Assembly (NCBI GenBank): GCA_963748815.1
Contig: CAVVKJ010000014.1
Location: forward strand, 1-64,000
Source: an uncultured Gemmatimonadales bacterium
Lineage (GTDB): Bacteria; Gemmatimonadota; Gemmatimonadetes; Gemmatimonadales; GWC2-71-9
Direction: 5' to 3'
Length of the DNA: 64,000 bases
A program made the position numbers and the translations under genes. Numbering within the stretch: the stretch's first letter is position 1; each line of letters opens with the position of its first letter. Shown one piece after another: positions 1 to 64,000 of this stretch. Below the pieces are notes generated by a model. That model ran no database searches and was not told the DNA's origin. It saw only the letters and a list, made by a program, of their open reading frames with translations.

Positions 1-3
1 GTT

Positions 4-43
4 CCCCCTCTCCACATGGTGGAGAGGGGGTCAGGGGGTGAGG
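4..43. repeat. REP-like palindromic repeat, family C (CCCCCTCTCCAC-N3-GTGGAGAGGGGG + TCAGGGGGTGAGG tail)
   Basis: 12-bp hairpin; 39/40 identical to 49271..49310. Confidence 0.85.
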
Positions 44-65
44 TGAACAGGTCCCGCTACCCCGC

Positions 66-2504
66 CTACTTCGATGTCAGCGCCCCACGAATCGCGTCAT
101 CGACCGTCACCCGCGTTTCCACCTTGAGCCGCTGGGTCAGGGTGGCCGTGCCGGCCGGTCCGCCGACCCGCGCCAGCGTCTGCACGGCGCTCACCGCGAA
201 GAGCGGATCGGGATCGCTGAGATACTTCGTGGCCGTGGCGATGGCCGGCGCCTTGTCGCTCCGCCCGGCCAGGTAGCGAAGCCCCGCCTGCCGCAGGTTG
301 CGCGGGTTGGAGGGATCGGTCAGCGCGATGAGCGCGGCGACGACGTACGGGTCGGGCTGGTTCCTGATCCGGGAGGCCGCCGACTGTCGGATGCCGAGCG
401 GCCACTTCGCCTCCGTGCTGGTCGTCAGCAGCGTGAGGACCTCGAGGTCGGCCGGGTTGAGCACGCCGATCGCCGCCTGCTGGACCGCCGAGTTGGGATC
501 CGTCAGGAGCATCTTGCGCGCCTGCCACTGGACGGTCAGGGAGTCGAAGGCGGCCCACGCCTCGATGGCGGCCGCCCGCACCCCGCTGGACGGGTCCCTC
601 ACCGCCGACTTGACCAGCGGGAGGTCCGCCGGGTTCTTGCGCTGTGCGAGCTGGCCCAGCGCGATTTCCCGCAGCAGCGATTCCCGCTCGTTCAGCACGA
701 TGAACCGCCGCGCGCTGTCGGCCACCGGCGTGGTGTTGCCGGCCAGCGCCCGGAGCGCCCAGTTCCGCGCGCCGTACTCGAGGTCGTGCTTCGCCATGTC
801 CGAGAGCTCGGTCGGGCTCTGGTCGGTGGTGACCGTGCCCAGCAGCCACGCCCCTTCGTCGAACCGGAAGGAGAGCGGCTGCTGCGAGACCGGCAGCGTG
901 AAGGTCTCCGTCTGCTTCGTGACCAGGATCTCCTTCCGCAGCACCGAGTCGGGGGTGATCAGCCGAATGGTGACCGGGAAGCGGAAGAGGGGATGGGTCG
1001 AGTCGATCTTCTGGGTCTGGGTGACCGTCACATGCAGCTGCTTCGCTGCGGCGTCCCAGTGCCGCGTCACGTTCACCTTCGGATACCCGATGCCGTACAC
1101 CCACTGATCGAAGAACCAGTCGAGGTCGCGATTGGCGGTCTGCTCGAAGGCGACGGCGAAGTCCTCGGTCCGGACCGGCTGGTAGGCGTTGTCCTTCAGG
1201 AAGCGCTGCATTCCCGCCCAGAAGAGCGAGTCGCCCAGCAAGCGGCGGAGCTGGTGCGCCACCTGGGCGCCCTTCGGATAGATATGCCCGCTGAAGAAGA
1301 GCTGGATCGGGTCGGCCAGGGTGTCGCCCCAGACCAGCGGGCGTTCCTGGTTCAGGTCGGCGCCCATCGCCTGCCGCTGCTGGCTGTACCACGACTGCTG
1401 GCCGGCGGCCCAGCCCCGGCTCTTCTCGTTCTGGACCGACTCCATGTAGGTGGTCAGCCCCTCGTTGAGCCAGGCGTGCGACCAGGTGGCGGTGGTGGTG
1501 TAGTCGCCGAACCACTGGTGAGCCAGCTCGTGGGCGGCCAGGCCGCGGCCGCTCTCCTCAGGTTCCCCCTCGGCGCCGTGCAGCACCAGGTCGGTCTGCG
1601 TGGTGGCCGACACGTTCTCCATGCCGCCATAGGTGAAATCGGGAATGACCGACTGGCTGTACTTCGGCCAGGGGTAGTTCACGCCGAGGACCTGGGAATA
1701 GATCTCGATCATGGAGGGGGTCTCGCCGAACGTCCGCCAGCCGGCGGGCACGGTGTCCGGCGCGACCCAGTAGTCCACCGGCCGGCCGCGCCACTGGTCG
1801 CGCAGGACGGTGAAGGGCCCGATGACCACCGAATAGAGATAGGTCGAGGCGGGCTGGTCCTGCACCCAGTGCCAGACCTGCCGGCCGCCGGCGGCCGGCG
1901 TCACGGCTTTCAGCGTGCCGTTCGAGAGCACGGACATCCCAGAGTCGGCGGTCACCAGGAATTCCCAGGTCGCCTTGTCGTTCGGGAAGTCGTAGGTCGG
2001 GACCCAGCTCCGGGTCTCGATCGCCTCGCCCTGGGTCCAGACGACATGGCTCCGCGGCACGAAGTAGAGGCCGCGTTCGGGGACGCCGGTGTAGGTCAGC
2101 GTGAACTCGGCCGCGTCGCCGGGCTGCATGCGCCGGGGGAGCCTGACCGTCACGTGGGTCGAATCCGCCTGGAAGCGGAGCTTGCGTCCGGTCGCGTCGG
2201 TGGCGCCGGTGATGGTCAGATGGTCGGCGTCGAGCCGCACGGTGTCGGTGACCGTGGTCAGCGTCACGAGGGTGGTCACCCTGCCGGTGATGGCCAGCCG
2301 CGCCCAGTCGACGCTCAGTTCGATGCGCTGGTTGATGAGGTCGAAGCGCGGCGGCCGCTCCGGCCACTGGACCGGCGGCGTGTAGGCGCCGATGGACTGG
2401 CCGACGACCGTGGCGGGAAGGAGGGCGAGGCTGGCGGCAAGGGCGAGGGAGCAGGGCCGCGGGACGGTGAAGCGGCGGAGGGGAAACCGCATGACATCTC
2501 TCAA
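66..2504 (-). CDS. M1 family aminopeptidase with C-terminal HEAT-like repeats, signal peptide
   Basis: GGMEN exopeptidase motif and HELAH-x18-E (WLNEG) zinc motif; start could be 2492. Confidence 0.9.
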   Translation of the reverse strand: MRDVMRFPLRRFTVPRPCSLALAASLALLPATVVGQSIGAYTPPVQWPERPPRFDLINQRIELSVDWARLAITGRVTTLVTLTTVTDTVRLDADHLTITGATDATGRKLRFQADSTHVTVRLPRRMQPGDAAEFTLTYTGVPERGLYFVPRSHVVWTQGEAIETRSWVPTYDFPNDKATWEFLVTADSGMSVLSNGTLKAVTPAAGGRQVWHWVQDQPASTYLYSVVIGPFTVLRDQWRGRPVDYWVAPDTVPAGWRTFGETPSMIEIYSQVLGVNYPWPKYSQSVIPDFTYGGMENVSATTQTDLVLHGAEGEPEESGRGLAAHELAHQWFGDYTTTATWSHAWLNEGLTTYMESVQNEKSRGWAAGQQSWYSQQRQAMGADLNQERPLVWGDTLADPIQLFFSGHIYPKGAQVAHQLRRLLGDSLFWAGMQRFLKDNAYQPVRTEDFAVAFEQTANRDLDWFFDQWVYGIGYPKVNVTRHWDAAAKQLHVTVTQTQKIDSTHPLFRFPVTIRLITPDSVLRKEILVTKQTETFTLPVSQQPLSFRFDEGAWLLGTVTTDQSPTELSDMAKHDLEYGARNWALRALAGNTTPVADSARRFIVLNERESLLREIALGQLAQRKNPADLPLVKSAVRDPSSGVRAAAIEAWAAFDSLTVQWQARKMLLTDPNSAVQQAAIGVLNPADLEVLTLLTTSTEAKWPLGIRQSAASRIRNQPDPYVVAALIALTDPSNPRNLRQAGLRYLAGRSDKAPAIATATKYLSDPDPLFAVSAVQTLARVGGPAGTATLTQRLKVETRVTVDDAIRGALTSK

Positions 2505-2589
2505 CGTGAGTAGTGACGCATCGCTGTGACAAGGGGGTGAATAGTGCTACCTTGTCAGACGAATTCGCAACCGGAAAGATTCCCCTGAA

Positions 2590-4473
2590 GTGAAACCCGT
2601 CGACATCCTTCGCACCCTTCGCTGGCACCTGCGCCGGCTCGCCGCGCAGGCGCGCCGCACGACGTACGGGCCGGTCAACGCCGCGCAGGGCGTCTGGGAC
2701 GACGTGGTGGACTGGTTCAACGGCCTCGGGTTGAGCGAGAACACCATTCTCCTCGGCTTCGCCGTCGTGATCGGCCTCGCCGCGGCCCTCGGCGTCATCG
2801 GGTTCTACAAGTTGATCGACCTCGCGCACCTGGTCTTCTTCAGCTGGCCCGAGTCGTACCTCCCGGAGCTCGGGCAGCTGGCGTACCGTCCGATCCTGAC
2901 CGGTGTCGGCGCGGTCGCCGCCTGGTGGACGATGCGGCGCTTTGCGCCGGGGCAGAAGGGGCTGACCATCCCCGACGTCCAGCTCGCGGTGGTGCGGCGG
3001 CAGGGGGTCATCCCCAGCCGCGCGGTGATGGTGCGGACGGCGGCGAGCGCCATCACGATCGGGAGCGGCGGCTCGGCGGGGGCGGAGGGCCCGATCGCCG
3101 TCTTCGGCGCCGCCGTCGGCTCCCGGCTGGGGCGCTCGTTCCGCTTCTCCGGCAACCGGACCATCATCCTGGTCGGCGCCGGGGCCGCGGCCGGCATTTC
3201 CGCGGCGTTCAACGCGCCACTGGCCGGCGCCTTCTTCGCGCTCGAGGAAATCCTCGGGTCGTTCAGCATCGCCGCCTTTGCGCCGGTCGTCGTCAGCAGC
3301 GTCGTGGCCGCCGTCGTCTCCCGCTCCGTGTTCGGCAACCATCCCGTCTTTCCGGTGCCCTTCGAGCAGGGCTACGGCCTGACCCGCGAGGTCGTCCTCT
3401 TCTACCCGTTGCTGGGGCTCGTCGCGGGCCTCGCCTCCGTGGCCTTCGTCCGCTTCTACTTCGGCGTCGACACCTGGGCGGAACGATTCCGGCGGCGGAT
3501 GCCGGTCCTGCTGGCCCTCGCGGGCGGGGCCGCCGTCGGCGGACTGGCGTTCTTCTCCAGCGGACTGCTCGTCGGCTTCGGGCACCTGGCCATTCCGCTC
3601 GACCGCTTCGACGACCTGGCCTGGTATCTCCTCGTCGCGCTGGCCGGGATGAAGATCCTCGCCACCTCCATCACCCTCAATACCGGCGGGTCGGGCGGGC
3701 TGTTCACCCCCTCGCTCTACGTCGGCGCCACCGCCGGCGCGGCGTTCGGCGCCGTGCTGATCGTCCTCTTTCCCGGGCTCAACCTGACGGTCGAACCCTA
3801 CGCGCTGGTGGGGATGGGCGCGGTGGTGGCGGCGGCGCTCGACGCGCCGATGACCGGCATCCTGATGGTCTGGGAGATGACCGACAACTCCGCCATCATG
3901 CTGCCGCTGATGCTGGCGGTGGTGGTGAGCCACTTCGTGGCCCGGCGGCTGGAGCGCGACTCGCTCTACAGCGGATGGCTGCGCCGCCAGGGTGAACACA
4001 TCGTGCACGGGACCGACCGCGACGTGCTCGCGAGCCTGCGCGTGGCGGAGGCGTACCACCGGAAGCCGATCGTCATCGAGGAACGCACGCTCGCGACGCA
4101 GTTCCTGAGTCACCTCGGCGCCGGGACCCAGGACGTCTTTCCGGTGGTGACCGAGTACGGTGAACTGAGCGGTGTGCTGACGATCGCCGACCTGGCCCGC
4201 ATCGCGAACGAGCCGCGGGAACTCCACCAGATCCTGGTCGCCGCGGAGGCGGCGCAGCCGACGGAGTCCGTGGCGCCGGAGGACTCCCTGCTGGAAGCGA
4301 CGCGCCGGATGGGGGCGCGCGGCGCCGCCGCGCTGCCGGTCGTGGACCCGGAGTCGGGGCGCTTCGTCGGTCTGCTGCGGCGCAGCGATGTGCTGAGCCT
4401 CTATGGGAGAATCCTGGCGGGAGCACCGGAGGCAGGCGGGGCGGCGGGGGCCGCGGGGCAGGGGGGCGAGTAG
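2590..4473 (+). CDS. ClC-family chloride channel/antiporter with CBS pair
   Basis: GAEGP, FNAPLAG..FALEE and GGLFTP motifs, multiple TM helices, C-terminal CBS-like repeats (LPVVD...VGLL). Confidence 0.9.
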   Translation: MKPVDILRTLRWHLRRLAAQARRTTYGPVNAAQGVWDDVVDWFNGLGLSENTILLGFAVVIGLAAALGVIGFYKLIDLAHLVFFSWPESYLPELGQLAYRPILTGVGAVAAWWTMRRFAPGQKGLTIPDVQLAVVRRQGVIPSRAVMVRTAASAITIGSGGSAGAEGPIAVFGAAVGSRLGRSFRFSGNRTIILVGAGAAAGISAAFNAPLAGAFFALEEILGSFSIAAFAPVVVSSVVAAVVSRSVFGNHPVFPVPFEQGYGLTREVVLFYPLLGLVAGLASVAFVRFYFGVDTWAERFRRRMPVLLALAGGAAVGGLAFFSSGLLVGFGHLAIPLDRFDDLAWYLLVALAGMKILATSITLNTGGSGGLFTPSLYVGATAGAAFGAVLIVLFPGLNLTVEPYALVGMGAVVAAALDAPMTGILMVWEMTDNSAIMLPLMLAVVVSHFVARRLERDSLYSGWLRRQGEHIVHGTDRDVLASLRVAEAYHRKPIVIEERTLATQFLSHLGAGTQDVFPVVTEYGELSGVLTIADLARIANEPRELHQILVAAEAAQPTESVAPEDSLLEATRRMGARGAAALPVVDPESGRFVGLLRRSDVLSLYGRILAGAPEAGGAAGAAGQGGE

Positions 4474-4477
4474 GTTC

Positions 4478-4504
4478 GTCATTCCCGCGAAAGCGGGAAT
4501 CCAG
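4478..4504 (+). repeat. REP-like hairpin, family A (GTCATTCCCGCGAAAGCGGGAATCCAG)
   Basis: 8-bp stem with GAAA loop, GTCA head and TCCAG tail; related copies at 4909, 6977, 31588, 31625 and 49033. Confidence 0.9.
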
Positions 4505-4809
4505 TTAGCAGATCGTTGCGGATAGAGATCCCGCCACTCCGGGTTGTTCTTCTCGACGAGTTCCAGCTTCCACCGCCGGTTCCACTTCTTGATCGCCTTT
4601 TCTCGGCTGATGGCAGAGGCCATTGACGGGTGGGGCTCATAGCCAGACCAGGTGCGACACGAAATGCCGGCTGACGTGAAACCTGGAGTCGGTGGTAGTT
4701 AGTTCCCAAATTCGTCTGACGAGGTTGGATGTGACGCCGACGCTACAACGTGCCGGTTGCGTTGGCTTGCGAGGATGTAAACGCAGGGTTGTGATTCAGC
4801 GAGCGCCAC
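4505..4809 (-). pseudogene. GIY-YIG nuclease (small stand-alone type), several frameshifts
   Basis: Joining frames by hand gives QPCVYILASQRNGTLYVGVTSNLVRRIWE...PGFT...LVWYEPHPSMASAISREKAIKKWNRRWKLELVEKNNPEWRDLY; may be a true pseudogene or a poorly polished consensus. Confidence 0.85.
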
Positions 4810-4908
4810 CGGGATCAGAGGGCCTCGCCACTTGCCTGGGCTGAGCTGATCGGACACAACAATCTCGGTGGCAGGACATGGTCAAGCGGATCACCGAATT
4901 CACGCAGG

Positions 4909-4935
4909 CTGGACCCCGGCTTTCGCCGGGGTGAC
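4909..4935 (-). repeat. REP-like hairpin, family A (GTCACCCCGGCGAAAGCCGGGGTCCAG on minus)
   Basis: Same head, tail and loop as 4478..4504 with compensatory stem changes; inverted orientation. Confidence 0.9.
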
Positions 4936-4951
4936 AGCCAACGATATTCGG

Positions 4952-5058
4952 CCCCGCTTCCCCGCTTCCCCGCTTCCCCGCTTCCCCGCTTCCCCGCTTC
5001 CCCGCTTCCCCGCTTCCCCGCTGCTCCGCTGCCCCGTTTCCCGCTTCCCCGCTTCCCC
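4952..5058. repeat. Tandem octamer (CCCCGCTT)x8 plus about 5 degenerate units
   Basis: Read directly; the G-rich strand begins right after the stop codon of the antiporter gene. Confidence 0.95.
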
Positions 5059-6342
5059 CTACGTCTGATCCGTCGCGCTGGGTGGGGCCGATTCGGGCGC
5101 CGACGCGGGGGGCGGGGCCATCTCGGTGAGTGCCGCCGTCGCGCCGCCCCGCCATTCCGGTCCCGACGCGCCGAAGCCGCTGTCCGGCGGCGGCGCGATC
5201 GGATCGAGGTGCAGGGTGGAGTAGTCGATGGCCGGCACCCGCAGGATCAGCCCCGGCAGGAGGGTGATGAGGGTCGTATAGAGGACGAGGGCGCCGAGCA
5301 GGGTCGGCGTCACCCCAGGGCGGCCGCGCAGGATATCCACGATGACCAGCGTGAAGACGAGGGTGGGAAGCAGCGCCACGCCGATGCGGAGGCTCGTCTT
5401 CGGCCGTTCGCGCAGCGCCACCCAGCGGTGCAGCATGACCTCGCCGAGCCGGAGCGAGGCGAAGATGACCAGGAGCGCCACCCCGATGCCCAGCACGACC
5501 CAGTTCAGGTCGTTGGCGCTGATGTACCCGCCGGCATGGAAGAAATAGAAGGGGACGAAGAACGACGCGAACGCCTCGACCGCGCCGAGCATCCGCTCCG
5601 ACGACATGGCGGGGAGGCGGGCGCGAAACTGCCGGGCGGACAGCCCGACGACGAAGGCGCCCACCAGGTAGTACACGCCGAGCCGGCGGGTGGCGGAGGC
5701 GGCGACCACCGCCACCATCAGGAGGAAGGCGAACTCGGAGCGCGGGGCGAACGGCGCGATCCGGCCGGCAAACCACCGGAAGACCGGCGGCAGCATCACG
5801 ATCAGGGCCAGCATGGCGAGCACGCTGAGCCCGAGTTGTTCCGGCGAGGTGGACTGGAGCGCCAGGAACATCACGCTCAGGGCCAGCAGCTCGGAGGCGA
5901 TGGCTTTCGACTTGGTCCAGCGTTTCTCGCTGTCGGAGAGCCCGAAGAGGTCGAGCGAGTCGAGGATGAAGCCGGTGGAGGGGGTGATGAGCGCCAGGGC
6001 CACGAGCGACGCCTCGCGGGTGGCCAGCGAAAAGATCCACGAGGCCGCGGTGGTGAGCAGCGCGAGCGTGGCGGCCCAGATGGCAAGGTGCTGGCCCAGG
6101 ACGCGGGCGTCCGGCTTCAGCGCCTCGAGGTCGACGTCGAGCCCGGCGAAGAGGAAGAGCGCCACGATGCCGAAGGTGGACATCAGGGCGATCGTCTCGT
6201 CGTGCTGAAAGAGGCCGAGGGCCGTGGCGGCGACGCCGAGGGCCAGTGCCGTCACCGCCCCCGGCAGCCGGTAGCGCTGGAGGAACCGCGGGACGACGAA
6301 CAGGACGAACAGCAGCAGGACGTACGAAAGATCTTGCGGCAC
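5059..6342 (-). CDS. Cation:proton antiporter (CPA2/Kef-like membrane domain)
   Basis: About 12 hydrophobic segments; LFLFAGLDVD and VGAFVVG...FFVPFYFFHAG motifs. Confidence 0.8.
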   Translation of the reverse strand: MPQDLSYVLLLFVLFVVPRFLQRYRLPGAVTALALGVAATALGLFQHDETIALMSTFGIVALFLFAGLDVDLEALKPDARVLGQHLAIWAATLALLTTAASWIFSLATREASLVALALITPSTGFILDSLDLFGLSDSEKRWTKSKAIASELLALSVMFLALQSTSPEQLGLSVLAMLALIVMLPPVFRWFAGRIAPFAPRSEFAFLLMVAVVAASATRRLGVYYLVGAFVVGLSARQFRARLPAMSSERMLGAVEAFASFFVPFYFFHAGGYISANDLNWVVLGIGVALLVIFASLRLGEVMLHRWVALRERPKTSLRIGVALLPTLVFTLVIVDILRGRPGVTPTLLGALVLYTTLITLLPGLILRVPAIDYSTLHLDPIAPPPDSGFGASGPEWRGGATAALTEMAPPPASAPESAPPSATDQT

Positions 6343-6348
6343 GGCGGC

Positions 6349-6941
6349 TCAGGGCACGCGGGGCAGGGACTTCATCACCTCGGCGACGACCGAGTTGATC
6401 CGCGCCTGGTCCGGCGCCGTGCTCTTCGGTTGGCGCTCCAGCGTGCCGCGCCAGGCCGTCCGCCCCGCCTTCTCATCCACCAGCGACGCTTCAAACGTCA
6501 CGTTCTGGACCTGATCCGGCGGCGGAAGCGACGACAGCTGGGTGTCCTGCGTCCTGCCGTACCCGTTGCCGATGCCCTGGATCGGCGGTCCGCTGACTCC
6601 GCCCCCGGTGGGGGCGTACTGGGCCGTGGTCTGCACCCCGAGGAAGAAGCGCGCCACGAACATCGCCGGCTGGCCGCTGTCGACGACGGTGTACCCCTTC
6701 GCCCTGAACTGGGCCGTGAGCGCCCGCGCGATCATGTGACGGATGCTGTCGTTCGACACGTTGGGGTACACGTCCGGCCCGGCCCGCGAGCCTGCTATGG
6801 GGAGGGTCACGGTGGCGCCGCCGGGGATGGGGACCGCGTCGTTGCGCTCCGAGGTGGTGCTGGCGCTGCACGCGGTCATGCCCAGGAGGGCGACGAGAGT
6901 CGCCGCCGGTCGGGTTCGATTCGTGGGGCGAGTCTGGACAT
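6349..6941 (-). CDS. DUF4136-like lipoprotein (probable frameshift within the signal peptide)
   Basis: Lipobox-like LLGMTAC; C-terminal LVDEKAGRTAWRG; paralog of 7043..7666; RBS+ATG at 6941 is out of frame with the ORF starting at 6879. Confidence 0.65.
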
Positions 6942-6976
6942 CGCTTCATCCTCACCGGAATGAGGCTCGTGCTGGA

Positions 6977-7003
6977 CTGGACCCCGGCGTTCGCCGGGGT
7001 GAC
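6977..7003 (-). repeat. REP-like hairpin, family A
   Basis: GTCACCCCGGCGAACGCCGGGGTCCAG on minus; followed by octamer tract 7017..7042. Confidence 0.9.
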
Positions 7004-7042
7004 GAATTTCGATTGGCTTCCCCGCTTCCCCGCTGCCCCGCC

Positions 7043-7666
7043 TTACTGCGGCACCTTCGGCAGCGTGCTGAAGATCGAGGTCGCCAGGGAGTTGAGCTTG
7101 GAGTCGCTGGGCGGTGAGCTCGAAGCCTCGCCGTTGTAGATGCCGCGCCAGGCCACCTTCCCGCTCGACACCTCGACCAGGTCCACGACGAACGAGACGT
7201 TGCTGTTGGTGACCGGGGTCGTCGTGCTGACGCCGTAGCCGCCGTAGCCGTACCCGTACCCGTAGCCATAGCCGTAGCCGTAGGGTCCGTAGCCGCCGTA
7301 GTAGGGGCCGCCCACGCCGACGCCGGTGGTGGTGGTCACGTACGAGGTGCTCTGCTTGACCCCGACGTAATAGCGGATGTTGAAGAGCCCGGTCGCGGTG
7401 CTGTCGACGACGGTGTAGCCCTTCTTCTGCAGCTGGGTCTGGATGGCCGCCTGGATGCGGGCGTGCATGATGTCGTTCGACACGGCCGGGTTGACCTGGG
7501 TGTTCCCTTCGGCGGTCCCGCCAACGAACGCGACCGTGGCGGCGGCCGGGATCGGGATGGCGCTGTTCCGCTCGGAGGTGATGCTCGGCGGGGAGCAGGC
7601 CGCCAGGAACACGCCGGCGGCGAGGGCGGGGCCATAGTGGCGGATGCGGGCGACGGACAGGGTCAT
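7043..7666 (-). CDS. DUF4136-like lipoprotein with Gly/Tyr-rich loop
   Basis: Lipobox FLAAC; LQKKGY; VVDLVEVSSGKVAWRG; GAGG RBS before ATG 7666. Confidence 0.75.
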   Translation of the reverse strand: MTLSVARIRHYGPALAAGVFLAACSPPSITSERNSAIPIPAAATVAFVGGTAEGNTQVNPAVSNDIMHARIQAAIQTQLQKKGYTVVDSTATGLFNIRYYVGVKQSTSYVTTTTGVGVGGPYYGGYGPYGYGYGYGYGYGYGGYGVSTTTPVTNSNVSFVVDLVEVSSGKVAWRGIYNGEASSSPPSDSKLNSLATSIFSTLPKVPQ

Positions 7667-7765
7667 GACGAGCACCTCGAGGGGGGGCGACTGGGGCACC
7701 AGGGGAGCTGGCGACAATCTGGAAAAATAGCCCCGTCGCGGCCCTTTGGCACCCCGGACGCGCGA

Positions 7766-7794
7766 TTGACAGCCCCGGTACCCCCGTCTATCCT
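7766..7794 (+). promoter_or_regulatory. sigma70-type promoter
   Basis: TTGACA-N17-TATCCT. Confidence 0.7.
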
Positions 7795-7937
7795 TGTGCC
7801 CGCAGCGCACGGCAGGTCCCCCCCCGCTGGTTCGCATGCCCGAGTCCCCCTGACTCTGTGTTCCAACCCTTTCGACCCCGCGCCCGTGGCGGGGGCTGTG
7901 GCATTGCCACGCACCACCCATTGACACCGGAGTGCAC

Positions 7938-9135
7938 GTGAAGCTGACCCACCGCTCGACCTCGCCGGCGCGCGCCCTGCGCTCGCTCGTTCTCCTCGGC
8001 CTGCTGGCCGGCACCGTCGCCGCCTGCAGCGACGACACCACCGACCCGACGCCGATCCCGGGCGCGACCCTGACCATCGTGCCGAACCTCCGCGCCGAGG
8101 ACATCAGCGCCGACGGCAGCACGGTCCTCCTCAGCGACTTCGCCTCCCCCACCGCCGATTTCTACTTCTACGACGTCGCCGCGGGCACCACGACCCTGAA
8201 GGGGTCGGCCGGCGACGGGTTGTGGGACTTCACCACCGGCATCTCCAACGGGCTGCGCGTCAGCGCCATCCACGGCAAGCCGGAGAATGCCGGCCTCTGG
8301 CAGGAAGGCGCCGGCTGGCAGGACCTGGGCAGCATCCACATGGACGGCTGCGAGTTCGATTCGGAAACCGGTGCCCAGGACCTGAGCAGCGGCTGGGACA
8401 TCGACTCCGCCGGCCACACCACGGTTGGGCTGGTCTGGAACCTCTGCAACGCGGAAGCGTTCCTGTGGACCGACGCGTCTGGCGCCGGCAACTTCGTCGC
8501 GCTGGACCTGATCGGCGACGCCGACACGTTGCAGCGGCAATCCGGCCGAGCAACCGCGCCACCGTCATCTCCGATGACGGCACGATGGTCGGCGGCTTCG
8601 CCTCGCAGTACGCGAATGTCGGCGGCTACACCTACTGGATCGACCGCCGCCCGGCCATCTGGACCGTCGACCGGCGTCGGCTCGTTCGTCCCCTCGAACG
8701 GCGTCTTCACCGACGACAGCCCGGGCGAAGTGCTCGCCATTTCCGGCAACGGCCTGGTCGTGACCGGCGTCTGGAACCAGATGCCGTTCATCTGGAGCTC
8801 GGCGCTCGGCACCATCAACGTCGCCTCGGGCACCTACGAGGGGTACTTCGGGTACGGCCAGGCGACGGCCCTCAACGGCCAGGTCGTCTACGGCACCATG
8901 ACCGAGGGCTTCTTCGGCACGCCGTTCCCCTTCTTCTGGACCCAGGCGGGCGGCGTGAAGTCGATCCTCGACATCGCCACCGAGAACGGCATCACGCTGC
9001 CGGAGAACTACTGGTGGCAGTCGGTCGTGGCCGCCTCGGCGGACGGCACCATCATCGTCGGCACGGCGTACGACGAGACCTTCAACTACAACACGCTACG
9101 TGCTGAAGGTCCCGGCCTCGATCTACGGCCTCTAG
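7938..9135 (+). CDS. Secreted lipoprotein with HAF-like/beta-propeller repeats (about 3 frameshifts)
   Basis: Lipobox VAAC; repeats ISADGS, ISDDGT, ISGNG, ASADGT; frames switch near 8530, 8670 and 9095; ends YVLKVPASIYGL-TAG. Confidence 0.65.
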
Positions 9136-9161
9136 CACCGACCGGCAGCCCCTGGCTGCAG

Positions 9162-9200
9162 CGGCCGTCGGTGCGCGGAACTCTCGCGCACCGACGGCCG
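9162..9200. terminator. 16-bp perfect stem-loop after the lipoprotein gene
   Basis: CGGCCGTCGGTGCGCG-N7-CGCGCACCGACGGCCG; weak U-tract. Confidence 0.55.
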
Positions 9201-9328
9201 TGTCGCATCCATGCTGTTCCTGAACGCATCACTGACACCGCGAGGAGATTGACTACGTACAGAAGGAGTTCCCGCAGCCCGGCCCTGCTGCCCCGCTGCC
9301 CCGCTGCCCCCCCTAGCTTTCGGATCCC

Positions 9329-11114
9329 ATGCGTCGCCTCCTGACTCTTCTCGCCGCCGCGGCCCTGCCCTCCGTCGCCCCGGCCCAGCAGTCCGCTCCC
9401 GTCACCGACATCCGCTACGACCTGACCTTCACCAGCGCCACCGCGCAGGCCCAGAGTCTCTCCGTCACGACGCGGTTCCAGGTGGCCTGGGACCGACCCG
9501 GTGCTCCTGTCGCTGCCCAGCTGGACGCCCGGCGCCTACGAGGTCTCCAACTTTGCCCGGCGGGTCTCGAGCTTCTCAGTTACACAGGGCGGCGTCCCGA
9601 TCACTTGGGACAAGGCCGATCCCGACACCTGGCGCATCCGCCCGACCGCCAAGGGCGAGGTGACCATCACCTTCGACTTCCGGGCCGACCAGCTCGACAA
9701 CGCCATGGCCTGGAGCCGGCCGGACTTCCTGATGGTGAACGGCACGAACGTCTTCCTCTATCCGGAAGGCCGGAGTCTCGACTTCGCCGCGAAGGTCACC
9801 GTCACCACGGAGCCGGCCTGGCGGGTCGCGACCGGCATGACCCCCGACGGCACCCCGCGCGCCTTCCGGGCCGGTAACTACCACGACCTGGTGGACATGC
9901 CGTTCTTTGTCGGCAAATTCGACCTCGACAGCACCCAGGTGGAAGGGAAGTGGATCCGCCTGGCGAGCTACCCCACCGGCACCCTGGCCGGTGCGCAGCG
10001 CGCGACGTTCTGGAGCGAGCTGAAGCGGTACCTGCCGGTCGAGATTGCGGTCTTCGGCGTGGCGCCCTACGAGAGCTACACCAACCTCCTCATTTTCGAC
10101 GAGGAGTACGGCGGCGGGAGCGCGCTCGAGCACCAGAACTCCCACGTGGGCATCTACACGCCGCTGCTCATCGGCAACCCCGTCCTCCCGTCCATCACCG
10201 CGCACGAAATCTTCCACCTCTGGAACGTCAAGCGTCTCCGGCCGGCGGACATGGTGCCGTACGCCTACGACCGCTGGATGCCGACGCCGTGGCTCTGGGT
10301 GAGCGAGGGGATCACCGACTACTACGCCGACGTGGCGCTGGTGCGCGCCGGCGTCATCGACTCGACCGAGTTCCTGGCGCTGACCGCGGGGAAGATGCAG
10401 GAAGTGGCCGATGTGCCGGTCGTGTCGCTCGAGGACGCCTCGATTTCCGCCTGGATCGGGATGACCGACGGCACCGGCTCGATCTACTATCCGAAGGGCT
10501 CGCTGGCCGGCATGCTGCTCGACATCCGGATCCGCGCCGCCAGCGGCAACCGGAAGTCGCTCGACGACGTGATGCGGTCCCTCTACCAGTCCACCTTCGA
10601 AAAGGGCCGGGGCTTCACGGGCAAGGAGTGGTGGGCCGCCGTGTCCGCGGCCGCCGGCGGCGTGTCGTTCGACGACTTCAACGCCCGCTATATTGACGGA
10701 CGCGAGCCGTTTCCGTACGCCGCTGATTTCGCCCTGGCGGGGCTCTCCGCGGTCCTCGACAGCAACCGCGTCGCCCGGCTCGGGATCCAGAGTTCCAACG
10801 ATTCGACGACCATCGTCCTCGCGGTAGCACCGGGGTCGGCCTTCGCCGAGGCGGGAGGGCTCGCCGGCGACGAACTGGTCCGCGTCGGCACCTTCGACGC
10901 GTCCGACCAGGGGTGGGCCGCCCAATTCCGGGGCCGGTACGGCCGTGAGCCGGAAGGGACCATCATTCCGGTGGTGGTGCGGCGGGACGGGGCAGAGCGC
11001 ACCCTGCAGATGCCGCTCCGCTTCGTCACCCTCGTCAGCTACCGCCTGACGTTCGATCCCAACGCCTCGCCGAGCGCCGTCCGGATTCGGCAGGGAATCA
11101 TGACGGGCAGGTAA
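9329..11114 (+). CDS. M61 glycyl aminopeptidase with PDZ-like domain (frameshift near 9490)
   Basis: LPSWTPGAY, GGSALEH, HEIFHLWNVKRLRP, LWVSEGITDYY; signal peptide lies in ORF 9329. Confidence 0.9.
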
Positions 11115-11137
11115 CGCCCCGGAGGGAGGGAGCGCCG

Positions 11138-12018
11138 ATGACACCGATCGTGCCCGTTGCGTACGCCACGATGGTGCTGGCGGCGCTCCTCCTCCCCACA
11201 CCGGTCGACCGCTTCCGCGGCGCGCTTGGCATTCCCCCCTTCCTGCTCGGCGCCGCGAGCATTCCCCTGCTCCCTGATTTTCACGGCCCCTCGCTGACCG
11301 TCTGGATCAGCGGGGCGCTCCTCCTCCTCGGCCCGGGGTTGCTCGCGCTCGCCGCCTGGCGCGGCCGGACCCGGCTGCATGTCGGCGACGTGGCGCCGTG
11401 GGCGTGCCTCCTCGCGGTGGCGGCAGGCCTCGCCGCCGCCTGGCCCACCCTCGACAAGGGCGGCGTGCTTCCGGCGGTGCTCGACCGCCGGCGCGCTCGC
11501 ATTCGGTGGCGCTCGTCTGGCTGATGCTGGGCCGAGGCACCGGGTTGGGGAGGGCGGTGCGCTGGCTCGATGAGCGGATCCCGGCGCTGCGGGGCCGATA
11601 CAGCTGGGGTACGCTGATGTTCGTGGTCGCCGCCGTCCTGTTTCACCTCGCCTGGTTCCGCTGGCCGCTCTGGGTGCTCTCGTGGCAGCCGATCGGCGTC
11701 GGCGTGGCCGTGCTCGGCGTAGCGTGGGCGGTTGCCACCGGCCGGGTGCCGCTCGCGCTGGCGGCCCTCGCCTTCGCGGCGACCTTCGTGGCGCCGGAGG
11801 CGACCATCGGCGGCTGGATCGTGCTGGCCGCGGCCGCCATCGGCGATCCGGGGCGGCCCCGGGTGCTCGCGCTGGCCGCCGCCTTCGGCGCCTGGCTGGT
11901 GTGGCCCGCGCTCCTCGACCAGGAAGTCGTGTTCTCGGTGCTCCTCACCGGGGCGTCGGCGGCGCTGCTCGCGCAACTGTCGCTTCAGGCGCGCGCGGAG
12001 GAGGAGGGCTCGCGTTGA
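11138..12018 (+). CDS. Hypothetical multi-pass membrane protein (frameshift near 11485)
   Basis: Hydrophobic ORFs 11138..11524 and 11398..12018 join; GGAGGGAG RBS. Confidence 0.55.
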
Positions 12019-12043
12019 CCCTCCCGGGAGGGCGGCCCATATT
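12015..12043 (+). promoter_or_regulatory. sigma70-type promoter candidate for the SOD gene
   Basis: TTGACC-N17-CATATT. Confidence 0.5.
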
Positions 12044-12093
12044 ACGAGGTTCAAGTCCGAACGAATCGTTCGCCAATATTCAGGAGTGCCATC

Positions 12094-12699
12094 ATGACGT
12101 TCTCATTGCCCCCTCTTCCATATGATTACACCGCGCTGGAACCCCACATCGACGAAGCCACGATGCGGATCCATCACGACAAGCATCACGCCGCCTATGT
12201 CAACAACCTGAACGCCGCGCTCGACGGCCAGGCCGCGCTCGCCGGGAAGAGCATCGAGGCGATTCTCGCCGATCTCGAAATGGTGCCGGAAGAAGTCCGG
12301 ATGGCCGTCCGCAACAACGGGGGCGGCCACTACAATCACACCATCTTCTGGGAGATGATGACCCCCGGCGGCGCGAAGGAGCCGGGCGGCGCGCTCGCCA
12401 AGGCCATGACCGACACCTTCGGCGGCCTCGCCACCTTCAAGGAGCAGTTCGCCAAGGCGGGCGCCACCCGCTTCGGGTCCGGCTGGGCCTGGCTCACGAT
12501 GGATAACGCCGGCAAGCTCGCGGTCGAGAGCACCCCCAACCAGGACAGTCCCCTCTCGGCGGGCCGCACGCCGCTCCTCGGCTGCGACGTCTGGGAACAC
12601 GCCTACTACCTCAAGTACCAGAACCGCCGGCCCGACTACATGGCGGCGTGGTGGAACGTGGTGAACTGGGACGTCGTCGCCGCGCGATACGGCAAGTAA
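12094..12699 (+). CDS. sodA: Superoxide dismutase, Mn-type signature
   Basis: [34 protein letters not shown]. Confidence 0.95.
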
Positions 12700-12744
12700 G
12701 ACAGGACCGAGGGCCGAGGACGCACGCGCCTCGAGACCCCTGGG

Positions 12745-15144
12745 ATGACGGCTTTGATTCGGCGGGTGGCGGTGGTCACGCGCGAGGGTGCGGCCGCGGA
12801 GGTGCGCGCGTTCGTCGGCGCCCTGTCGGGGATCAGTGCGCGCGTCACCACCGATCTCGCCACGGTGTCGCTCGACGACACCGACGGTCTCTGGCTCCAC
12901 GACGTCTCCCCGCCTGTCCCTGAGCTGCTCCCCTGGCTTCGCTCCGGCGGCCGCCTCCTCGCCACGCTGTCGGCCGTGGACGTGCCTTCGACGCTTGGCC
13001 TGGAAAGCGTCCCTCCCGACGACGTGCGCGATTCGCTCTGGGAGACGGAGCCCGCCGACCCCGCGCCGCGCGGCCTGGCGGGGTTCGGACCCCATCCCCT
13101 GTTCGAGGGACTGCAGCAGGGGACCTGCACCTGGGTCCCGACTCCCGGCGCACCCTACCGCTGGGCCACCTATCTCGCCGGCCGGCCCGCTGCCGCCGCC
13201 GTGGTTGCGGTGGAACGGGTGGGCCTCGAACTCATCCCGTCGCGCATTGTCGCGTGGGAGTACGCCGTCGGCGACGGCGGATTGCTCTGCATCGGGAGCG
13301 GCATCGCGCTCGATCCGGCCAGTCAGCCCTGCGCGCCGCAGCTGCGGACGCTCCTCGGCAATGCCCTCGTCGGCCAGGGCATTCCCCATCGGACCCGCCT
13401 GACCGCCGCCCCCCACTGGACGGTTCCCGGCCAGCGGGTGGTGCGGCAGGATCTCGCCTCCGTTCCCGAGCTGCCGGAGATTACCGGCGCCTGGCACGAC
13501 GCGACGGCAGCGGCCTCCAACGAGGCAGCTGGCGACGCCACAGCGCGTTGGCGGCGCTCCGGTCGCCGGGTGTCGCTGCTCGGTGGAGACGGCGACGGAG
13601 TGCGGGAAGCGTGGATTCATCCCTGGTCGATCATCCGTGAGGCGACGGCGTCGGTGCGCGGCCCGACCGCGGCGGTGGTCGCCGTCGCCACCCGGTGGAC
13701 CGCGGCGCTCGAGCACCCCGTCATCTACTGGGAGGCGGTCGCCACGGACGCCGGGACGCTTCTCCTCGAATGGACCAGCGATCTGCGGCGCTCGTGGCCC
13801 TATCCAGCCGGCTGTGGCGGCGACCTCGAGCTGACGGTGGCCCCCGGTGGCCGCCGCGCCGCGCTCGGCGCCATCGGCGATCCGTTCCGGCTGATCATCG
13901 ATGTGGAGGGCGGTACCCTGGAGGCGGCGCCGGCGGAGGGGCCCGCCGTCCGCTTCTCGCTGCGCGGGGCGGGCAGGTGCCGGGTGCGATTCACCGGGGC
14001 CGCCGACGACGCCGACCTCGAGCGATCACGGGAAATGCTGGCGCGCCGCGGGTTGCCGGGCATCCGGAAGCAGCGCGAGGATCACGAACGCGAACTGGCG
14101 ACTTACGCCACCTCGATCGAGACGCCGGAGCCGGCGCTCGTTGCAGCGTTCGAGCGGGCCAAGCTATCGCTGGATGGCGGACTGGTGGGGACGCCAGGGG
14201 TTGGGCGGTGTCTCGCGGTCGAGTCGCCGGGAGACCGCCCCGGCGCGGTCTGGTATGACGGCCCGGACGGGTGTCTCGGCGCCATGGCACAGCTCGCCGC
14301 CGGGGATCGCGCGGCGCCCCGTGACACCCTGAAGTTTCTCTCGCTCACGCAGGATGTGGACGGTCGCATCGTCGAGGGGTGTTCCACGAGCGGACTGGCG
14401 AGTCACCGTGCCACGCCGGCGGCGCCGCTCTACCTCCTCCTCGCCGCACGGTACGCCGCATGGACCGGCGAACTCGACTTCCTCTCCCGGCGCTGGGCCG
14501 CCATCCGTCGGGCGTACGAACTGGGGATGACCCTGCGGCCCTGGGAGGGTGACCCCGACGCTGCCGCCCCCTGGGCGGCGGCGTTCGAGTCGCTGCAACC
14601 GCTGGCCGAGGCGCTCGGTCATCCGGAGATCGCCGAGGAGTTGGCGGTGGCGGCCGGGGGTGCCCGGTCGGCGTCCGGCTCCGCTACTTTTCTCACCAGA
14701 CCTGCGGCGCTCATGGAATTCGACGGGGGACGGTTCGTGGAGGGGTTGGACGCCTGGCGCCGGCTCGCCGCGCAGCCCATGACGGGCGGCGACCTGGCCC
14801 TCCCCGGCGCCGTCGCGCGGGTCGCCGTCGAGGGACTCTGGGGCGTCGTGCCGAACGCCCTCGAAAGCGCCGTGCGCTTTGCGCCCTGGTTCCCGCCCGA
14901 GTGGGACGCCATGGCCATCGAACGGGTCCGTGTCGGCCGCACGGTGCTCACGGTCCGGCTCCGCCGCCGCTTCGGACAGGTGGCGGCGCGGGTCGAGCGG
15001 GTGCACGGACCCCGGATGCATGTGGAGTTCTCGCTCCGGGGGAGTGCCGTGAACCCGACCGTCCTGGTGGACGATGTGGAGCTGCAGGGGGACCGGGTGG
15101 CCTTCGAGGCCGACGGCGCTCACGCACTCGTCTGGCATTCCTGA
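12745..15144 (+). CDS. Glycogen-debranching/amylo-alpha-1,6-glucosidase-like protein, divergent
   Basis: C-terminal segment TPGVGRCL...WYDGPDG...Q DVDGRI...APLYLLLAARY resembles GDE_C (alpha/alpha)6 proteins. Confidence 0.5.
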   Translation: MTALIRRVAVVTREGAAAEVRAFVGALSGISARVTTDLATVSLDDTDGLWLHDVSPPVPELLPWLRSGGRLLATLSAVDVPSTLGLESVPPDDVRDSLWETEPADPAPRGLAGFGPHPLFEGLQQGTCTWVPTPGAPYRWATYLAGRPAAAAVVAVERVGLELIPSRIVAWEYAVGDGGLLCIGSGIALDPASQPCAPQLRTLLGNALVGQGIPHRTRLTAAPHWTVPGQRVVRQDLASVPELPEITGAWHDATAAASNEAAGDATARWRRSGRRVSLLGGDGDGVREAWIHPWSIIREATASVRGPTAAVVAVATRWTAALEHPVIYWEAVATDAGTLLLEWTSDLRRSWPYPAGCGGDLELTVAPGGRRAALGAIGDPFRLIIDVEGGTLEAAPAEGPAVRFSLRGAGRCRVRFTGAADDADLERSREMLARRGLPGIRKQREDHERELATYATSIETPEPALVAAFERAKLSLDGGLVGTPGVGRCLAVESPGDRPGAVWYDGPDGCLGAMAQLAAGDRAAPRDTLKFLSLTQDVDGRIVEGCSTSGLASHRATPAAPLYLLLAARYAAWTGELDFLSRRWAAIRRAYELGMTLRPWEGDPDAAAPWAAAFESLQPLAEALGHPEIAEELAVAAGGARSASGSATFLTRPAALMEFDGGRFVEGLDAWRRLAAQPMTGGDLALPGAVARVAVEGLWGVVPNALESAVRFAPWFPPEWDAMAIERVRVGRTVLTVRLRRRFGQVAARVERVHGPRMHVEFSLRGSAVNPTVLVDDVELQGDRVAFEADGAHALVWHS

Positions 15145-15171
15145 GTTTTCCTCTTGAAGAGTCGCGATCCC

Positions 15172-15498
15172 ATGCGCACCCCGTTCCGCCCCGCCCTGGC
15201 GCTCGTCGTCCTCCTTGCCACCGGATGCCGCCTCGAGTCGCACCCGCCGCCGGGGGTGCCGGCCGACGAGGCCGCCATCCGCTCCGCCGTCGCGGCCTGG
15301 CTGGCGAAGGCCGAGCCGTGGGCGCAGGTGCTGCGCACCGATGTGCGGCAGGATCGCGACCTCGCCTCCGCCTGGGTGGTCACCTCGCCACCGTCGAACG
15401 AGGGGCAGGGGGAGCGCACCACCTTGCTCGTCCTCCGGCGGGACGCCACCGGCTGGACGGTCGAGTACCGGGCGTCGCCCACCCGCAATCGCCCGTAG
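15172..15498 (+). CDS. Hypothetical lipoprotein (NTF2-like)
   Basis: Lipobox LATGC; DEAAIR...LVLRRDATGWTV. Confidence 0.55.
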   Translation: MRTPFRPALALVVLLATGCRLESHPPPGVPADEAAIRSAVAAWLAKAEPWAQVLRTDVRQDRDLASAWVVTSPPSNEGQGERTTLLVLRRDATGWTVEYRASPTRNRP

Positions 15499-15564
15499 GC
15501 GCCACGTCGACCCATTGGCGCCGGGTCCGGTCGCGGGTTCTATTTCGCTCATGACGAGGATCTG

Positions 15565-17085
15565 GTGATCGAAGCCACCACCGGAGCCGCCGGGGCGCTC
15601 GACCTGGTCGGCGCCGTCGCGCGGCTCCTGAACGGGAGCGACTCGAAGGATGCGATCGGCCGGGTGGCCGAGCTCCTCCGCCGCGGCGTGCCCGCCGCCT
15701 CGGTCACCATCTGGGTCCGCCAGCCGAGCGGCGCCGCCTTCTCGCCGTTCATCTCGCCGGTCCCGCCGAACCCGCCCTTTGCCCTCCCGACGCTCGACGC
15801 GCTGCCGCCGGCGGACGCGGAGGGGCTTCGCCTCCCGCTGGAACACGACGGCACGCTGGTGGGGATGCTCGCGCTGGAAGGGATCGGCCCCGGGGCGGGC
15901 CGGCTCGCCTCCTCCATCGTGGCCGACCTGCTGGCCCCGCACATCGCGCTGATCGAGCTCTCCGAGGACCTCGCCTTCGAGGTCGCCGTGCGGGCACGGC
16001 AGATCGAGGAGCAGCGCCGCTTTACCGGGCTCGTCATCGACTCCCTCCCGGTCGGGCTCTACGTGGTCGATCGCGAGTACCGCATCCAGATCTGGAACCG
16101 GAAGCGGGAAACCGGCACCCAGGGCGTGCACCGCGACGAGGTGGTCGGCCGGCCGGTGTTCGAGGTGCTCACCCGCCAGTCGGCGGAGCAGCTCAAGTCG
16201 GAGTTCGACCAGATCTTCGAGTCGGGGCAGATGTCCCAGATGGACATCGAGGTGGATGACCCCAGCGGCGGCCGCTTCTACCGGATCAGCAAGATTCCGA
16301 TGCGCCTCGGCGGCGACCAGATTTCCCACGTGATCACGATCGGGGAAGACGTCACCGAGTGGTACCGCATCCACCGGCGGATCATGCAGAACGAGAAGCT
16401 GGCGGCGGTCGGCCAGCTCGCCGCCGGCATCATGCACGAGATCAACAACCCGCTGGCCACGATCGGCGCCTGCGCCGCCGCCATGGAAGGGCGGCTCGAC
16501 GAGGTGCCGGAGGCCGCCCAGGGGGCGTTCCGGGAGTACATCGACATCATCGACAAGGAAGTCGACCGTTGCACCAATATTGTCGACGGCCTCCTCGACT
16601 TCAGCCGACCCAAGGGCATGCAGAAGAGCCCCGTCACCGTCAACACGGTCATCGAGGACACCTTCTTCCTGCTCAAGCATCACACCCGGTTCAAGAAGCT
16701 CACCGTCCAGCGCGAGCTGGGCGATGGGCTGCCCCGGGTGCTCGCCAACGCGGAGCAGCTGGTGCAGGTGCTGATGTCGCTGATGCTCAACGCCCTCGAC
16801 GCGATGGAGGCGGGGAACGGCCGCCTCACGGTGCGGAGTGCCATGGGCGGGCACCGCGGCGCGGAGGTGATCATCGAGGTGCAGGACACCGGCGTCGGGA
16901 TTCCGCGGTCGGAACAGACCAAGATCTTCGAGCCGTTCTACACGACCAAGACCCAGGGGCGGGGCACGGGGCTCGGCCTCTCCATCTGCTACGGCATCGT
17001 CGAAGACCACAACGGCCGGCTCGAGGTCGACAGCCAGCCCGGCCTCGGCGCGACGTTCCGTGTCTGCCTCCCGGCGCTCCCATGA
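15565..17085 (+). CDS. Cytoplasmic GAF-like/PAS sensor histidine kinase (NtrB-type)
   Basis: LAAGIMHEINNPL H-box, NALDA, DTGVGI, FEPFYTTK, GTGLGL. Confidence 0.9.
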   Translation: MIEATTGAAGALDLVGAVARLLNGSDSKDAIGRVAELLRRGVPAASVTIWVRQPSGAAFSPFISPVPPNPPFALPTLDALPPADAEGLRLPLEHDGTLVGMLALEGIGPGAGRLASSIVADLLAPHIALIELSEDLAFEVAVRARQIEEQRRFTGLVIDSLPVGLYVVDREYRIQIWNRKRETGTQGVHRDEVVGRPVFEVLTRQSAEQLKSEFDQIFESGQMSQMDIEVDDPSGGRFYRISKIPMRLGGDQISHVITIGEDVTEWYRIHRRIMQNEKLAAVGQLAAGIMHEINNPLATIGACAAAMEGRLDEVPEAAQGAFREYIDIIDKEVDRCTNIVDGLLDFSRPKGMQKSPVTVNTVIEDTFFLLKHHTRFKKLTVQRELGDGLPRVLANAEQLVQVLMSLMLNALDAMEAGNGRLTVRSAMGGHRGAEVIIEVQDTGVGIPRSEQTKIFEPFYTTKTQGRGTGLGLSICYGIVEDHNGRLEVDSQPGLGATFRVCLPALP

Positions 17086-17750
17086 AGATCCTCGTCGTCG
17101 AAGACGATCCGACCGTCGGCCCCTACGTCAAGCGCGGGCTCGAGGAGCACCAGAACCACGTCGACCTGGTGGACGACGGCCTCGAGGCGCTGCGGCTGGC
17201 GTCGGGCGGATTGTACGACCTGCTGGTCCTCGATCTCCGGCTCCCCGGGATGACCGGCCTGGAAATTGTGCGGACGCTTCGTGACCGAGGCATCACCACG
17301 CCGATCCTGATCCTCACGGCGCAGGACGCGGTGGACTTCAAGGTGCAGACGCTGCGCGCCGGCGCCGACGACTACGTGACCAAGCCGTTCGCCTTCGAGG
17401 AGCTCCTGGCGCGGGTGGAGGCCATCGGCCGCCGGCCGAAGCAGGTGGCGCCGCCGACCCTCGTCGTGGGGAGCCTCTCGCTCGACACCGGGACGCGCGA
17501 GGTCCGCCGGGCCGGGGAACTGCTCGAGGTGACGCCCAAGGAGTACGCCGTCCTCGAGTACCTGATGCGGCACGCCGGGCGGGTCATGAGCCGCACGCTC
17601 ATTACCGAGTACGCCTGGGACTATCACTTCGATCCGGGCACGAACATCGTGGATGTCGTGATCAACCGGCTCCGCAAGAAGGTGGACTCCGGCCACGACG
17701 AGAAGCTGATCCACACGGTCCGCGGCGTGGGGTACGTGGTCAAGGCGTGA
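17082..17750 (+). CDS. OmpR/PhoB-family response regulator (CusR-like)
   Basis: MKILVVEDD, LDLRLP, GADDYVTKPF, LIHTVRGVGY; ATGA overlap with the upstream kinase. Confidence 0.92.
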   Translation: MKILVVEDDPTVGPYVKRGLEEHQNHVDLVDDGLEALRLASGGLYDLLVLDLRLPGMTGLEIVRTLRDRGITTPILILTAQDAVDFKVQTLRAGADDYVTKPFAFEELLARVEAIGRRPKQVAPPTLVVGSLSLDTGTREVRRAGELLEVTPKEYAVLEYLMRHAGRVMSRTLITEYAWDYHFDPGTNIVDVVINRLRKKVDSGHDEKLIHTVRGVGYVVKA

Positions 17751-19207
17751 GCACCATCCGCGGGCGCCTCACGTTCTGGTACACCGTCGCGCTGACGGCG
17801 ACGGTCCTCGTGTTCGGCACCGCCCTCTATCTCGAGCGCCGGCAGTCCAGCGTCCGCGAGCTCGACCAGCGACTCGCGCTCGAGGCCGACTTCGCGCGGC
17901 GCTGGCTCAACGAGTCGTACCAGGTGCTCTCCACGGTGCTGCGGCCCACCGACCCGCAGGAAATCCAGCCGGGCGTGGCGGCCAACTTCGAGGGGGTGCG
18001 CGACCTCCTCCTGGTGTTCGACCGGAGCGGACGGACCCTCTACCTCAACGATCCGGTCCGGCAGCTGAACTTCGCGGCCATCGAACGGCTGGTCGCGCTC
18101 GCCGGCCCCGCTCCCGTCCCGCCCTCCACCGGCACCGCCGTCCTCCCCGGCGGCGCGGAACCGATGCGCCATGTGACGCTGCCAGTCGAGGGTGCGGGCA
18201 CCGAGGTGGGGGCCGTGGTGGTGGCCGCCCCCCTCTCCGCCGTGGCGTTCGGGCCGGCCGACCTCGTGCGGTCGATGGTCCTCGTCGTCCCGCTCATCCT
18301 GCTCGCGTCGACCGTGCTCGGGTGGTTCCTGGCGGGGCGCGCCATGCGCCCGGTCGAGCGATTGATGGACGAGGTGCAGGAGGTGACCGACGGGCGGAGC
18401 CTCCACCGCCGGGTGGCCGTGCCGACCTCGGGCGACGAACTCGCCCGGCTGGCGGTGACCCTGAACGCCATGTTCAGCCGGCTGGAACAGAGCTTCAGCC
18501 AGTTGCGCCGCTTCACCGCCGATGCGAGCCACGAGCTCAAGACGCCGTTGACGGTGCTCCGGACCGGTGTGGAGCGGTCGCTGGTCCATCCTGGCACGCC
18601 GCCCGAAGTCCTCGAGGCGCTGGATACGACCCTCGAACAACTCAACCAGCTGAACGAGCTGGTGGACAGCCTCCTGATGCTGGCCCGGGCCGATGAGGGG
18701 CGGGCGCCGCTGGCGCTCGAGACGCAGGACCTGCGCGCGCTGGTGGTCGATGTCGGCGAGACCGCCGAGATGCTGGGGGAACAGCACGGCCTGACCACGC
18801 AGGTGGTCGTGCCCGGTCACGCGGTGGAGGTGCAGGTCGACGCCCACCGGATGCAGCAGTTGCTGCTCAACCTGGTGACCAACGCCGTCAAGTACACGCC
18901 GGCGGGGGGCTCCGTGGCGGTGATCCTCGAGGCCGAGGGGGAGGAGGCCCGGCTGACGGTGCGAGATTCCGGCATCGGCATCGCGTCGGTGGACCTGCCC
19001 CATATCTTCGACCGTTTCTGGCGGGCCGATCCGGCCCGGTCCCGGACCGGAGACCGTCCGGGGGTCGGGTTGGGGCTGGCGATCACGAAATGGATCGCGG
19101 AGGCCCACGGGGGGACGATCACGGTGCAGAGCCGTCCCGGCCGGGGGTCGAGTTTCGTGGTGAGTTTGCCGCGTGCGGGGGGTAGCGGAGCGGGCGGCGG
19201 GGGGTAG
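17747..19207 (+). CDS. Membrane HAMP sensor histidine kinase (CusS/PhoR-like)
   Basis: Two TMs, HAMP (DELARLAVTLN), FTADASHELKTPL, NAVKY, GLGLAI. Confidence 0.92.
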   Translation: MSTIRGRLTFWYTVALTATVLVFGTALYLERRQSSVRELDQRLALEADFARRWLNESYQVLSTVLRPTDPQEIQPGVAANFEGVRDLLLVFDRSGRTLYLNDPVRQLNFAAIERLVALAGPAPVPPSTGTAVLPGGAEPMRHVTLPVEGAGTEVGAVVVAAPLSAVAFGPADLVRSMVLVVPLILLASTVLGWFLAGRAMRPVERLMDEVQEVTDGRSLHRRVAVPTSGDELARLAVTLNAMFSRLEQSFSQLRRFTADASHELKTPLTVLRTGVERSLVHPGTPPEVLEALDTTLEQLNQLNELVDSLLMLARADEGRAPLALETQDLRALVVDVGETAEMLGEQHGLTTQVVVPGHAVEVQVDAHRMQQLLLNLVTNAVKYTPAGGSVAVILEAEGEEARLTVRDSGIGIASVDLPHIFDRFWRADPARSRTGDRPGVGLGLAITKWIAEAHGGTITVQSRPGRGSSFVVSLPRAGGSGAGGGG

Positions 19208-19244
19208 ATTCACCTCCTTGCCGGTGCCAATCGGCTGCGCGGAC

Positions 19245-19273
19245 TCCTCATTTCATTGTTATCAATTTGTCAT
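19245..19273 (+). promoter_or_regulatory. PhoB/OmpR-type direct-repeat box
   Basis: TCCTCAT-N4-TTGTTAT-N4-TTGTCAT, 11-bp period, in an AT-rich island. Confidence 0.55.
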
Positions 19274-19346
19274 CTAAGGGCCACACGGAGGCAAGACGGG
19301 TTGCGTAGGTTGCAACACATGCCTGACTCACCACGGAGGTAGGACC

Positions 19347-20039
19347 GTGTTCGAGGTTCTGGTTGAATCCAAGCCCCCCAAGCAGCGTACCGCCGGCCAG
19401 TTCGTGGTCTCGGTCGTGCTGCACGCCATCCTGATCACGGGTGCCGTCATCGCCACGACCGGCGCGGCCGAGGTGGTGCGGGAGCGGCTGGCGGACACCA
19501 CGCTGGTGTTCCTCGCCCCGCCCAAGCCCGAGGCCCCGCCGCCGGAGCAGCCGCCGCCGGACGCCATCGTGAGCGCCAACCCGCCGCCGCGCGGGTTCCA
19601 GACGGTGGTCGCCGTGCAGGACATCCCCACGGAAATCCCGCCGATCAACCTGAACGAGCGGTTCGATCCGAAGGACTTCACCGGCACCGGCGTGCAGGGT
19701 GGCATCGCGGTCGGTGTCGTCGGCGGCACCGGTCCGGTGACCGGCGAGACCTACCTCGAGGCCCAGGTGGACGATCCGCCGGAGCTGATTTCCGCCGGGC
19801 CGCGCCGCTACCCGCCGGTGCTCGAGCGGGCCGGGATCGGGGGCCGGGTGGTGGCGCAGTTCGTCATCGATACCACCGGCCATCCTGAAGCGGCCGGGTT
19901 CCGCGTCGTCAACACCACCAACCCGGCGTTCAACGAGCCGGCCAAGGAAATGATCATGAAGAGCGTCTTCCGCCCGGGCCGCGTGCGCGGGCAGGCGGTA
20001 CGCGTGCAGGTGCAGCAGGCGGTTGGTTTCAACCCGTAG
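19347..20039 (+). CDS. tonB: Energy transducer TonB
   Basis: TM anchor SVVLH, Pro-rich linker, YP...GIGGRVVAQFVID C-terminal domain. Confidence 0.85.
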   Translation: MFEVLVESKPPKQRTAGQFVVSVVLHAILITGAVIATTGAAEVVRERLADTTLVFLAPPKPEAPPPEQPPPDAIVSANPPPRGFQTVVAVQDIPTEIPPINLNERFDPKDFTGTGVQGGIAVGVVGGTGPVTGETYLEAQVDDPPELISAGPRRYPPVLERAGIGGRVVAQFVIDTTGHPEAAGFRVVNTTNPAFNEPAKEMIMKSVFRPGRVRGQAVRVQVQQAVGFNP

Positions 20040-20106
20040 CCCACGAGTTCACCCCCGCCGCCGGCGCCGCCGGCGGCCCGCAGCAGGCTCTCAGGAGGTT
20101 CGACCG

Positions 20107-20856
20107 ATGAATGTTTCAATGCTCGAACTGTGGACCCAGTCCGGTGCCTTCGCCAAGGGCGTCGTCATCGTGCTGGCCATCATGTCCATCTATTCGCTCA
20201 CGATCGCGGTGACGAAGCTCATCCAGATCAAGCGCAGCACCAACGCGACCCGCAAGTTCGCGCCGCAGCTCTCGAAGGCGATCATGGAGGACAACCTCGA
20301 GTTGGCCATCCAGCTCTCCGAGCGGCACAAGATCGGCCACATCTCGCGCGTCCTCGGCGGCGCCCTCGGCGAGATGAAGCCCCTCATCAGCGACAAGGCC
20401 ACCATCACCGCCGCGGACATCAACTCCTCCGAGCGGGCCATCGAGCGCCAGATGCTGATCATGCTCTCCGAGTTCCGCCGCGGACTCGGCGTGCTGGGCA
20501 CCGTCGGGTCGACCGCCCCGTTCGTCGGGCTGCTCGGCACCACGATGGGTATCGTCAACGCCTTCACCGGCATGGCGGCCGCGGGCGCCTCGGGCGGCCT
20601 GGCCGGCATCTCGGCCGGTATCGCCGAGGCGCTCATCACGACGGCGTTCGGCCTCCTCGTGGCCATTCCGGCGGTCTGGTTCTACAACTACTTCACGACC
20701 AAGATCGAGAACCTGTCCGTCGAGATGACCTACGCCTCGAAGGAACTCATCGACCAGCTCATCAAGAACGTGGGCGCGTCACAGGGCCGGTCGATCTTCA
20801 CCAAGGAATTCCAGGCCCAGAAAGCGGTGACCGGCAGTGGCCATCTCCACGGGTAG
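20107..20856 (+). CDS. exbB: MotA/TolQ/ExbB proton channel
   Basis: APFVGLLGTTMG, GIAEALITTAFGL; AGGAGG RBS. Confidence 0.9.
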   Translation: MNVSMLELWTQSGAFAKGVVIVLAIMSIYSLTIAVTKLIQIKRSTNATRKFAPQLSKAIMEDNLELAIQLSERHKIGHISRVLGGALGEMKPLISDKATITAADINSSERAIERQMLIMLSEFRRGLGVLGTVGSTAPFVGLLGTTMGIVNAFTGMAAAGASGGLAGISAGIAEALITTAFGLLVAIPAVWFYNYFTTKIENLSVEMTYASKELIDQLIKNVGASQGRSIFTKEFQAQKAVTGSGHLHG

Positions 20857-21277
20857 TGGCCGCGGCAAGGTGAACGCGGACATCAACGTCACGCCGATGA
20901 TCGACGTGATGCTGGTGCTCCTCATCATCTTCATGATCGTCACGCCGCTCATCGCGGCCGGCTTCCAGGCCACCCTCCCCAAGGGGAAGAACCTGGACCC
21001 GAGCCCCGAAGAGGACACGGACGTCATCCTCGGCATCGACAGAAACGGCAAGTTCTTCCTCGACGCCAAGCCGATCGACGAGGCGGTGCTGGAGGACTAC
21101 CTCCGCACGGTCTACGCGGCCCGGACCGAGGACAAGATTCTGTACTTCAAGGCCGACAACAACCTGAAGTACAGCCGGGTGCAGGACGCCGTCGAGCTGG
21201 CGCGGCGCGCCGGCGTGCGGGTCCTCGCCGCCATCACGGAGCCCGAGAACACCGGGCTGCTGCAGAAGAAGGAGTAA
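20837..21277 (+). CDS. exbD: ExbD/TolR protein
   Basis: INVTPMIDVMLVLLIIFMI. Confidence 0.9.
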   Translation: MAISTGSGRGKVNADINVTPMIDVMLVLLIIFMIVTPLIAAGFQATLPKGKNLDPSPEEDTDVILGIDRNGKFFLDAKPIDEAVLEDYLRTVYAARTEDKILYFKADNNLKYSRVQDAVELARRAGVRVLAAITEPENTGLLQKKE

Positions 21278-21280
21278 CCC

Positions 21281-21703
21281 ATGGCCATGTCCGCAGGCGG
21301 GGGAAACCCTGGGGAAGTCTCCTCGGAAATCAACGTCACGCCGATGATCGACGTGCTGCTGGTGCTGCTGATCATCTTCATGATCACGCAGCCGCTGAAC
21401 CGGATGGCCATGGACGTCCAGGTCCCGCCGCCCGACACGCCGAACACCACGCAGCAGCCGTCGTTCCAGATCGTGCTCGAACTGCTGGACGACGGGAGCT
21501 ACGCGATCAACACGCAGCCGTACCCGAAGGAGCAGCTCGACGCCCAGTTGCACGCGATCTACGACGAACGGCCGGCCAAGCTGATGTTCATCAAGGCGGG
21601 GCCGAACCGGATCTACCAGGACGTCGTCGAAGCGATGGACATCGCCCGCGGTGCGGGCGTGCAGGTCATCGGGTTCACCCCGAGGGACGCGGGCGCCCAG
21701 TAG
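21281..21703 (+). CDS. exbD: ExbD/TolR protein (second copy)
   Basis: INVTPMIDVLLVLLIIFMI. Confidence 0.9.
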   Translation: MAMSAGGGNPGEVSSEINVTPMIDVLLVLLIIFMITQPLNRMAMDVQVPPPDTPNTTQQPSFQIVLELLDDGSYAINTQPYPKEQLDAQLHAIYDERPAKLMFIKAGPNRIYQDVVEAMDIARGAGVQVIGFTPRDAGAQ

Positions 21704-21774
21704 CAGGGCCCCGTGCGGCACGCCGTCGCCCGGACGTCTCCCGGATGTCGGCGTCGCCTGCTTCCCCAGCCCTT

Positions 21775-21825
21775 TCCGACGGGCGCCGGCCCCCGCCTCT
21801 GGCGGTGGTGCCGGCGCCCGTCGGA
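21775..21825. terminator. Long GC stem-loop after exbD2
   Basis: TCCGACGGGCGCCGGC...GCCGGCGCCCGTCGGA, 16-bp arms. Confidence 0.5.
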
Positions 21826-21839
21826 TGTATGATGGAGCC

Positions 21840-22637
21840 GTGAACCAGAGCCACTCGACTCGCGCGCACCCGCTGCTGGAGCCTCCGCGCGACCCGCGCC
21901 GCCTCGTCGGGGCCGCGGTGTCGCTGTTGTTCCACGCGCTCATCCTCGTGCTCATCATCCGGGGGGCGGTCGACACCTTCATCCAGACGCCGGCGGCCGG
22001 CGACCCCGCCCTGGCGCGCGGGGGCGGTGGCGGCGGGGGTGGCGGGGGCGGAAGGGTCCGATATATTACGCTCCCGCCGCTGCAGCAGGCCGCTGCACCG
22101 GCCCCGGTGGAACAGCCCGCCGTTCCGCCACCGGATGTGGTGCCACCCGAAGTCGTCGCGCCGACCCCCGTGCCAGCCGATACCCAGCCGACCCCGACGG
22201 TCGTCGTGTCGTCGGCGGACAGCGTGCCGGCGCCCGGGGCGGGGAGTGGGGGGCCGGGCTCCGGTCCCGGGAGTGGTGGCGGCAGCGGCGGCGGGTCAGG
22301 CGGTGGGGTGGGGACCGGGACCGGCGCGGGAAGCGGACCGGGCAGCGGCGGCGGCGGTGGCGGCGGATCGGGCCGGGAGCCGCAGTGGACGTATGGGACC
22401 TTCTTCTTCGAGTCCCCGCCCAAGAAGCTCCGGGGCGAGATGCTTGAGATCACCTTCCACGTCCGGGCCGACGGGCGGGTGGCGCGCGTGGAGACGCACC
22501 CGGAGATCGACGACGCGGACTACGCGCGGCGATTCCGGGAGCGCGCAGAGTCGTTTCGCTTCCGGCCCGCGCGGAACGCCGAGGGCGCGGCCGTCCCCGG
22601 GGTGGCGAAGATGACCATCACACTTCCATCGAAATAG
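21840..22637 (+). CDS. TonB-like protein with Pro-rich and Gly-rich linkers
   Basis: SLLFH anchor, poly-Gly tracts, FHVRADGRV...FRPARNAEG C-terminal domain; start may be 21825. Confidence 0.7.
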   Translation: MNQSHSTRAHPLLEPPRDPRRLVGAAVSLLFHALILVLIIRGAVDTFIQTPAAGDPALARGGGGGGGGGGGRVRYITLPPLQQAAAPAPVEQPAVPPPDVVPPEVVAPTPVPADTQPTPTVVVSSADSVPAPGAGSGGPGSGPGSGGGSGGGSGGGVGTGTGAGSGPGSGGGGGGGSGREPQWTYGTFFFESPPKKLRGEMLEITFHVRADGRVARVETHPEIDDADYARRFRERAESFRFRPARNAEGAAVPGVAKMTITLPSK

Positions 22638-22643
22638 GACCTC

Positions 22644-24221
<1,578 letters not shown>

Positions 24222-24225
24222 CGTG

Positions 24226-24380
24226 AGCTCGCGGCTGAAGCCGCGGCTCGGCTGATGTCGCTGAACCGACGCGTGGGTTGGCCGGACGCGCCGGAGCCGG
24301 TTCGGCTGTGCCAACAGGGAATTGCATTCCCGGCGTTCCCCGTCTCCAGCAAGCGGAGCGGGGGGAAGCCCGTCATGTTC
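24226..24380. repeat. Structured intergenic element bounded by inverted octamer tracts
   Basis: Hairpins AGCCGCGGCT, AGCCGGTTCGGCT and GGGAATTGCATTCCC; 5' part resembles 42397..42447. Confidence 0.5.
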
Positions 24381-24404
24381 CTCCCCGCCTCCCCGCTTCC
24401 CCGC

Positions 24405-25301
24405 CTAGAGCTTCTCCGCCATCGCCAGCGCTCCCAGCGTGGCGTCCACGATCGTGGCCAGGGGTCGCAGCGTGGACTCCGTCCCCAGCTTGTCCAGCAC
24501 CGCGCTCCGGAGTGAGCGCTCCTCCGCGAGCATCCCCCCCATCAGCGCCACCCCCACCCGGTCGCCGGTGGGGAACTCGTCCGCCAGCCGCAGCACCAGC
24601 GCGCTCAACTCACGCGCCGCGTAGTCGGCGATCCCCTGCGCCACCGCGTCGCCCCGCTCCGCCGTGTGGAGCACGTGGGGTGCCAGTGAGGCCACTTCCG
24701 CCGGCCCGGCGGATGCCGCCCACCGCACCAGCGCATCGAAGTCGATGCTCCGGGTCACCTCCATGAGGACCGGCGTGATCGCGGTCTCGGGGCTCCGCCC
24801 GTCCTGCGCGCGGCTGACGGCGCCGAGGGCGGCGCGCCCGATCGCGTAGCCGCTCCCCTCGTCGCCCATCTGCCAGCCATACCCACCGCGCCGGAGCATC
24901 CGCCCCTCCGGATCCCGACCCAGCACCACGCTGCCGGTGCCCGCCACCACCACGATGCCGGGTCCGTCGCCGAAGGCGGCGACCAGCGCGATCTCGATGT
25001 CGGTGGTCACCTTGACCCGCTCGGCGAGCGCCTCGGTGCGCAGCGCCTGTTCCAGTTCCCGCCGCTCCGATTCCCGCCCGGCGCCGGCCGCGCCGACGAC
25101 CAGCACCGACCCCCGCGTCGATCCCGCCGCCGCCAGCGCCTTGCGCACCGTCTCGGCGATGGTGGCCGCGGAGGCGATGGCGCGCCCCGGCCGCACCGCC
25201 GCGCCCGGCCCCAGCGCGCGCCCGCGGATCTGGTTGGGCTCGCCCACCGACACGGCGGTCTTGGAACCGCCGACATCGACGCCGATCAGGGGGGCGGTCA
25301 T
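24405..25301 (-). CDS. BadF/BadG/BcrA/BcrD-family sugar kinase (GlcNAc/MurNAc kinase, MurK-like)
   Basis: GVDVGGSKT, VVAGTGSV, GGYGWQMGDEGSGYAIG. Confidence 0.85.
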   Translation of the reverse strand: MTAPLIGVDVGGSKTAVSVGEPNQIRGRALGPGAAVRPGRAIASAATIAETVRKALAAAGSTRGSVLVVGAAGAGRESERRELEQALRTEALAERVKVTTDIEIALVAAFGDGPGIVVVAGTGSVVLGRDPEGRMLRRGGYGWQMGDEGSGYAIGRAALGAVSRAQDGRSPETAITPVLMEVTRSIDFDALVRWAASAGPAEVASLAPHVLHTAERGDAVAQGIADYAARELSALVLRLADEFPTGDRVGVALMGGMLAEERSLRSAVLDKLGTESTLRPLATIVDATLGALAMAEKL

Positions 25302-26776
25302 GACGATCTCTCCGGGTGTGGAAGGGTGCTGAGGAGCCATCCTGCCAGGATGGTCAGGGCGGTGCCCGCCGGAACGTACCACGGCCAGGCCAGTCTGCCC
25401 ACGGGCGCCAGCCATGCGAGTCCGGGGACGCCGGCCAGCGGCGCCGAGAAGACCACGACCAGCATGACCGTCACCGACAGCAGCACGGCGCCGACCACGT
25501 CCCGGCTGCGGGAGCGCGCCACCCGGGCCGCGAGGACGTAGGTGCCAAGGAGCGCGCCGTAGGTAATCGACGCGATCGAGAGCGCCAGCACGACCACCGG
25601 CGTGTCGCCGCCGCGGGAGAGCTGGTCGAAGAAGAGCGCGGCCCCCACCAGGGCAATCCCCCAGAGCGCGGAGAAGAGTTTCCCGACGCGCAGCAGTCGC
25701 ACCGGGTCCTTCACCCCCGTCCAGGAGGAGTAGAGGTCGTGCGTCACGGAGCTGGCCAGGGCGTTGATCGACGAGCTGATGGTGCTCATCGCGGCGGCCA
25801 GGATGCCCGCCACCATCAGCCCCGAGAGCCCGGTCGGCAGCTTGTCGAGAATGAAACGGGAAAAGATCTGGTCGGCCGGCATGTCGTCGGGGGCGAGTCC
25901 CGCCGCCCAGATCGCGGAGCCGATCAGGAGGAAGAGCGCAAACTGCGCGATGACCGCGACGCCGGAACCGATGACGGCAATGCGCGCGTCGCGGAGGGAA
26001 CGGGTCGCGAGCAGGCGCTGCACGATGAGCTGGTCGGTGCCGTGTGACGCGGCGGAGAGGAGGGCGCCGCCGATCAGGCCTCCGAGCAGGGTGTAGGTCT
26101 GGGTGAAGCTGATGACCGGATTGAAGATACGGAGCTTTCCCGCCGCCGCGGCCGCCGCCAGCGCCTGGTCGGCGCCTCCCGCCAGGTGCCAGGCGATGCC
26201 GAGCGCCGCGAGGCCTCCCGTCACGTACACCGCCAGCTGGATCACGTCCGCCCACACCACCGCCTTCAGCCCGCCGAGGAGGGTGTAGGCCAGGGTGATG
26301 GTGCCCATCGCGACGATGGCGGCGGGCACCGACCAGCCGGTCAGCAGGGCGAGCGGAATCGATCCCGCAAAGATGCGGACGCCGTCGCCGAGGAGCCGCG
26401 TGAGCAGGAAGACGACGGACACCAGGCGGCGGCTGGTGGGGCCGAAGCGGTTCTCGATCCGCTGGTAGGCCGTCTCCTGGTCGCCGCGGAAGTACCCCGG
26501 AAGAAGCCAGAGCGCGACGCCGATCCGGCCGACGAGGTACCCGAAGGTGAGCTGCAGGAAGGTGAGGTCGCCCCGCGCGCCGAGCCCGGGCACGGAGATG
26601 ACGGTGATGGCGGAGGTTTCCGTCGCCACGATGGAAAAGAGGATGGCCCAGGCGGGGAGGTTGCGCGCGCCGAGGAAGTAGTCGCCGGCGGTCGACTGGG
26701 ACCGGGACACCCAGAGTCCCGCGCCCAGGGTGAGTGCGAAATACGCGGCGATGACGGCCAGATCGAGAGGTGCCAT
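25298..26776 (-). CDS. Sodium:solute symporter (probable amino-sugar uptake)
   Basis: DYFLGAR, SIVATETS, GGLKAVVWAD, SHGTDQLIVQRLL, AAAMST. Confidence 0.9.
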   Translation of the reverse strand: MAPLDLAVIAAYFALTLGAGLWVSRSQSTAGDYFLGARNLPAWAILFSIVATETSAITVISVPGLGARGDLTFLQLTFGYLVGRIGVALWLLPGYFRGDQETAYQRIENRFGPTSRRLVSVVFLLTRLLGDGVRIFAGSIPLALLTGWSVPAAIVAMGTITLAYTLLGGLKAVVWADVIQLAVYVTGGLAALGIAWHLAGGADQALAAAAAAGKLRIFNPVISFTQTYTLLGGLIGGALLSAASHGTDQLIVQRLLATRSLRDARIAVIGSGVAVIAQFALFLLIGSAIWAAGLAPDDMPADQIFSRFILDKLPTGLSGLMVAGILAAAMSTISSSINALASSVTHDLYSSWTGVKDPVRLLRVGKLFSALWGIALVGAALFFDQLSRGGDTPVVVLALSIASITYGALLGTYVLAARVARSRSRDVVGAVLLSVTVMLVVVFSAPLAGVPGLAWLAPVGRLAWPWYVPAGTALTILAGWLLSTLPHPERSS

Positions 26777-26853
26777 GCAGCCCCGGGGTGGAGGCGGGCG
26801 AGGGAGGGGCAACGAAAGAGGGGGGAACGATCCCCCCTCGGCACTCAATCTTC

Positions 26854-26911
26854 TGTCATTGCGAGGAGGCCCCGCAGGGGCCAACGAAGCAATCTCGGCC
26901 TCGCAATGACA
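26854..26911. repeat. REP/MITE-like palindrome, family B (TGTCATTGCGAGG...GAAGCAATC...CCTCGCAATGACA)
   Basis: 13-bp perfect terminal inverted repeat with internal GGCCCC-GCA-GGGGCC hairpin. Confidence 0.8.
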
Positions 26912-26945
26912 AACGGCTACCTTCCCCGCTTCCCCGCTTCCCCGC

Positions 26946-27305
26946 CTATGCCGTGAAACTGCTCCCGCAGCCGCAGCCGCCGGTCGAGTTCGGGTTGGTG
27001 AAGGTGAATCCGCTCCCCTGCATCGACGAGACGTAGTCCACGGTCACGCCGGCGAGGTACTGCAGGCTGAACCCGTCCACGAATACCCGCACGCTGTTGA
27101 GGTCGAGGACCACGTCGTCCTCGAGCGCCTTCTCTTCGACGTTCAGGCTGTACTTGAACCCGCTGCAGCCGCCCGGCAGCACCGAAATCCGGAGCCCGGC
27201 CGTCTCGACGGGGACGTCCTCGGCGGCGATGAACTTGCGCACCTCGTCCGCGGCCTTGTCGGTGAGCGTGAGCTGGAATTGGGTCGACTGGGCTTCGGTC
27301 GTCAT
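26946..27305 (-). CDS. A-type Fe-S carrier (HesB/IscA/ErpA family)
   Basis: GGCSGFKY and GCGCGSSF motifs; AAGGAG RBS. Confidence 0.92.
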   Translation of the reverse strand: MTTEAQSTQFQLTLTDKAADEVRKFIAAEDVPVETAGLRISVLPGGCSGFKYSLNVEEKALEDDVVLDLNSVRVFVDGFSLQYLAGVTVDYVSSMQGSGFTFTNPNSTGGCGCGSSFTA

Positions 27306-27356
27306 GGTGTTGCTCCTTGGGTGACGATCAAAGCTAGGGACTTTGCCCCGCACCTG

Positions 27357-28544
27357 TCAACGCGCCGCCACTGCAGCTGGTTGCACGGTGGGGTCGAGCG
27401 CCGTGAGGACCCGGTCGCCGACGCCGCCGCGCACGCCGGCGAACCGCTGGTTGGCCCGCGTGGGGTGGACGCGGTTGGAGAGCACGACGATCACCACTTG
27501 GCGCGCCGGATCCATCCAGATGCTGGTGCCGGTGAATCCGGTGTGGCCCACGCTGCCGGCGGACAGGAACCCGCTCCCGGTGTTCTCCGGCGTCGGGGTC
27601 TCCCACCCCAGCGCGCGCGGCGAGCCGGATGGCCGCTCCTGTCGCACCGTGAAGGACCGGAGAATCGAGTCGGACACCGCTGGCTGGCCCGGCGTTGCCG
27701 GGGCGCCACCGTACTGGGCCAGCCACCACTCCCCGAAGGTCAGGAGGTCCTCGGCGTCGGAGAAGATGCCGGCGTGTCCGGAGACGCCGTCCATCCGCCA
27801 GGCGTTTTCGTCGTGCACCTGTCCCCGGACGATCCGGTTCCGCAGCGAATCGAACTCGGTGGGCGCGACCCGCGGCAGCCAGGTGGCGGGCGGGTTGTAC
27901 CGCGTCGAGGTCATCTGCAGCGGGACGAAGAGCCGGCGGGAGAGGAGCGAGTCGATCCGCTCGCCGTAGGCCGTCTCGATGGCCTGGGTCAGGAGGATGG
28001 CGCCGATGTCCGAGTAGGCGAATCGCGTACCGGGAAGGGTGTCGAGCGGGGTCGAGTCCGCCACCGCGAGCACGGCGGTGCGGCTGTAGCCGAGGAGGTA
28101 GAGCGGCCGCCACGGCGGGAGGCCGCTGGCGTGCGCAAGCAGGAGCCGGACCGTGACGCTGTCGGCACCGGGCGCCTCGAAGGCGGGCACGTACCGGGAG
28201 ACGGGGGCATCGAGGTCGATGCGTCCCTCCTCGACCGCCCACATCATCGCGGTGGTGAGCCCCACCACCTTGGTGAGGGAGGCGAGGTCGTAGACCGTTT
28301 CCTTGTTGGGGCGGCGCCGAAAGCCGTCGCCGAGGTGGCCGGTGCCGTAGATGTAGCGATGGCCGGGCCAGCTGACCGCCACCACGATGCCGGGGGCGGC
28401 GCCGGCCTTCACCGCACTGTCGACGAAGTGGCGGAGCGGCTTCCAGTTCGGCCGGCTGTAGAGGGGGACGGGCCCGGGCGTGATGCGGGGCGCGCAGCCG
28501 AGGGCGGCGAGGAGGAGCAGTGCCGCGGCGCTGCTCCGCTTCAG
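27357..28544 (-). CDS. Serine hydrolase of beta-lactamase fold (AmiE-like), lipoprotein
   Basis: ASLTK (SxxK), YSD, GQVHDENA, GHAGIFS, GHTGFTG; start uncertain (CTG at 28544). Confidence 0.8.
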   Translation of the reverse strand: MKRSSAAALLLLAALGCAPRITPGPVPLYSRPNWKPLRHFVDSAVKAGAAPGIVVAVSWPGHRYIYGTGHLGDGFRRRPNKETVYDLASLTKVVGLTTAMMWAVEEGRIDLDAPVSRYVPAFEAPGADSVTVRLLLAHASGLPPWRPLYLLGYSRTAVLAVADSTPLDTLPGTRFAYSDIGAILLTQAIETAYGERIDSLLSRRLFVPLQMTSTRYNPPATWLPRVAPTEFDSLRNRIVRGQVHDENAWRMDGVSGHAGIFSDAEDLLTFGEWWLAQYGGAPATPGQPAVSDSILRSFTVRQERPSGSPRALGWETPTPENTGSGFLSAGSVGHTGFTGTSIWMDPARQVVIVVLSNRVHPTRANQRFAGVRGGVGDRVLTALDPTVQPAAVAAR

Positions 28545-30313
28545 CGAACGGCTCCCAGCGTGAGCCCGGTCCCGATCGGGATCGCCGCGTCGAGTGCGAT
28601 GGGCAGCCGCCCGCCGATGTCCGCGCTGCCGGTCAGTGCCGCCGCGACCGCCTGCTCGTTGATCGAGCGCGAGGCCCACGCGAGCAGGTAACCCTGCACG
28701 GCGGGGGCCTGGGTCAGGAGATACGGCGACCCGAACGAGACCAGCACCGTCGGCTGGTGCAGCGCGGTGGCGTTGACCAGGTCGGCGACTTGCGGGGGGA
28801 GGCTGATGGTGCCGCTCCAGGCGCTGACGCGAATCGAGGCGGCCACCACCGCGACCGGCGAGGCGGCGAGCGCGGCGCGCGCCGAGTCGTAGCTGGCGGG
28901 GCCGCTCGACGGCCAGAGGCGGTAGGGGGTGACGGTGTACCCGGCGCCACGCAGCGCCTGGCCGAGGGCGGCGCCGAGGGTGCTCGAGGGGTCGTCGGCG
29001 TAGGTGAGCAGCGTGACGGGCTGCGGCGCCGCGCGGAGCTGCGCAACCACGCCGCCGCTGTCGCGCACCAGGACGAGGGACCGCTGCGTCACGTCGCGCG
29101 CCAGCGCCTGGTGTTCGGCCGTTCCGACCCGGTCCATCACGCTGTCGAGTGCCACCGAATGGCGCCTGAAGAGGCCGGCCCGCTTCTTCATCGCCAGCAC
29201 CCGGCGGACCGACCGATCCAGCCGGGCTCGGGTGATGCGTCCCTGCTCGACGGCGGCGATCACGGCGTCGATCGCCACCGCGGCATCGGGGGGCTGGAGC
29301 AGCAGGTCGGCACCGGCGAGCAGCGCCAGCACCGCTGCCTCGCCCGGCCCGTAGGTGCGCACGATGCCCCCCATGTCCAGGGCATCGGTGACCACCAGCC
29401 CCTCGAACCCGAGCGAATCGCGCAGCACCCCGGTGAGGAGGGTGGGGGTCAGGGTGGCGGGACGGACCTTTCCGCTGTCCACGCCGGGCAGGGCAATGTG
29501 GGCCGACATCACTGCGGCGACACCACTCTTGATGGCGGCGCGGAAGGGGACCAGTTCGACGGAGTCGAGCCGCGACCAGGGCGCGTCGATGACCGGGAGC
29601 TCGATGTGCGTGTCGGTGCCGGTGTCGCCGTGCCCCGGAAAATGCTTCGCGGTGGCGAGCATCCCGTGCTCCTGGAGTCCGCGCACCTCGGCGGACACCA
29701 GCCGTGCCACGGCGGTCGGATCTCCCCCGAAGGACCGGGTGTTGATGATCGGATTGGCGGCGTTGTTGTTGACGTCGGCCACCGGCGCAAAGACCAGGTG
29801 GATGCCGACGGCGCGCCCCTCGACGGCCGTGATGCGACCCATCTCGTAGGCGTCCGACTCCCGGCCGGTGGCGGCTACCCCCATATTGGTGGGGAAGGCG
29901 GTGCCGCCGTTGAATCGCATCGCCGTGCCGCCTTCGAGGTCGGACGCGATGAGGAGGGGGATGGCGGCGTGCCGTTGCAGGGTGTTCAACCTGGCGGCGA
30001 TGTCGAGCGGCGACCCGATCGAGACGATGATCCCGCCGACTTGCAGGGAGTCCACCCACGCCAGCGCCTTCTGGAATCCGGGGTCGTCGGCTGCGGTATA
30101 GCTGCCTGGAATCCATGGCATCACGAGCTGCCCGACCTTCGCGCGGAGCGGCAGCGTGTCGAGCAGCCGCTCGATCGGATCGGCGGGCGCCGGGGAGCCG
30201 ACGGCGGTGATCGAAGAGTCGTTGGGGGCGGGTACCGACAGCGGCGCCGTCGCGCTGGAGGCGGCGCAGGCGAGCAGGACAACCGAATACTGGGCGAGGC
30301 GGGCGTGAATCAC
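28541..30313 (-). CDS. nagZ: GH3 beta-N-acetylhexosaminidase
   Basis: SDLEGG, APVADVN, INTRSFG, KHFPGHGDTGTDTH, VMSAH, TDALDM. Confidence 0.9.
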   Translation of the reverse strand: MIHARLAQYSVVLLACAASSATAPLSVPAPNDSSITAVGSPAPADPIERLLDTLPLRAKVGQLVMPWIPGSYTAADDPGFQKALAWVDSLQVGGIIVSIGSPLDIAARLNTLQRHAAIPLLIASDLEGGTAMRFNGGTAFPTNMGVAATGRESDAYEMGRITAVEGRAVGIHLVFAPVADVNNNAANPIINTRSFGGDPTAVARLVSAEVRGLQEHGMLATAKHFPGHGDTGTDTHIELPVIDAPWSRLDSVELVPFRAAIKSGVAAVMSAHIALPGVDSGKVRPATLTPTLLTGVLRDSLGFEGLVVTDALDMGGIVRTYGPGEAAVLALLAGADLLLQPPDAAVAIDAVIAAVEQGRITRARLDRSVRRVLAMKKRAGLFRRHSVALDSVMDRVGTAEHQALARDVTQRSLVLVRDSGGVVAQLRAAPQPVTLLTYADDPSSTLGAALGQALRGAGYTVTPYRLWPSSGPASYDSARAALAASPVAVVAASIRVSAWSGTISLPPQVADLVNATALHQPTVLVSFGSPYLLTQAPAVQGYLLAWASRSINEQAVAAALTGSADIGGRLPIALDAAIPIGTGLTLGAVR

Positions 30314-31585
30314 CGGCAGTTAATCCTGGTTGCGATGGTGGGTGTGGCGGCGGCCTGCGGCGGTCCCCGGGCCGCCGTGGCGCCGGAGCCGCTCCCCGCC
30401 ACGATCGGCGTGCGACCGGGCATCGACGTCCTGCTCTCCGATTCGATATCGCTGGTCCGTCACGCCCGGCTCGGCCTGCTGACCAACCCGGCCGGGGTGG
30501 ATGCGGTCGGCGTGAGCAATGTCGACCGGATCAAGCGGGACGGCCTGGAGCTCGTGGCGCTCTTCACCCCGGAACACGGGTACCGGGGGGAGGCCGACCC
30601 CGGGGCGGCCGTGCCGAACAGCGTCGACAACGTCACCGGCCTCCCAATCTACAGTCTCTACAACCAGAATACCGCCGCCATCGCCGCCACGCTAACCGGA
30701 ATCGACCTGCTCCTGGTCGACCTGCAGGACGTCGGGGCCCGGTACTACACCTACTTCAGTACGACCGTGGCCGTGATGCGGGCCGCGGCAAAGACCGGGA
30801 AGCGCGTCGTGGTGCTCGACCGACCGAATCCGATCGGCGGCACGGTGCAGGGCAATGTGCTCGACCCGGCGTATACCTCGTACGTGGGCATCATGCCCAT
30901 CCCGATGCGACACGGCATGACCCTCGGCGAACTCGCCCGGTTCGCCAACAGCGAGCTCGCCCTGGGGGCCGACCTCACCGTGATCCCGGTCAGCGGGTGG
31001 TCCCCGGCCATGGACCTGGCCCAGACCGGACTCCCCTATGTGCCGCCCAGCCCCAACCTCCGCTCCCTCGAGTCCCTCTTCCACTATCCGGGGCTCTGCC
31101 TGATGGAGGGGACCAACCTGAGCGTGGGGCGGGGGACGGATCACCCCTTTGAACAGATCGGCGCCCCCTGGCTCGACACCACGAAGGTGCTGGCGGGCCT
31201 GCGGGCCGCGAAGCTCCCGGGGGTGACCTTTGCCGGCGTGAAATTCCGCCCCAGGAAGCCGGGGGACGGCAAGTACCCCGAGAAGAGGCTGTTCGGCATT
31301 CGGCTGACGATGACCGATCGACACAGCTACGATCCGACGGTCACCGCCGTCACCATCATGGCGGTCATCCGGGCGGTGCATCCGACCCAGCTGAAGTGGA
31401 CCGCGGCCCAGTTCGATCGACTCGCAGGTAACTCCATCCTGCGCACCGGGTTGGCGTCGGGCGTGACGCCCGGAGCCGCGACCGGGATGTGGTCGGAAGA
31501 GCAGGCGGCGTTCCTGCGGCGCCGGGAGCCGGCGCTGCTCTATCCGCGCAGTGGCCAGCCCCTGCAGTCGGGGACTGCCCCGTAA
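30305..31585 (+). CDS. namZ: DUF1343 exo-beta-N-acetylmuramidase, lipoprotein
   Basis: LFTPEHG, DLQDVGARYYTY, DRPNPIGG, RHGMTLGELA, PPSPN, SVGRGT; alternative start 30335. Confidence 0.88.
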   Translation: MNHRQLILVAMVGVAAACGGPRAAVAPEPLPATIGVRPGIDVLLSDSISLVRHARLGLLTNPAGVDAVGVSNVDRIKRDGLELVALFTPEHGYRGEADPGAAVPNSVDNVTGLPIYSLYNQNTAAIAATLTGIDLLLVDLQDVGARYYTYFSTTVAVMRAAAKTGKRVVVLDRPNPIGGTVQGNVLDPAYTSYVGIMPIPMRHGMTLGELARFANSELALGADLTVIPVSGWSPAMDLAQTGLPYVPPSPNLRSLESLFHYPGLCLMEGTNLSVGRGTDHPFEQIGAPWLDTTKVLAGLRAAKLPGVTFAGVKFRPRKPGDGKYPEKRLFGIRLTMTDRHSYDPTVTAVTIMAVIRAVHPTQLKWTAAQFDRLAGNSILRTGLASGVTPGAATGMWSEEQAAFLRRREPALLYPRSGQPLQSGTAP

Positions 31586-31587
31586 TC

Positions 31588-31651
31588 GTGACCCCCGCGA
31601 AAGCGGGGGTCCAGAACCCGACCTCTGGATTCCCGCTTCCGCGGGAATGAC
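31588..31651. repeat. Inverted doublet of family A hairpins (REPIN-like)
   Basis: GTGACCCCCGCGAAAGCGGGGGTCCAG-N10-CTGGATTCCCGCTTCCGCGGGAATGAC; followed by TTTCCCGC octamers to about 31700. Confidence 0.9.
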
Positions 31652-31791
31652 GGGGGTGCCACCTTCCTTCCCCGCTTTCCCGCTTTCCCGCTTTCCCGCC
31701 TTCTGAATTGCCCTAACGCCTTCTCACTGTTAACTTTTCGCCGCTCTGAAGGTGGGCGAAAAATGTGACTTTGACGAGGTCTACCCGGTCC

Positions 31792-32412
31792 GTGAAGCTC
31801 TTCTCTCCCGGCGTCGAACGCGCCTACTACTCGGCCACCGGTCCCCTGGTCCGGTGGCTGGTGCGTTCCGGCGTTCGGCCGAACACCATCACGACCGTCG
31901 GCACCCTCCTCGTCGTCGTCTCGGCGGTCTTCTTCGGCTTGGGCTACATCCGGCTCGGCGGCGCCCTCCTGCTGCTGAGCGGCGGGATGGACACGCTGGA
32001 CGGCGCGGTCGCCCGCCTGAGCGGCGCGACGACCAGGTTCGGCGCCTTCTACGACTCGACCCTGGACCGCGTGAGCGACGGCGCCACCTTCATCGGGATC
32101 GCCGCCTACCTGCTGCACGCGCCGGACGTGGCCTACCGGAACCTCGCCGTCATCCTCGCGATGGTGGCCACGCTTGCCTCGCTCGTCGTGTCCTATGCCC
32201 GGGCGCGCGCCGAGGGGCTGGGCATCGACTGCAAGGTCGGGATCGCCCAGCGCGCGGAGCGGATCATCGGGCTCGGAACCGCGTCGCTGCTGGTCGGCGC
32301 AGGGCCGCAGGCGCTGGTGTTGGAGGGGATCGTCGCCCTCCTCGCCATCGCCTCCATCATCACCGTCGTGCAGCGTTTCGTCTTTGTGTATCGCGCAACC
32401 AATGGGGCGTAG
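31792..32412 (+). CDS. CDP-alcohol phosphatidyltransferase (PIP-synthase-like)
   Basis: PNTIT, DTLDGAVAR..G...FGAFYDSTLDR signature, VSYARARAEG, QRAER; start 31765 or 31792. Confidence 0.88.
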   Translation: MKLFSPGVERAYYSATGPLVRWLVRSGVRPNTITTVGTLLVVVSAVFFGLGYIRLGGALLLLSGGMDTLDGAVARLSGATTRFGAFYDSTLDRVSDGATFIGIAAYLLHAPDVAYRNLAVILAMVATLASLVVSYARARAEGLGIDCKVGIAQRAERIIGLGTASLLVGAGPQALVLEGIVALLAIASIITVVQRFVFVYRATNGA

Positions 32413-32466
32413 GGGCATCGCAGACGGTGCCCCGACGCCCCTCTCTGACATACCACACGTGAAAGG

Positions 32467-33803
<1,337 letters not shown>

Positions 33804-33804
<1 letters not shown>

Positions 33805-34094
33805 TGAAGTACTTCCATCGCACCAGCATCGCCCCTGACGCCGCCGTCGCGCGCGCCGCCGAGTACTTCGGCGCGCGGCTGACCCCGATCGAGGAGACCC
33901 CGCGCCGCCGCCGTTTTGGCGGGACGCTGGGGCAGATCGCCGTGACGGTCCAGGCGGAGGGGGGGCACTACACCCTGATCACGATCGACACCGACCAGCC
34001 GGGGGAGAGCGAGCTCGACAAGCTCGCCAAGCGCTTTCTCACGGTCGTGCACACCATGGCGGACCCCGCGCACGAGCCGCGGGGCGCCTACTGA
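33804..34094 (+). CDS. Hypothetical protein (96 aa)
   Basis: TGATG coupling to ino1; typical codon usage. Confidence 0.7.
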
Positions 34095-34136
34095 GCCGTC
34101 GCCCGCCGGCGGCACCCTTTCCGGAGATACCGAGTC

Positions 34137-36578
34137 ATGCCTCGTCTGGCCTTGCGGTGGCGTAACGCACTCCTCCTGCCCTTCCTGATGCTCCCGCTCC
34201 TGGCCGGCGTCGCCGCGGCGCAGGACGCCGCTCCGGCGCATCGCCCGGGCGGGGAGGTCAACCTCCTGTTGCCCGACCTGAACCAGGGCAACTTCCTCGG
34301 GTATACCGGGCACCAGATCCTGCTCTCCGGGATCGTCGTGTGCGTCCTCGGCCTGCTCTTCGGGCTCTGGAGCTACGCCGCCGTCAAGCAGATGCCGGTC
34401 CACAAGGCGATGGCCGACGTGTCGGACATCATCTACGAGACCTGCAAGGCCTACATGATCCAGCAGGGCAAGTTCCTGATGGGGCTCTGGGTCTTCGTCA
34501 GCGCCGTCATCATCGTCTACTTTCTGCTCACCGGCCTCGAACTCCCCAAGATCGCCATCATCCTCCTCTTCTCGCTCATCGGCATGGCGGGGAGCTACGG
34601 CGTCGCCTGGTTCGGCATCCGGATCAACACGCTGGCCAATTCGCGCACCGCGTTCGCCTCGCTCCGCGGCAAGGGGTGGCCCGTCTCGGAAATCCCGCTC
34701 CGCGCCGGGATGAGCGTCGGGATGATGTTGATCGCGGTCGAGCTGCTGTTCATGCTCGGCATCCTCCTCTTCATCCCCGCCGACGTGGCCGGCGCCTGCT
34801 TCCTCGGCTTCGCCATCGGCGAGTCGCTGGGCGCCGCGGCGCTCCGCATTGCCGGCGGCATCTTCACCAAGATTGCCGACATCGGCGCCGACCTGATGAA
34901 GGTCGTGTTCAAGATCAAGGAAGACGACGCCCGCAACCCCGGCGTCATCGCCGACTGCACCGGCGACAACGCCGGCGACTCGGTCGGCCCCACCGCCGAC
35001 GGCTTCGAGACCTACGGCGTCACCGGCGTCGCGCTGATCACCTTCATCGTGCTGGCGGTGCCGGACACCACGGTGCAGGCCAAGCTGCTGGTCTGGATCT
35101 TCCTGATGCGGGTGATGATGGTCATCGCCTCGGGCCTCTCCTACCTCGTCAGCAACGCGGTGTCGAAGGCCAAGTACCGCGCCGCGGTGAAGTTCGACTT
35201 CGAACACCCGCTCACCCAGCTCGTCTGGCTCACGTCCATCGTCTCGGTCATCGCGACCTACGTCGTGTCCTACTTCATCATCCCGGAACTGGGCGGCAAC
35301 ACCGCGCTCTGGTGGCAGCTCTCCACGGTCATCAGCTGCGGCACGCTGGCCGGCGCGATCATCCCCGAGCTGGTGAAGGTGTTCACCTCCACCTCCTCGC
35401 GGCACGTGCGCGAAGTGGTCACCAGCTCCCGCGAGGGCGGGGCGTCGCTCAACATCCTGTCGGGCCTCGTGGCCGGCAACTTCTCGGCGTACTGGCTCGG
35501 CCTGACCATCATGGGCCTGATGGCCGCCGCCTACGGCGTCAGCACGATGGGGCTGAGCGACGGCATCATGCTGGCGCCCGCCATCTTCGCCTTCGGCCTG
35601 GTGGCGTTCGGGTTCCTCGGCATGGGCCCCGTGACCATCGCGGTCGACAGCTACGGACCGGTGACCGACAACGCCCAGTCGGTGTTCGAGCTCTCCACCA
35701 TCGAGCAGATGCCCGGCATCGAGGCGGAGATCAAGCGGGACTTCGGCTTCGACGTCGACTTCAACACCGCCAAGGAACTGCTCGAGGAAAACGACGGCGC
35801 GGGCAACACCTTCAAGGCCACCGCCAAGCCGGTGCTCATCGGCACCGCGGTCGTCGGCGCCACCACGATGATCTTCTCGATCATCATGGCGCTGACCCAC
35901 GGCCTCCAGAGCGGCATGGACAACCTGTCCATCCTGCACCCGCCCTTCCTCCTCGGCCTCATCACCGGCGGGGCGGTCATCTACTGGTTTACCGGCGCCT
36001 CGATGCAGGCGGTGACCACCGGCGCCTACCGCGCCGTGGAGTTCATCAAGGCCAACATCGTGCTCGAGGGCGTCACCAAGGCCTCCGTCGAGGACAGCAA
36101 GAAGGTCGTCGAGATCTGCACCCAGTACGCGCAGAAGGGGATGCTCAACATCTTCCTGGCGGTGTTCTTCTCGACGCTCGCCTTCGCCTTTGCCGAGCCC
36201 TTCTTCTTCATCGGCTACCTGATTTCCATCGCGCTCTTCGGACTCTACCAGGCCATCTTCATGGCCAACGCCGGCGGCGCCTGGGACAACGCGAAGAAGA
36301 TCGTGGAGACCGAGCTCAAGGCGAAGGGGACGCCGCTGCACGACGCGTCCATTGTCGGCGACACGGTCGGCGACCCCTTCAAGGACACGTCGTCGGTGGC
36401 GCTCAACCCCGTCATCAAGTTCACCACGCTCTTCGGCCTCCTGGCCGTCGAGCTCGGCGTCTACCTGGCCGCCGAGAAGGGCAGCGTGCTGCTGCACGTG
36501 CTGGCCGTCGCCTTCTTCCTGGTGAGCACCGTCTTCGTGTACCGGTCGTTCTACGGCATGCGGATCGAAACGCAGTAA
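34137..36578 (+). CDS. hppA: Membrane-bound ion-translocating pyrophosphatase
   Basis: DIGADLMK, EDDARNP, DCTGDNAGD, GNTFKA, GGAWDNAKK, GDTVGDPFKDT. Confidence 0.95.
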   Translation: MPRLALRWRNALLLPFLMLPLLAGVAAAQDAAPAHRPGGEVNLLLPDLNQGNFLGYTGHQILLSGIVVCVLGLLFGLWSYAAVKQMPVHKAMADVSDIIYETCKAYMIQQGKFLMGLWVFVSAVIIVYFLLTGLELPKIAIILLFSLIGMAGSYGVAWFGIRINTLANSRTAFASLRGKGWPVSEIPLRAGMSVGMMLIAVELLFMLGILLFIPADVAGACFLGFAIGESLGAAALRIAGGIFTKIADIGADLMKVVFKIKEDDARNPGVIADCTGDNAGDSVGPTADGFETYGVTGVALITFIVLAVPDTTVQAKLLVWIFLMRVMMVIASGLSYLVSNAVSKAKYRAAVKFDFEHPLTQLVWLTSIVSVIATYVVSYFIIPELGGNTALWWQLSTVISCGTLAGAIIPELVKVFTSTSSRHVREVVTSSREGGASLNILSGLVAGNFSAYWLGLTIMGLMAAAYGVSTMGLSDGIMLAPAIFAFGLVAFGFLGMGPVTIAVDSYGPVTDNAQSVFELSTIEQMPGIEAEIKRDFGFDVDFNTAKELLEENDGAGNTFKATAKPVLIGTAVVGATTMIFSIIMALTHGLQSGMDNLSILHPPFLLGLITGGAVIYWFTGASMQAVTTGAYRAVEFIKANIVLEGVTKASVEDSKKVVEICTQYAQKGMLNIFLAVFFSTLAFAFAEPFFFIGYLISIALFGLYQAIFMANAGGAWDNAKKIVETELKAKGTPLHDASIVGDTVGDPFKDTSSVALNPVIKFTTLFGLLAVELGVYLAAEKGSVLLHVLAVAFFLVSTVFVYRSFYGMRIETQ

Positions 36579-36587
36579 CGGACCGAT

Positions 36588-37643
36588 ATGACACCGACTG
36601 CCGCACCGAGCACCACCCCGGCCGCCCCGCCGCACGGGCTGAGCCGGGCCCAGCTGCACGAGATGTACTACTACATGCGACTGACCCGCTCCCTCGAGGA
36701 GCGGCTGGTCAACCTGTACCGCCAGACCAAGGTCATCGGCGGGCTCTTCCGGTCGCTCGGCCAGGAGGCCGACAGCGTCGGCAGCGCCTACGCCCTCGAC
36801 CGCACGAAGGGTGACTTCCTCTCGCCCCTCATCCGGAACCTCGGATCGATGCTGGTGCAGGGCGCCAAGCCGCTGGAGATCCTCCGGCAGTACATGGCCA
36901 AGGCGGAGAGCCCGACGCGGGGCCGCGAGCTCAACATCCACTACGGCGACCTCGAACGGGGGTTCATCGGGCAGATTTCCCACCTCGGCGACATGGTGCC
37001 GGTCATGGCCGGCGTGGCGCTCTCGTTCAAGATGCGGAAGCAGCCGAGGGTGGGGCTGGTCTACGTGGGCGACGGCGCGATGAGCACCGGCGCCTTCCAC
37101 GAGGGCATCAACTTCGCCGCCGTGCAGCGCCTGCCGATGGTCATCGTCTGCGAGAACAACGGGTACTCGTTCAGCACGCCGATGCGGAAGCAGACCGCCG
37201 TGAAGCAGCTCGTCGACAAGGCCGCGGCCTACGGCATCCCCGGGGAGCGGGCGGACGGCAACGACGTGCTCGCCGTGTACGGCGTCACCAGGCCGGCGGT
37301 GGAGCGGGCGCGGCAGGGCGGGGGCTGCACCCTGATCGAGCTGGTCACCTACCGGCGGAAGGGGCACGCGGAGCACGACAACCAGTCCTACCAGTCCAAG
37401 GCGGAGATCGCGGAGTGGGAGGCGAAGGACCCCGTCGATCGGTGCGTCCGCGACTACCTCGCGGCGGGGTGGGCCACCACCGCGGAGCTGGCGGCCATCG
37501 ACGCCCGGGTCGAGGCGCTCCTCGACGAGGCCGTCGGGATCTGTGAGAATGAGCCGATGCCCGGGGCGTTGACGGCGCTCGACGGCGTGCTGGCCGACCC
37601 GGCCCGCGCCGAGCTCGAATGGTACCGGAGGACCGATGGCTGA
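36588..37643 (+). CDS. 2-oxoacid dehydrogenase E1 alpha subunit
   Basis: GDGAMSTGAFHEGIN...ENN ThDP motif, TYRRKGH. Confidence 0.9.
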   Translation: MTPTAAPSTTPAAPPHGLSRAQLHEMYYYMRLTRSLEERLVNLYRQTKVIGGLFRSLGQEADSVGSAYALDRTKGDFLSPLIRNLGSMLVQGAKPLEILRQYMAKAESPTRGRELNIHYGDLERGFIGQISHLGDMVPVMAGVALSFKMRKQPRVGLVYVGDGAMSTGAFHEGINFAAVQRLPMVIVCENNGYSFSTPMRKQTAVKQLVDKAAAYGIPGERADGNDVLAVYGVTRPAVERARQGGGCTLIELVTYRRKGHAEHDNQSYQSKAEIAEWEAKDPVDRCVRDYLAAGWATTAELAAIDARVEALLDEAVGICENEPMPGALTALDGVLADPARAELEWYRRTDG

Positions 37644-38616
37644 GGTGACGTACCTCGAGGCGATTCGCCAGGGGATGCAGGAGGAAATGCGGCGCGACGA
37701 GAACGTCTTCATCCTCGGCGAGGACATTGGCGCCTATGGCGGGGCGTTCAAGGTGACCGACGGGTTCCTCGCCGAGTTCGGGGAGCAGCGGGTCATCGAT
37801 ACGCCGATCGCCGAGGCCGCCATCGTGGGCGCGGCGGCGGGCGCGGCGCACATGGGGCTCCGGCCCATCGCGGAAATGCAGTTCATCGACTTCATCTCCT
37901 GCGCCTACGACATGCTCACCAACTACGTGGCGACGGCGCGGTACCGGGCCGGGCTCCCGACACCGATGGTGGTCCGCGGGCCCTCCGGCGGGTATGTCCG
38001 CGGCGGGCCGTTCCACTCCCAGAACCCCGAGGCGGCGTTCCTCCACACCCCCGGGCTCAAGATCGTCTGCCCCGCCACCGCGCGGGACGCGAAGGGGCTC
38101 ATCAAGAGCGCCATTCGCGACGATGATCCGGTGCTCTATTTCGAGCACAAGTTCCTGTACCGACGGATCAAGGAGGACCTGCCCGAGGGCGAGGAGATCC
38201 TGACGCCGATCGGGAAGGCGCGGGTGGCCCGTGAGGGCCGGGACCTGACGATCATCACCTGGTCCGCTATGGTGTATAAGGCGCTGGAAGCGGCGGAACG
38301 GCTGGAAAAGGAGGACGGGCTCCAGGTCGAGGTGCTCGACCTCCGGACGCTGCTGCCGATGGACGACGAGGCGATCATGGCCTCGGTCCGGAAGACCAAC
38401 CGGGTGCTGATCGCGCACGAGGACACCCGCACCGGCGGCGTGGCCGGCGAAATCACCGCCCGCATCAACGACCAGGCGTTCGAATGGCTCGACGCCCCGG
38501 TCAAGCGCGTGACGGCGCACGACGTGCCGTTGCCCTACGCGCCGACGCTCGAAGACTTTGTGCTGCCGCAGACGGACGACCTGGTGCTCGCCGCCCGCTG
38601 GCTGGCCGCTTACTAG
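37636..38616 (+). CDS. 2-oxoacid dehydrogenase E1 beta subunit
   Basis: GEDIG, DTPIAE, EMQFIDF, HSQNPE, FEHK. Confidence 0.92.
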   Translation: MAEVTYLEAIRQGMQEEMRRDENVFILGEDIGAYGGAFKVTDGFLAEFGEQRVIDTPIAEAAIVGAAAGAAHMGLRPIAEMQFIDFISCAYDMLTNYVATARYRAGLPTPMVVRGPSGGYVRGGPFHSQNPEAAFLHTPGLKIVCPATARDAKGLIKSAIRDDDPVLYFEHKFLYRRIKEDLPEGEEILTPIGKARVAREGRDLTIITWSAMVYKALEAAERLEKEDGLQVEVLDLRTLLPMDDEAIMASVRKTNRVLIAHEDTRTGGVAGEITARINDQAFEWLDAPVKRVTAHDVPLPYAPTLEDFVLPQTDDLVLAARWLAAY

Positions 38617-38634
38617 GAATTGGGAGAGGTTCGC

Positions 38635-40008
38635 ATGGCGAAGATCGACGTGATCATGCCCCAGATGGGTGAGTCCATCGCCGAGGGGACGCTGTCGCGG
38701 TGGATGAAGAAGGTCGGCGACGCGGTCAAGCGCGACGAGCCGATCTTCGAGATCTCCACCGACAAGGTCGACGCGGAAATTCCCGCGCCCCAGGCCGGCG
38801 TCCTGGTCGAGATCCTGGTGCAGGAAGGGGAGACGGTCGCGATCCAGACCGTCGTCGCCCGGCTGGAGACGGACGCCAGCGCGGCGGCGGCAGCTCCAGC
38901 TCCCGCCCCGGCCGCCCCGGCCGCCCCGGCGGCGCCGGCACCAGCCGTCCCCAAGTCAGCCCCCGCGGCTGTTGCTGCACCCGTCCCCGCTTCCCCGCTG
39001 ACGACTTCCCCGCCTCCGGCGAGCACCGGCGCGGAATCGGCGGACGAGCGGTTGCGCCGGAAAAGCACCCCCCTCGTCCGCAAGATGGCCGCCGAGCACA
39101 ACCTCGACATCAGCGCCATCGCGGGGAGCGGACACGCCGGCCGCGTGACCAAGAGTGACGTTCTCTCCTACCTCGAGACTGCCCCCGCCGTCACCCCGGC
39201 GGAAGCCGGGGCCCGCAGCCCCGCGGCCCCGCCGGCGCCCGCCGCGGGCGCTCGCGGTGCGAGCCGCCTCATCGAAGTCCCGTCGCCTGTCGTCGAGCCG
39301 TGGGAAGGGGACCGGGTCGAGCCGTGGAGCAAGATCCGGAAGCTCACCGCCGATCACATGATCATGTCGCGCCGGGTGTCGGCGCACGTGAACAGCCTCT
39401 TCGAGATCGACTTCACCCGGGTCGCGCAGGTGCGCGCCGCCCGCAAGAAGGAATACGCCGAGCGCGGCGTGAACCTGACCTTCCTGGCGTTCATCGTGAA
39501 GGCGGTCGCCGACACCATCCGGAAGCATCCGGGCGTCAACGCCGCCGTCATGGGCGACGCCACCGTCTTCCGCCGCGACATCAACATCGGCATTGCCGTG
39601 GCGCTCGACTGGGGCCTCATCGTCCCCGTCATCAAGCGTGCCGACGAGCTGTCGCTCCTCGGCGTAGCCCGGGCCATCAACGACCTCGGCGAGCGCGCGC
39701 GCAACAAGAAGCTCACCCCGGACGAGGTGCAGCGCGGCACCTTCACCATCACCAATCCGGGCGGCTTCGGCTCCTTTGCCGGCACGCCGATCATCAACCA
39801 GCCGCAGGTGGCCATCCTGGGCATCGGCGCCATCGAGAAGCGGCCGCACGTGGTCACGGCGCCCGATGGGACCGACGCCCTCGCCATCCGGACCAAGGGA
39901 ATGTTCACCATGGCCTACGACCATCGCATTGTCGATGGCGCCGACGCCGACCGCTTCCTGGCCGACCTGAAGACCGCCCTGCAGACCTTCCCCGACACCG
40001 GCGCCTGA
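38635..40008 (+). CDS. Dihydrolipoamide acyltransferase E2
   Basis: Lipoyl STDKV, subunit-binding GSGHAGRVTKSD, catalytic DHRIVDG. Confidence 0.92.
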   Translation: MAKIDVIMPQMGESIAEGTLSRWMKKVGDAVKRDEPIFEISTDKVDAEIPAPQAGVLVEILVQEGETVAIQTVVARLETDASAAAAAPAPAPAAPAAPAAPAPAVPKSAPAAVAAPVPASPLTTSPPPASTGAESADERLRRKSTPLVRKMAAEHNLDISAIAGSGHAGRVTKSDVLSYLETAPAVTPAEAGARSPAAPPAPAAGARGASRLIEVPSPVVEPWEGDRVEPWSKIRKLTADHMIMSRRVSAHVNSLFEIDFTRVAQVRAARKKEYAERGVNLTFLAFIVKAVADTIRKHPGVNAAVMGDATVFRRDINIGIAVALDWGLIVPVIKRADELSLLGVARAINDLGERARNKKLTPDEVQRGTFTITNPGGFGSFAGTPIINQPQVAILGIGAIEKRPHVVTAPDGTDALAIRTKGMFTMAYDHRIVDGADADRFLADLKTALQTFPDTGA

Positions 40009-40011
40009 GCG

Positions 40012-40312
40012 GTGGCCCGGGCACTGGCGGCGGCCCGGGTGAGCGTGCCGACGGCGCGGGAAGGGGAGTACCTCGCCCTGGCCGGTCGACTCGCCGCGCT
40101 GCTGAAGGCGCGGGGCCAGCACCTCTGGGTGTTCCGGCATCCCGACCGCCCCGGTGCGTTCCTGGAGTTTCGGGAGTCGGCCGACGGCGACGGCCCACTC
40201 GGCCCTGGCGCCGACGCCGGACGAAGCCGCGCTGCTCGGCGCCCTGCGAGGCGTCGCATCGTACGATCCCGGCGCCGACGAGCTCTGGCTCGAAGTTTCC
40301 CTGGCGGACTGA
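40012..40312 (+). CDS. Hypothetical protein (frameshifted near 40200-40230)
   Basis: N-terminus HLWVFRHPDRPGAFLEFRE; C-terminus YDPGADELWLEVSLAD-TGA lies in another frame. Confidence 0.55.
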
Positions 40313-40319
40313 GGTATTC

Positions 40320-40586
40320 ATGCCCACACGCACCATCGACGTCGCCGGCGCGACCTGGCGGGTCACCCCGAGCGGCCGCGTCACCCAGTTCGTGCGCGAC
40401 GAGTTCACCATGCTCTTCACCAGGGGCACCGGGCCCGACCGCGAGGAGCGGGTGGCCAAGTATGCGCCCCTCGGCGCGCGGAGCCGCGAACTGTCCCTGG
40501 CCGAGCTGACCGACGCGCAGCTCCAGGCGCTCTTCAGCCGGTCCCAGCCGTCCTGGACCTCGCCTGACACGGGGTATCGGCGCTGA
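40320..40586 (+). CDS. Hypothetical protein (88 aa)
   Basis: GAGGT RBS; WRVTPSGRVTQF..DEF...SQPSWTSP. Confidence 0.7.
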   Translation: MPTRTIDVAGATWRVTPSGRVTQFVRDEFTMLFTRGTGPDREERVAKYAPLGARSRELSLAELTDAQLQALFSRSQPSWTSPDTGYRR

Positions 40587-41425
40587 CTCCTCCTCGGTTC
40601 ATCGACCTGCACATGCACTCCACCGCATCGGACGGCGCCCTGCCGCCGGCCGGCGTCGTGGAGTGCGCCAAGTCCGCGGACCTCGTGGCGATCGCGCTCA
40701 CCGATCACGATTCGGTGGCGGGGGTCGCCGAGGCGGTGACGGCCGGCGAGGCGCTCGGCGTCCGGGTCATCGCTGGCTGCGAGTTCTCCGCGTCGGCCCC
40801 CTGGGGCGAGGTGCACGTGCTCGGCTACTTCCTCCCGGTGGGCGATGAGGCGGTCGAGACGTTTCTCGACCGGTGCCGCGCCGACCGCCGCCGCCGCGCC
40901 GAGGTGATGTGCGGGCGGCTCCAGGAACTCGGGCTGGCGGTGACGCTGGACTCGGTGCTTGAGGAGGCCGCAGGCGGGGCCATCGGCCGCCCGCACGTCG
41001 CGCGCGCCGTGGTGCGCGCCGGCGGCGCGGACGACGTGAACGCCGCCTTCGACCTCTACCTGGGGCGAAACAAGCCCGCCTACGCCGACAAGGTGCTCCC
41101 GACGTTCGCGGAGGTGGCGGACCTGGTGCACGCGGCGGGCGGCATCGTGTCGGCCGCGCACCTGCGTGACCGGGCGACGCGGCCCTACCTGCAGCGGCTG
41201 AAGGCGGAGGGGCTCGACGCCGTGGAGGTGCGGCACCCGCGGCACGCGGCCGAAACGCGGTCGCGGATCGCCGGGCTGGCGACGGCGCTCGACCTGGCGC
41301 GCACCGGCGGGAGCGACTGGCACGGCGACATCGGACCGGGAGAGGAGCACGGCTCCCTCGGCTCCCAGACGGTGCCGGAAGACTGGCTCGAGCGGCTCGA
41401 ATCGCGCCGCCCCACGCCGAAATGA
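40583..41425 (+). CDS. PHP-domain phosphoesterase (TrpH/YciV-like)
   Basis: IDLHMHSTASDG, ALTDHD, GRPH, GGSDWHG; the first motif starts upstream of ATG 40613. Confidence 0.88.
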   Translation: MTPPRFIDLHMHSTASDGALPPAGVVECAKSADLVAIALTDHDSVAGVAEAVTAGEALGVRVIAGCEFSASAPWGEVHVLGYFLPVGDEAVETFLDRCRADRRRRAEVMCGRLQELGLAVTLDSVLEEAAGGAIGRPHVARAVVRAGGADDVNAAFDLYLGRNKPAYADKVLPTFAEVADLVHAAGGIVSAAHLRDRATRPYLQRLKAEGLDAVEVRHPRHAAETRSRIAGLATALDLARTGGSDWHGDIGPGEEHGSLGSQTVPEDWLERLESRRPTPK

Positions 41426-42165
41426 CGGACCCCGCCATGGCGATCGCGTGGAATTTCACCGGCAAGGTCGTGCTGGTCACCGGCGTGGCCCGGGTGGGCC
41501 AGATCGGACACGCGGTTGCGCTCGCCTTCGGGCGCGCCGGCGCGAAGCTGGTGCTCTGCGACCGGAATGCGGTGGCGGCGGCGGCGCGGGCCCGGGAATT
41601 CGAGGCGGAGGGCATCGAGGCCCGGCCGACCGCCGGCGACCTGACGGAACCGGACATCGCCCGGCTGGCCGTCGAGACCGCGGTCAAGCATTTCGGGCGG
41701 CTCGATGTCGTGGTGAATGTGGCGGGCGGCCTGACCACCTTCGGGCCGGTCGAGGGAACGACGGCGGCGGATTTCGACCGGGAAATCGCCATCAACCTCA
41801 AGACGACGTTCCTGGTGTCGCAGGCGGCCATCGCCGCGCTGGCCGAGACGCGCGGCGTCATCGTGAATTTCACGTCCATCGCCGTCGTCCAGCCCGCGGA
41901 CCAGATGGCGGTCTATGCCGCGGCCAAGGCGGGCGTCGCGGCGTTTACCCGGAGCCTGGCGGTCGAGGTCCGTGACCGTGGCGTGCGGGTCAACGCCGTG
42001 GCGCCGAGCATGGTCCGCACCAGCGACAACGTGGCCGCCGTCGGCGGCGACGACGTCAGCTGGGTGGAGATGAGGCAAATCACCGATGGAGTCCTCTTCC
42101 TCGCGAGCGACGCCCCCGAGGCCCTTACCGGGCACGTCCTCCCCATCACCAACGGCGCGCCCTGA
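41422..42165 (+). CDS. SDR-family oxidoreductase
   Basis: VLVTG...QIG, NVAGG, YAAAK, RVNAVAP. Confidence 0.88.
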   Translation: MTDPAMAIAWNFTGKVVLVTGVARVGQIGHAVALAFGRAGAKLVLCDRNAVAAAARAREFEAEGIEARPTAGDLTEPDIARLAVETAVKHFGRLDVVVNVAGGLTTFGPVEGTTAADFDREIAINLKTTFLVSQAAIAALAETRGVIVNFTSIAVVQPADQMAVYAAAKAGVAAFTRSLAVEVRDRGVRVNAVAPSMVRTSDNVAAVGGDDVSWVEMRQITDGVLFLASDAPEALTGHVLPITNGAP

Positions 42166-42968
42166 CCCGCTCGCGGTCCACGAATTTGTCGTCGTGGGCG
42201 GCGGCTGTTACGGCACGTTCTACGCGCGCCAGCTGGCGCGCGCGAAGGCGCGCGGCGTCCTCACCTACGCGCGTGTGCTGGTCGTCGACAAGGACCCCGC
42301 CTGCCAGGTGACGCGGGAGCTGCCGCCAGTCGGCTGATCGGGAGTTGGTGGTGCAGGAGTGGGATGGGTTCTTTGATGGGTATCTGCGCCCCTCGGGAGT
42401 CGCGGCTGATCCCGGCTCGGCCTGTCGAAAGCGACGCGATCCTTGTCCGACCGTTCTCACCCCGCCCGTCCCCTGTGGGCCGCCTTCGTACATCGTCCCC
42501 TCCCCCCTCATGCCCCACCTGATGTTCGACTGGCTGAAGCGCCTCGCCGCGCGTCGACCTGGCCCGGGCGTCGCAGTCGCGCAGCAGCCGCTCACCGACC
42601 CCGTCGGCACCCCGTACGACACCCTCGCGCCCGACGGCACCCGCTACGTCTCCTGGGCCGACTGGCTCTGCCCGACGCATTGCATCGAACCGGCCACCTG
42701 CCCGGTCATCCGCGCGCCACGGATGTGGGAGATGTCGGAGACAGCGACGGCCGTCGTGGAGCGGCTCTCCAAGTCCGGGGAGGTGTTCGGCCCCGCGTTG
42801 TTCGTCACCCGGCACCTGACCGACGGCGTGGGCGCGTTCGCGGTGAGCGACGCCGTGGCCGCGGCAGGGCTGCTCGCTCAGGCGGGCGCAAGCGGGCGCC
42901 CGGCCTCGCTGCTCGTCGGCACCGTCTCGGCGTGTCACGGGGCGCTGGGGTTGCTCGGCCTTGGATAG
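42166..42968 (+). CDS. Hypothetical Rossmann-like protein with Cys/His cluster (frameshift near 42330)
   Basis: VVVGGGCYG...VVDKD, CPTHCIEPATC, TVSACHG; start not resolved. Confidence 0.6.
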
Positions 42969-43071
42969 ACAGCGGGCATCGACTGCGCCTCGCGCGATGT
43001 GGCGGGCCGCCTCGCCGAGCGATATACTTCAGCATCCCTGAACGATCCCCCTCCTCCAGCGGCGGGACCCA

Positions 43072-43521
43072 ATGGACATCCAGTGGTGGCACTGGCTCGT
43101 AGTTGGTCTCTTCCTCGTCGTGGTGGAGCTGGCCGCGGCCGGCGGCTTCTACGTCATCTTCTTCGGCATCGCGGCGATCCTCGTCGGGCTGCTGGCCAGC
43201 GTCAACGCCGCGGGCTCGATCGGCGCGCAGCTCATCCTGTTTTCCGTGCTCTCCGTGGCCTCCCTCCTCCTCTTCCGGGACCGGCTGGTGAAGCGCTTCC
43301 AGGGTGACCCGCAGGCGCCCCAGATCGACCAGCTCGTGGGCGAAACGGCCATCGTCACCGAGGCGCTTCAACCAGGTGCCGTCGGCAAGGTCGAGTTGCG
43401 GGGTACGACCTGGTCCGCCCGCACGAGCACGGGAGCGCTGCTGCCTCGCGGCACCCGCTGTCGGGTGACGAGCGTGGATGGTCTTACCCTTTCCGTCGAG
43501 CCCGAAGGAGCAGGCCAATGA
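43072..43521 (+). CDS. NfeD-family (YbbJ-like) membrane protein
   Basis: WWHW..E, three TMs, OB-fold GKVELRGTTWSAR. Confidence 0.88.
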   Translation: MDIQWWHWLVVGLFLVVVELAAAGGFYVIFFGIAAILVGLLASVNAAGSIGAQLILFSVLSVASLLLFRDRLVKRFQGDPQAPQIDQLVGETAIVTEALQPGAVGKVELRGTTWSARTSTGALLPRGTRCRVTSVDGLTLSVEPEGAGQ

Positions 43522-44432
43522 ACCCGATCGTCATCGTCGCGTTGTTCCTCGGCATCGTCATCGTGATCGCCATCGCCAAGACGGCGGTGGTGGTGCCGCA
43601 ACAGAGCGCGTTTGTGGTGGAGCGCCTGGGCCGGTTCTCGGGCGTGCTGCAGGCGGGCTTCCACGTCCTCATCCCGTTCGTCGACGTGATCCGGTATCGC
43701 CATTCCCTGAAGGAGGGGGCGTGGGACATCCCGGAGCAGGTCTGCATCACCCGCGACAACGTGCAGGTGGGCGTGGACGGCGTCCTCTACCTCAAGGTGC
43801 TCAACGCCGAGCGGGCGTCGTACGGCATCGTGGACTTCGTGTTCGCCATCACCCAGCTGGCGCAGACCACGCTCCGCAGCGAGATCGGCAAGATCGACCT
43901 CGACAAGACGTTCGAGGAGCGGATGAACATCAACAGCGCGGTCGTCGCGGAGCTGGACAAGGCGTCGGAGCCGTGGGGCGTCAAGGTGCTGCGCTACGAG
44001 ATCAAGAACATCACGCCGCCGCACGACATCCTCGCCGCGATGGAGAAGCAGATGCGCGCGGAGCGGGAGAAGCGCGCGGTCATTCTCACCTCCGAAGGCC
44101 AGCGCGACGCGGCCATCAACGTCGCCGAAGGCAACAAGCAGCAGGTCATCAAGGCGTCCGAGGCCAACCGGCAGCAGCAGATGAACGAGGCCGAGGGCGA
44201 GGCGTCGGCCATCCTGGCGGTGGCCAGCGCGACGGCCGAAGGGATTCGCATGGTGGCCGAGGCGATCCACCAGCCGGGCGGCGTCGAGGCCACGCAGCTG
44301 CGCGTGGCCGAGAACTACTTGGTGCAGTTTGGCGCCCTGGCGCAGAAGACCAATACGATGATCCTGCCGGCCAACGTGGCCGACGTGGCGTCGATGGTGG
44401 CCACGGCGATGAAGGTGTTCAAGCAGGCGTGA
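43518..44432 (+). CDS. SPFH/stomatin-like protein (QmcA/paraslipin)
   Basis: VVERLGRF, CITRDNV, QTTLRSEIG, QMRAEREKRA. Confidence 0.92.
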   Translation: MNPIVIVALFLGIVIVIAIAKTAVVVPQQSAFVVERLGRFSGVLQAGFHVLIPFVDVIRYRHSLKEGAWDIPEQVCITRDNVQVGVDGVLYLKVLNAERASYGIVDFVFAITQLAQTTLRSEIGKIDLDKTFEERMNINSAVVAELDKASEPWGVKVLRYEIKNITPPHDILAAMEKQMRAEREKRAVILTSEGQRDAAINVAEGNKQQVIKASEANRQQQMNEAEGEASAILAVASATAEGIRMVAEAIHQPGGVEATQLRVAENYLVQFGALAQKTNTMILPANVADVASMVATAMKVFKQA

Positions 44433-44433
44433 G

Positions 44434-45763
44434 GTGACGTTCGGTACGGGAACGGCAGGAGACACCAGCGCAGGAGGACACCTGAATCGGACCGTTGCCG
44501 TCGCCGTCGCCGTGACCTTCCTCGGCGTGGGCGCCTCCGCCTGCGACCGCCCCTCCGGCAACGCCGATTACCAGGTCACCGACAGCGCCGGCGTCAGACT
44601 GGTGATGAACGGTGGCCAGGGGGCGTGGGCGCCGGGAGGGAGCTGGCAGTTCGAGGAGGATCTTCGGATCGAGTCTCCGGAGGACGAGGCGGGTCGCCAG
44701 TTCGGGGTCATCGCGGGCGTCGCGGTAAACAGCCGCGGCGACATATTCGTGCTCGACCGCTCGGTCCCCAACATCCAGCACTTCGATTCGAACGGTTCCT
44801 ACCTCGGGACCATCGGCGGACCGGGAGAGGGCCCGGGGCAGTTCGGGCGGATGGTCGCGGAGATGCTGGTCGGCGCCGGCGATACCCTTGACCGTGCCTG
44901 ATCTCGGCAACCTGCGCATCGAGATCTTTGCGCCCGATGGCCGGTTCGTGCGGAGCTTATCCCACCCCAGGCTACCCCGACACGCCCTTCCTCTGGCGGA
45001 CGCTCCCGCAGGGCCGGCTGGCGGGTCAGGTCAACGCGATGGTAATGCCCGGCCAGACCGCGGATGGTCGCACCAACGTCGTCGTTCGCCTGGCGCCCGA
45101 TGGGACGGTGCAAGACACGATCCTCTCGTTCCCGCTCGACCCGATCTTCGATATCAGCCAGGGCCCCGGCAGCATGAAGGCACGGTTCTTCAATTCCACC
45201 GCGACCTGGACCACGGCCGGCAACGGACTCGTCGCGGCCGGCATGACCGGTGAGTACCGCCTCTCCGTCTACGCACTCTGATGGCACCCTGCGGATGATC
45301 TTCGCGAAGCACCACGAGCCGAAACCGGTCACAGAGGCGGATCGGGAGCGGGTGACGACCGCGTTCAGGCAGGCCTTCGAAGCGCAGATCGCCAAGATCG
45401 ACAACGAGCAGGTACGCGGGGCTATGGCGCAGATGGCCGGCAACATCGAGTTCGGCGCGACCTACCCCGCGTTCGGCGCCGTATTGGCGGGGCCGGAGGG
45501 GAGCTGGCTGGTCCGTCAGCCGGCTACCGCGCAGGACGTCGTCGGCGCGATCGGAAAACTCCCGACAATTGAAGCGCCGCCGGCCCCGCCGGTGTGGGAT
45601 GTCTTCGACGCCGACGGACCGATTCCTCGGCACCGTCGCATTTCCCGTCGGCTTCCGCCTGACCGCGGTGGCTGGCGGGAAGTTCTATGGCATTGAGATG
45701 GACTCGCTCGACCTTCCCTCCGTCGTGCGGCTCGCAAAGACCGGTGGCGAAGTCGGACCCTGA
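44434..45763 (+). CDS. 6-bladed beta-propeller (NHL-like) lipoprotein, about 4 frameshifts
   Basis: Lipobox-like ASAC, DSAGVRLV, IGGPGEGPGQF, WDVFDADG; spans ORFs 44434, 44888, 44928, 45250 and 45569. Confidence 0.65.
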
Positions 45764-45784
45764 CGCCGGCCGGGAGGACACTGC

Positions 45785-46291
45785 ATGCATTCCAGGTGGA
45801 TGCTGATACTGCTCGTCCCCCTCGCGGCGGCCCCGCTCCATGGCCAGGTCCCGCTTCGCCCCGTGCCACTCGGGGCGACACCCAGCCGCACCACCGGCGA
45901 GCTGCCCGTCCCCCATCGCATCGTGCCGGAAGAAAGCGTCTGCCTGGAAGAGCCGCCCCACTCGTTGATGACGATCACCGACACCATCTATCGCGATTCG
46001 TCCTACATCGAGGCGTCCGTGGACGTGCCTCCGGACCTGGTCAAGATTGGCAAGCGCCGATACCCCACCGATCTGCAGCACGCCGGCGTGGGCGGGCGGG
46101 TCGTCTTCTCTTTCATCATCGATACCCTTGGGCACGCCGAGCCCTGTTCGTTCCACGTCCACTCGGTCGCGGACCCGAGACTCGAGGTCGCCGCCCTTCG
46201 GATGGTGCTGGAGAGCCTCTTCCGGCCGGGCGAGGTGCGGGGACAGAAGGTCCGTGTGGCCGTCAACCAGGCGGTGACGTTCAATCCCTGA
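45785..46291 (+). CDS. TonB C-terminal domain protein with signal peptide
   Basis: C-terminal ~90 aa aligns by eye with TonB 19347..20039; GGAGG RBS. Confidence 0.75.
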   Translation: MHSRWMLILLVPLAAAPLHGQVPLRPVPLGATPSRTTGELPVPHRIVPEESVCLEEPPHSLMTITDTIYRDSSYIEASVDVPPDLVKIGKRRYPTDLQHAGVGGRVVFSFIIDTLGHAEPCSFHVHSVADPRLEVAALRMVLESLFRPGEVRGQKVRVAVNQAVTFNP

Positions 46292-46360
46292 TTAATTTGG
46301 TCACCGCGCTTCGCACGCCACACCCGCGACCACACCTTTTCCACCCTCCGAGCACTATCG

Positions 46361-47259
46361 ATGAATCCTCCCGGCTCAGTCCGCAACGTCGCCGACACCG
46401 CCCACTGGGTGGCGCTCTACCGTGCCATTGAATCCGAGCGCCGGACGCGCATTTCCACGATGCGCACGCGCGACGCCTGGCGGGCACGCGAGGCGAGGAG
46501 ATCCATGCGACGCTGCCCAAGCCAATGCGCAACGCCGCCTGGTCGGTGGTGGCCCGGACCGTCGTCATGGACCGCATGATCCAGGCGGAGATCAGCGCTG
46601 GTGTCACACTCGTCGTCAACCTTGCCGCCGGGCTGGATACGCGGCCCTATCGCCTCCCACTGCCTCCGATCCTCACCTGGGTCGAGGTGGACCAGCCTGC
46701 CTTGCTCGCCGAAAAGTCGGCGCTGCTCGAATCGGCCACCCCCAATTGCATCCTGGAGCGGGTCTCGCTCGATCTCTCACAGGAGGCTCCCGCGCGGCAG
46801 CTGCTGCAGCAACTCGGCGAGCGGGCCGAGAAGGTGCTGGTCATCACCGAGGGGCTGCTGATGTATCTCCGCCCCGAGGACGTCGCGACGCTGGCACGCA
46901 CGATGGCCGGTGTCCCCACCATCGAGAGCTGGGTCACGGACGTCATTTCGCCCGGGTTGCTGCGGATGATCGAGAAAGACTGGGGGCACACGCTCCGGGC
47001 GGGGAGCGCGACCATGCATTTCGCGCCCGTCGAAGGGGTGGCCTGGTTTGAATCCCGTGGCTGGCGGGTGGCGGAGTGCCATTCGACCTTTGCCGCCGCG
47101 AAGGCGCTGCGGCGGCTCCCGCGATTCCTGCACCTTCTCTCCTTCCTGCCGGGCAGCGACGGCTTCCACCCCGATCGGCCCTGGTCGGGGATCTGCCTCT
47201 TGACGCGCGCCGGCGATGAGACGCCCCCCACAGTACCGCCGCCGGGTGACGCCCGGTAG
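46361..47259 (+). CDS. SAM-dependent methyltransferase (LCM/YktD family), frameshift near 46440
   Basis: DTAHWVALYRAIES, VVNLAAGLDTRPYRL, WVEVD, ITEGLLMYL. Confidence 0.85.
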
Positions 47260-47364
47260 GGAACCCCCAATTGTTCTATATTTGAAGGACGGGCAGCGTC
47301 CCCGCTTCCCCGCTTCCCCGCACAACAGCGGTCGGCTGCGGATAACCCTACACTTGGCTTCCAC

Positions 47365-48312
47365 ATGTCCCGCTCCACCCACGATGTAATCATCATTGGC
47401 GCCGGCCCCGCCGGCCTCTGCGCCGGCATGTACGCCGGGCGCGGCATGCTCGACGCCGTCGTCCTCGAGCGCGGCATTCCCGGCGGCGAGCTCCTCAACA
47501 CCGACCTGATCGAGGACTACCCCGGCTTCGCCACCGTGAAGGGCCACGAACTGGCCCGTCTCATGGCGGAGCACGCCGAGAAGTTCGGCGCCAAGATCAT
47601 CCAGGAAAACGTCGACACCGTCGCCCGCCGCGAGGATGGAATCTTCGAGGTGGCCTGCAGCAGCGGCAACACCTTCGAGGCGCCCGCCGTCATCCTCACC
47701 GCCGGAGGCACGCCGACCAAGCTCGGCGTGCCGGGTGAGCTCGAGTACGCGGGGCAGGGGGTCTCCTACTGCGCGGTCTGCGACGGCGCCTTCTTCAAGG
47801 GCCAGACCATCGCCGTCGTCGGCGGCGGCGACGCCGCGGTCGAGGAGGCTGCGTACCTGACCCGGTACGCCGAGAAGGTGTACGTCATCCACCGGCGCGA
47901 GGAGTTCCGCGCGTCGAAGCTCCTCCAGGAGCGGCTCTTCGCCAATCCCAAGGTCGAGGTCATCTGGAACAAGGTGGTGACGGAGCTGACCGGCGACCAC
48001 ACCGGGCTGCAGGCCGTCGCCCTCAAGGACACCGTGACCGGCGCCACGTCGTCGCTGCCGGTGACCGGCTGCTTCATCTTCGTCGGCTTCAAGCCCAATA
48101 CCGGGCTCGTCACGCAGCACTTCGCGCACGATCCGGCGGGGTACATGATCACCGACGACCGGATGATGACCTCCATCCCCGGCCTCTTCGCGGCCGGCGA
48201 CGTGCGGGTCCAGCTCACCCGCCAGGTGACCACCGCCGTCGGCGACGCGACGACGGCGCTGATAGCCGTCGAGAAGTTCCTGACCGAACGGAAGGCCGCC
48301 GCCGTTGCCTGA
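47365..48312 (+). CDS. trxB: Thioredoxin reductase
   Basis: GAGPAG, SYCAVCDG, GGGDAAVEEA, HRREEFRA, FAAGD. Confidence 0.95.
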   Translation: MSRSTHDVIIIGAGPAGLCAGMYAGRGMLDAVVLERGIPGGELLNTDLIEDYPGFATVKGHELARLMAEHAEKFGAKIIQENVDTVARREDGIFEVACSSGNTFEAPAVILTAGGTPTKLGVPGELEYAGQGVSYCAVCDGAFFKGQTIAVVGGGDAAVEEAAYLTRYAEKVYVIHRREEFRASKLLQERLFANPKVEVIWNKVVTELTGDHTGLQAVALKDTVTGATSSLPVTGCFIFVGFKPNTGLVTQHFAHDPAGYMITDDRMMTSIPGLFAAGDVRVQLTRQVTTAVGDATTALIAVEKFLTERKAAAVA

Positions 48313-48956
48313 GCCGATCGTCGTCTCCATCCCCAACGGGCAGTTCATGCAGAACTGCTACCTGGTCGGCAATCCCGACACGGGCAGGGCGGCGATGATC
48401 GATCCGGGGGAGGAGAGCGGGCGCATCATGGCGGAGGTGGAGCGGCGGGGCTGGACGCTCGACGCCATCTGGCTGACCCACGGGCACATCGACCACATCA
48501 TGGGCGTCGACGACGTCATCAGGCGCTGGCCGGTGCCGATCTGGCTGCACCCCCTCGATCGTCCCCTCTACGACAACCTGGCGCCGCAGGCGCAGATGTT
48601 CGGGTTGCGCTGCCTGCCCGCCCCGCCGCACCGACCGACGAGATCGTCCCCGGCCAGCCGCTGACCCTCGGCGATATCACCTTCGATGTGCGGTTTGCCC
48701 CCGGGCATTCACCGGGAAGCGTCGCCCTGGTCGGCTACGGTCGGGTGTTCGGCGGCGACGTGCTCTTCAATGGTTCCATCGGGCGGACCGATCTCCCCGG
48801 TGGCGACACGGCGACGCTCTTCGCCTCCATCGAGCGCGAGTTCCTGACCCTGCCCGACAGCACCATCGTCCACAGCGGCCACGGCCCCGACACCACCATC
48901 GGCGTCGAGCGCGAACGACGAATCCCTTTCTCACCGGGGTGTATCGCCTTGAGTAA
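48305..48956 (+). CDS. MBL-fold metallo-hydrolase (glyoxalase II-like), frameshifts near 48635 and 48915
   Basis: THGHIDH, PGHSPGS, GDVLF..SIGRTD, SGHGP, TNPFL. Confidence 0.85.
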
Positions 48957-48973
48957 CGCGGGAGCGGACGTCG

Positions 48974-49009
48974 CCCCTCTCCCGGAGGGAGAGGGGTTGG
49001 GGGTGAGGG
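48974..49009. repeat. REP-like palindrome, family C variant
   Basis: CCCCTCTCCC-GGA-GGGAGAGGGG-TTGGGGGTGAGGG. Confidence 0.75.
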
Positions 49010-49032
49010 GTTCGACGTCGGGGCACCGAAAC

Positions 49033-49080
49033 CTGGACCCCGGCGACCCTGCCCCGGCGAACGCCGGGGGCCGGGGTGAC
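49033..49080 (-). repeat. Family A hairpin with a nested second hairpin
   Basis: CTGGACCCCGGC-gaccctg-CCCCGGCGAACGCCGGGG-GCCGGGGTGAC. Confidence 0.75.
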
Positions 49081-49127
49081 GACGAGCGACCTTCCCCGCG
49101 GCCCCGCAGCCCCGCTGCGCCCGCCTC

Positions 49128-49232
49128 TTGTGCAACCGCTGCGGCTTCGAGGTGCGGACCCGCGCCATGGGGTGCAAGAACCCCTGCCCCAACTGCGGCA
49201 CGGTCTATCCCCTGGGTGACTGTTCGGATTAG
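49128..49232 (+). CDS. Small CPxCG-type zinc-ribbon protein (34 aa, not in the ORF track)
   Basis: (TTG)CNRCGFEVRTRAMGCKNPCPNCGTVYPLGDCSD-TAG; six Cys; the true start may be GTG 49076 via an indel. Confidence 0.7.
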   Translation: MCNRCGFEVRTRAMGCKNPCPNCGTVYPLGDCSD

Positions 49233-49270
49233 GGAGCCCTTCAGTAAGGACGGAATGTGGGGCACACGTC

Positions 49271-49310
49271 CCCCCTCTCCACATCGTGGAGAGGGGGTCA
49301 GGGGGTGAGG
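49271..49310. repeat. REP-like palindrome, family C
   Basis: 39/40 identical to 4..43. Confidence 0.85.
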
Positions 49311-49313
49311 TCA

Positions 49314-49628
49314 CTAGCGCGACATGCCGACCAGCATCACCGTGCGCTCCACCGCCTCCACCACCCCGTGCGGCACCCCGGCCGGCGCCCACACCAGCGT
49401 CCCCGCCCCCGCCTCCCGTTCCTCACCACCCACGCGCAGCCTCGCCTTTCCCTCCAGCACGAGGTAAAATTTGTCGGCCCCCTCGTGCGCGTGGACCGGC
49501 TGCGACTGCCCCGGCTCGAAGCAGTTGAGCCCGGCAAAGAGGTGCGCCCCCAGCGCCAGGTCCGCCTTGGCGAACTTGCCGGCGGCAAAGGTCGTATGGT
49601 CGGCAACATGCTTGAAATAGTCGCTCAT
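49314..49628 (-). CDS. Cupin_2 domain protein
   Basis: PGQSQPVHAH...YLVLEGK...PAGVPHGV. Confidence 0.85.
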   Translation of the reverse strand: MSDYFKHVADHTTFAAGKFAKADLALGAHLFAGLNCFEPGQSQPVHAHEGADKFYLVLEGKARLRVGGEEREAGAGTLVWAPAGVPHGVVEAVERTVMLVGMSR

Positions 49629-49681
49629 CGTGCCCCCGTGGGCTGCACCGTGAATCAACGTCCGCTCAACCGGTATCCGTC

Positions 49682-51100
49682 ATGAAGACACGCATCGAAA
49701 AGGACCCCCTCGGCGAGAAGGCCGTCCCCGCCGACGCGCTCTACGGCATCCAGACCCTGCGCGCCATTGAAAACTACCCGATCTCCGGACTCCGCCCCCT
49801 CCCCGCCTTCGTCGACGCCGTCATCCAGATCAAGCAGGCCGCGGCGCTCACCCACCGGGAGACCGGTCGGCTCGACAAGAAGCTGGCCGACGCCATCGTC
49901 GCCGCCACGCAGGAGGTGCTCGCCGGGCACCATCGCGACCAGTTCGTGGTGGACGTCTACCAGGCCGGCGCCGGGACGAGTCACCACATGAACTGCAACG
50001 AGGTGCTTGCCAACCGCGCCAACGAACTCCTCGGCGGCGAGCGGGGCGCCTACGCGCCGGTCCATCCCAACGACCACGTGAACATGGCGCAGAGCACCAA
50101 CGATGTCATTCCCACCGCCATGCGCCTCGCGACCCTGACCACCCTGCCCCCGCTCCTGGAGGCGATGGACCGTCTGGCCGCGGCCTACCTCGGCAAGGGG
50201 AAGGCGTTCGACGAGATCATCAAGTCGGGACGGACCCACCTGCAGGACGCGACCCCGATCCGCCTCGGCCAGGAGTTCACCGCGTACGGACACATCGTCG
50301 CCCGCCACCGGGCCAAGCTGGCCGAGGCGGCCCGCTGGCTTCGCGCCATGAACATCGGGGGCACCGCCGTCGGGACCGGCATCAACGCCGAGGCGGAGTA
50401 TCCCGCCCTGATGGTGAAGCATCTGCAGGAAATTACCGGCCATACCCTCGAGGTGGCCGAGGATCGCGTCCACCTGATGCAGTCGATGGGCGACATCGCC
50501 TCCTTCAGCGGGGCACTGCGCGCCTGGGTCCTCGACCTCAACAAGCTCGCCAACGACATCCGGCTCCTCGCCTCCGGCCCCCGCACCGGGCTCGCGGAAA
50601 TCGGGCTGCCCGAAGTGCAGCCCGGGTCGAGCATCATGCCGGGCAAGGTGAACCCGTCGATCGCCGAAATGGTCAACCAGGTCTGCTACCAGGCGCTGGG
50701 GCTGGACACCACGGTGGCCATGGCGGCGGAGGCGGGGCAGCTCGAGCTGAACGTGATGATGCCGGTCATGACCCACAACATCGTCTTCAGCCTCATGATT
50801 GTCGGCAACGCGACGCGGGTGTTCGCCGAGCGGTGCGTCGAGGGCATCACCGCCGACGAGAAGCAGTGCGCGCACTGGCTGGAGCGGAGCCCGGCGCTGG
50901 TCACCGCCCTGGCGCCGAAGATCGGTTACGCCGCGGCGGCGAAGCTCGCCAAGGAGGCCATCGCCACCGGGCTGACCGTGAAGCAGCTGGTCACCGAGCG
51001 CAAGATCCTCGAGGGGAAGGAACTCGAGGAGATTCTCGACCTGCGGGCAATGACCGAGCTGGGCGTGCCCGGGGGAAAGGGACTCCCGGGCGGGGGCTGA
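49682..51100 (+). CDS. aspA: Aspartate ammonia-lyase (fumarase/aspartase family)
   Basis: YGIQTLRA, QAGAGTS, QSTND, GRTHLQDA, GSSIMPGKVNP, GQLELNV. Confidence 0.85.
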   Translation: MKTRIEKDPLGEKAVPADALYGIQTLRAIENYPISGLRPLPAFVDAVIQIKQAAALTHRETGRLDKKLADAIVAATQEVLAGHHRDQFVVDVYQAGAGTSHHMNCNEVLANRANELLGGERGAYAPVHPNDHVNMAQSTNDVIPTAMRLATLTTLPPLLEAMDRLAAAYLGKGKAFDEIIKSGRTHLQDATPIRLGQEFTAYGHIVARHRAKLAEAARWLRAMNIGGTAVGTGINAEAEYPALMVKHLQEITGHTLEVAEDRVHLMQSMGDIASFSGALRAWVLDLNKLANDIRLLASGPRTGLAEIGLPEVQPGSSIMPGKVNPSIAEMVNQVCYQALGLDTTVAMAAEAGQLELNVMMPVMTHNIVFSLMIVGNATRVFAERCVEGITADEKQCAHWLERSPALVTALAPKIGYAAAAKLAKEAIATGLTVKQLVTERKILEGKELEEILDLRAMTELGVPGGKGLPGGG

Positions 51101-51119
51101 GCGACGATTGGGCGCGCGG

Positions 51120-51148
51120 TTGATATCCCACCTCCGCGCTCCCATATT
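51120..51148 (+). promoter_or_regulatory. sigma70-type promoter, probably leaderless
   Basis: TTGATA-N17-CATATT ending 6 nt before ATG 51155. Confidence 0.55.
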
Positions 51149-51154
51149 GGAACC

Positions 51155-51607
51155 ATGCGAGTCACCACCTGGACCGAGTACAGCCTGATCATCTCCCTCC
51201 ACCTCGCGCGGCGGGGTGGGACGGCGCCGGTGGCGGCGCGGGACATCTCCGAGTCGGAGCGCCTCCCCGGCGACTACGTCGAGCAGATCCTCCTCCGCCT
51301 CCGGCGGGCCGGGCTGGTGGAGAGCGTGCGCGGCGCCCGCGGGGGCTACCTGCTCGGCCGCCCCGCCGAGGAGATTTCGGTGCACGACGTGATGGCCGCC
51401 TGCGATCACCAGATCTTCGAAATCAACTGTGAAACGCACCAGGTGGATGATGAACGCTGCGGCCCCGGTGCCCAGTGCAGCATCCGCCCGGTCTGGCACG
51501 CCCTGCGCAACCGGGTGGATGACCTCCTGAAGGGGGTCAGCCTGGCCGACCTGCTGCAGGACGAGGCCCGGGTGCAGGAACTCGTCGGGATCGCCGCCGC
51601 GTCCTGA
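51155..51607 (+). CDS. Rrf2-family transcriptional regulator (Cys-containing)
   Basis: YVEQILLRLRRAGLVESVRGARGGY; C-terminal Cys cluster. Confidence 0.92.
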   Translation: MRVTTWTEYSLIISLHLARRGGTAPVAARDISESERLPGDYVEQILLRLRRAGLVESVRGARGGYLLGRPAEEISVHDVMAACDHQIFEINCETHQVDDERCGPGAQCSIRPVWHALRNRVDDLLKGVSLADLLQDEARVQELVGIAAAS

Positions 51608-51625
51608 ACGCCGGCGGTCCCCACC

Positions 51626-52786
51626 ATGGCTGACCCACTCCATCCCGATCCACCCCCGCTCTCCGCCGCCGAATTCCAGCGGTACTCCCGGCATCTCATC
51701 CTCCCGCACGTCGGCGAGGCCGGCCAGCGCCGGCTGAAGCAGGCGCGCGTCCTCGTGGTCGGGGCAGGGGGGCTCGGCTCCCCGGCGGCGCTGTACCTCG
51801 CCGCCGCCGGCGTCGGCACCATCGGCCTGGTCGACGCCGACCTGGTGGACGTCAGCAACCTGCAGCGCCAGGTCCTCCACGGGACCTCCACCGTCGGCCT
51901 GCCCAAGCTCGACTCCGCCCGGGACCGCATCCACGACCTCAATCCGCTCGTCGCCGTCGAGCGGTTTCCGGAGCGACTGACGTCGAAGAACGCGCTCGAC
52001 ATCTTCGCGGGGTTCGAGGTGGTGCTCGACGGCAGCGACAATTTCCCGACGCGATACCTGATCAACGACGCGGCCTTCCTCGCCGGAATCCCCGATGTCT
52101 ACGGCGCCATCTTCCAGTTCGAGGGGCAGGCCTCGGTGTTCGCGGCGAAGGACGGCCCCTGCTACCGATGCCTCTACGCGGAGCCGCCCCCGCCCGGCAT
52201 GGTCCCGGGATGCGCGGAGGCGGGGGTGCTCGGGGCGCTGCCAGGGGTCATCGGCTCCCTGCAGGCGATGGAGGCGATCAAGCTCGTGCTCGGCATCGGC
52301 GAGCCGCTCATCGGCCGCCTGATGCTGTTCGACGCGCTCCGGCTGCAGTTCCGGGAGCTCGCGCTCCAACGCGACCCCGCCTGTCCGCTTTGTGGGGCGC
52401 AACCCACCGTGCGCGAGTTGATCGACTACGAGGAGTTCTGCGGTGTGGTGCCCGTGACGGCGCCAGCGGGTCTCGAGGTGACGCCGGCCGAACTGCAGCG
52501 TGAACTGGCCGGAGGCCGGCCGGTCGTGCTGGTCGATGTGCGGGAAGTGCCGGAGTGGGAGCTGGTGCGGCTGGAGGGCGCGCGCCTGGCGCCGCTCTCG
52601 CGGTTGCCCGGCCTGGCGCATTCGCTTGACCCGTCGGCAAACATCGTCGCGTACTGCCACCACGGCGTGCGCTCGCTGCAGGCGGCGACCTTCCTCCGCT
52701 CGGTGGGACTGCCCCACGTGCGAAGCCTCGCCGGCGGCATCGACCGGTGGGCTCAGGAAATCGATCGGGAGATGGTGCGGTACTGA
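51626..52786 (+). CDS. moeB: MoeB/ThiF adenylyltransferase fused to rhodanese (MoeZ-type)
   Basis: RYSRH, GAGGLG, SNLQRQ, CYRC, CPLC, rhodanese YCHHGVRS. Confidence 0.92.
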   Translation: MADPLHPDPPPLSAAEFQRYSRHLILPHVGEAGQRRLKQARVLVVGAGGLGSPAALYLAAAGVGTIGLVDADLVDVSNLQRQVLHGTSTVGLPKLDSARDRIHDLNPLVAVERFPERLTSKNALDIFAGFEVVLDGSDNFPTRYLINDAAFLAGIPDVYGAIFQFEGQASVFAAKDGPCYRCLYAEPPPPGMVPGCAEAGVLGALPGVIGSLQAMEAIKLVLGIGEPLIGRLMLFDALRLQFRELALQRDPACPLCGAQPTVRELIDYEEFCGVVPVTAPAGLEVTPAELQRELAGGRPVVLVDVREVPEWELVRLEGARLAPLSRLPGLAHSLDPSANIVAYCHHGVRSLQAATFLRSVGLPHVRSLAGGIDRWAQEIDREMVRY

Positions 52787-52796
52787 GGAAGGGAAG

Positions 52797-52880
52797 TGCC
52801 GAAGGGGGGACTCGAACCCCCACGGGCTTGCGCCCACTGCGCCCTGAACGCAGCGCGTCTACCAATTCCACCACTTCGGC
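52797..52880 (-). tRNA. tRNA-Leu(CAG), CCA not encoded
   Basis: Acceptor stem GCCGAAG/CTTCGGC, D-arm GGAATTGGTAGAC, anticodon arm CTGCG-TTCAGGG-CGCAG, long variable arm, GGTTCGAGTCC. Confidence 0.97.
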
Positions 52881-52890
52881 GTGGGCGGCA

Positions 52891-52920
52891 AAGGTAGCGG
52901 GAGGCCGGCCCCGGCGTCAA
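52891..52920 (-). promoter_or_regulatory. Promoter candidate for tRNA-Leu
   Basis: TTGACG-N18-TACCTT on minus. Confidence 0.6.
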
Positions 52921-52928
52921 GCGGCCCG

Positions 52929-52957
52929 TTGACCCTCCCGAACCCACTGTCTATCTT
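52929..52957 (+). promoter_or_regulatory. Promoter candidate for the smpB operon
   Basis: TTGACC-N17-TATCTT. Confidence 0.65.
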
Positions 52958-52974
52958 GGGTTTACGAGCCGCCC

Positions 52975-53460
52975 ATGTCTACCAAATCGGATGCGCCCAC
53001 GGAGCGCCGGCATTCGGTCGCCCGCAATCCCAAGGCGACCCACGACTTCCACATCCTCGAGACGTGGGAGGCGGGCCTGGTGCTGACCGGTACCGAGGTC
53101 AAGTCGCTCCGCAGCGGCAAGGCGTCCATCAAGGAAGCGTACGCCCGGGTTTCCGGGGGACAGGTGTTTCTCGAAGGAATGAACGTCACGCCGTACGCCC
53201 AGGGCAACCGGTACAACCACGACCCGGTCCGTTCCCGCAAGCTCCTCCTCCATCGCCGCGAAATCAACCGGCTCATCGGTTCCGTCGAGCGCGACGGACT
53301 CAGCCTCGTGCCGCTCGAGCTCTACTTCAGCCGCGGCAAGGCCAAGATCGCCATCGGGCTCGGCCGCGGAAAGAAGCAGCACGACAAGCGGCAGGCGCTC
53401 AAGGAGCGGATGATCGACCGCGAAACCGCGCGCGCCATCGCGGTGGGACGGCAGCGATGA
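52975..53460 (+). CDS. smpB: SsrA-binding protein
   Basis: EAGLVLTGTEVKSLR, RKLLLHRREI, GKKQHDKR. Confidence 0.97.
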   Translation: MSTKSDAPTERRHSVARNPKATHDFHILETWEAGLVLTGTEVKSLRSGKASIKEAYARVSGGQVFLEGMNVTPYAQGNRYNHDPVRSRKLLLHRREINRLIGSVERDGLSLVPLELYFSRGKAKIAIGLGRGKKQHDKRQALKERMIDRETARAIAVGRQR

Positions 53461-54644
53461 ACGCGCTCGTGCTCCTCCTCGCGCTCTCCAGCGCGCACGT
53501 GCCCACCCAGATCGTGGTGGCGACGCCCCGCGGCGAAACGCGGCTCACGGTGGCCGCCGACGCCGAAGGCCGCCCGATGGTGGCCGCGCTCCCGCTCGCC
53601 ACCGCCCTCGGCGGCTCGATTCGGCGGGACGGCGCCTGGATCACCCTGGTCATTTCACGGCAGGATTTCTCCTTCCTGCCCTTTGCGCCGCTCTTCCGGC
53701 TCAACGACCGGATCGAACCACTCGCGGTGGAGGCCATCGAACGGGGGGATTCGCTCTTCGTCCCCTACCAGTTTGTCTCCGACATCCTTCCGCGGTACCT
53801 CGGCGAGCTCTACCAGTTCGACCGCGCCGCGGGCCGGCTGGTCCAGCTTGGAACGGTGGCCGTCGCCGCGCCGGCCCCGAAGCGCCTCCCCAACGGCCTG
53901 CTCCCCGGGCACATCGTGACGGTGGACGCCGGGCACGGCGGCGCCGACCCCGGCACCCTCGGCAAGTTCTTCCCCGCCAGCGTGACCGAGAAAGACGTGA
54001 CGCTCAAGGTGGCGCTCCTCCTGCGCGACGAGCTGGTCAAGCGCGGGATCACCGTTCGGATGACCCGCACCACCGACACGCGGCCCAGCAACCTCATTCG
54101 CGCCCCCACCTGCGACGCGAGCTGCGACCTCTTCATCAGCCTCCACGTCGACGCCCTCGATACCCGCAAGCGGCGCGACTATCGATCGGTCGACGGGTTC
54201 TCGACCCTGATCATCGGCGAGGAGAATTCCGCCGACGCGGATCGGGTGGCCCGCACGGAAAACGAGGCGCTTCGGTTCGAGACGCCGGAGGATCAGGAAC
54301 TGGTGGCCGGCCCCCTGGCGTTCATCCTGAAGGACCTGCAGATGAACGAGTACCTCCGCGAGTCGGCGCGGGCGGGGGCGCTCATCCAGACGCACCTCGA
54401 GCCCGTGCACCCCGGCGTCAACCGCGGCGTGAAGCAGCGCAACGACCTCGCCGTGCTGAATACCGGCCGCCGCCCCGGCGTCCTGGTGGAAATGGGGTAC
54501 AGCTCCAGTCCCTCCGACGCCAAGTTCCTCATGTCCTCCGATGGGCAGCGAAAGATTGCGCGCGTGCTGGCCGACGCGATCGTGGACTACCTGCTGGAGT
54601 TCGAGTGGAAGAGCGGCGTGCGCGCCGGTGGGCCAGGCCGATGA
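53457..54644 (+). CDS. N-acetylmuramoyl-L-alanine amidase (Amidase_3)
   Basis: VDAGHGGADPG, EKDVTL, FISLH, VLVEMGY. Confidence 0.88.
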   Translation: MNALVLLLALSSAHVPTQIVVATPRGETRLTVAADAEGRPMVAALPLATALGGSIRRDGAWITLVISRQDFSFLPFAPLFRLNDRIEPLAVEAIERGDSLFVPYQFVSDILPRYLGELYQFDRAAGRLVQLGTVAVAAPAPKRLPNGLLPGHIVTVDAGHGGADPGTLGKFFPASVTEKDVTLKVALLLRDELVKRGITVRMTRTTDTRPSNLIRAPTCDASCDLFISLHVDALDTRKRRDYRSVDGFSTLIIGEENSADADRVARTENEALRFETPEDQELVAGPLAFILKDLQMNEYLRESARAGALIQTHLEPVHPGVNRGVKQRNDLAVLNTGRRPGVLVEMGYSSSPSDAKFLMSSDGQRKIARVLADAIVDYLLEFEWKSGVRAGGPGR

Positions 54645-56035
54645 GGCGCGGCGCCTGGGTGCTCCTCCTCCTGCTCACCGGTTGTGTGTATTACAACGGG
54701 ATGTACAACGCCAACCGCCTGGCCAACCGCGCCAAGAAGGCGGAGGCCCAGGGTCGCACCTTCGAGGCGCAGGGCTACTGGGCCCAGGCGGAGGTCCGCG
54801 CCGATTCCGTCGTGGTCCGGCATCCGACCAGCAGCTGGGCCGACGACGCCCAGCTGATCCGGGGCCAGGCGATGGTCGCCCGGGGAGACTGCCCCGGCGC
54901 GTTGCCGGCCCTCGAGGCGGCGTCCTTCTCGCGCGACAGCCCCAAGGTGGCGCAGCAGGCCCAGGTGCTCCTCGGGCGCTGCCGCCTCGCGGCGGGCGAC
55001 CTGGTCGGCGCCGACCGCGCCTTCGTCGCACTCATGGACAGTCCCGACACCGCCGTCAGCCGGCCCGCGCGGTTGGAGCACGCCCGGGTCCTGCGCGCGC
55101 AGGGCGAATATGAGAGCGCGCTCGCCACTCTCGCGGGGCTGGACGGCCCCGCCGTGGATGCCGAGCGCGCGGCGGACTACGCCGGCCTCGGCGATCTGGC
55201 GCAGGCGGAACCGCTGATCGCCCAGGCCATCGCGCGCCAGGACCTCTCCGTCCCATGGGACTCGACCCTGGCCGGCGTCGGTCGGGTCGATCCCGGGCTC
55301 GCCTCGCGGTACACCTCCGAGGTGATCGCGATGCCCGGGCTCCCCATCGAATTGAGAGACCAGCTCCTCATCGCCGACGGATTGCGCCTCCTCCCGACCG
55401 ATCCCGATTCGGGGCTGGCCCGGCTTCGGGTGGCCGCGGCAGCGGAGCCGATGACCACCGCCTCACTGGATGCGCGGCTGCAGGTCGCGGTGTTCCTCCT
55501 CCGGCAGGCGGACACCCTCACCCAGTTGGAACTCGCGCGGGAGGAATTGACCGAGCTGAGCACGATCGGCGGACCCAACTCTGTCCAGGCGATCCGGTAT
55601 CTCCGCATCATGGACCGGGTGCAGGTGTACACCGACTCCATCACGCCGGGAGTGAGTCTCGGCGATCTCGCCACGTTCGTCCTCGCCGAGGCGGTGCGCG
55701 ACAGCCTGCCGACGCCCCGGATCGCCGCCGAGCTCTTTGCGACCGTCCCGGCGTGGTGGCCCGAGTCGCCCTATGCCCCGAAGGCGCTGCTGGCGCTCGC
55801 CGCGCTGGAGCCGATGAACTCCGGATCGATCGCGGCCACTCTCGAAGCGGATTACCCCGCCAGCCCCTACCTCCTCCTGGTGGCCGGCGATGTCACGCCA
55901 GCCGTGCTGGCGCTCGAGGACTCGCTGCAGGCGTACGCGGGGCTGGCGGCGCAAAACCGGGAGCCGAACCGGCCCCGGTCAATCAACGCCCCCGACCGCC
56001 CGGCGGGGCAGCGCCAGCAGGACGAACTCAAGTGA
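54641..56035 (+). CDS. TPR-like lipoprotein
   Basis: Lipobox LLTGC-VYYN, SSWADDA, helical repeats. Confidence 0.7.
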   Translation: MRRGAWVLLLLLTGCVYYNGMYNANRLANRAKKAEAQGRTFEAQGYWAQAEVRADSVVVRHPTSSWADDAQLIRGQAMVARGDCPGALPALEAASFSRDSPKVAQQAQVLLGRCRLAAGDLVGADRAFVALMDSPDTAVSRPARLEHARVLRAQGEYESALATLAGLDGPAVDAERAADYAGLGDLAQAEPLIAQAIARQDLSVPWDSTLAGVGRVDPGLASRYTSEVIAMPGLPIELRDQLLIADGLRLLPTDPDSGLARLRVAAAAEPMTTASLDARLQVAVFLLRQADTLTQLELAREELTELSTIGGPNSVQAIRYLRIMDRVQVYTDSITPGVSLGDLATFVLAEAVRDSLPTPRIAAELFATVPAWWPESPYAPKALLALAALEPMNSGSIAATLEADYPASPYLLLVAGDVTPAVLALEDSLQAYAGLAAQNREPNRPRSINAPDRPAGQRQQDELK

Positions 56036-56910
56036 TGGTCGCGACGCCGCTGGCACGAGTGGTGTTCGGCGCCCGATTCCAGAACCCGATCGTCCTCGCT
56101 TCCGGCACCGCCGGGTACGGGCGCGAACTCGCAGGGGTCATGGACCTCGACCGGCTGGGCGGGTTGGTGACGAAGGCGGTGTCCCTCGAGCCCCGGGCAG
56201 GGAACGCCCCGCCCAGAGTGGCGGAGTTTCGCGGCGGGATGCTCAACGCGATCGGGCTCGCCAATCCCGGACTCGCCCAGGTGCGCGCCGTGGAGTTGCC
56301 CTGGCTGCTGGGGCGGATGCAGGCAGGGCGGGTGCTGGTCAACGTGGTGGGGTTCACCATCGACGAATACGCATCGGTCGTCGAGGGGTTGGATGATCTC
56401 GAGGGGATCACCGCCTACGAACTGAACCTCTCCTGCCCCAACACCTCCGCCGGCGGCCTCGAGTTCGGCGCCGATGCGGCCTCGGTGACGGCCATCATCG
56501 CCCGCTGTCGACGGGTCACGAAGCGCCCGCTCGTCGCGAAACTCTCGCCGGTGCTGCCGGACATCGCGGCGATCGCGCTGGTGGCGCGCGACGCCGGCGC
56601 CGACGGTGTCGCGGTCGTGAACACCCTGCCGGGCATGGCCCTCGATCCGCATGGCACCCCGCGCCTCGGCAACGGGAATGGCGGCGCGAGCGGGCCGGTG
56701 CTCCTCCCCGCTGGCGTCCTCGCGGTGCGCCGCGTCCGCGAGCGGGCGCCCGACCTCCCCATCATCGGGCTCGGCGGCGTGCGCAGTGCGGACGATGCCA
56801 GGCAGTACCTCGCGGTCGGTGCCACGCTCGTCGGGATTGGGACGGGGGCGCTCGCCGACCCCCGCCTCCCGGAACGGATCATCGCAGAACTGGAGCGCCA
56901 CGGTGGCTGA
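56035..56910 (+). CDS. pyrD: Dihydroorotate dehydrogenase, family 1
   Basis: NPIVLASGT, MLNAIGLANPG, ELNLSCPN, KLSP, IIGLGG. Confidence 0.93.
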   Translation: MVATPLARVVFGARFQNPIVLASGTAGYGRELAGVMDLDRLGGLVTKAVSLEPRAGNAPPRVAEFRGGMLNAIGLANPGLAQVRAVELPWLLGRMQAGRVLVNVVGFTIDEYASVVEGLDDLEGITAYELNLSCPNTSAGGLEFGADAASVTAIIARCRRVTKRPLVAKLSPVLPDIAAIALVARDAGADGVAVVNTLPGMALDPHGTPRLGNGNGGASGPVLLPAGVLAVRRVRERAPDLPIIGLGGVRSADDARQYLAVGATLVGIGTGALADPRLPERIIAELERHGG

Positions 56911-57586
56911 GGTCATCCTCGCCCTCGACGTCGACTCGGCGGACGATGGTCGCAGGCTGCTCGACCGGCTTCCGGACCTCCGCTGGGTCAAGGTCGGGTC
57001 GGTGTTGATGACGCGTGAAGGCGCGCCGCTCATCGCCGAACTGCACACGCGCGGCGTCCGCGTCTTCCTCGACCTCAAATGGCACGACATCCCCAATACC
57101 GTCGCCGGCGCGGTGCGCGCGGCGGAGTCGCTCGGCGTGGCGATGGCGACGGTGCATACCCTCGGCGGCCTGCCGATGCTGCGGGCGGCGCAGGGCGCCG
57201 CCGGCGATCTGGGCCTCGTCGGCGTCACCGTGCTGACCTCGCATGGCGCGGACGGATATGCCGCCGCGGTGGCTCGGTCCTCGGTGGATCTCGAGGCGGA
57301 GGTTTCCCGGTTGGCGGGCGCGGCGGTGGAGGCGGGGCTGCGCGGCGTGGTCTGCTCGCCGGCGGAGATTGCGGTGGTCCGCCCCATCCTGCCACCAGCG
57401 GCGTGGGTCGTGGTGCCGGGGATTCGCCGGGCGGTCGACGCCGCCGGCGACCAGGTGCGCATTGCCACCCCGCGCGAGGCGGCCGCCGCCGGCGCGACCC
57501 ACCTGGTGGTCGGCCGGCCCATCACCCAGGCCCCCAACCCGGCAGCCGTGCTGGCGGAGTTCACCGCCGAGGCGGACGCGGGATGA
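56903..57586 (+). CDS. pyrF: Orotidine-5'-phosphate decarboxylase
   Basis: ILALD, FLDLKWHDIPNTV, VTVLTS, PGIR, VVGRPI. Confidence 0.95.
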   Translation: MAEVILALDVDSADDGRRLLDRLPDLRWVKVGSVLMTREGAPLIAELHTRGVRVFLDLKWHDIPNTVAGAVRAAESLGVAMATVHTLGGLPMLRAAQGAAGDLGLVGVTVLTSHGADGYAAAVARSSVDLEAEVSRLAGAAVEAGLRGVVCSPAEIAVVRPILPPAAWVVVPGIRRAVDAAGDQVRIATPREAAAAGATHLVVGRPITQAPNPAAVLAEFTAEADAG

Positions 57587-58023
57587 TGCGAAACCTCTCG
57601 GTGGCCATCGCCGCGACCCTGATCGGCGGCGCCTCCCCGCTTCCCCGCTTCCCCGCCTCCCCGCCGACCCTCGCCGAAGTCGCCGACTCCGCCCGCGCCT
57701 CCTGGCAGCGCCGAGACCTCCGGGCCTTTCTCGCCCCGGCCGAGGGCGGGCGCCTGCTCGTGACCCTGCCGGCCGGGGAGAAGTCGGCTCCTATCACCGC
57801 GGACCAGGCCCGTGCCCTGCTATCGTCATATCTTCAAGGGACACAAGAGGTTAAGACGACGGTGCTGGGGGCGACGGCGGTGGATTCCCTCCAGGGGTAC
57901 GTCGAACTGGGCCGGCGGTACCGGGTCGTGGGGATTCCCGGGGAGCAGGAGGCCACGATCCTGCTCAGCTACCGGCGGGGACGGTCGGTCTGGGTCCTGA
58001 GCGAGGTCCGGATCGCCTCGTAA
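57583..58023 (+). CDS. Hypothetical exported protein with an octamer repeat in its N-terminus
   Basis: ATGA coupling to pyrF; signal-like N-terminus; [11 protein letters not shown] encoded by CCCCGCTT units. Confidence 0.6.
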
Positions 58024-58032
58024 CCGCTTCCC

Positions 58033-58061
58033 TTGCGTTGGGTTCTGGCGCGGTCTATATT
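58033..58061 (+). promoter_or_regulatory. Promoter candidate for the alpha operon
   Basis: TTGCGT-N17-TATATT. Confidence 0.6.
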
Positions 58062-58099
58062 CCTCAGCTACCTCAAAGTTTGGTCCTGGGAGAGATTCC

Positions 58100-58216
58100 G
58101 TGAAGGTTCGTTCGAGTGTCAAGCCAATTTGTGAACACTGCAAGGTCGTCAAGCGACAGGGCGTTGTTCGCATCATTTGCAAGCGCAACCCCAAGCACAA
58201 GCAACGGCAGGGCTGA
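58100..58216 (+). CDS. rpmJ: 50S ribosomal protein L36 (not in the ORF track)
   Basis: [41 protein letters not shown] start. Confidence 0.97.
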
Positions 58217-58218
58217 TC

Positions 58219-58599
58219 ATGGCACGCATTGCAGGCGTGGACCTTCCGCGCGAGAAGCGGGTCGAGATTGCCCTGACGTACATCTTCGGGGTGGGTCGTC
58301 CCACGAGCGTCCGGATCCTCACCGAGGCCGGCGTTCCTGCCGACACGCGGGTCCGGGATCTCTCGGACACCGAGGTGGCACGGCTTCGTCAGTTCATCGA
58401 GCGCGCGCTGAAGGTCGAGGGCGCCCTCCGGACTGAAGTGGCGATGAACATCAAGCGGCTGATGGACATCGGCAGCTATCGCGGGTCGCGGCACCGCCGG
58501 GGTCTTCCGGTGCGTGGTCAGCGTACCCATACCAACGCCCGGACCAAGAAGGGTCCCCGGCGGGCCATTGCTGGCAAGAAGAAGGCGACGAAGAAGTAA
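58219..58599 (+). CDS. rpsM: 30S ribosomal protein S13
   Basis: [26 protein letters not shown]. Confidence 0.97.
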
Positions 58600-58601
58600 C
58601 C

Positions 58602-59036
58602 ATGACTGCACCTACTCCGGACACTCCGGCCACACCGACGCCCGCCGCGCCTGCGAAGGCGACCGGCGCCAAGCGGTCCAAGAAGATCGTCGAGTCCGAG
58701 GGCATTGCCCACATCTCGGCCACGTTCAACAACGTGCTCATCACCATCACCGACATGAAGGGCAACGCCCTGGCATGGGGGACGGCGGGCAAGGCGGGGT
58801 TCAAGGGCTCCAAGAAGTCCACCCCCTTCGCCGCCACGGTGGCCGCGGAAGGCGCCGGCCGCGAGGCGATGAACCTCGGCGTGCGCCGGGTCCACGTGCG
58901 CGTGCAGGGCCCGGGCAGCGGCCGCGAGTCGGCCATCCAGGCGCTCGCCTCGGTCGGCCTGCGGGTCGTCTCCATCCGGGACGTCACCCCGATTCCCCAC
59001 AACGGGTGCCGTCCCCCGAAGAAGCGGCGGGTCTAA
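58602..59036 (+). CDS. rpsK: 30S ribosomal protein S11
   Basis: [32 protein letters not shown]. Confidence 0.97.
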
Positions 59037-59038
59037 CG

Positions 59039-59674
59039 ATGTCGCGCTACACTGGACCCAGCTGCCGGCTCTGCCGTCGCGAGGGCACGAAGCTCTTCCT
59101 GAAGGGCACCCGCTGTCTCACCGAGAAGTGCGCCGTCGAGCGCCGGGCGTACGCGCCAGGCCAGCACGGGCAGGGCACCGGTCGCGGCCGCAAGCCGTCC
59201 GAGTACTCGAAGCAGCTCCGGGAAAAGCAGAAGGTCAAGCGGATGTACGGCCTGACCGAGGGGCAGTTCCGCAACCTGTTCGAGCGCGTCACCCACGAGT
59301 CCGGCGTCAAGGGCACCAACCTGCTCATCGCCCTCGAGTCGCGCCTCGACAACATCGTCTACCGGATGGGCTTCGCCTCGAGCCGCAAGGCGGCGCGGCA
59401 GCTCGTCAACCACGGCCACGTCGAAGTCAACGGCCGCCGGGTGGACATTGCGTCGTACCACGTCATGCCCGGACAGGAAGTCCGGGTCGCTCCGACCAGC
59501 CGCGACATGGTGGCGGTCAAGGCGGCGCAGGAGTACGCGTCGCGCGGGGCTCCGGTTTCCTGGCTCTCCGTCGACGGCGACAAGGCCGCTGGACGGTACG
59601 TTGAGCGTCCCACGCGCGAGGCCATCCCGGTCAACGCGCAGGAACAGCTCATCGTCGAGCTCTACTCGAAGTAA
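59039..59674 (+). CDS. rpsD: 30S ribosomal protein S4
   Basis: MSRYTGP.CRLCRREG, LESRLDN, QLIVELYSK. Confidence 0.97.
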   Translation: MSRYTGPSCRLCRREGTKLFLKGTRCLTEKCAVERRAYAPGQHGQGTGRGRKPSEYSKQLREKQKVKRMYGLTEGQFRNLFERVTHESGVKGTNLLIALESRLDNIVYRMGFASSRKAARQLVNHGHVEVNGRRVDIASYHVMPGQEVRVAPTSRDMVAVKAAQEYASRGAPVSWLSVDGDKAAGRYVERPTREAIPVNAQEQLIVELYSK

Positions 59675-59689
59675 GTGGCGGCCCGAATC

Positions 59690-60742
59690 ATGACCATTGA
59701 CCTGACCGGACTCGTCCGCCCGCACCTGCTCGAAATGAGCCGGCGCGAGGACAATCCGAACGCCGCCGAATTCCGACTCCAGCCGTTGGAGCGGGGCTTC
59801 GGCTATACCCTCGGCAACTCACTCCGCCGCCTGCTGCTCTCCTCGCTCCGCGGGTCCGCGGTCTGGGGTTTCCGGCTCGACGGCGTCGTGCACGAGCACC
59901 AGACCGTCCAGGGCGTCCTCGAGGACATCCACCAGGTCGTGCAGCGCCTCAAGGGGCTGACGCTGGTGCTGGTCCCCGAGGTGGACGAGGCCGTGCTCCA
60001 CATCAAGAAGAACGGCCCCGGTCCGGTGTATGCCCGGGACATCCAGCCGCACGGCTCCGTCACCGTCGTCAATCCCGACCACCTGCTCTTCACCGTGCAG
60101 GAAGACCGGGAAGTCAACGCGGAGCTGTACGTGAACAAGGGCCGGGGCTACGTCGAGTCGGAGCTCCACCCCTTCGATCGCTCGCTGCCGGTCGACCTCG
60201 TCCGGATCGACGCCATCTACAACCCGGTTACCCGCGCCAACTTCACGGTGGCGGAAACCCGCGTCGGCCAGCGCACCGACTATGACCGCCTGACGGTCAC
60301 CGTCGAAACCAACGGCACCATCTCGCCCGAAGACGCGGTGGCCTATGCCGCCGCCCTCGCGCAGGAGCACTTCCGGTACTTCGTCGACTTCGGCAAGGTG
60401 CCCGTCATGCGTGAGCCGGCCCCGGTCGTCTCCGAGCTCGGCGGCGATCTCCGCGACAGCCTCTCGCGCCCCATCGACGACCTCGGCCTCTCGGTCCGGT
60501 CGCTGAACTCGCTCAAGAATTCCAACATCCGCACGCTGCAGGACCTGATCGCCTACTCCGAGGAAGACCTCCTCAAGGTCAAGAACGTCGGCGAGAAGGC
60601 CGTGTCGGAAATCGTCGAGTTGCTGCAGAAGGAAGGCCTGGCCTTCGGGCACGTGCTCGACGAGATCGCCGGCGTGCTGCGCCCCAAGGGTGCCGATGCC
60701 TCGGCCGCGGCGCCTGCCGCCAGCAACGGGGAGATCGCCTAG
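59690..60742 (+). CDS. rpoA: RNA polymerase alpha subunit
   Basis: PLERGFGYTLGNSLRR, RVGQRTDYD, LSVRSLNSL. Confidence 0.97.
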   Translation: MTIDLTGLVRPHLLEMSRREDNPNAAEFRLQPLERGFGYTLGNSLRRLLLSSLRGSAVWGFRLDGVVHEHQTVQGVLEDIHQVVQRLKGLTLVLVPEVDEAVLHIKKNGPGPVYARDIQPHGSVTVVNPDHLLFTVQEDREVNAELYVNKGRGYVESELHPFDRSLPVDLVRIDAIYNPVTRANFTVAETRVGQRTDYDRLTVTVETNGTISPEDAVAYAAALAQEHFRYFVDFGKVPVMREPAPVVSELGGDLRDSLSRPIDDLGLSVRSLNSLKNSNIRTLQDLIAYSEEDLLKVKNVGEKAVSEIVELLQKEGLAFGHVLDEIAGVLRPKGADASAAAPAASNGEIA

Positions 60743-61099
60743 ATGCGTCACCGCGCCAAGGGACGGCAGCTGTCCCGCACCTCCGCTCATCGCCGCGCGC
60801 TGCTGAACAACATGGCCACCAGCCTGTTCAAGCACGAAGGCATCAATACGACCGAAGCCAAGGCCAAGGAGCTCCGGCCCTTCGCCGAGAAGCTCATCAC
60901 CCTGGCCCGCCGCGGCGACCTGCACGCGCGCCGGCTCGTCGGCCGGAACATCAAGGACCGCGAGGTCCTCGGCCGGCTCTTCGCCGAACTCGGCCCGCGC
61001 TTCGCGGCCCGGCCCGGCGGCTACACCCGCATCCTCAAGATGGGGCACCGACCCGGCGACGGCGCCGACGTGGCTCGCATCGAGTTGCTCGCGGAGTAA
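60743..61099 (+). CDS. rplQ: 50S ribosomal protein L17
   Basis: MRHR, TTEAKAKE, RPGGYTRILK. Confidence 0.97.
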   Translation: MRHRAKGRQLSRTSAHRRALLNNMATSLFKHEGINTTEAKAKELRPFAEKLITLARRGDLHARRLVGRNIKDREVLGRLFAELGPRFAARPGGYTRILKMGHRPGDGADVARIELLAE

Positions 61100-61128
61100 G
61101 GGTGGCACTGCCCGCCTCCGAAACGACG

Positions 61129-61156
61129 AAGGGGACCCGCGAGGGTCCCCTTTTTT
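61129..61156 (+). terminator. Rho-independent terminator
   Basis: AAGGGGACCC-GCGA-GGGTCCCC-TTTTTT. Confidence 0.9.
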
Positions 61157-61206
61157 ACAGCACAGCCATGGTCCTGACGGCGCCGCCCGCGCGGGCGCGC
61201 CCCGGT

Positions 61207-61398
61207 TCAGCTCGCCTTGGCGATCTTGTTGCCCTTGATGCACTGGGTGCAGACGCGAACCCGCTTCGGCGCGCCGTCCTTCATGACGCGTACCGTCTGC
61301 AGGTTCGGATACCAGCGGCGGTTCGTGCGGTTCTTGGCGTGGCTGACGTTATTGCCGGTGACCGGCCCCTTGCCACACGTGCTGCATACCCGTGCCAT
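61207..61398 (-). CDS. rpmB: 50S ribosomal protein L28
   Basis: [30 protein letters not shown]. Confidence 0.96.
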
Positions 61399-61465
61399 AT
61401 GTCCATCCCTCAAGCAGTTACGACATTGACGGTACAGCCGGAAACCACGAAATCTAACCCGGTGA

Positions 61466-62469
<1,004 letters not shown>

Positions 62470-62470
<1 letters not shown>

Positions 62471-63424
62471 TGCGGGTCTTCGTGACGGGCGCCGAGGGGT
62501 TCGTGGGGCGCACCATGGTGCGGACCCTGCTGGCGGCCGGGCACGAGGTGCAGGCGGGCATCCGGCCCGGGTGGGCCCCTCGAGGTGCCGGGACTCGCGC
62601 CGGCGGAGCGCGCCGCCGTGGCGCGGGTGCCGCTGGAGCTGCTCGACACCGCCTCGGTGGACTCCGCGATGTCGTGGCGCCCCGATGCGGTGGTCCATCT
62701 CGCGGCCATCGCCTCCGGGGCCGACGCCCGCCGCGACATCGGCACCGCCTGGGCGGTCAACGCCTCCGGCACCGCGCGGCTTGCCGACGCGCTGGGGCGG
62801 CTCCGGGAGCGCGGCGAGGCCGATCCCGCATTCCTGCTGGTCTCCAGCGGCGAGGTGTACGGCGGCGGAGTCGACCGGCCGCGGCGGGAGACCGATCCGC
62901 TGGTGCCCTGTTCGCCGTACGCGGCGAGCAAGGTGGGGGCGGAAATCGCGGCGCTCGAAGTCTGGCGCCGGACCGGGCTTCGGGTGGTCGTGGCCCGTCC
63001 CTTTCCCCATACCGGGCCGGGACAGACCGACCGCGCGGTGGCGCCGGCGTTCGCCAGCCGACTGCGCGCGGCACGCCGGTCCGGGGCGACCACCGTCCCG
63101 ACCGGCAACCTCGATCCGGTCCGGGATTTCCTCCATGTGCAGGACGTCGTCAACGCCTATCTTGCGCTTCTCGCCCGGGGCGCGCCGGGCGAGGCCTACA
63201 ACGTCGCCCGGGGCGAGGGCATCTCCCTGCGCGAGCTCTTTGCCCGTCTCGCGGCGGAGATCGGCACCGCCGCGGTCCCCGCCGTGGATCCGGGCCTGGT
63301 CCGCACCGCCGACATTGCCCACCTGGTGGGCGACGCCACGAAACTGCGGGCCGCCACCGGGTGGCAGCCCACGATCGCTCTCGAACGGATCCTGAAGGAA
63401 GTTGCTGATGCCGAAGCGGACTGA
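62470..63424 (+). CDS. GDP-4-keto-6-deoxy-D-mannose reductase-like extended SDR (frameshift near 62580)
   Basis: [40 protein letters not shown]. Confidence 0.8.
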
Positions 63425-64000
63425 CATCTCCTCCATTCTCCTGATCGGTTCCGGCCCCATCATCATCGGGCAGGGCGCCGAGTTCGACTACTCCGGCACG
63501 CAGGCGGTGCGGGCGCTGAAGGAGGAGGGGTACCGGGTCATCCTGGTGAACTCGAACCCCGCCACGATCATGACCGATCCCGAGCTGGCGGACCGGACCT
63601 ACGTGGAGCCGGTCACGCCGGAGTGGGTGGCCCGGGTCATCGAGCGGGAGCGGCCGGATGCGCTCCTCCCGACGATGGGTGGGCAGACGGCGCTGAACGT
63701 GGCGATGGCCCTGGCGAACGACGGGACGCTGGAGAAGTACGGCGTGGAGCTGATCGGCGCCGACGCCCGCGCCATCGGCCTGGCGGAGGACCGTGAGCAG
63801 TTCGCGCAGGCGATGCGCCGCCTGGGCCTGGCGACCCCGGCGGGACGGACGGTGCGGACCCTCGACGAGGCGTTCGCGCAGGTCGCGGAGACGGGGTATC
63901 CCGCCATCGTGCGCCCGTCGTTCACGCTCGGGGGCTCGGGGGGCGGCATCGCCTACAACCGCGCGGAGTTCGAGGCGCTGGTCGAGCACGGGCTCGAGCT
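63408..64000 (+). CDS. carB: Carbamoyl-phosphate synthase large subunit (partial, runs off the window)
   Basis: [51 protein letters not shown]. Confidence 0.96.

Follow-up and report, generated by a model that had tools for sequence, protein, structure and literature searches.

In the window (the whole 64,000-nt stretch of DNA analysed here, from the genome of an uncultured Gemmatimonadales bacterium that we call G000), a small GIY-YIG nuclease gene lies between two inverted hairpins, in the space separating convergent genes for a ClC channel or transporter and a Na+/H+ exchanger family protein (Table 1). From its sequence, we assign the gene to the Ssn family of GIY-YIG nucleases that act on single strands, a placement made by its homologs and by the SRM hairpins around it rather than by the cd10448 profile; the system is already published, and the locus is a genuine member of it whose gene is broken.

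Table 1. Features at and around the hairpin-bounded nuclease gene, with positions in the window
Feature	Position	Strand	Basis and remarks
ClC channel/transporter with CBS domains, left neighbour	2590..4473	+	ORF; PF00654 and CBS
Left hairpin (SRM/NTS, CGTC-type REP)	4477..4504	+	SRM pattern match; head outward, just beyond the 3' end of the nuclease gene
ssn-like GIY-YIG nuclease gene of about 95 codons, frameshifted in the assembly	4505..4797	-	Frameshift-aware alignment to 59 intact homologs
Cassette upstream spacer, single copy	4798..4908	-	No further complete copy in G000 or among the fetched loci
Right hairpin (SRM)	4909..4936	-	SRM pattern match; head outward, upstream of the nuclease gene
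(CCCCGCTT)n octamer tract, a separate genome-wide intergenic repeat	~4952..5057	+	142 tracts in G000
Na+/H+ exchanger family gene, right neighbour, convergent with ClC	5059..6342	-	PF00999
Lone SRM hairpin	6977..7004	-	SRM pattern match; also at the syntenic site in G001
Nuclease-free hairpin doublet, heads outward	31588..31651	.	Pattern match

A nuclease gene between two hairpins

Both hairpins had been noted in the initial annotation, and their description as inverted 27-nt units around the gene (4478-4504, plus strand, and 4909-4935, minus strand) stands: they are 78% complementary, leave 404 nt between them, and fold with z scores against shuffled sequences of -4.07 (left) and -4.92 (right). 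The left one forms an 8-bp stem with a 4-nt loop and, read directly against the published NTS consensus, fits it with zero mismatches. The nuclease-free doublet, correctly said to have the same relative orientation as the cassette pair, has a right copy that also fits this consensus and a left copy that starts with GTGA. When up to two mismatches were allowed, the hairpin pattern matched the window six times and 100 shuffles not once. The matches include the doublet and the lone copy at 6977-7003; this copy and a weak one at 39190-39215 had escaped the initial annotation.

Across the source genome there are 124 exact hairpin matches (none for the reversed control) that fall in 87 loci, with 34 of the 44 adjacent pairs inverted and heads outward; these counts are slightly inflated because near-duplicate contigs overlap. 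The published SRM pattern is loose: taken alone, it occurs genome-wide at 49 per Mb, only about threefold the 12–19 per Mb of a Markov control. The near-duplicate contigs, 95–99% identical, are C15, C16 and C5 (166–185 kb), C12 and C18, and C1 and C9, and the assembly contains strain variants and unpolished stretches. At positions 6933 and 6949 of the window, near the lone hairpin, contigs of three sequencing runs carry one base more and those of two runs one base fewer, which reflects either a strain difference or an assembly error. The ORF at 7932-9344 seems to leave and re-enter its frame mid-way, with an overlapping frame that is more protein-like, and possibly contains another pair of indels.

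The initial annotation also noted a tract on each side beyond the hairpins. The degenerate G-rich tract at 4435-4470, on the left, turned out to be the coding end of the ClC gene (the last codons of ORF 2590-4473), and similar G-rich ClC ends occur in the nuclease-free junctions of three relatives (G001, G002 and G008). On the right, the octamer tract is indeed present but belongs to a repeat family scattered across G000; 34 of its 142 tracts lie within 100 bp of a hairpin locus, a raw count uncorrected for intergenic position, and the nuclease-free junction of G008 carries a related tract. We thus rejected both tracts as cassette ends.

The presence of a small frameshifted GIY-YIG gene between the hairpins, on the minus strand, was upheld, but the gene contains at least five frameshifts rather than one, near 4758, 4745, 4690, 4674 and 4642, as located by frameshift-aware alignment to 59 intact rows with identical results at three penalties. 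With about 95 codons, well below the 150 residues taken as the limit for a small single-domain protein, the gene can be aligned over its full length with these homologs, which are of like size. It keeps 33 of the 36 columns on which 90% or more of them agree, columns at breaks being scored after discounting the extra base; of the three that changed, two are located among the breaks. ATG is absent at the expected start, and a TAA at 4507-4505, next to the left hairpin, lies in another frame than the gene. The catalytic residues of SsnA are Y6, Y17 and E64 (PMC11893778); matched by motif position, the first Tyr and the Glu of a REK motif appear to be kept in the window gene, and the codon of the second Tyr sits on a frameshift. 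Database profiles place the protein only loosely, with a weak Pfam match to PF01541 (E 0.07, below the cut-off) and no NCBIfam family above cut-off, and a search of solved structures with the intact protein of a relative (G006) returned a UPF0213 protein (E 6e-4) and UvrC (E 0.58), with no Ssn structure among the matches. The gene has a G+C content of 57%, against 68.6% for G000, and is the sole one of the Ssn kind found in this genome, which is 86% complete.

As it reads, the window copy is predicted to make no functional protein. We lean towards assembly error as the source of most frameshifts, considering that the gene has many indels and few damaging substitutions, and that a 499-bp patch elsewhere in the same assembly shows 47 gap openings and 4 mismatches. 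True decay, to which we give somewhat less than an even chance, is favoured by the intactness of both neighbours and by the finding that, among 95 genes tested (84 kb), no more than 7 are split over several frames. Contigs from four of 24 sequencing runs were compared with the window: in three runs there is no depth over 4541-4854, none of the pieces listed covers the gene, and the joins that span it are short-sided or come from diverged organisms, so that the contigs favour neither error nor decay.

Ssn homologs and the hairpin repeats

The Ssn family (CDD cd10448) comprises single-strand GIY-YIG nucleases with NTS and SRM hairpins (Chenal et al. 2025, PMC11893778). According to that study, four Ssn homologs bind and cleave their own hairpin as single-stranded DNA, cutting a few bases upstream of it and on the forward strand only, with no cleavage reported for double-stranded DNA or RNA; an SRM is found near 71% of Ssn homologs and on both flanks of 42%; and the NTS-ssnA-NTS arrangement is likened, as a hypothesis in the Discussion, to IS200/IS605 and REP systems (PMC11893778).

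A query made from the 3' frame of the G000 gene retrieved 161 relatives from genome_contigs, of which the best 80 were taken on. Among the 76 of these 80 loci with enough flanking sequence, kin clusters included, an SRM lies within about 200 bp upstream in 50, downstream in 50, on both sides in 40 and on either side in 60, whereas shuffled controls gave 0.1, 0.2 and 0.0 for upstream, downstream and both. At a distance of 1.0–1.2 kb from the homologs, only 1 of 71 loci and 2 of 72 loci still have one; shuffles and distance bins took the place of a distal control with only three usable loci. The nearest hairpin has its head outward in 36 of 47 cases upstream and 37 of 44 downstream (70 of the 80 loci, some gene ends being approximate), in agreement with the window, and the enrichment extends over many phyla. 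In Supplementary Data 4 of the Ssn study, the species of three homolog loci (L025, L034 and L043) score YES at the genome level on all four ssnA/cd10448 criteria, and Lysobacter antibioticus, represented there by another strain than that of our homolog locus, on one of the four (PMC11893778).

The hairpin enrichment within 200 bp of homologs, which the initial annotation proposed as a check, is therefore strong, but the link between a GIY-YIG enzyme and these hairpins, which it offered as new and untested, is neither, having been published with cleavage data (PMC11893778). Since the architecture, the biochemistry and the analogy with RAYT systems are already in print, the locus itself is ordinary. 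Our literature search, thin on subscription journals and supplements, found no test of Ssn mobility.

Close ssn homologs are present in 3 of 17 genomes of the genus and in 6 of 250 sampled in the family. The three carriers in the genus have 124, 102 and 32 hairpins, counts that come from non-independent kin and from fragmented assemblies, which lose repeats. Five further genomes (G002, G008, G012, G013 and G014), 80–98% complete and with no close ssn found, have 122, 65, 44, 43 and 22 hairpins, in no assigned order, and the remaining nine have 0–8. Since no close ssn was found in five hairpin-rich relatives, these counts fall short of showing that the approximately 124 lone hairpins are made by Ssn; loss of ssn after the expansion, or incomplete assembly, could explain these genomes.

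These distributions bear on the idea that Ssn has a domesticated host role, as a restriction-like filter on hairpin-bearing single-stranded DNA that enters the cell or replicates, with the hairpins regulating or protecting the gene and relocation left to general recombination and horizontal transfer. Hairpin-rich relatives that persist without a close ssn agree with it, as does the sole in vivo function described for the family, a reduced integration of NTS-bearing transforming DNA in Neisseria (PMC11893778). Nevertheless, the patchy presence of ssn is better accommodated by a selfish unit, and we deem a host filter unlikely, the more so in view of the cassette sites described below.

Another possibility is that a RAYT or other HUH transposase spreads the hairpins in trans, with ssn a passenger caught between two of them. 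Hairpin counts that do not strictly track ssn would fit this, and G000 does contain one Y1 (RAYT-like) transposase gene (L004, G000:C5:409858-410440), its only PF01797 match, on another contig than the window; with the genome 86% complete, a second one could be unassembled. The gene between the window repeats is, however, GIY-YIG and not HUH (Y1_Tnp), no hairpin of the window family lies within 5 kb of the Y1 gene, and the latter is bracketed on both sides by a different palindrome, with 74 strand-counted matches (about 37 sites) in G000, which also fills the ClC/antiporter junction of G008. A RAYT elsewhere in the genome flanked by the hairpins of the window, one of the findings that the initial annotation named as refuting its proposal, along with a lack of enrichment or of structure-specific binding or cleavage, was thus not encountered in the assembled part of G000. 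Considering also that the text of the survey of CGTC repeats reports no transposase gene flanked by them (PMC3733652), and that hairpins are enriched beside ssn homologs in so many phyla, we regard a trans-acting HUH enzyme as quite improbable.

Cassette sites in related genomes

Fifteen ClC/antiporter junctions were fetched from relatives and ten could be placed, the other five being stretches without ClC. The comparison of this junction, proposed in the initial annotation, was informative: nine of the ten have no ssn and one (G006) holds a divergent copy. The two genes nearly abut, with no SRM, in five junctions; three others (G001, G002 and G014; L115-L117) contain other coding DNA, about 2.5 kb long, which on inspection looks transporter-like; and that of G008 contains other repeats together with SRM-like copies. 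At the window site we found no direct repeat of 10 nt or more around the cassette, very short duplications being below the reach of the search.

The ssn gene of G006 is intact, codes for 95 amino acids and has the opposite orientation to the window copy, although its outer hairpins, of two types, match those of G000 side for side. Both cassettes might then descend from one ancestral insertion, inverted between its inverted ends and later diverged or decayed. In a quickly built tree from 96 columns, where 10 of 81 inner branches are starred, the G000 copy stands apart from those of G006 and G001 on unstarred branches only, so that a single origin is not rejected. Against it, the proteins share 25 of 40 residues (62.5%) over the clean half, compared with 91–93% identity for the neighbour genes; the upstream spacers of G000 and G006 differ; and the G006 copy is nearer to the G001 copy, at another site (69%). 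A single insertion also leaves the replacement found in G001 unaccounted for, and we consider it very unlikely, the least probable of the alternatives.

In G001, a 376-bp hairpin-ssn-hairpin unit with 28-nt identical inverted ends (C6, ca. 424200-424560; L131/L187) stands in place of about 408 bp of an integrase gene that in G000 has a PF00589 match (L186, G000:C9:9585-9993). The flanks are 96.5–97.9% identical to G000, and the G001 state is the derived one because coding sequence was lost there. On the right, the hairpin head lies exactly at the junction; the left end contains about 25 unexplained bases, and a search of G000 and the fetched loci did not turn up their source. The unit comes with a deletion, unlike an insertion sequence bracketed by a target-site duplication. 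The replaced segment corresponds to the start of the catalytic domain of a tyrosine integrase, itself part of a small island next to a tRNA gene, and the G000 integrase shifts frame near its 3' end. With regard to the host-filter reading outlined above, the fact that three carriers have the cassette at two sites, and that a hairpin head marks the exact junction inside an integrase gene, suit a selfish unit better than a retained host gene.

Sites of hairpins without ssn are also variable. From the first 30 of the 102 hairpin matches of G001, 27 lie at 20 syntenic sites. G000 has a hairpin at 12 of these sites and none at the other 8; other repeat families occupy several of the eight, and none is a clean empty site with a duplication. 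The site of the 31588 doublet has hairpins with other spacers in G002 and G014, two hairpins in G001 and none in G008, and is masked in G006. Given that intergenic sites in the genus also exchange other repeat families, cassette sites may be general hot spots.

Besides ssn, we observed a second and more distant clade of small GIY-YIG proteins, 45–54% identical to the G006 protein and flanked by a hairpin that the SRM pattern misses (L140 in G001:C3, L133 in G016, L135 in G014, L136 in G012, and L134 and L142 in G023). Within the genus, it occupies three different sites, and the gene is absent from each of them in G000; one of these loci is a 523-bp block between convergent genes, where G000 has almost nothing. 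G000 contains nine matches to the hairpin of this clade and no gene of it.

A proposed route of movement and comparison with known systems

We think it likely that the window contains a hairpin-ssn-hairpin cassette of the Ssn kind with a frameshifted gene, of which an intact copy would nick hairpin-bearing single-stranded DNA, and that such cassettes spread as selfish units by way of host repair. Our basis for this consists of anatomy, homology, canonical orientation, and presence or absence among relatives, whereas hairpin-specific binding and cleavage are taken from the four published homologs. Since the presence of such cassettes varies among relatives, both at the window site and at a second one, a selfish mode of spread is the likely one. 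As far as genome comparisons reach, they support cassette mobility, with the integrase replacement counting as one event.

If intact, the enzyme would recognise its cognate hairpin in single-stranded DNA and cut a few bases before the head, on its 5' side; with both heads outward, each strand would be cuttable just beyond one end of the unit once the DNA is unwound. GIY-YIG nucleases hydrolyse DNA, with no covalent intermediate and no strand transfer, and therefore the joining would have to come from host recombination or end-joining, which would finish the move, with standing hairpins serving as homology where present. Joining by host repair predicts replacements, deletions and swapped interiors rather than clean insertions, which fits the G001 replacement, the G006 cassette and the spacers at the 31588 site. 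Lone and doublet hairpins may have arisen by the same nick-and-repair route, a weaker part of the proposal.

More tentatively, and with rather less than even confidence, Ssn cassettes could be an autonomous class of mobile elements without a transposase, consisting of a 95-residue nickase aided by host repair, whose action in trans builds or reworks doublets of CGTC REPs. If so, the CGTC REP superfamily would gain its missing mobiliser, which would have left direct traces in the G001 replacement and in the G000/G006 pair. These putative traces of mobility are the only addition made by this locus, and they render the published hypothesis of mobility somewhat more likely. The question at stake is whether Ssn moves its cassette and multiplies the CGTC repeats, a group for which the survey of 2013 named no mobiliser. 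For this purpose, the genus offers two intact alleles (G006 and G001), a recent integrase replacement with 97%-identical flanks, and variable sites in close relatives.

REPtrons, or RAYT-REPIN systems, consist of HUH Y1 transposases with GTAG REPs. The cassette resembles them in having the enzyme gene inside outward-headed hairpins, in the existence of enzyme-free inverted doublets and in the cutting of single-stranded DNA 5' of the hairpin; unlike the HUH enzyme, Ssn is a GIY-YIG nuclease without a covalent tyrosine intermediate or strand transfer of its own.

The repeats themselves resemble the CGTC-tagged REPs (CGTC-1, including the dRS3 of Neisseria), described as having a CGTC or TGTC head, an 8-bp stem, a 4-nt loop and a CCA tail, and as multicopy repeats that often form inverted dimers (Di Nocera et al. 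2013, PMC3733652). The window hairpins agree in head, stem, loop and tail, and those of G000 as a whole are likewise multicopy, dispersed and arranged in inverted dimers, with no flanking transposase; they differ in that the window repeats flank a GIY-YIG gene, whereas the survey, in its text, linked no enzyme to the repeats (PMC3733652).

The closest likeness in both enzyme and repeat is with the Ssn/NTS-SRM systems, which share a single-domain GIY-YIG gene of about 95 codons with an SRM hairpin on each side, and numerous lone and paired hairpins across the genome (PMC11893778). Unlike the Ssn genes described there, the window gene is frameshifted and its host is an uncultured organism of high G+C content. 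The main text of that study presents no empty-site or insertion comparisons, whereas the genus analysed here provides the replacement of an integrase segment in G001 and a cassette in the opposite orientation in G006.
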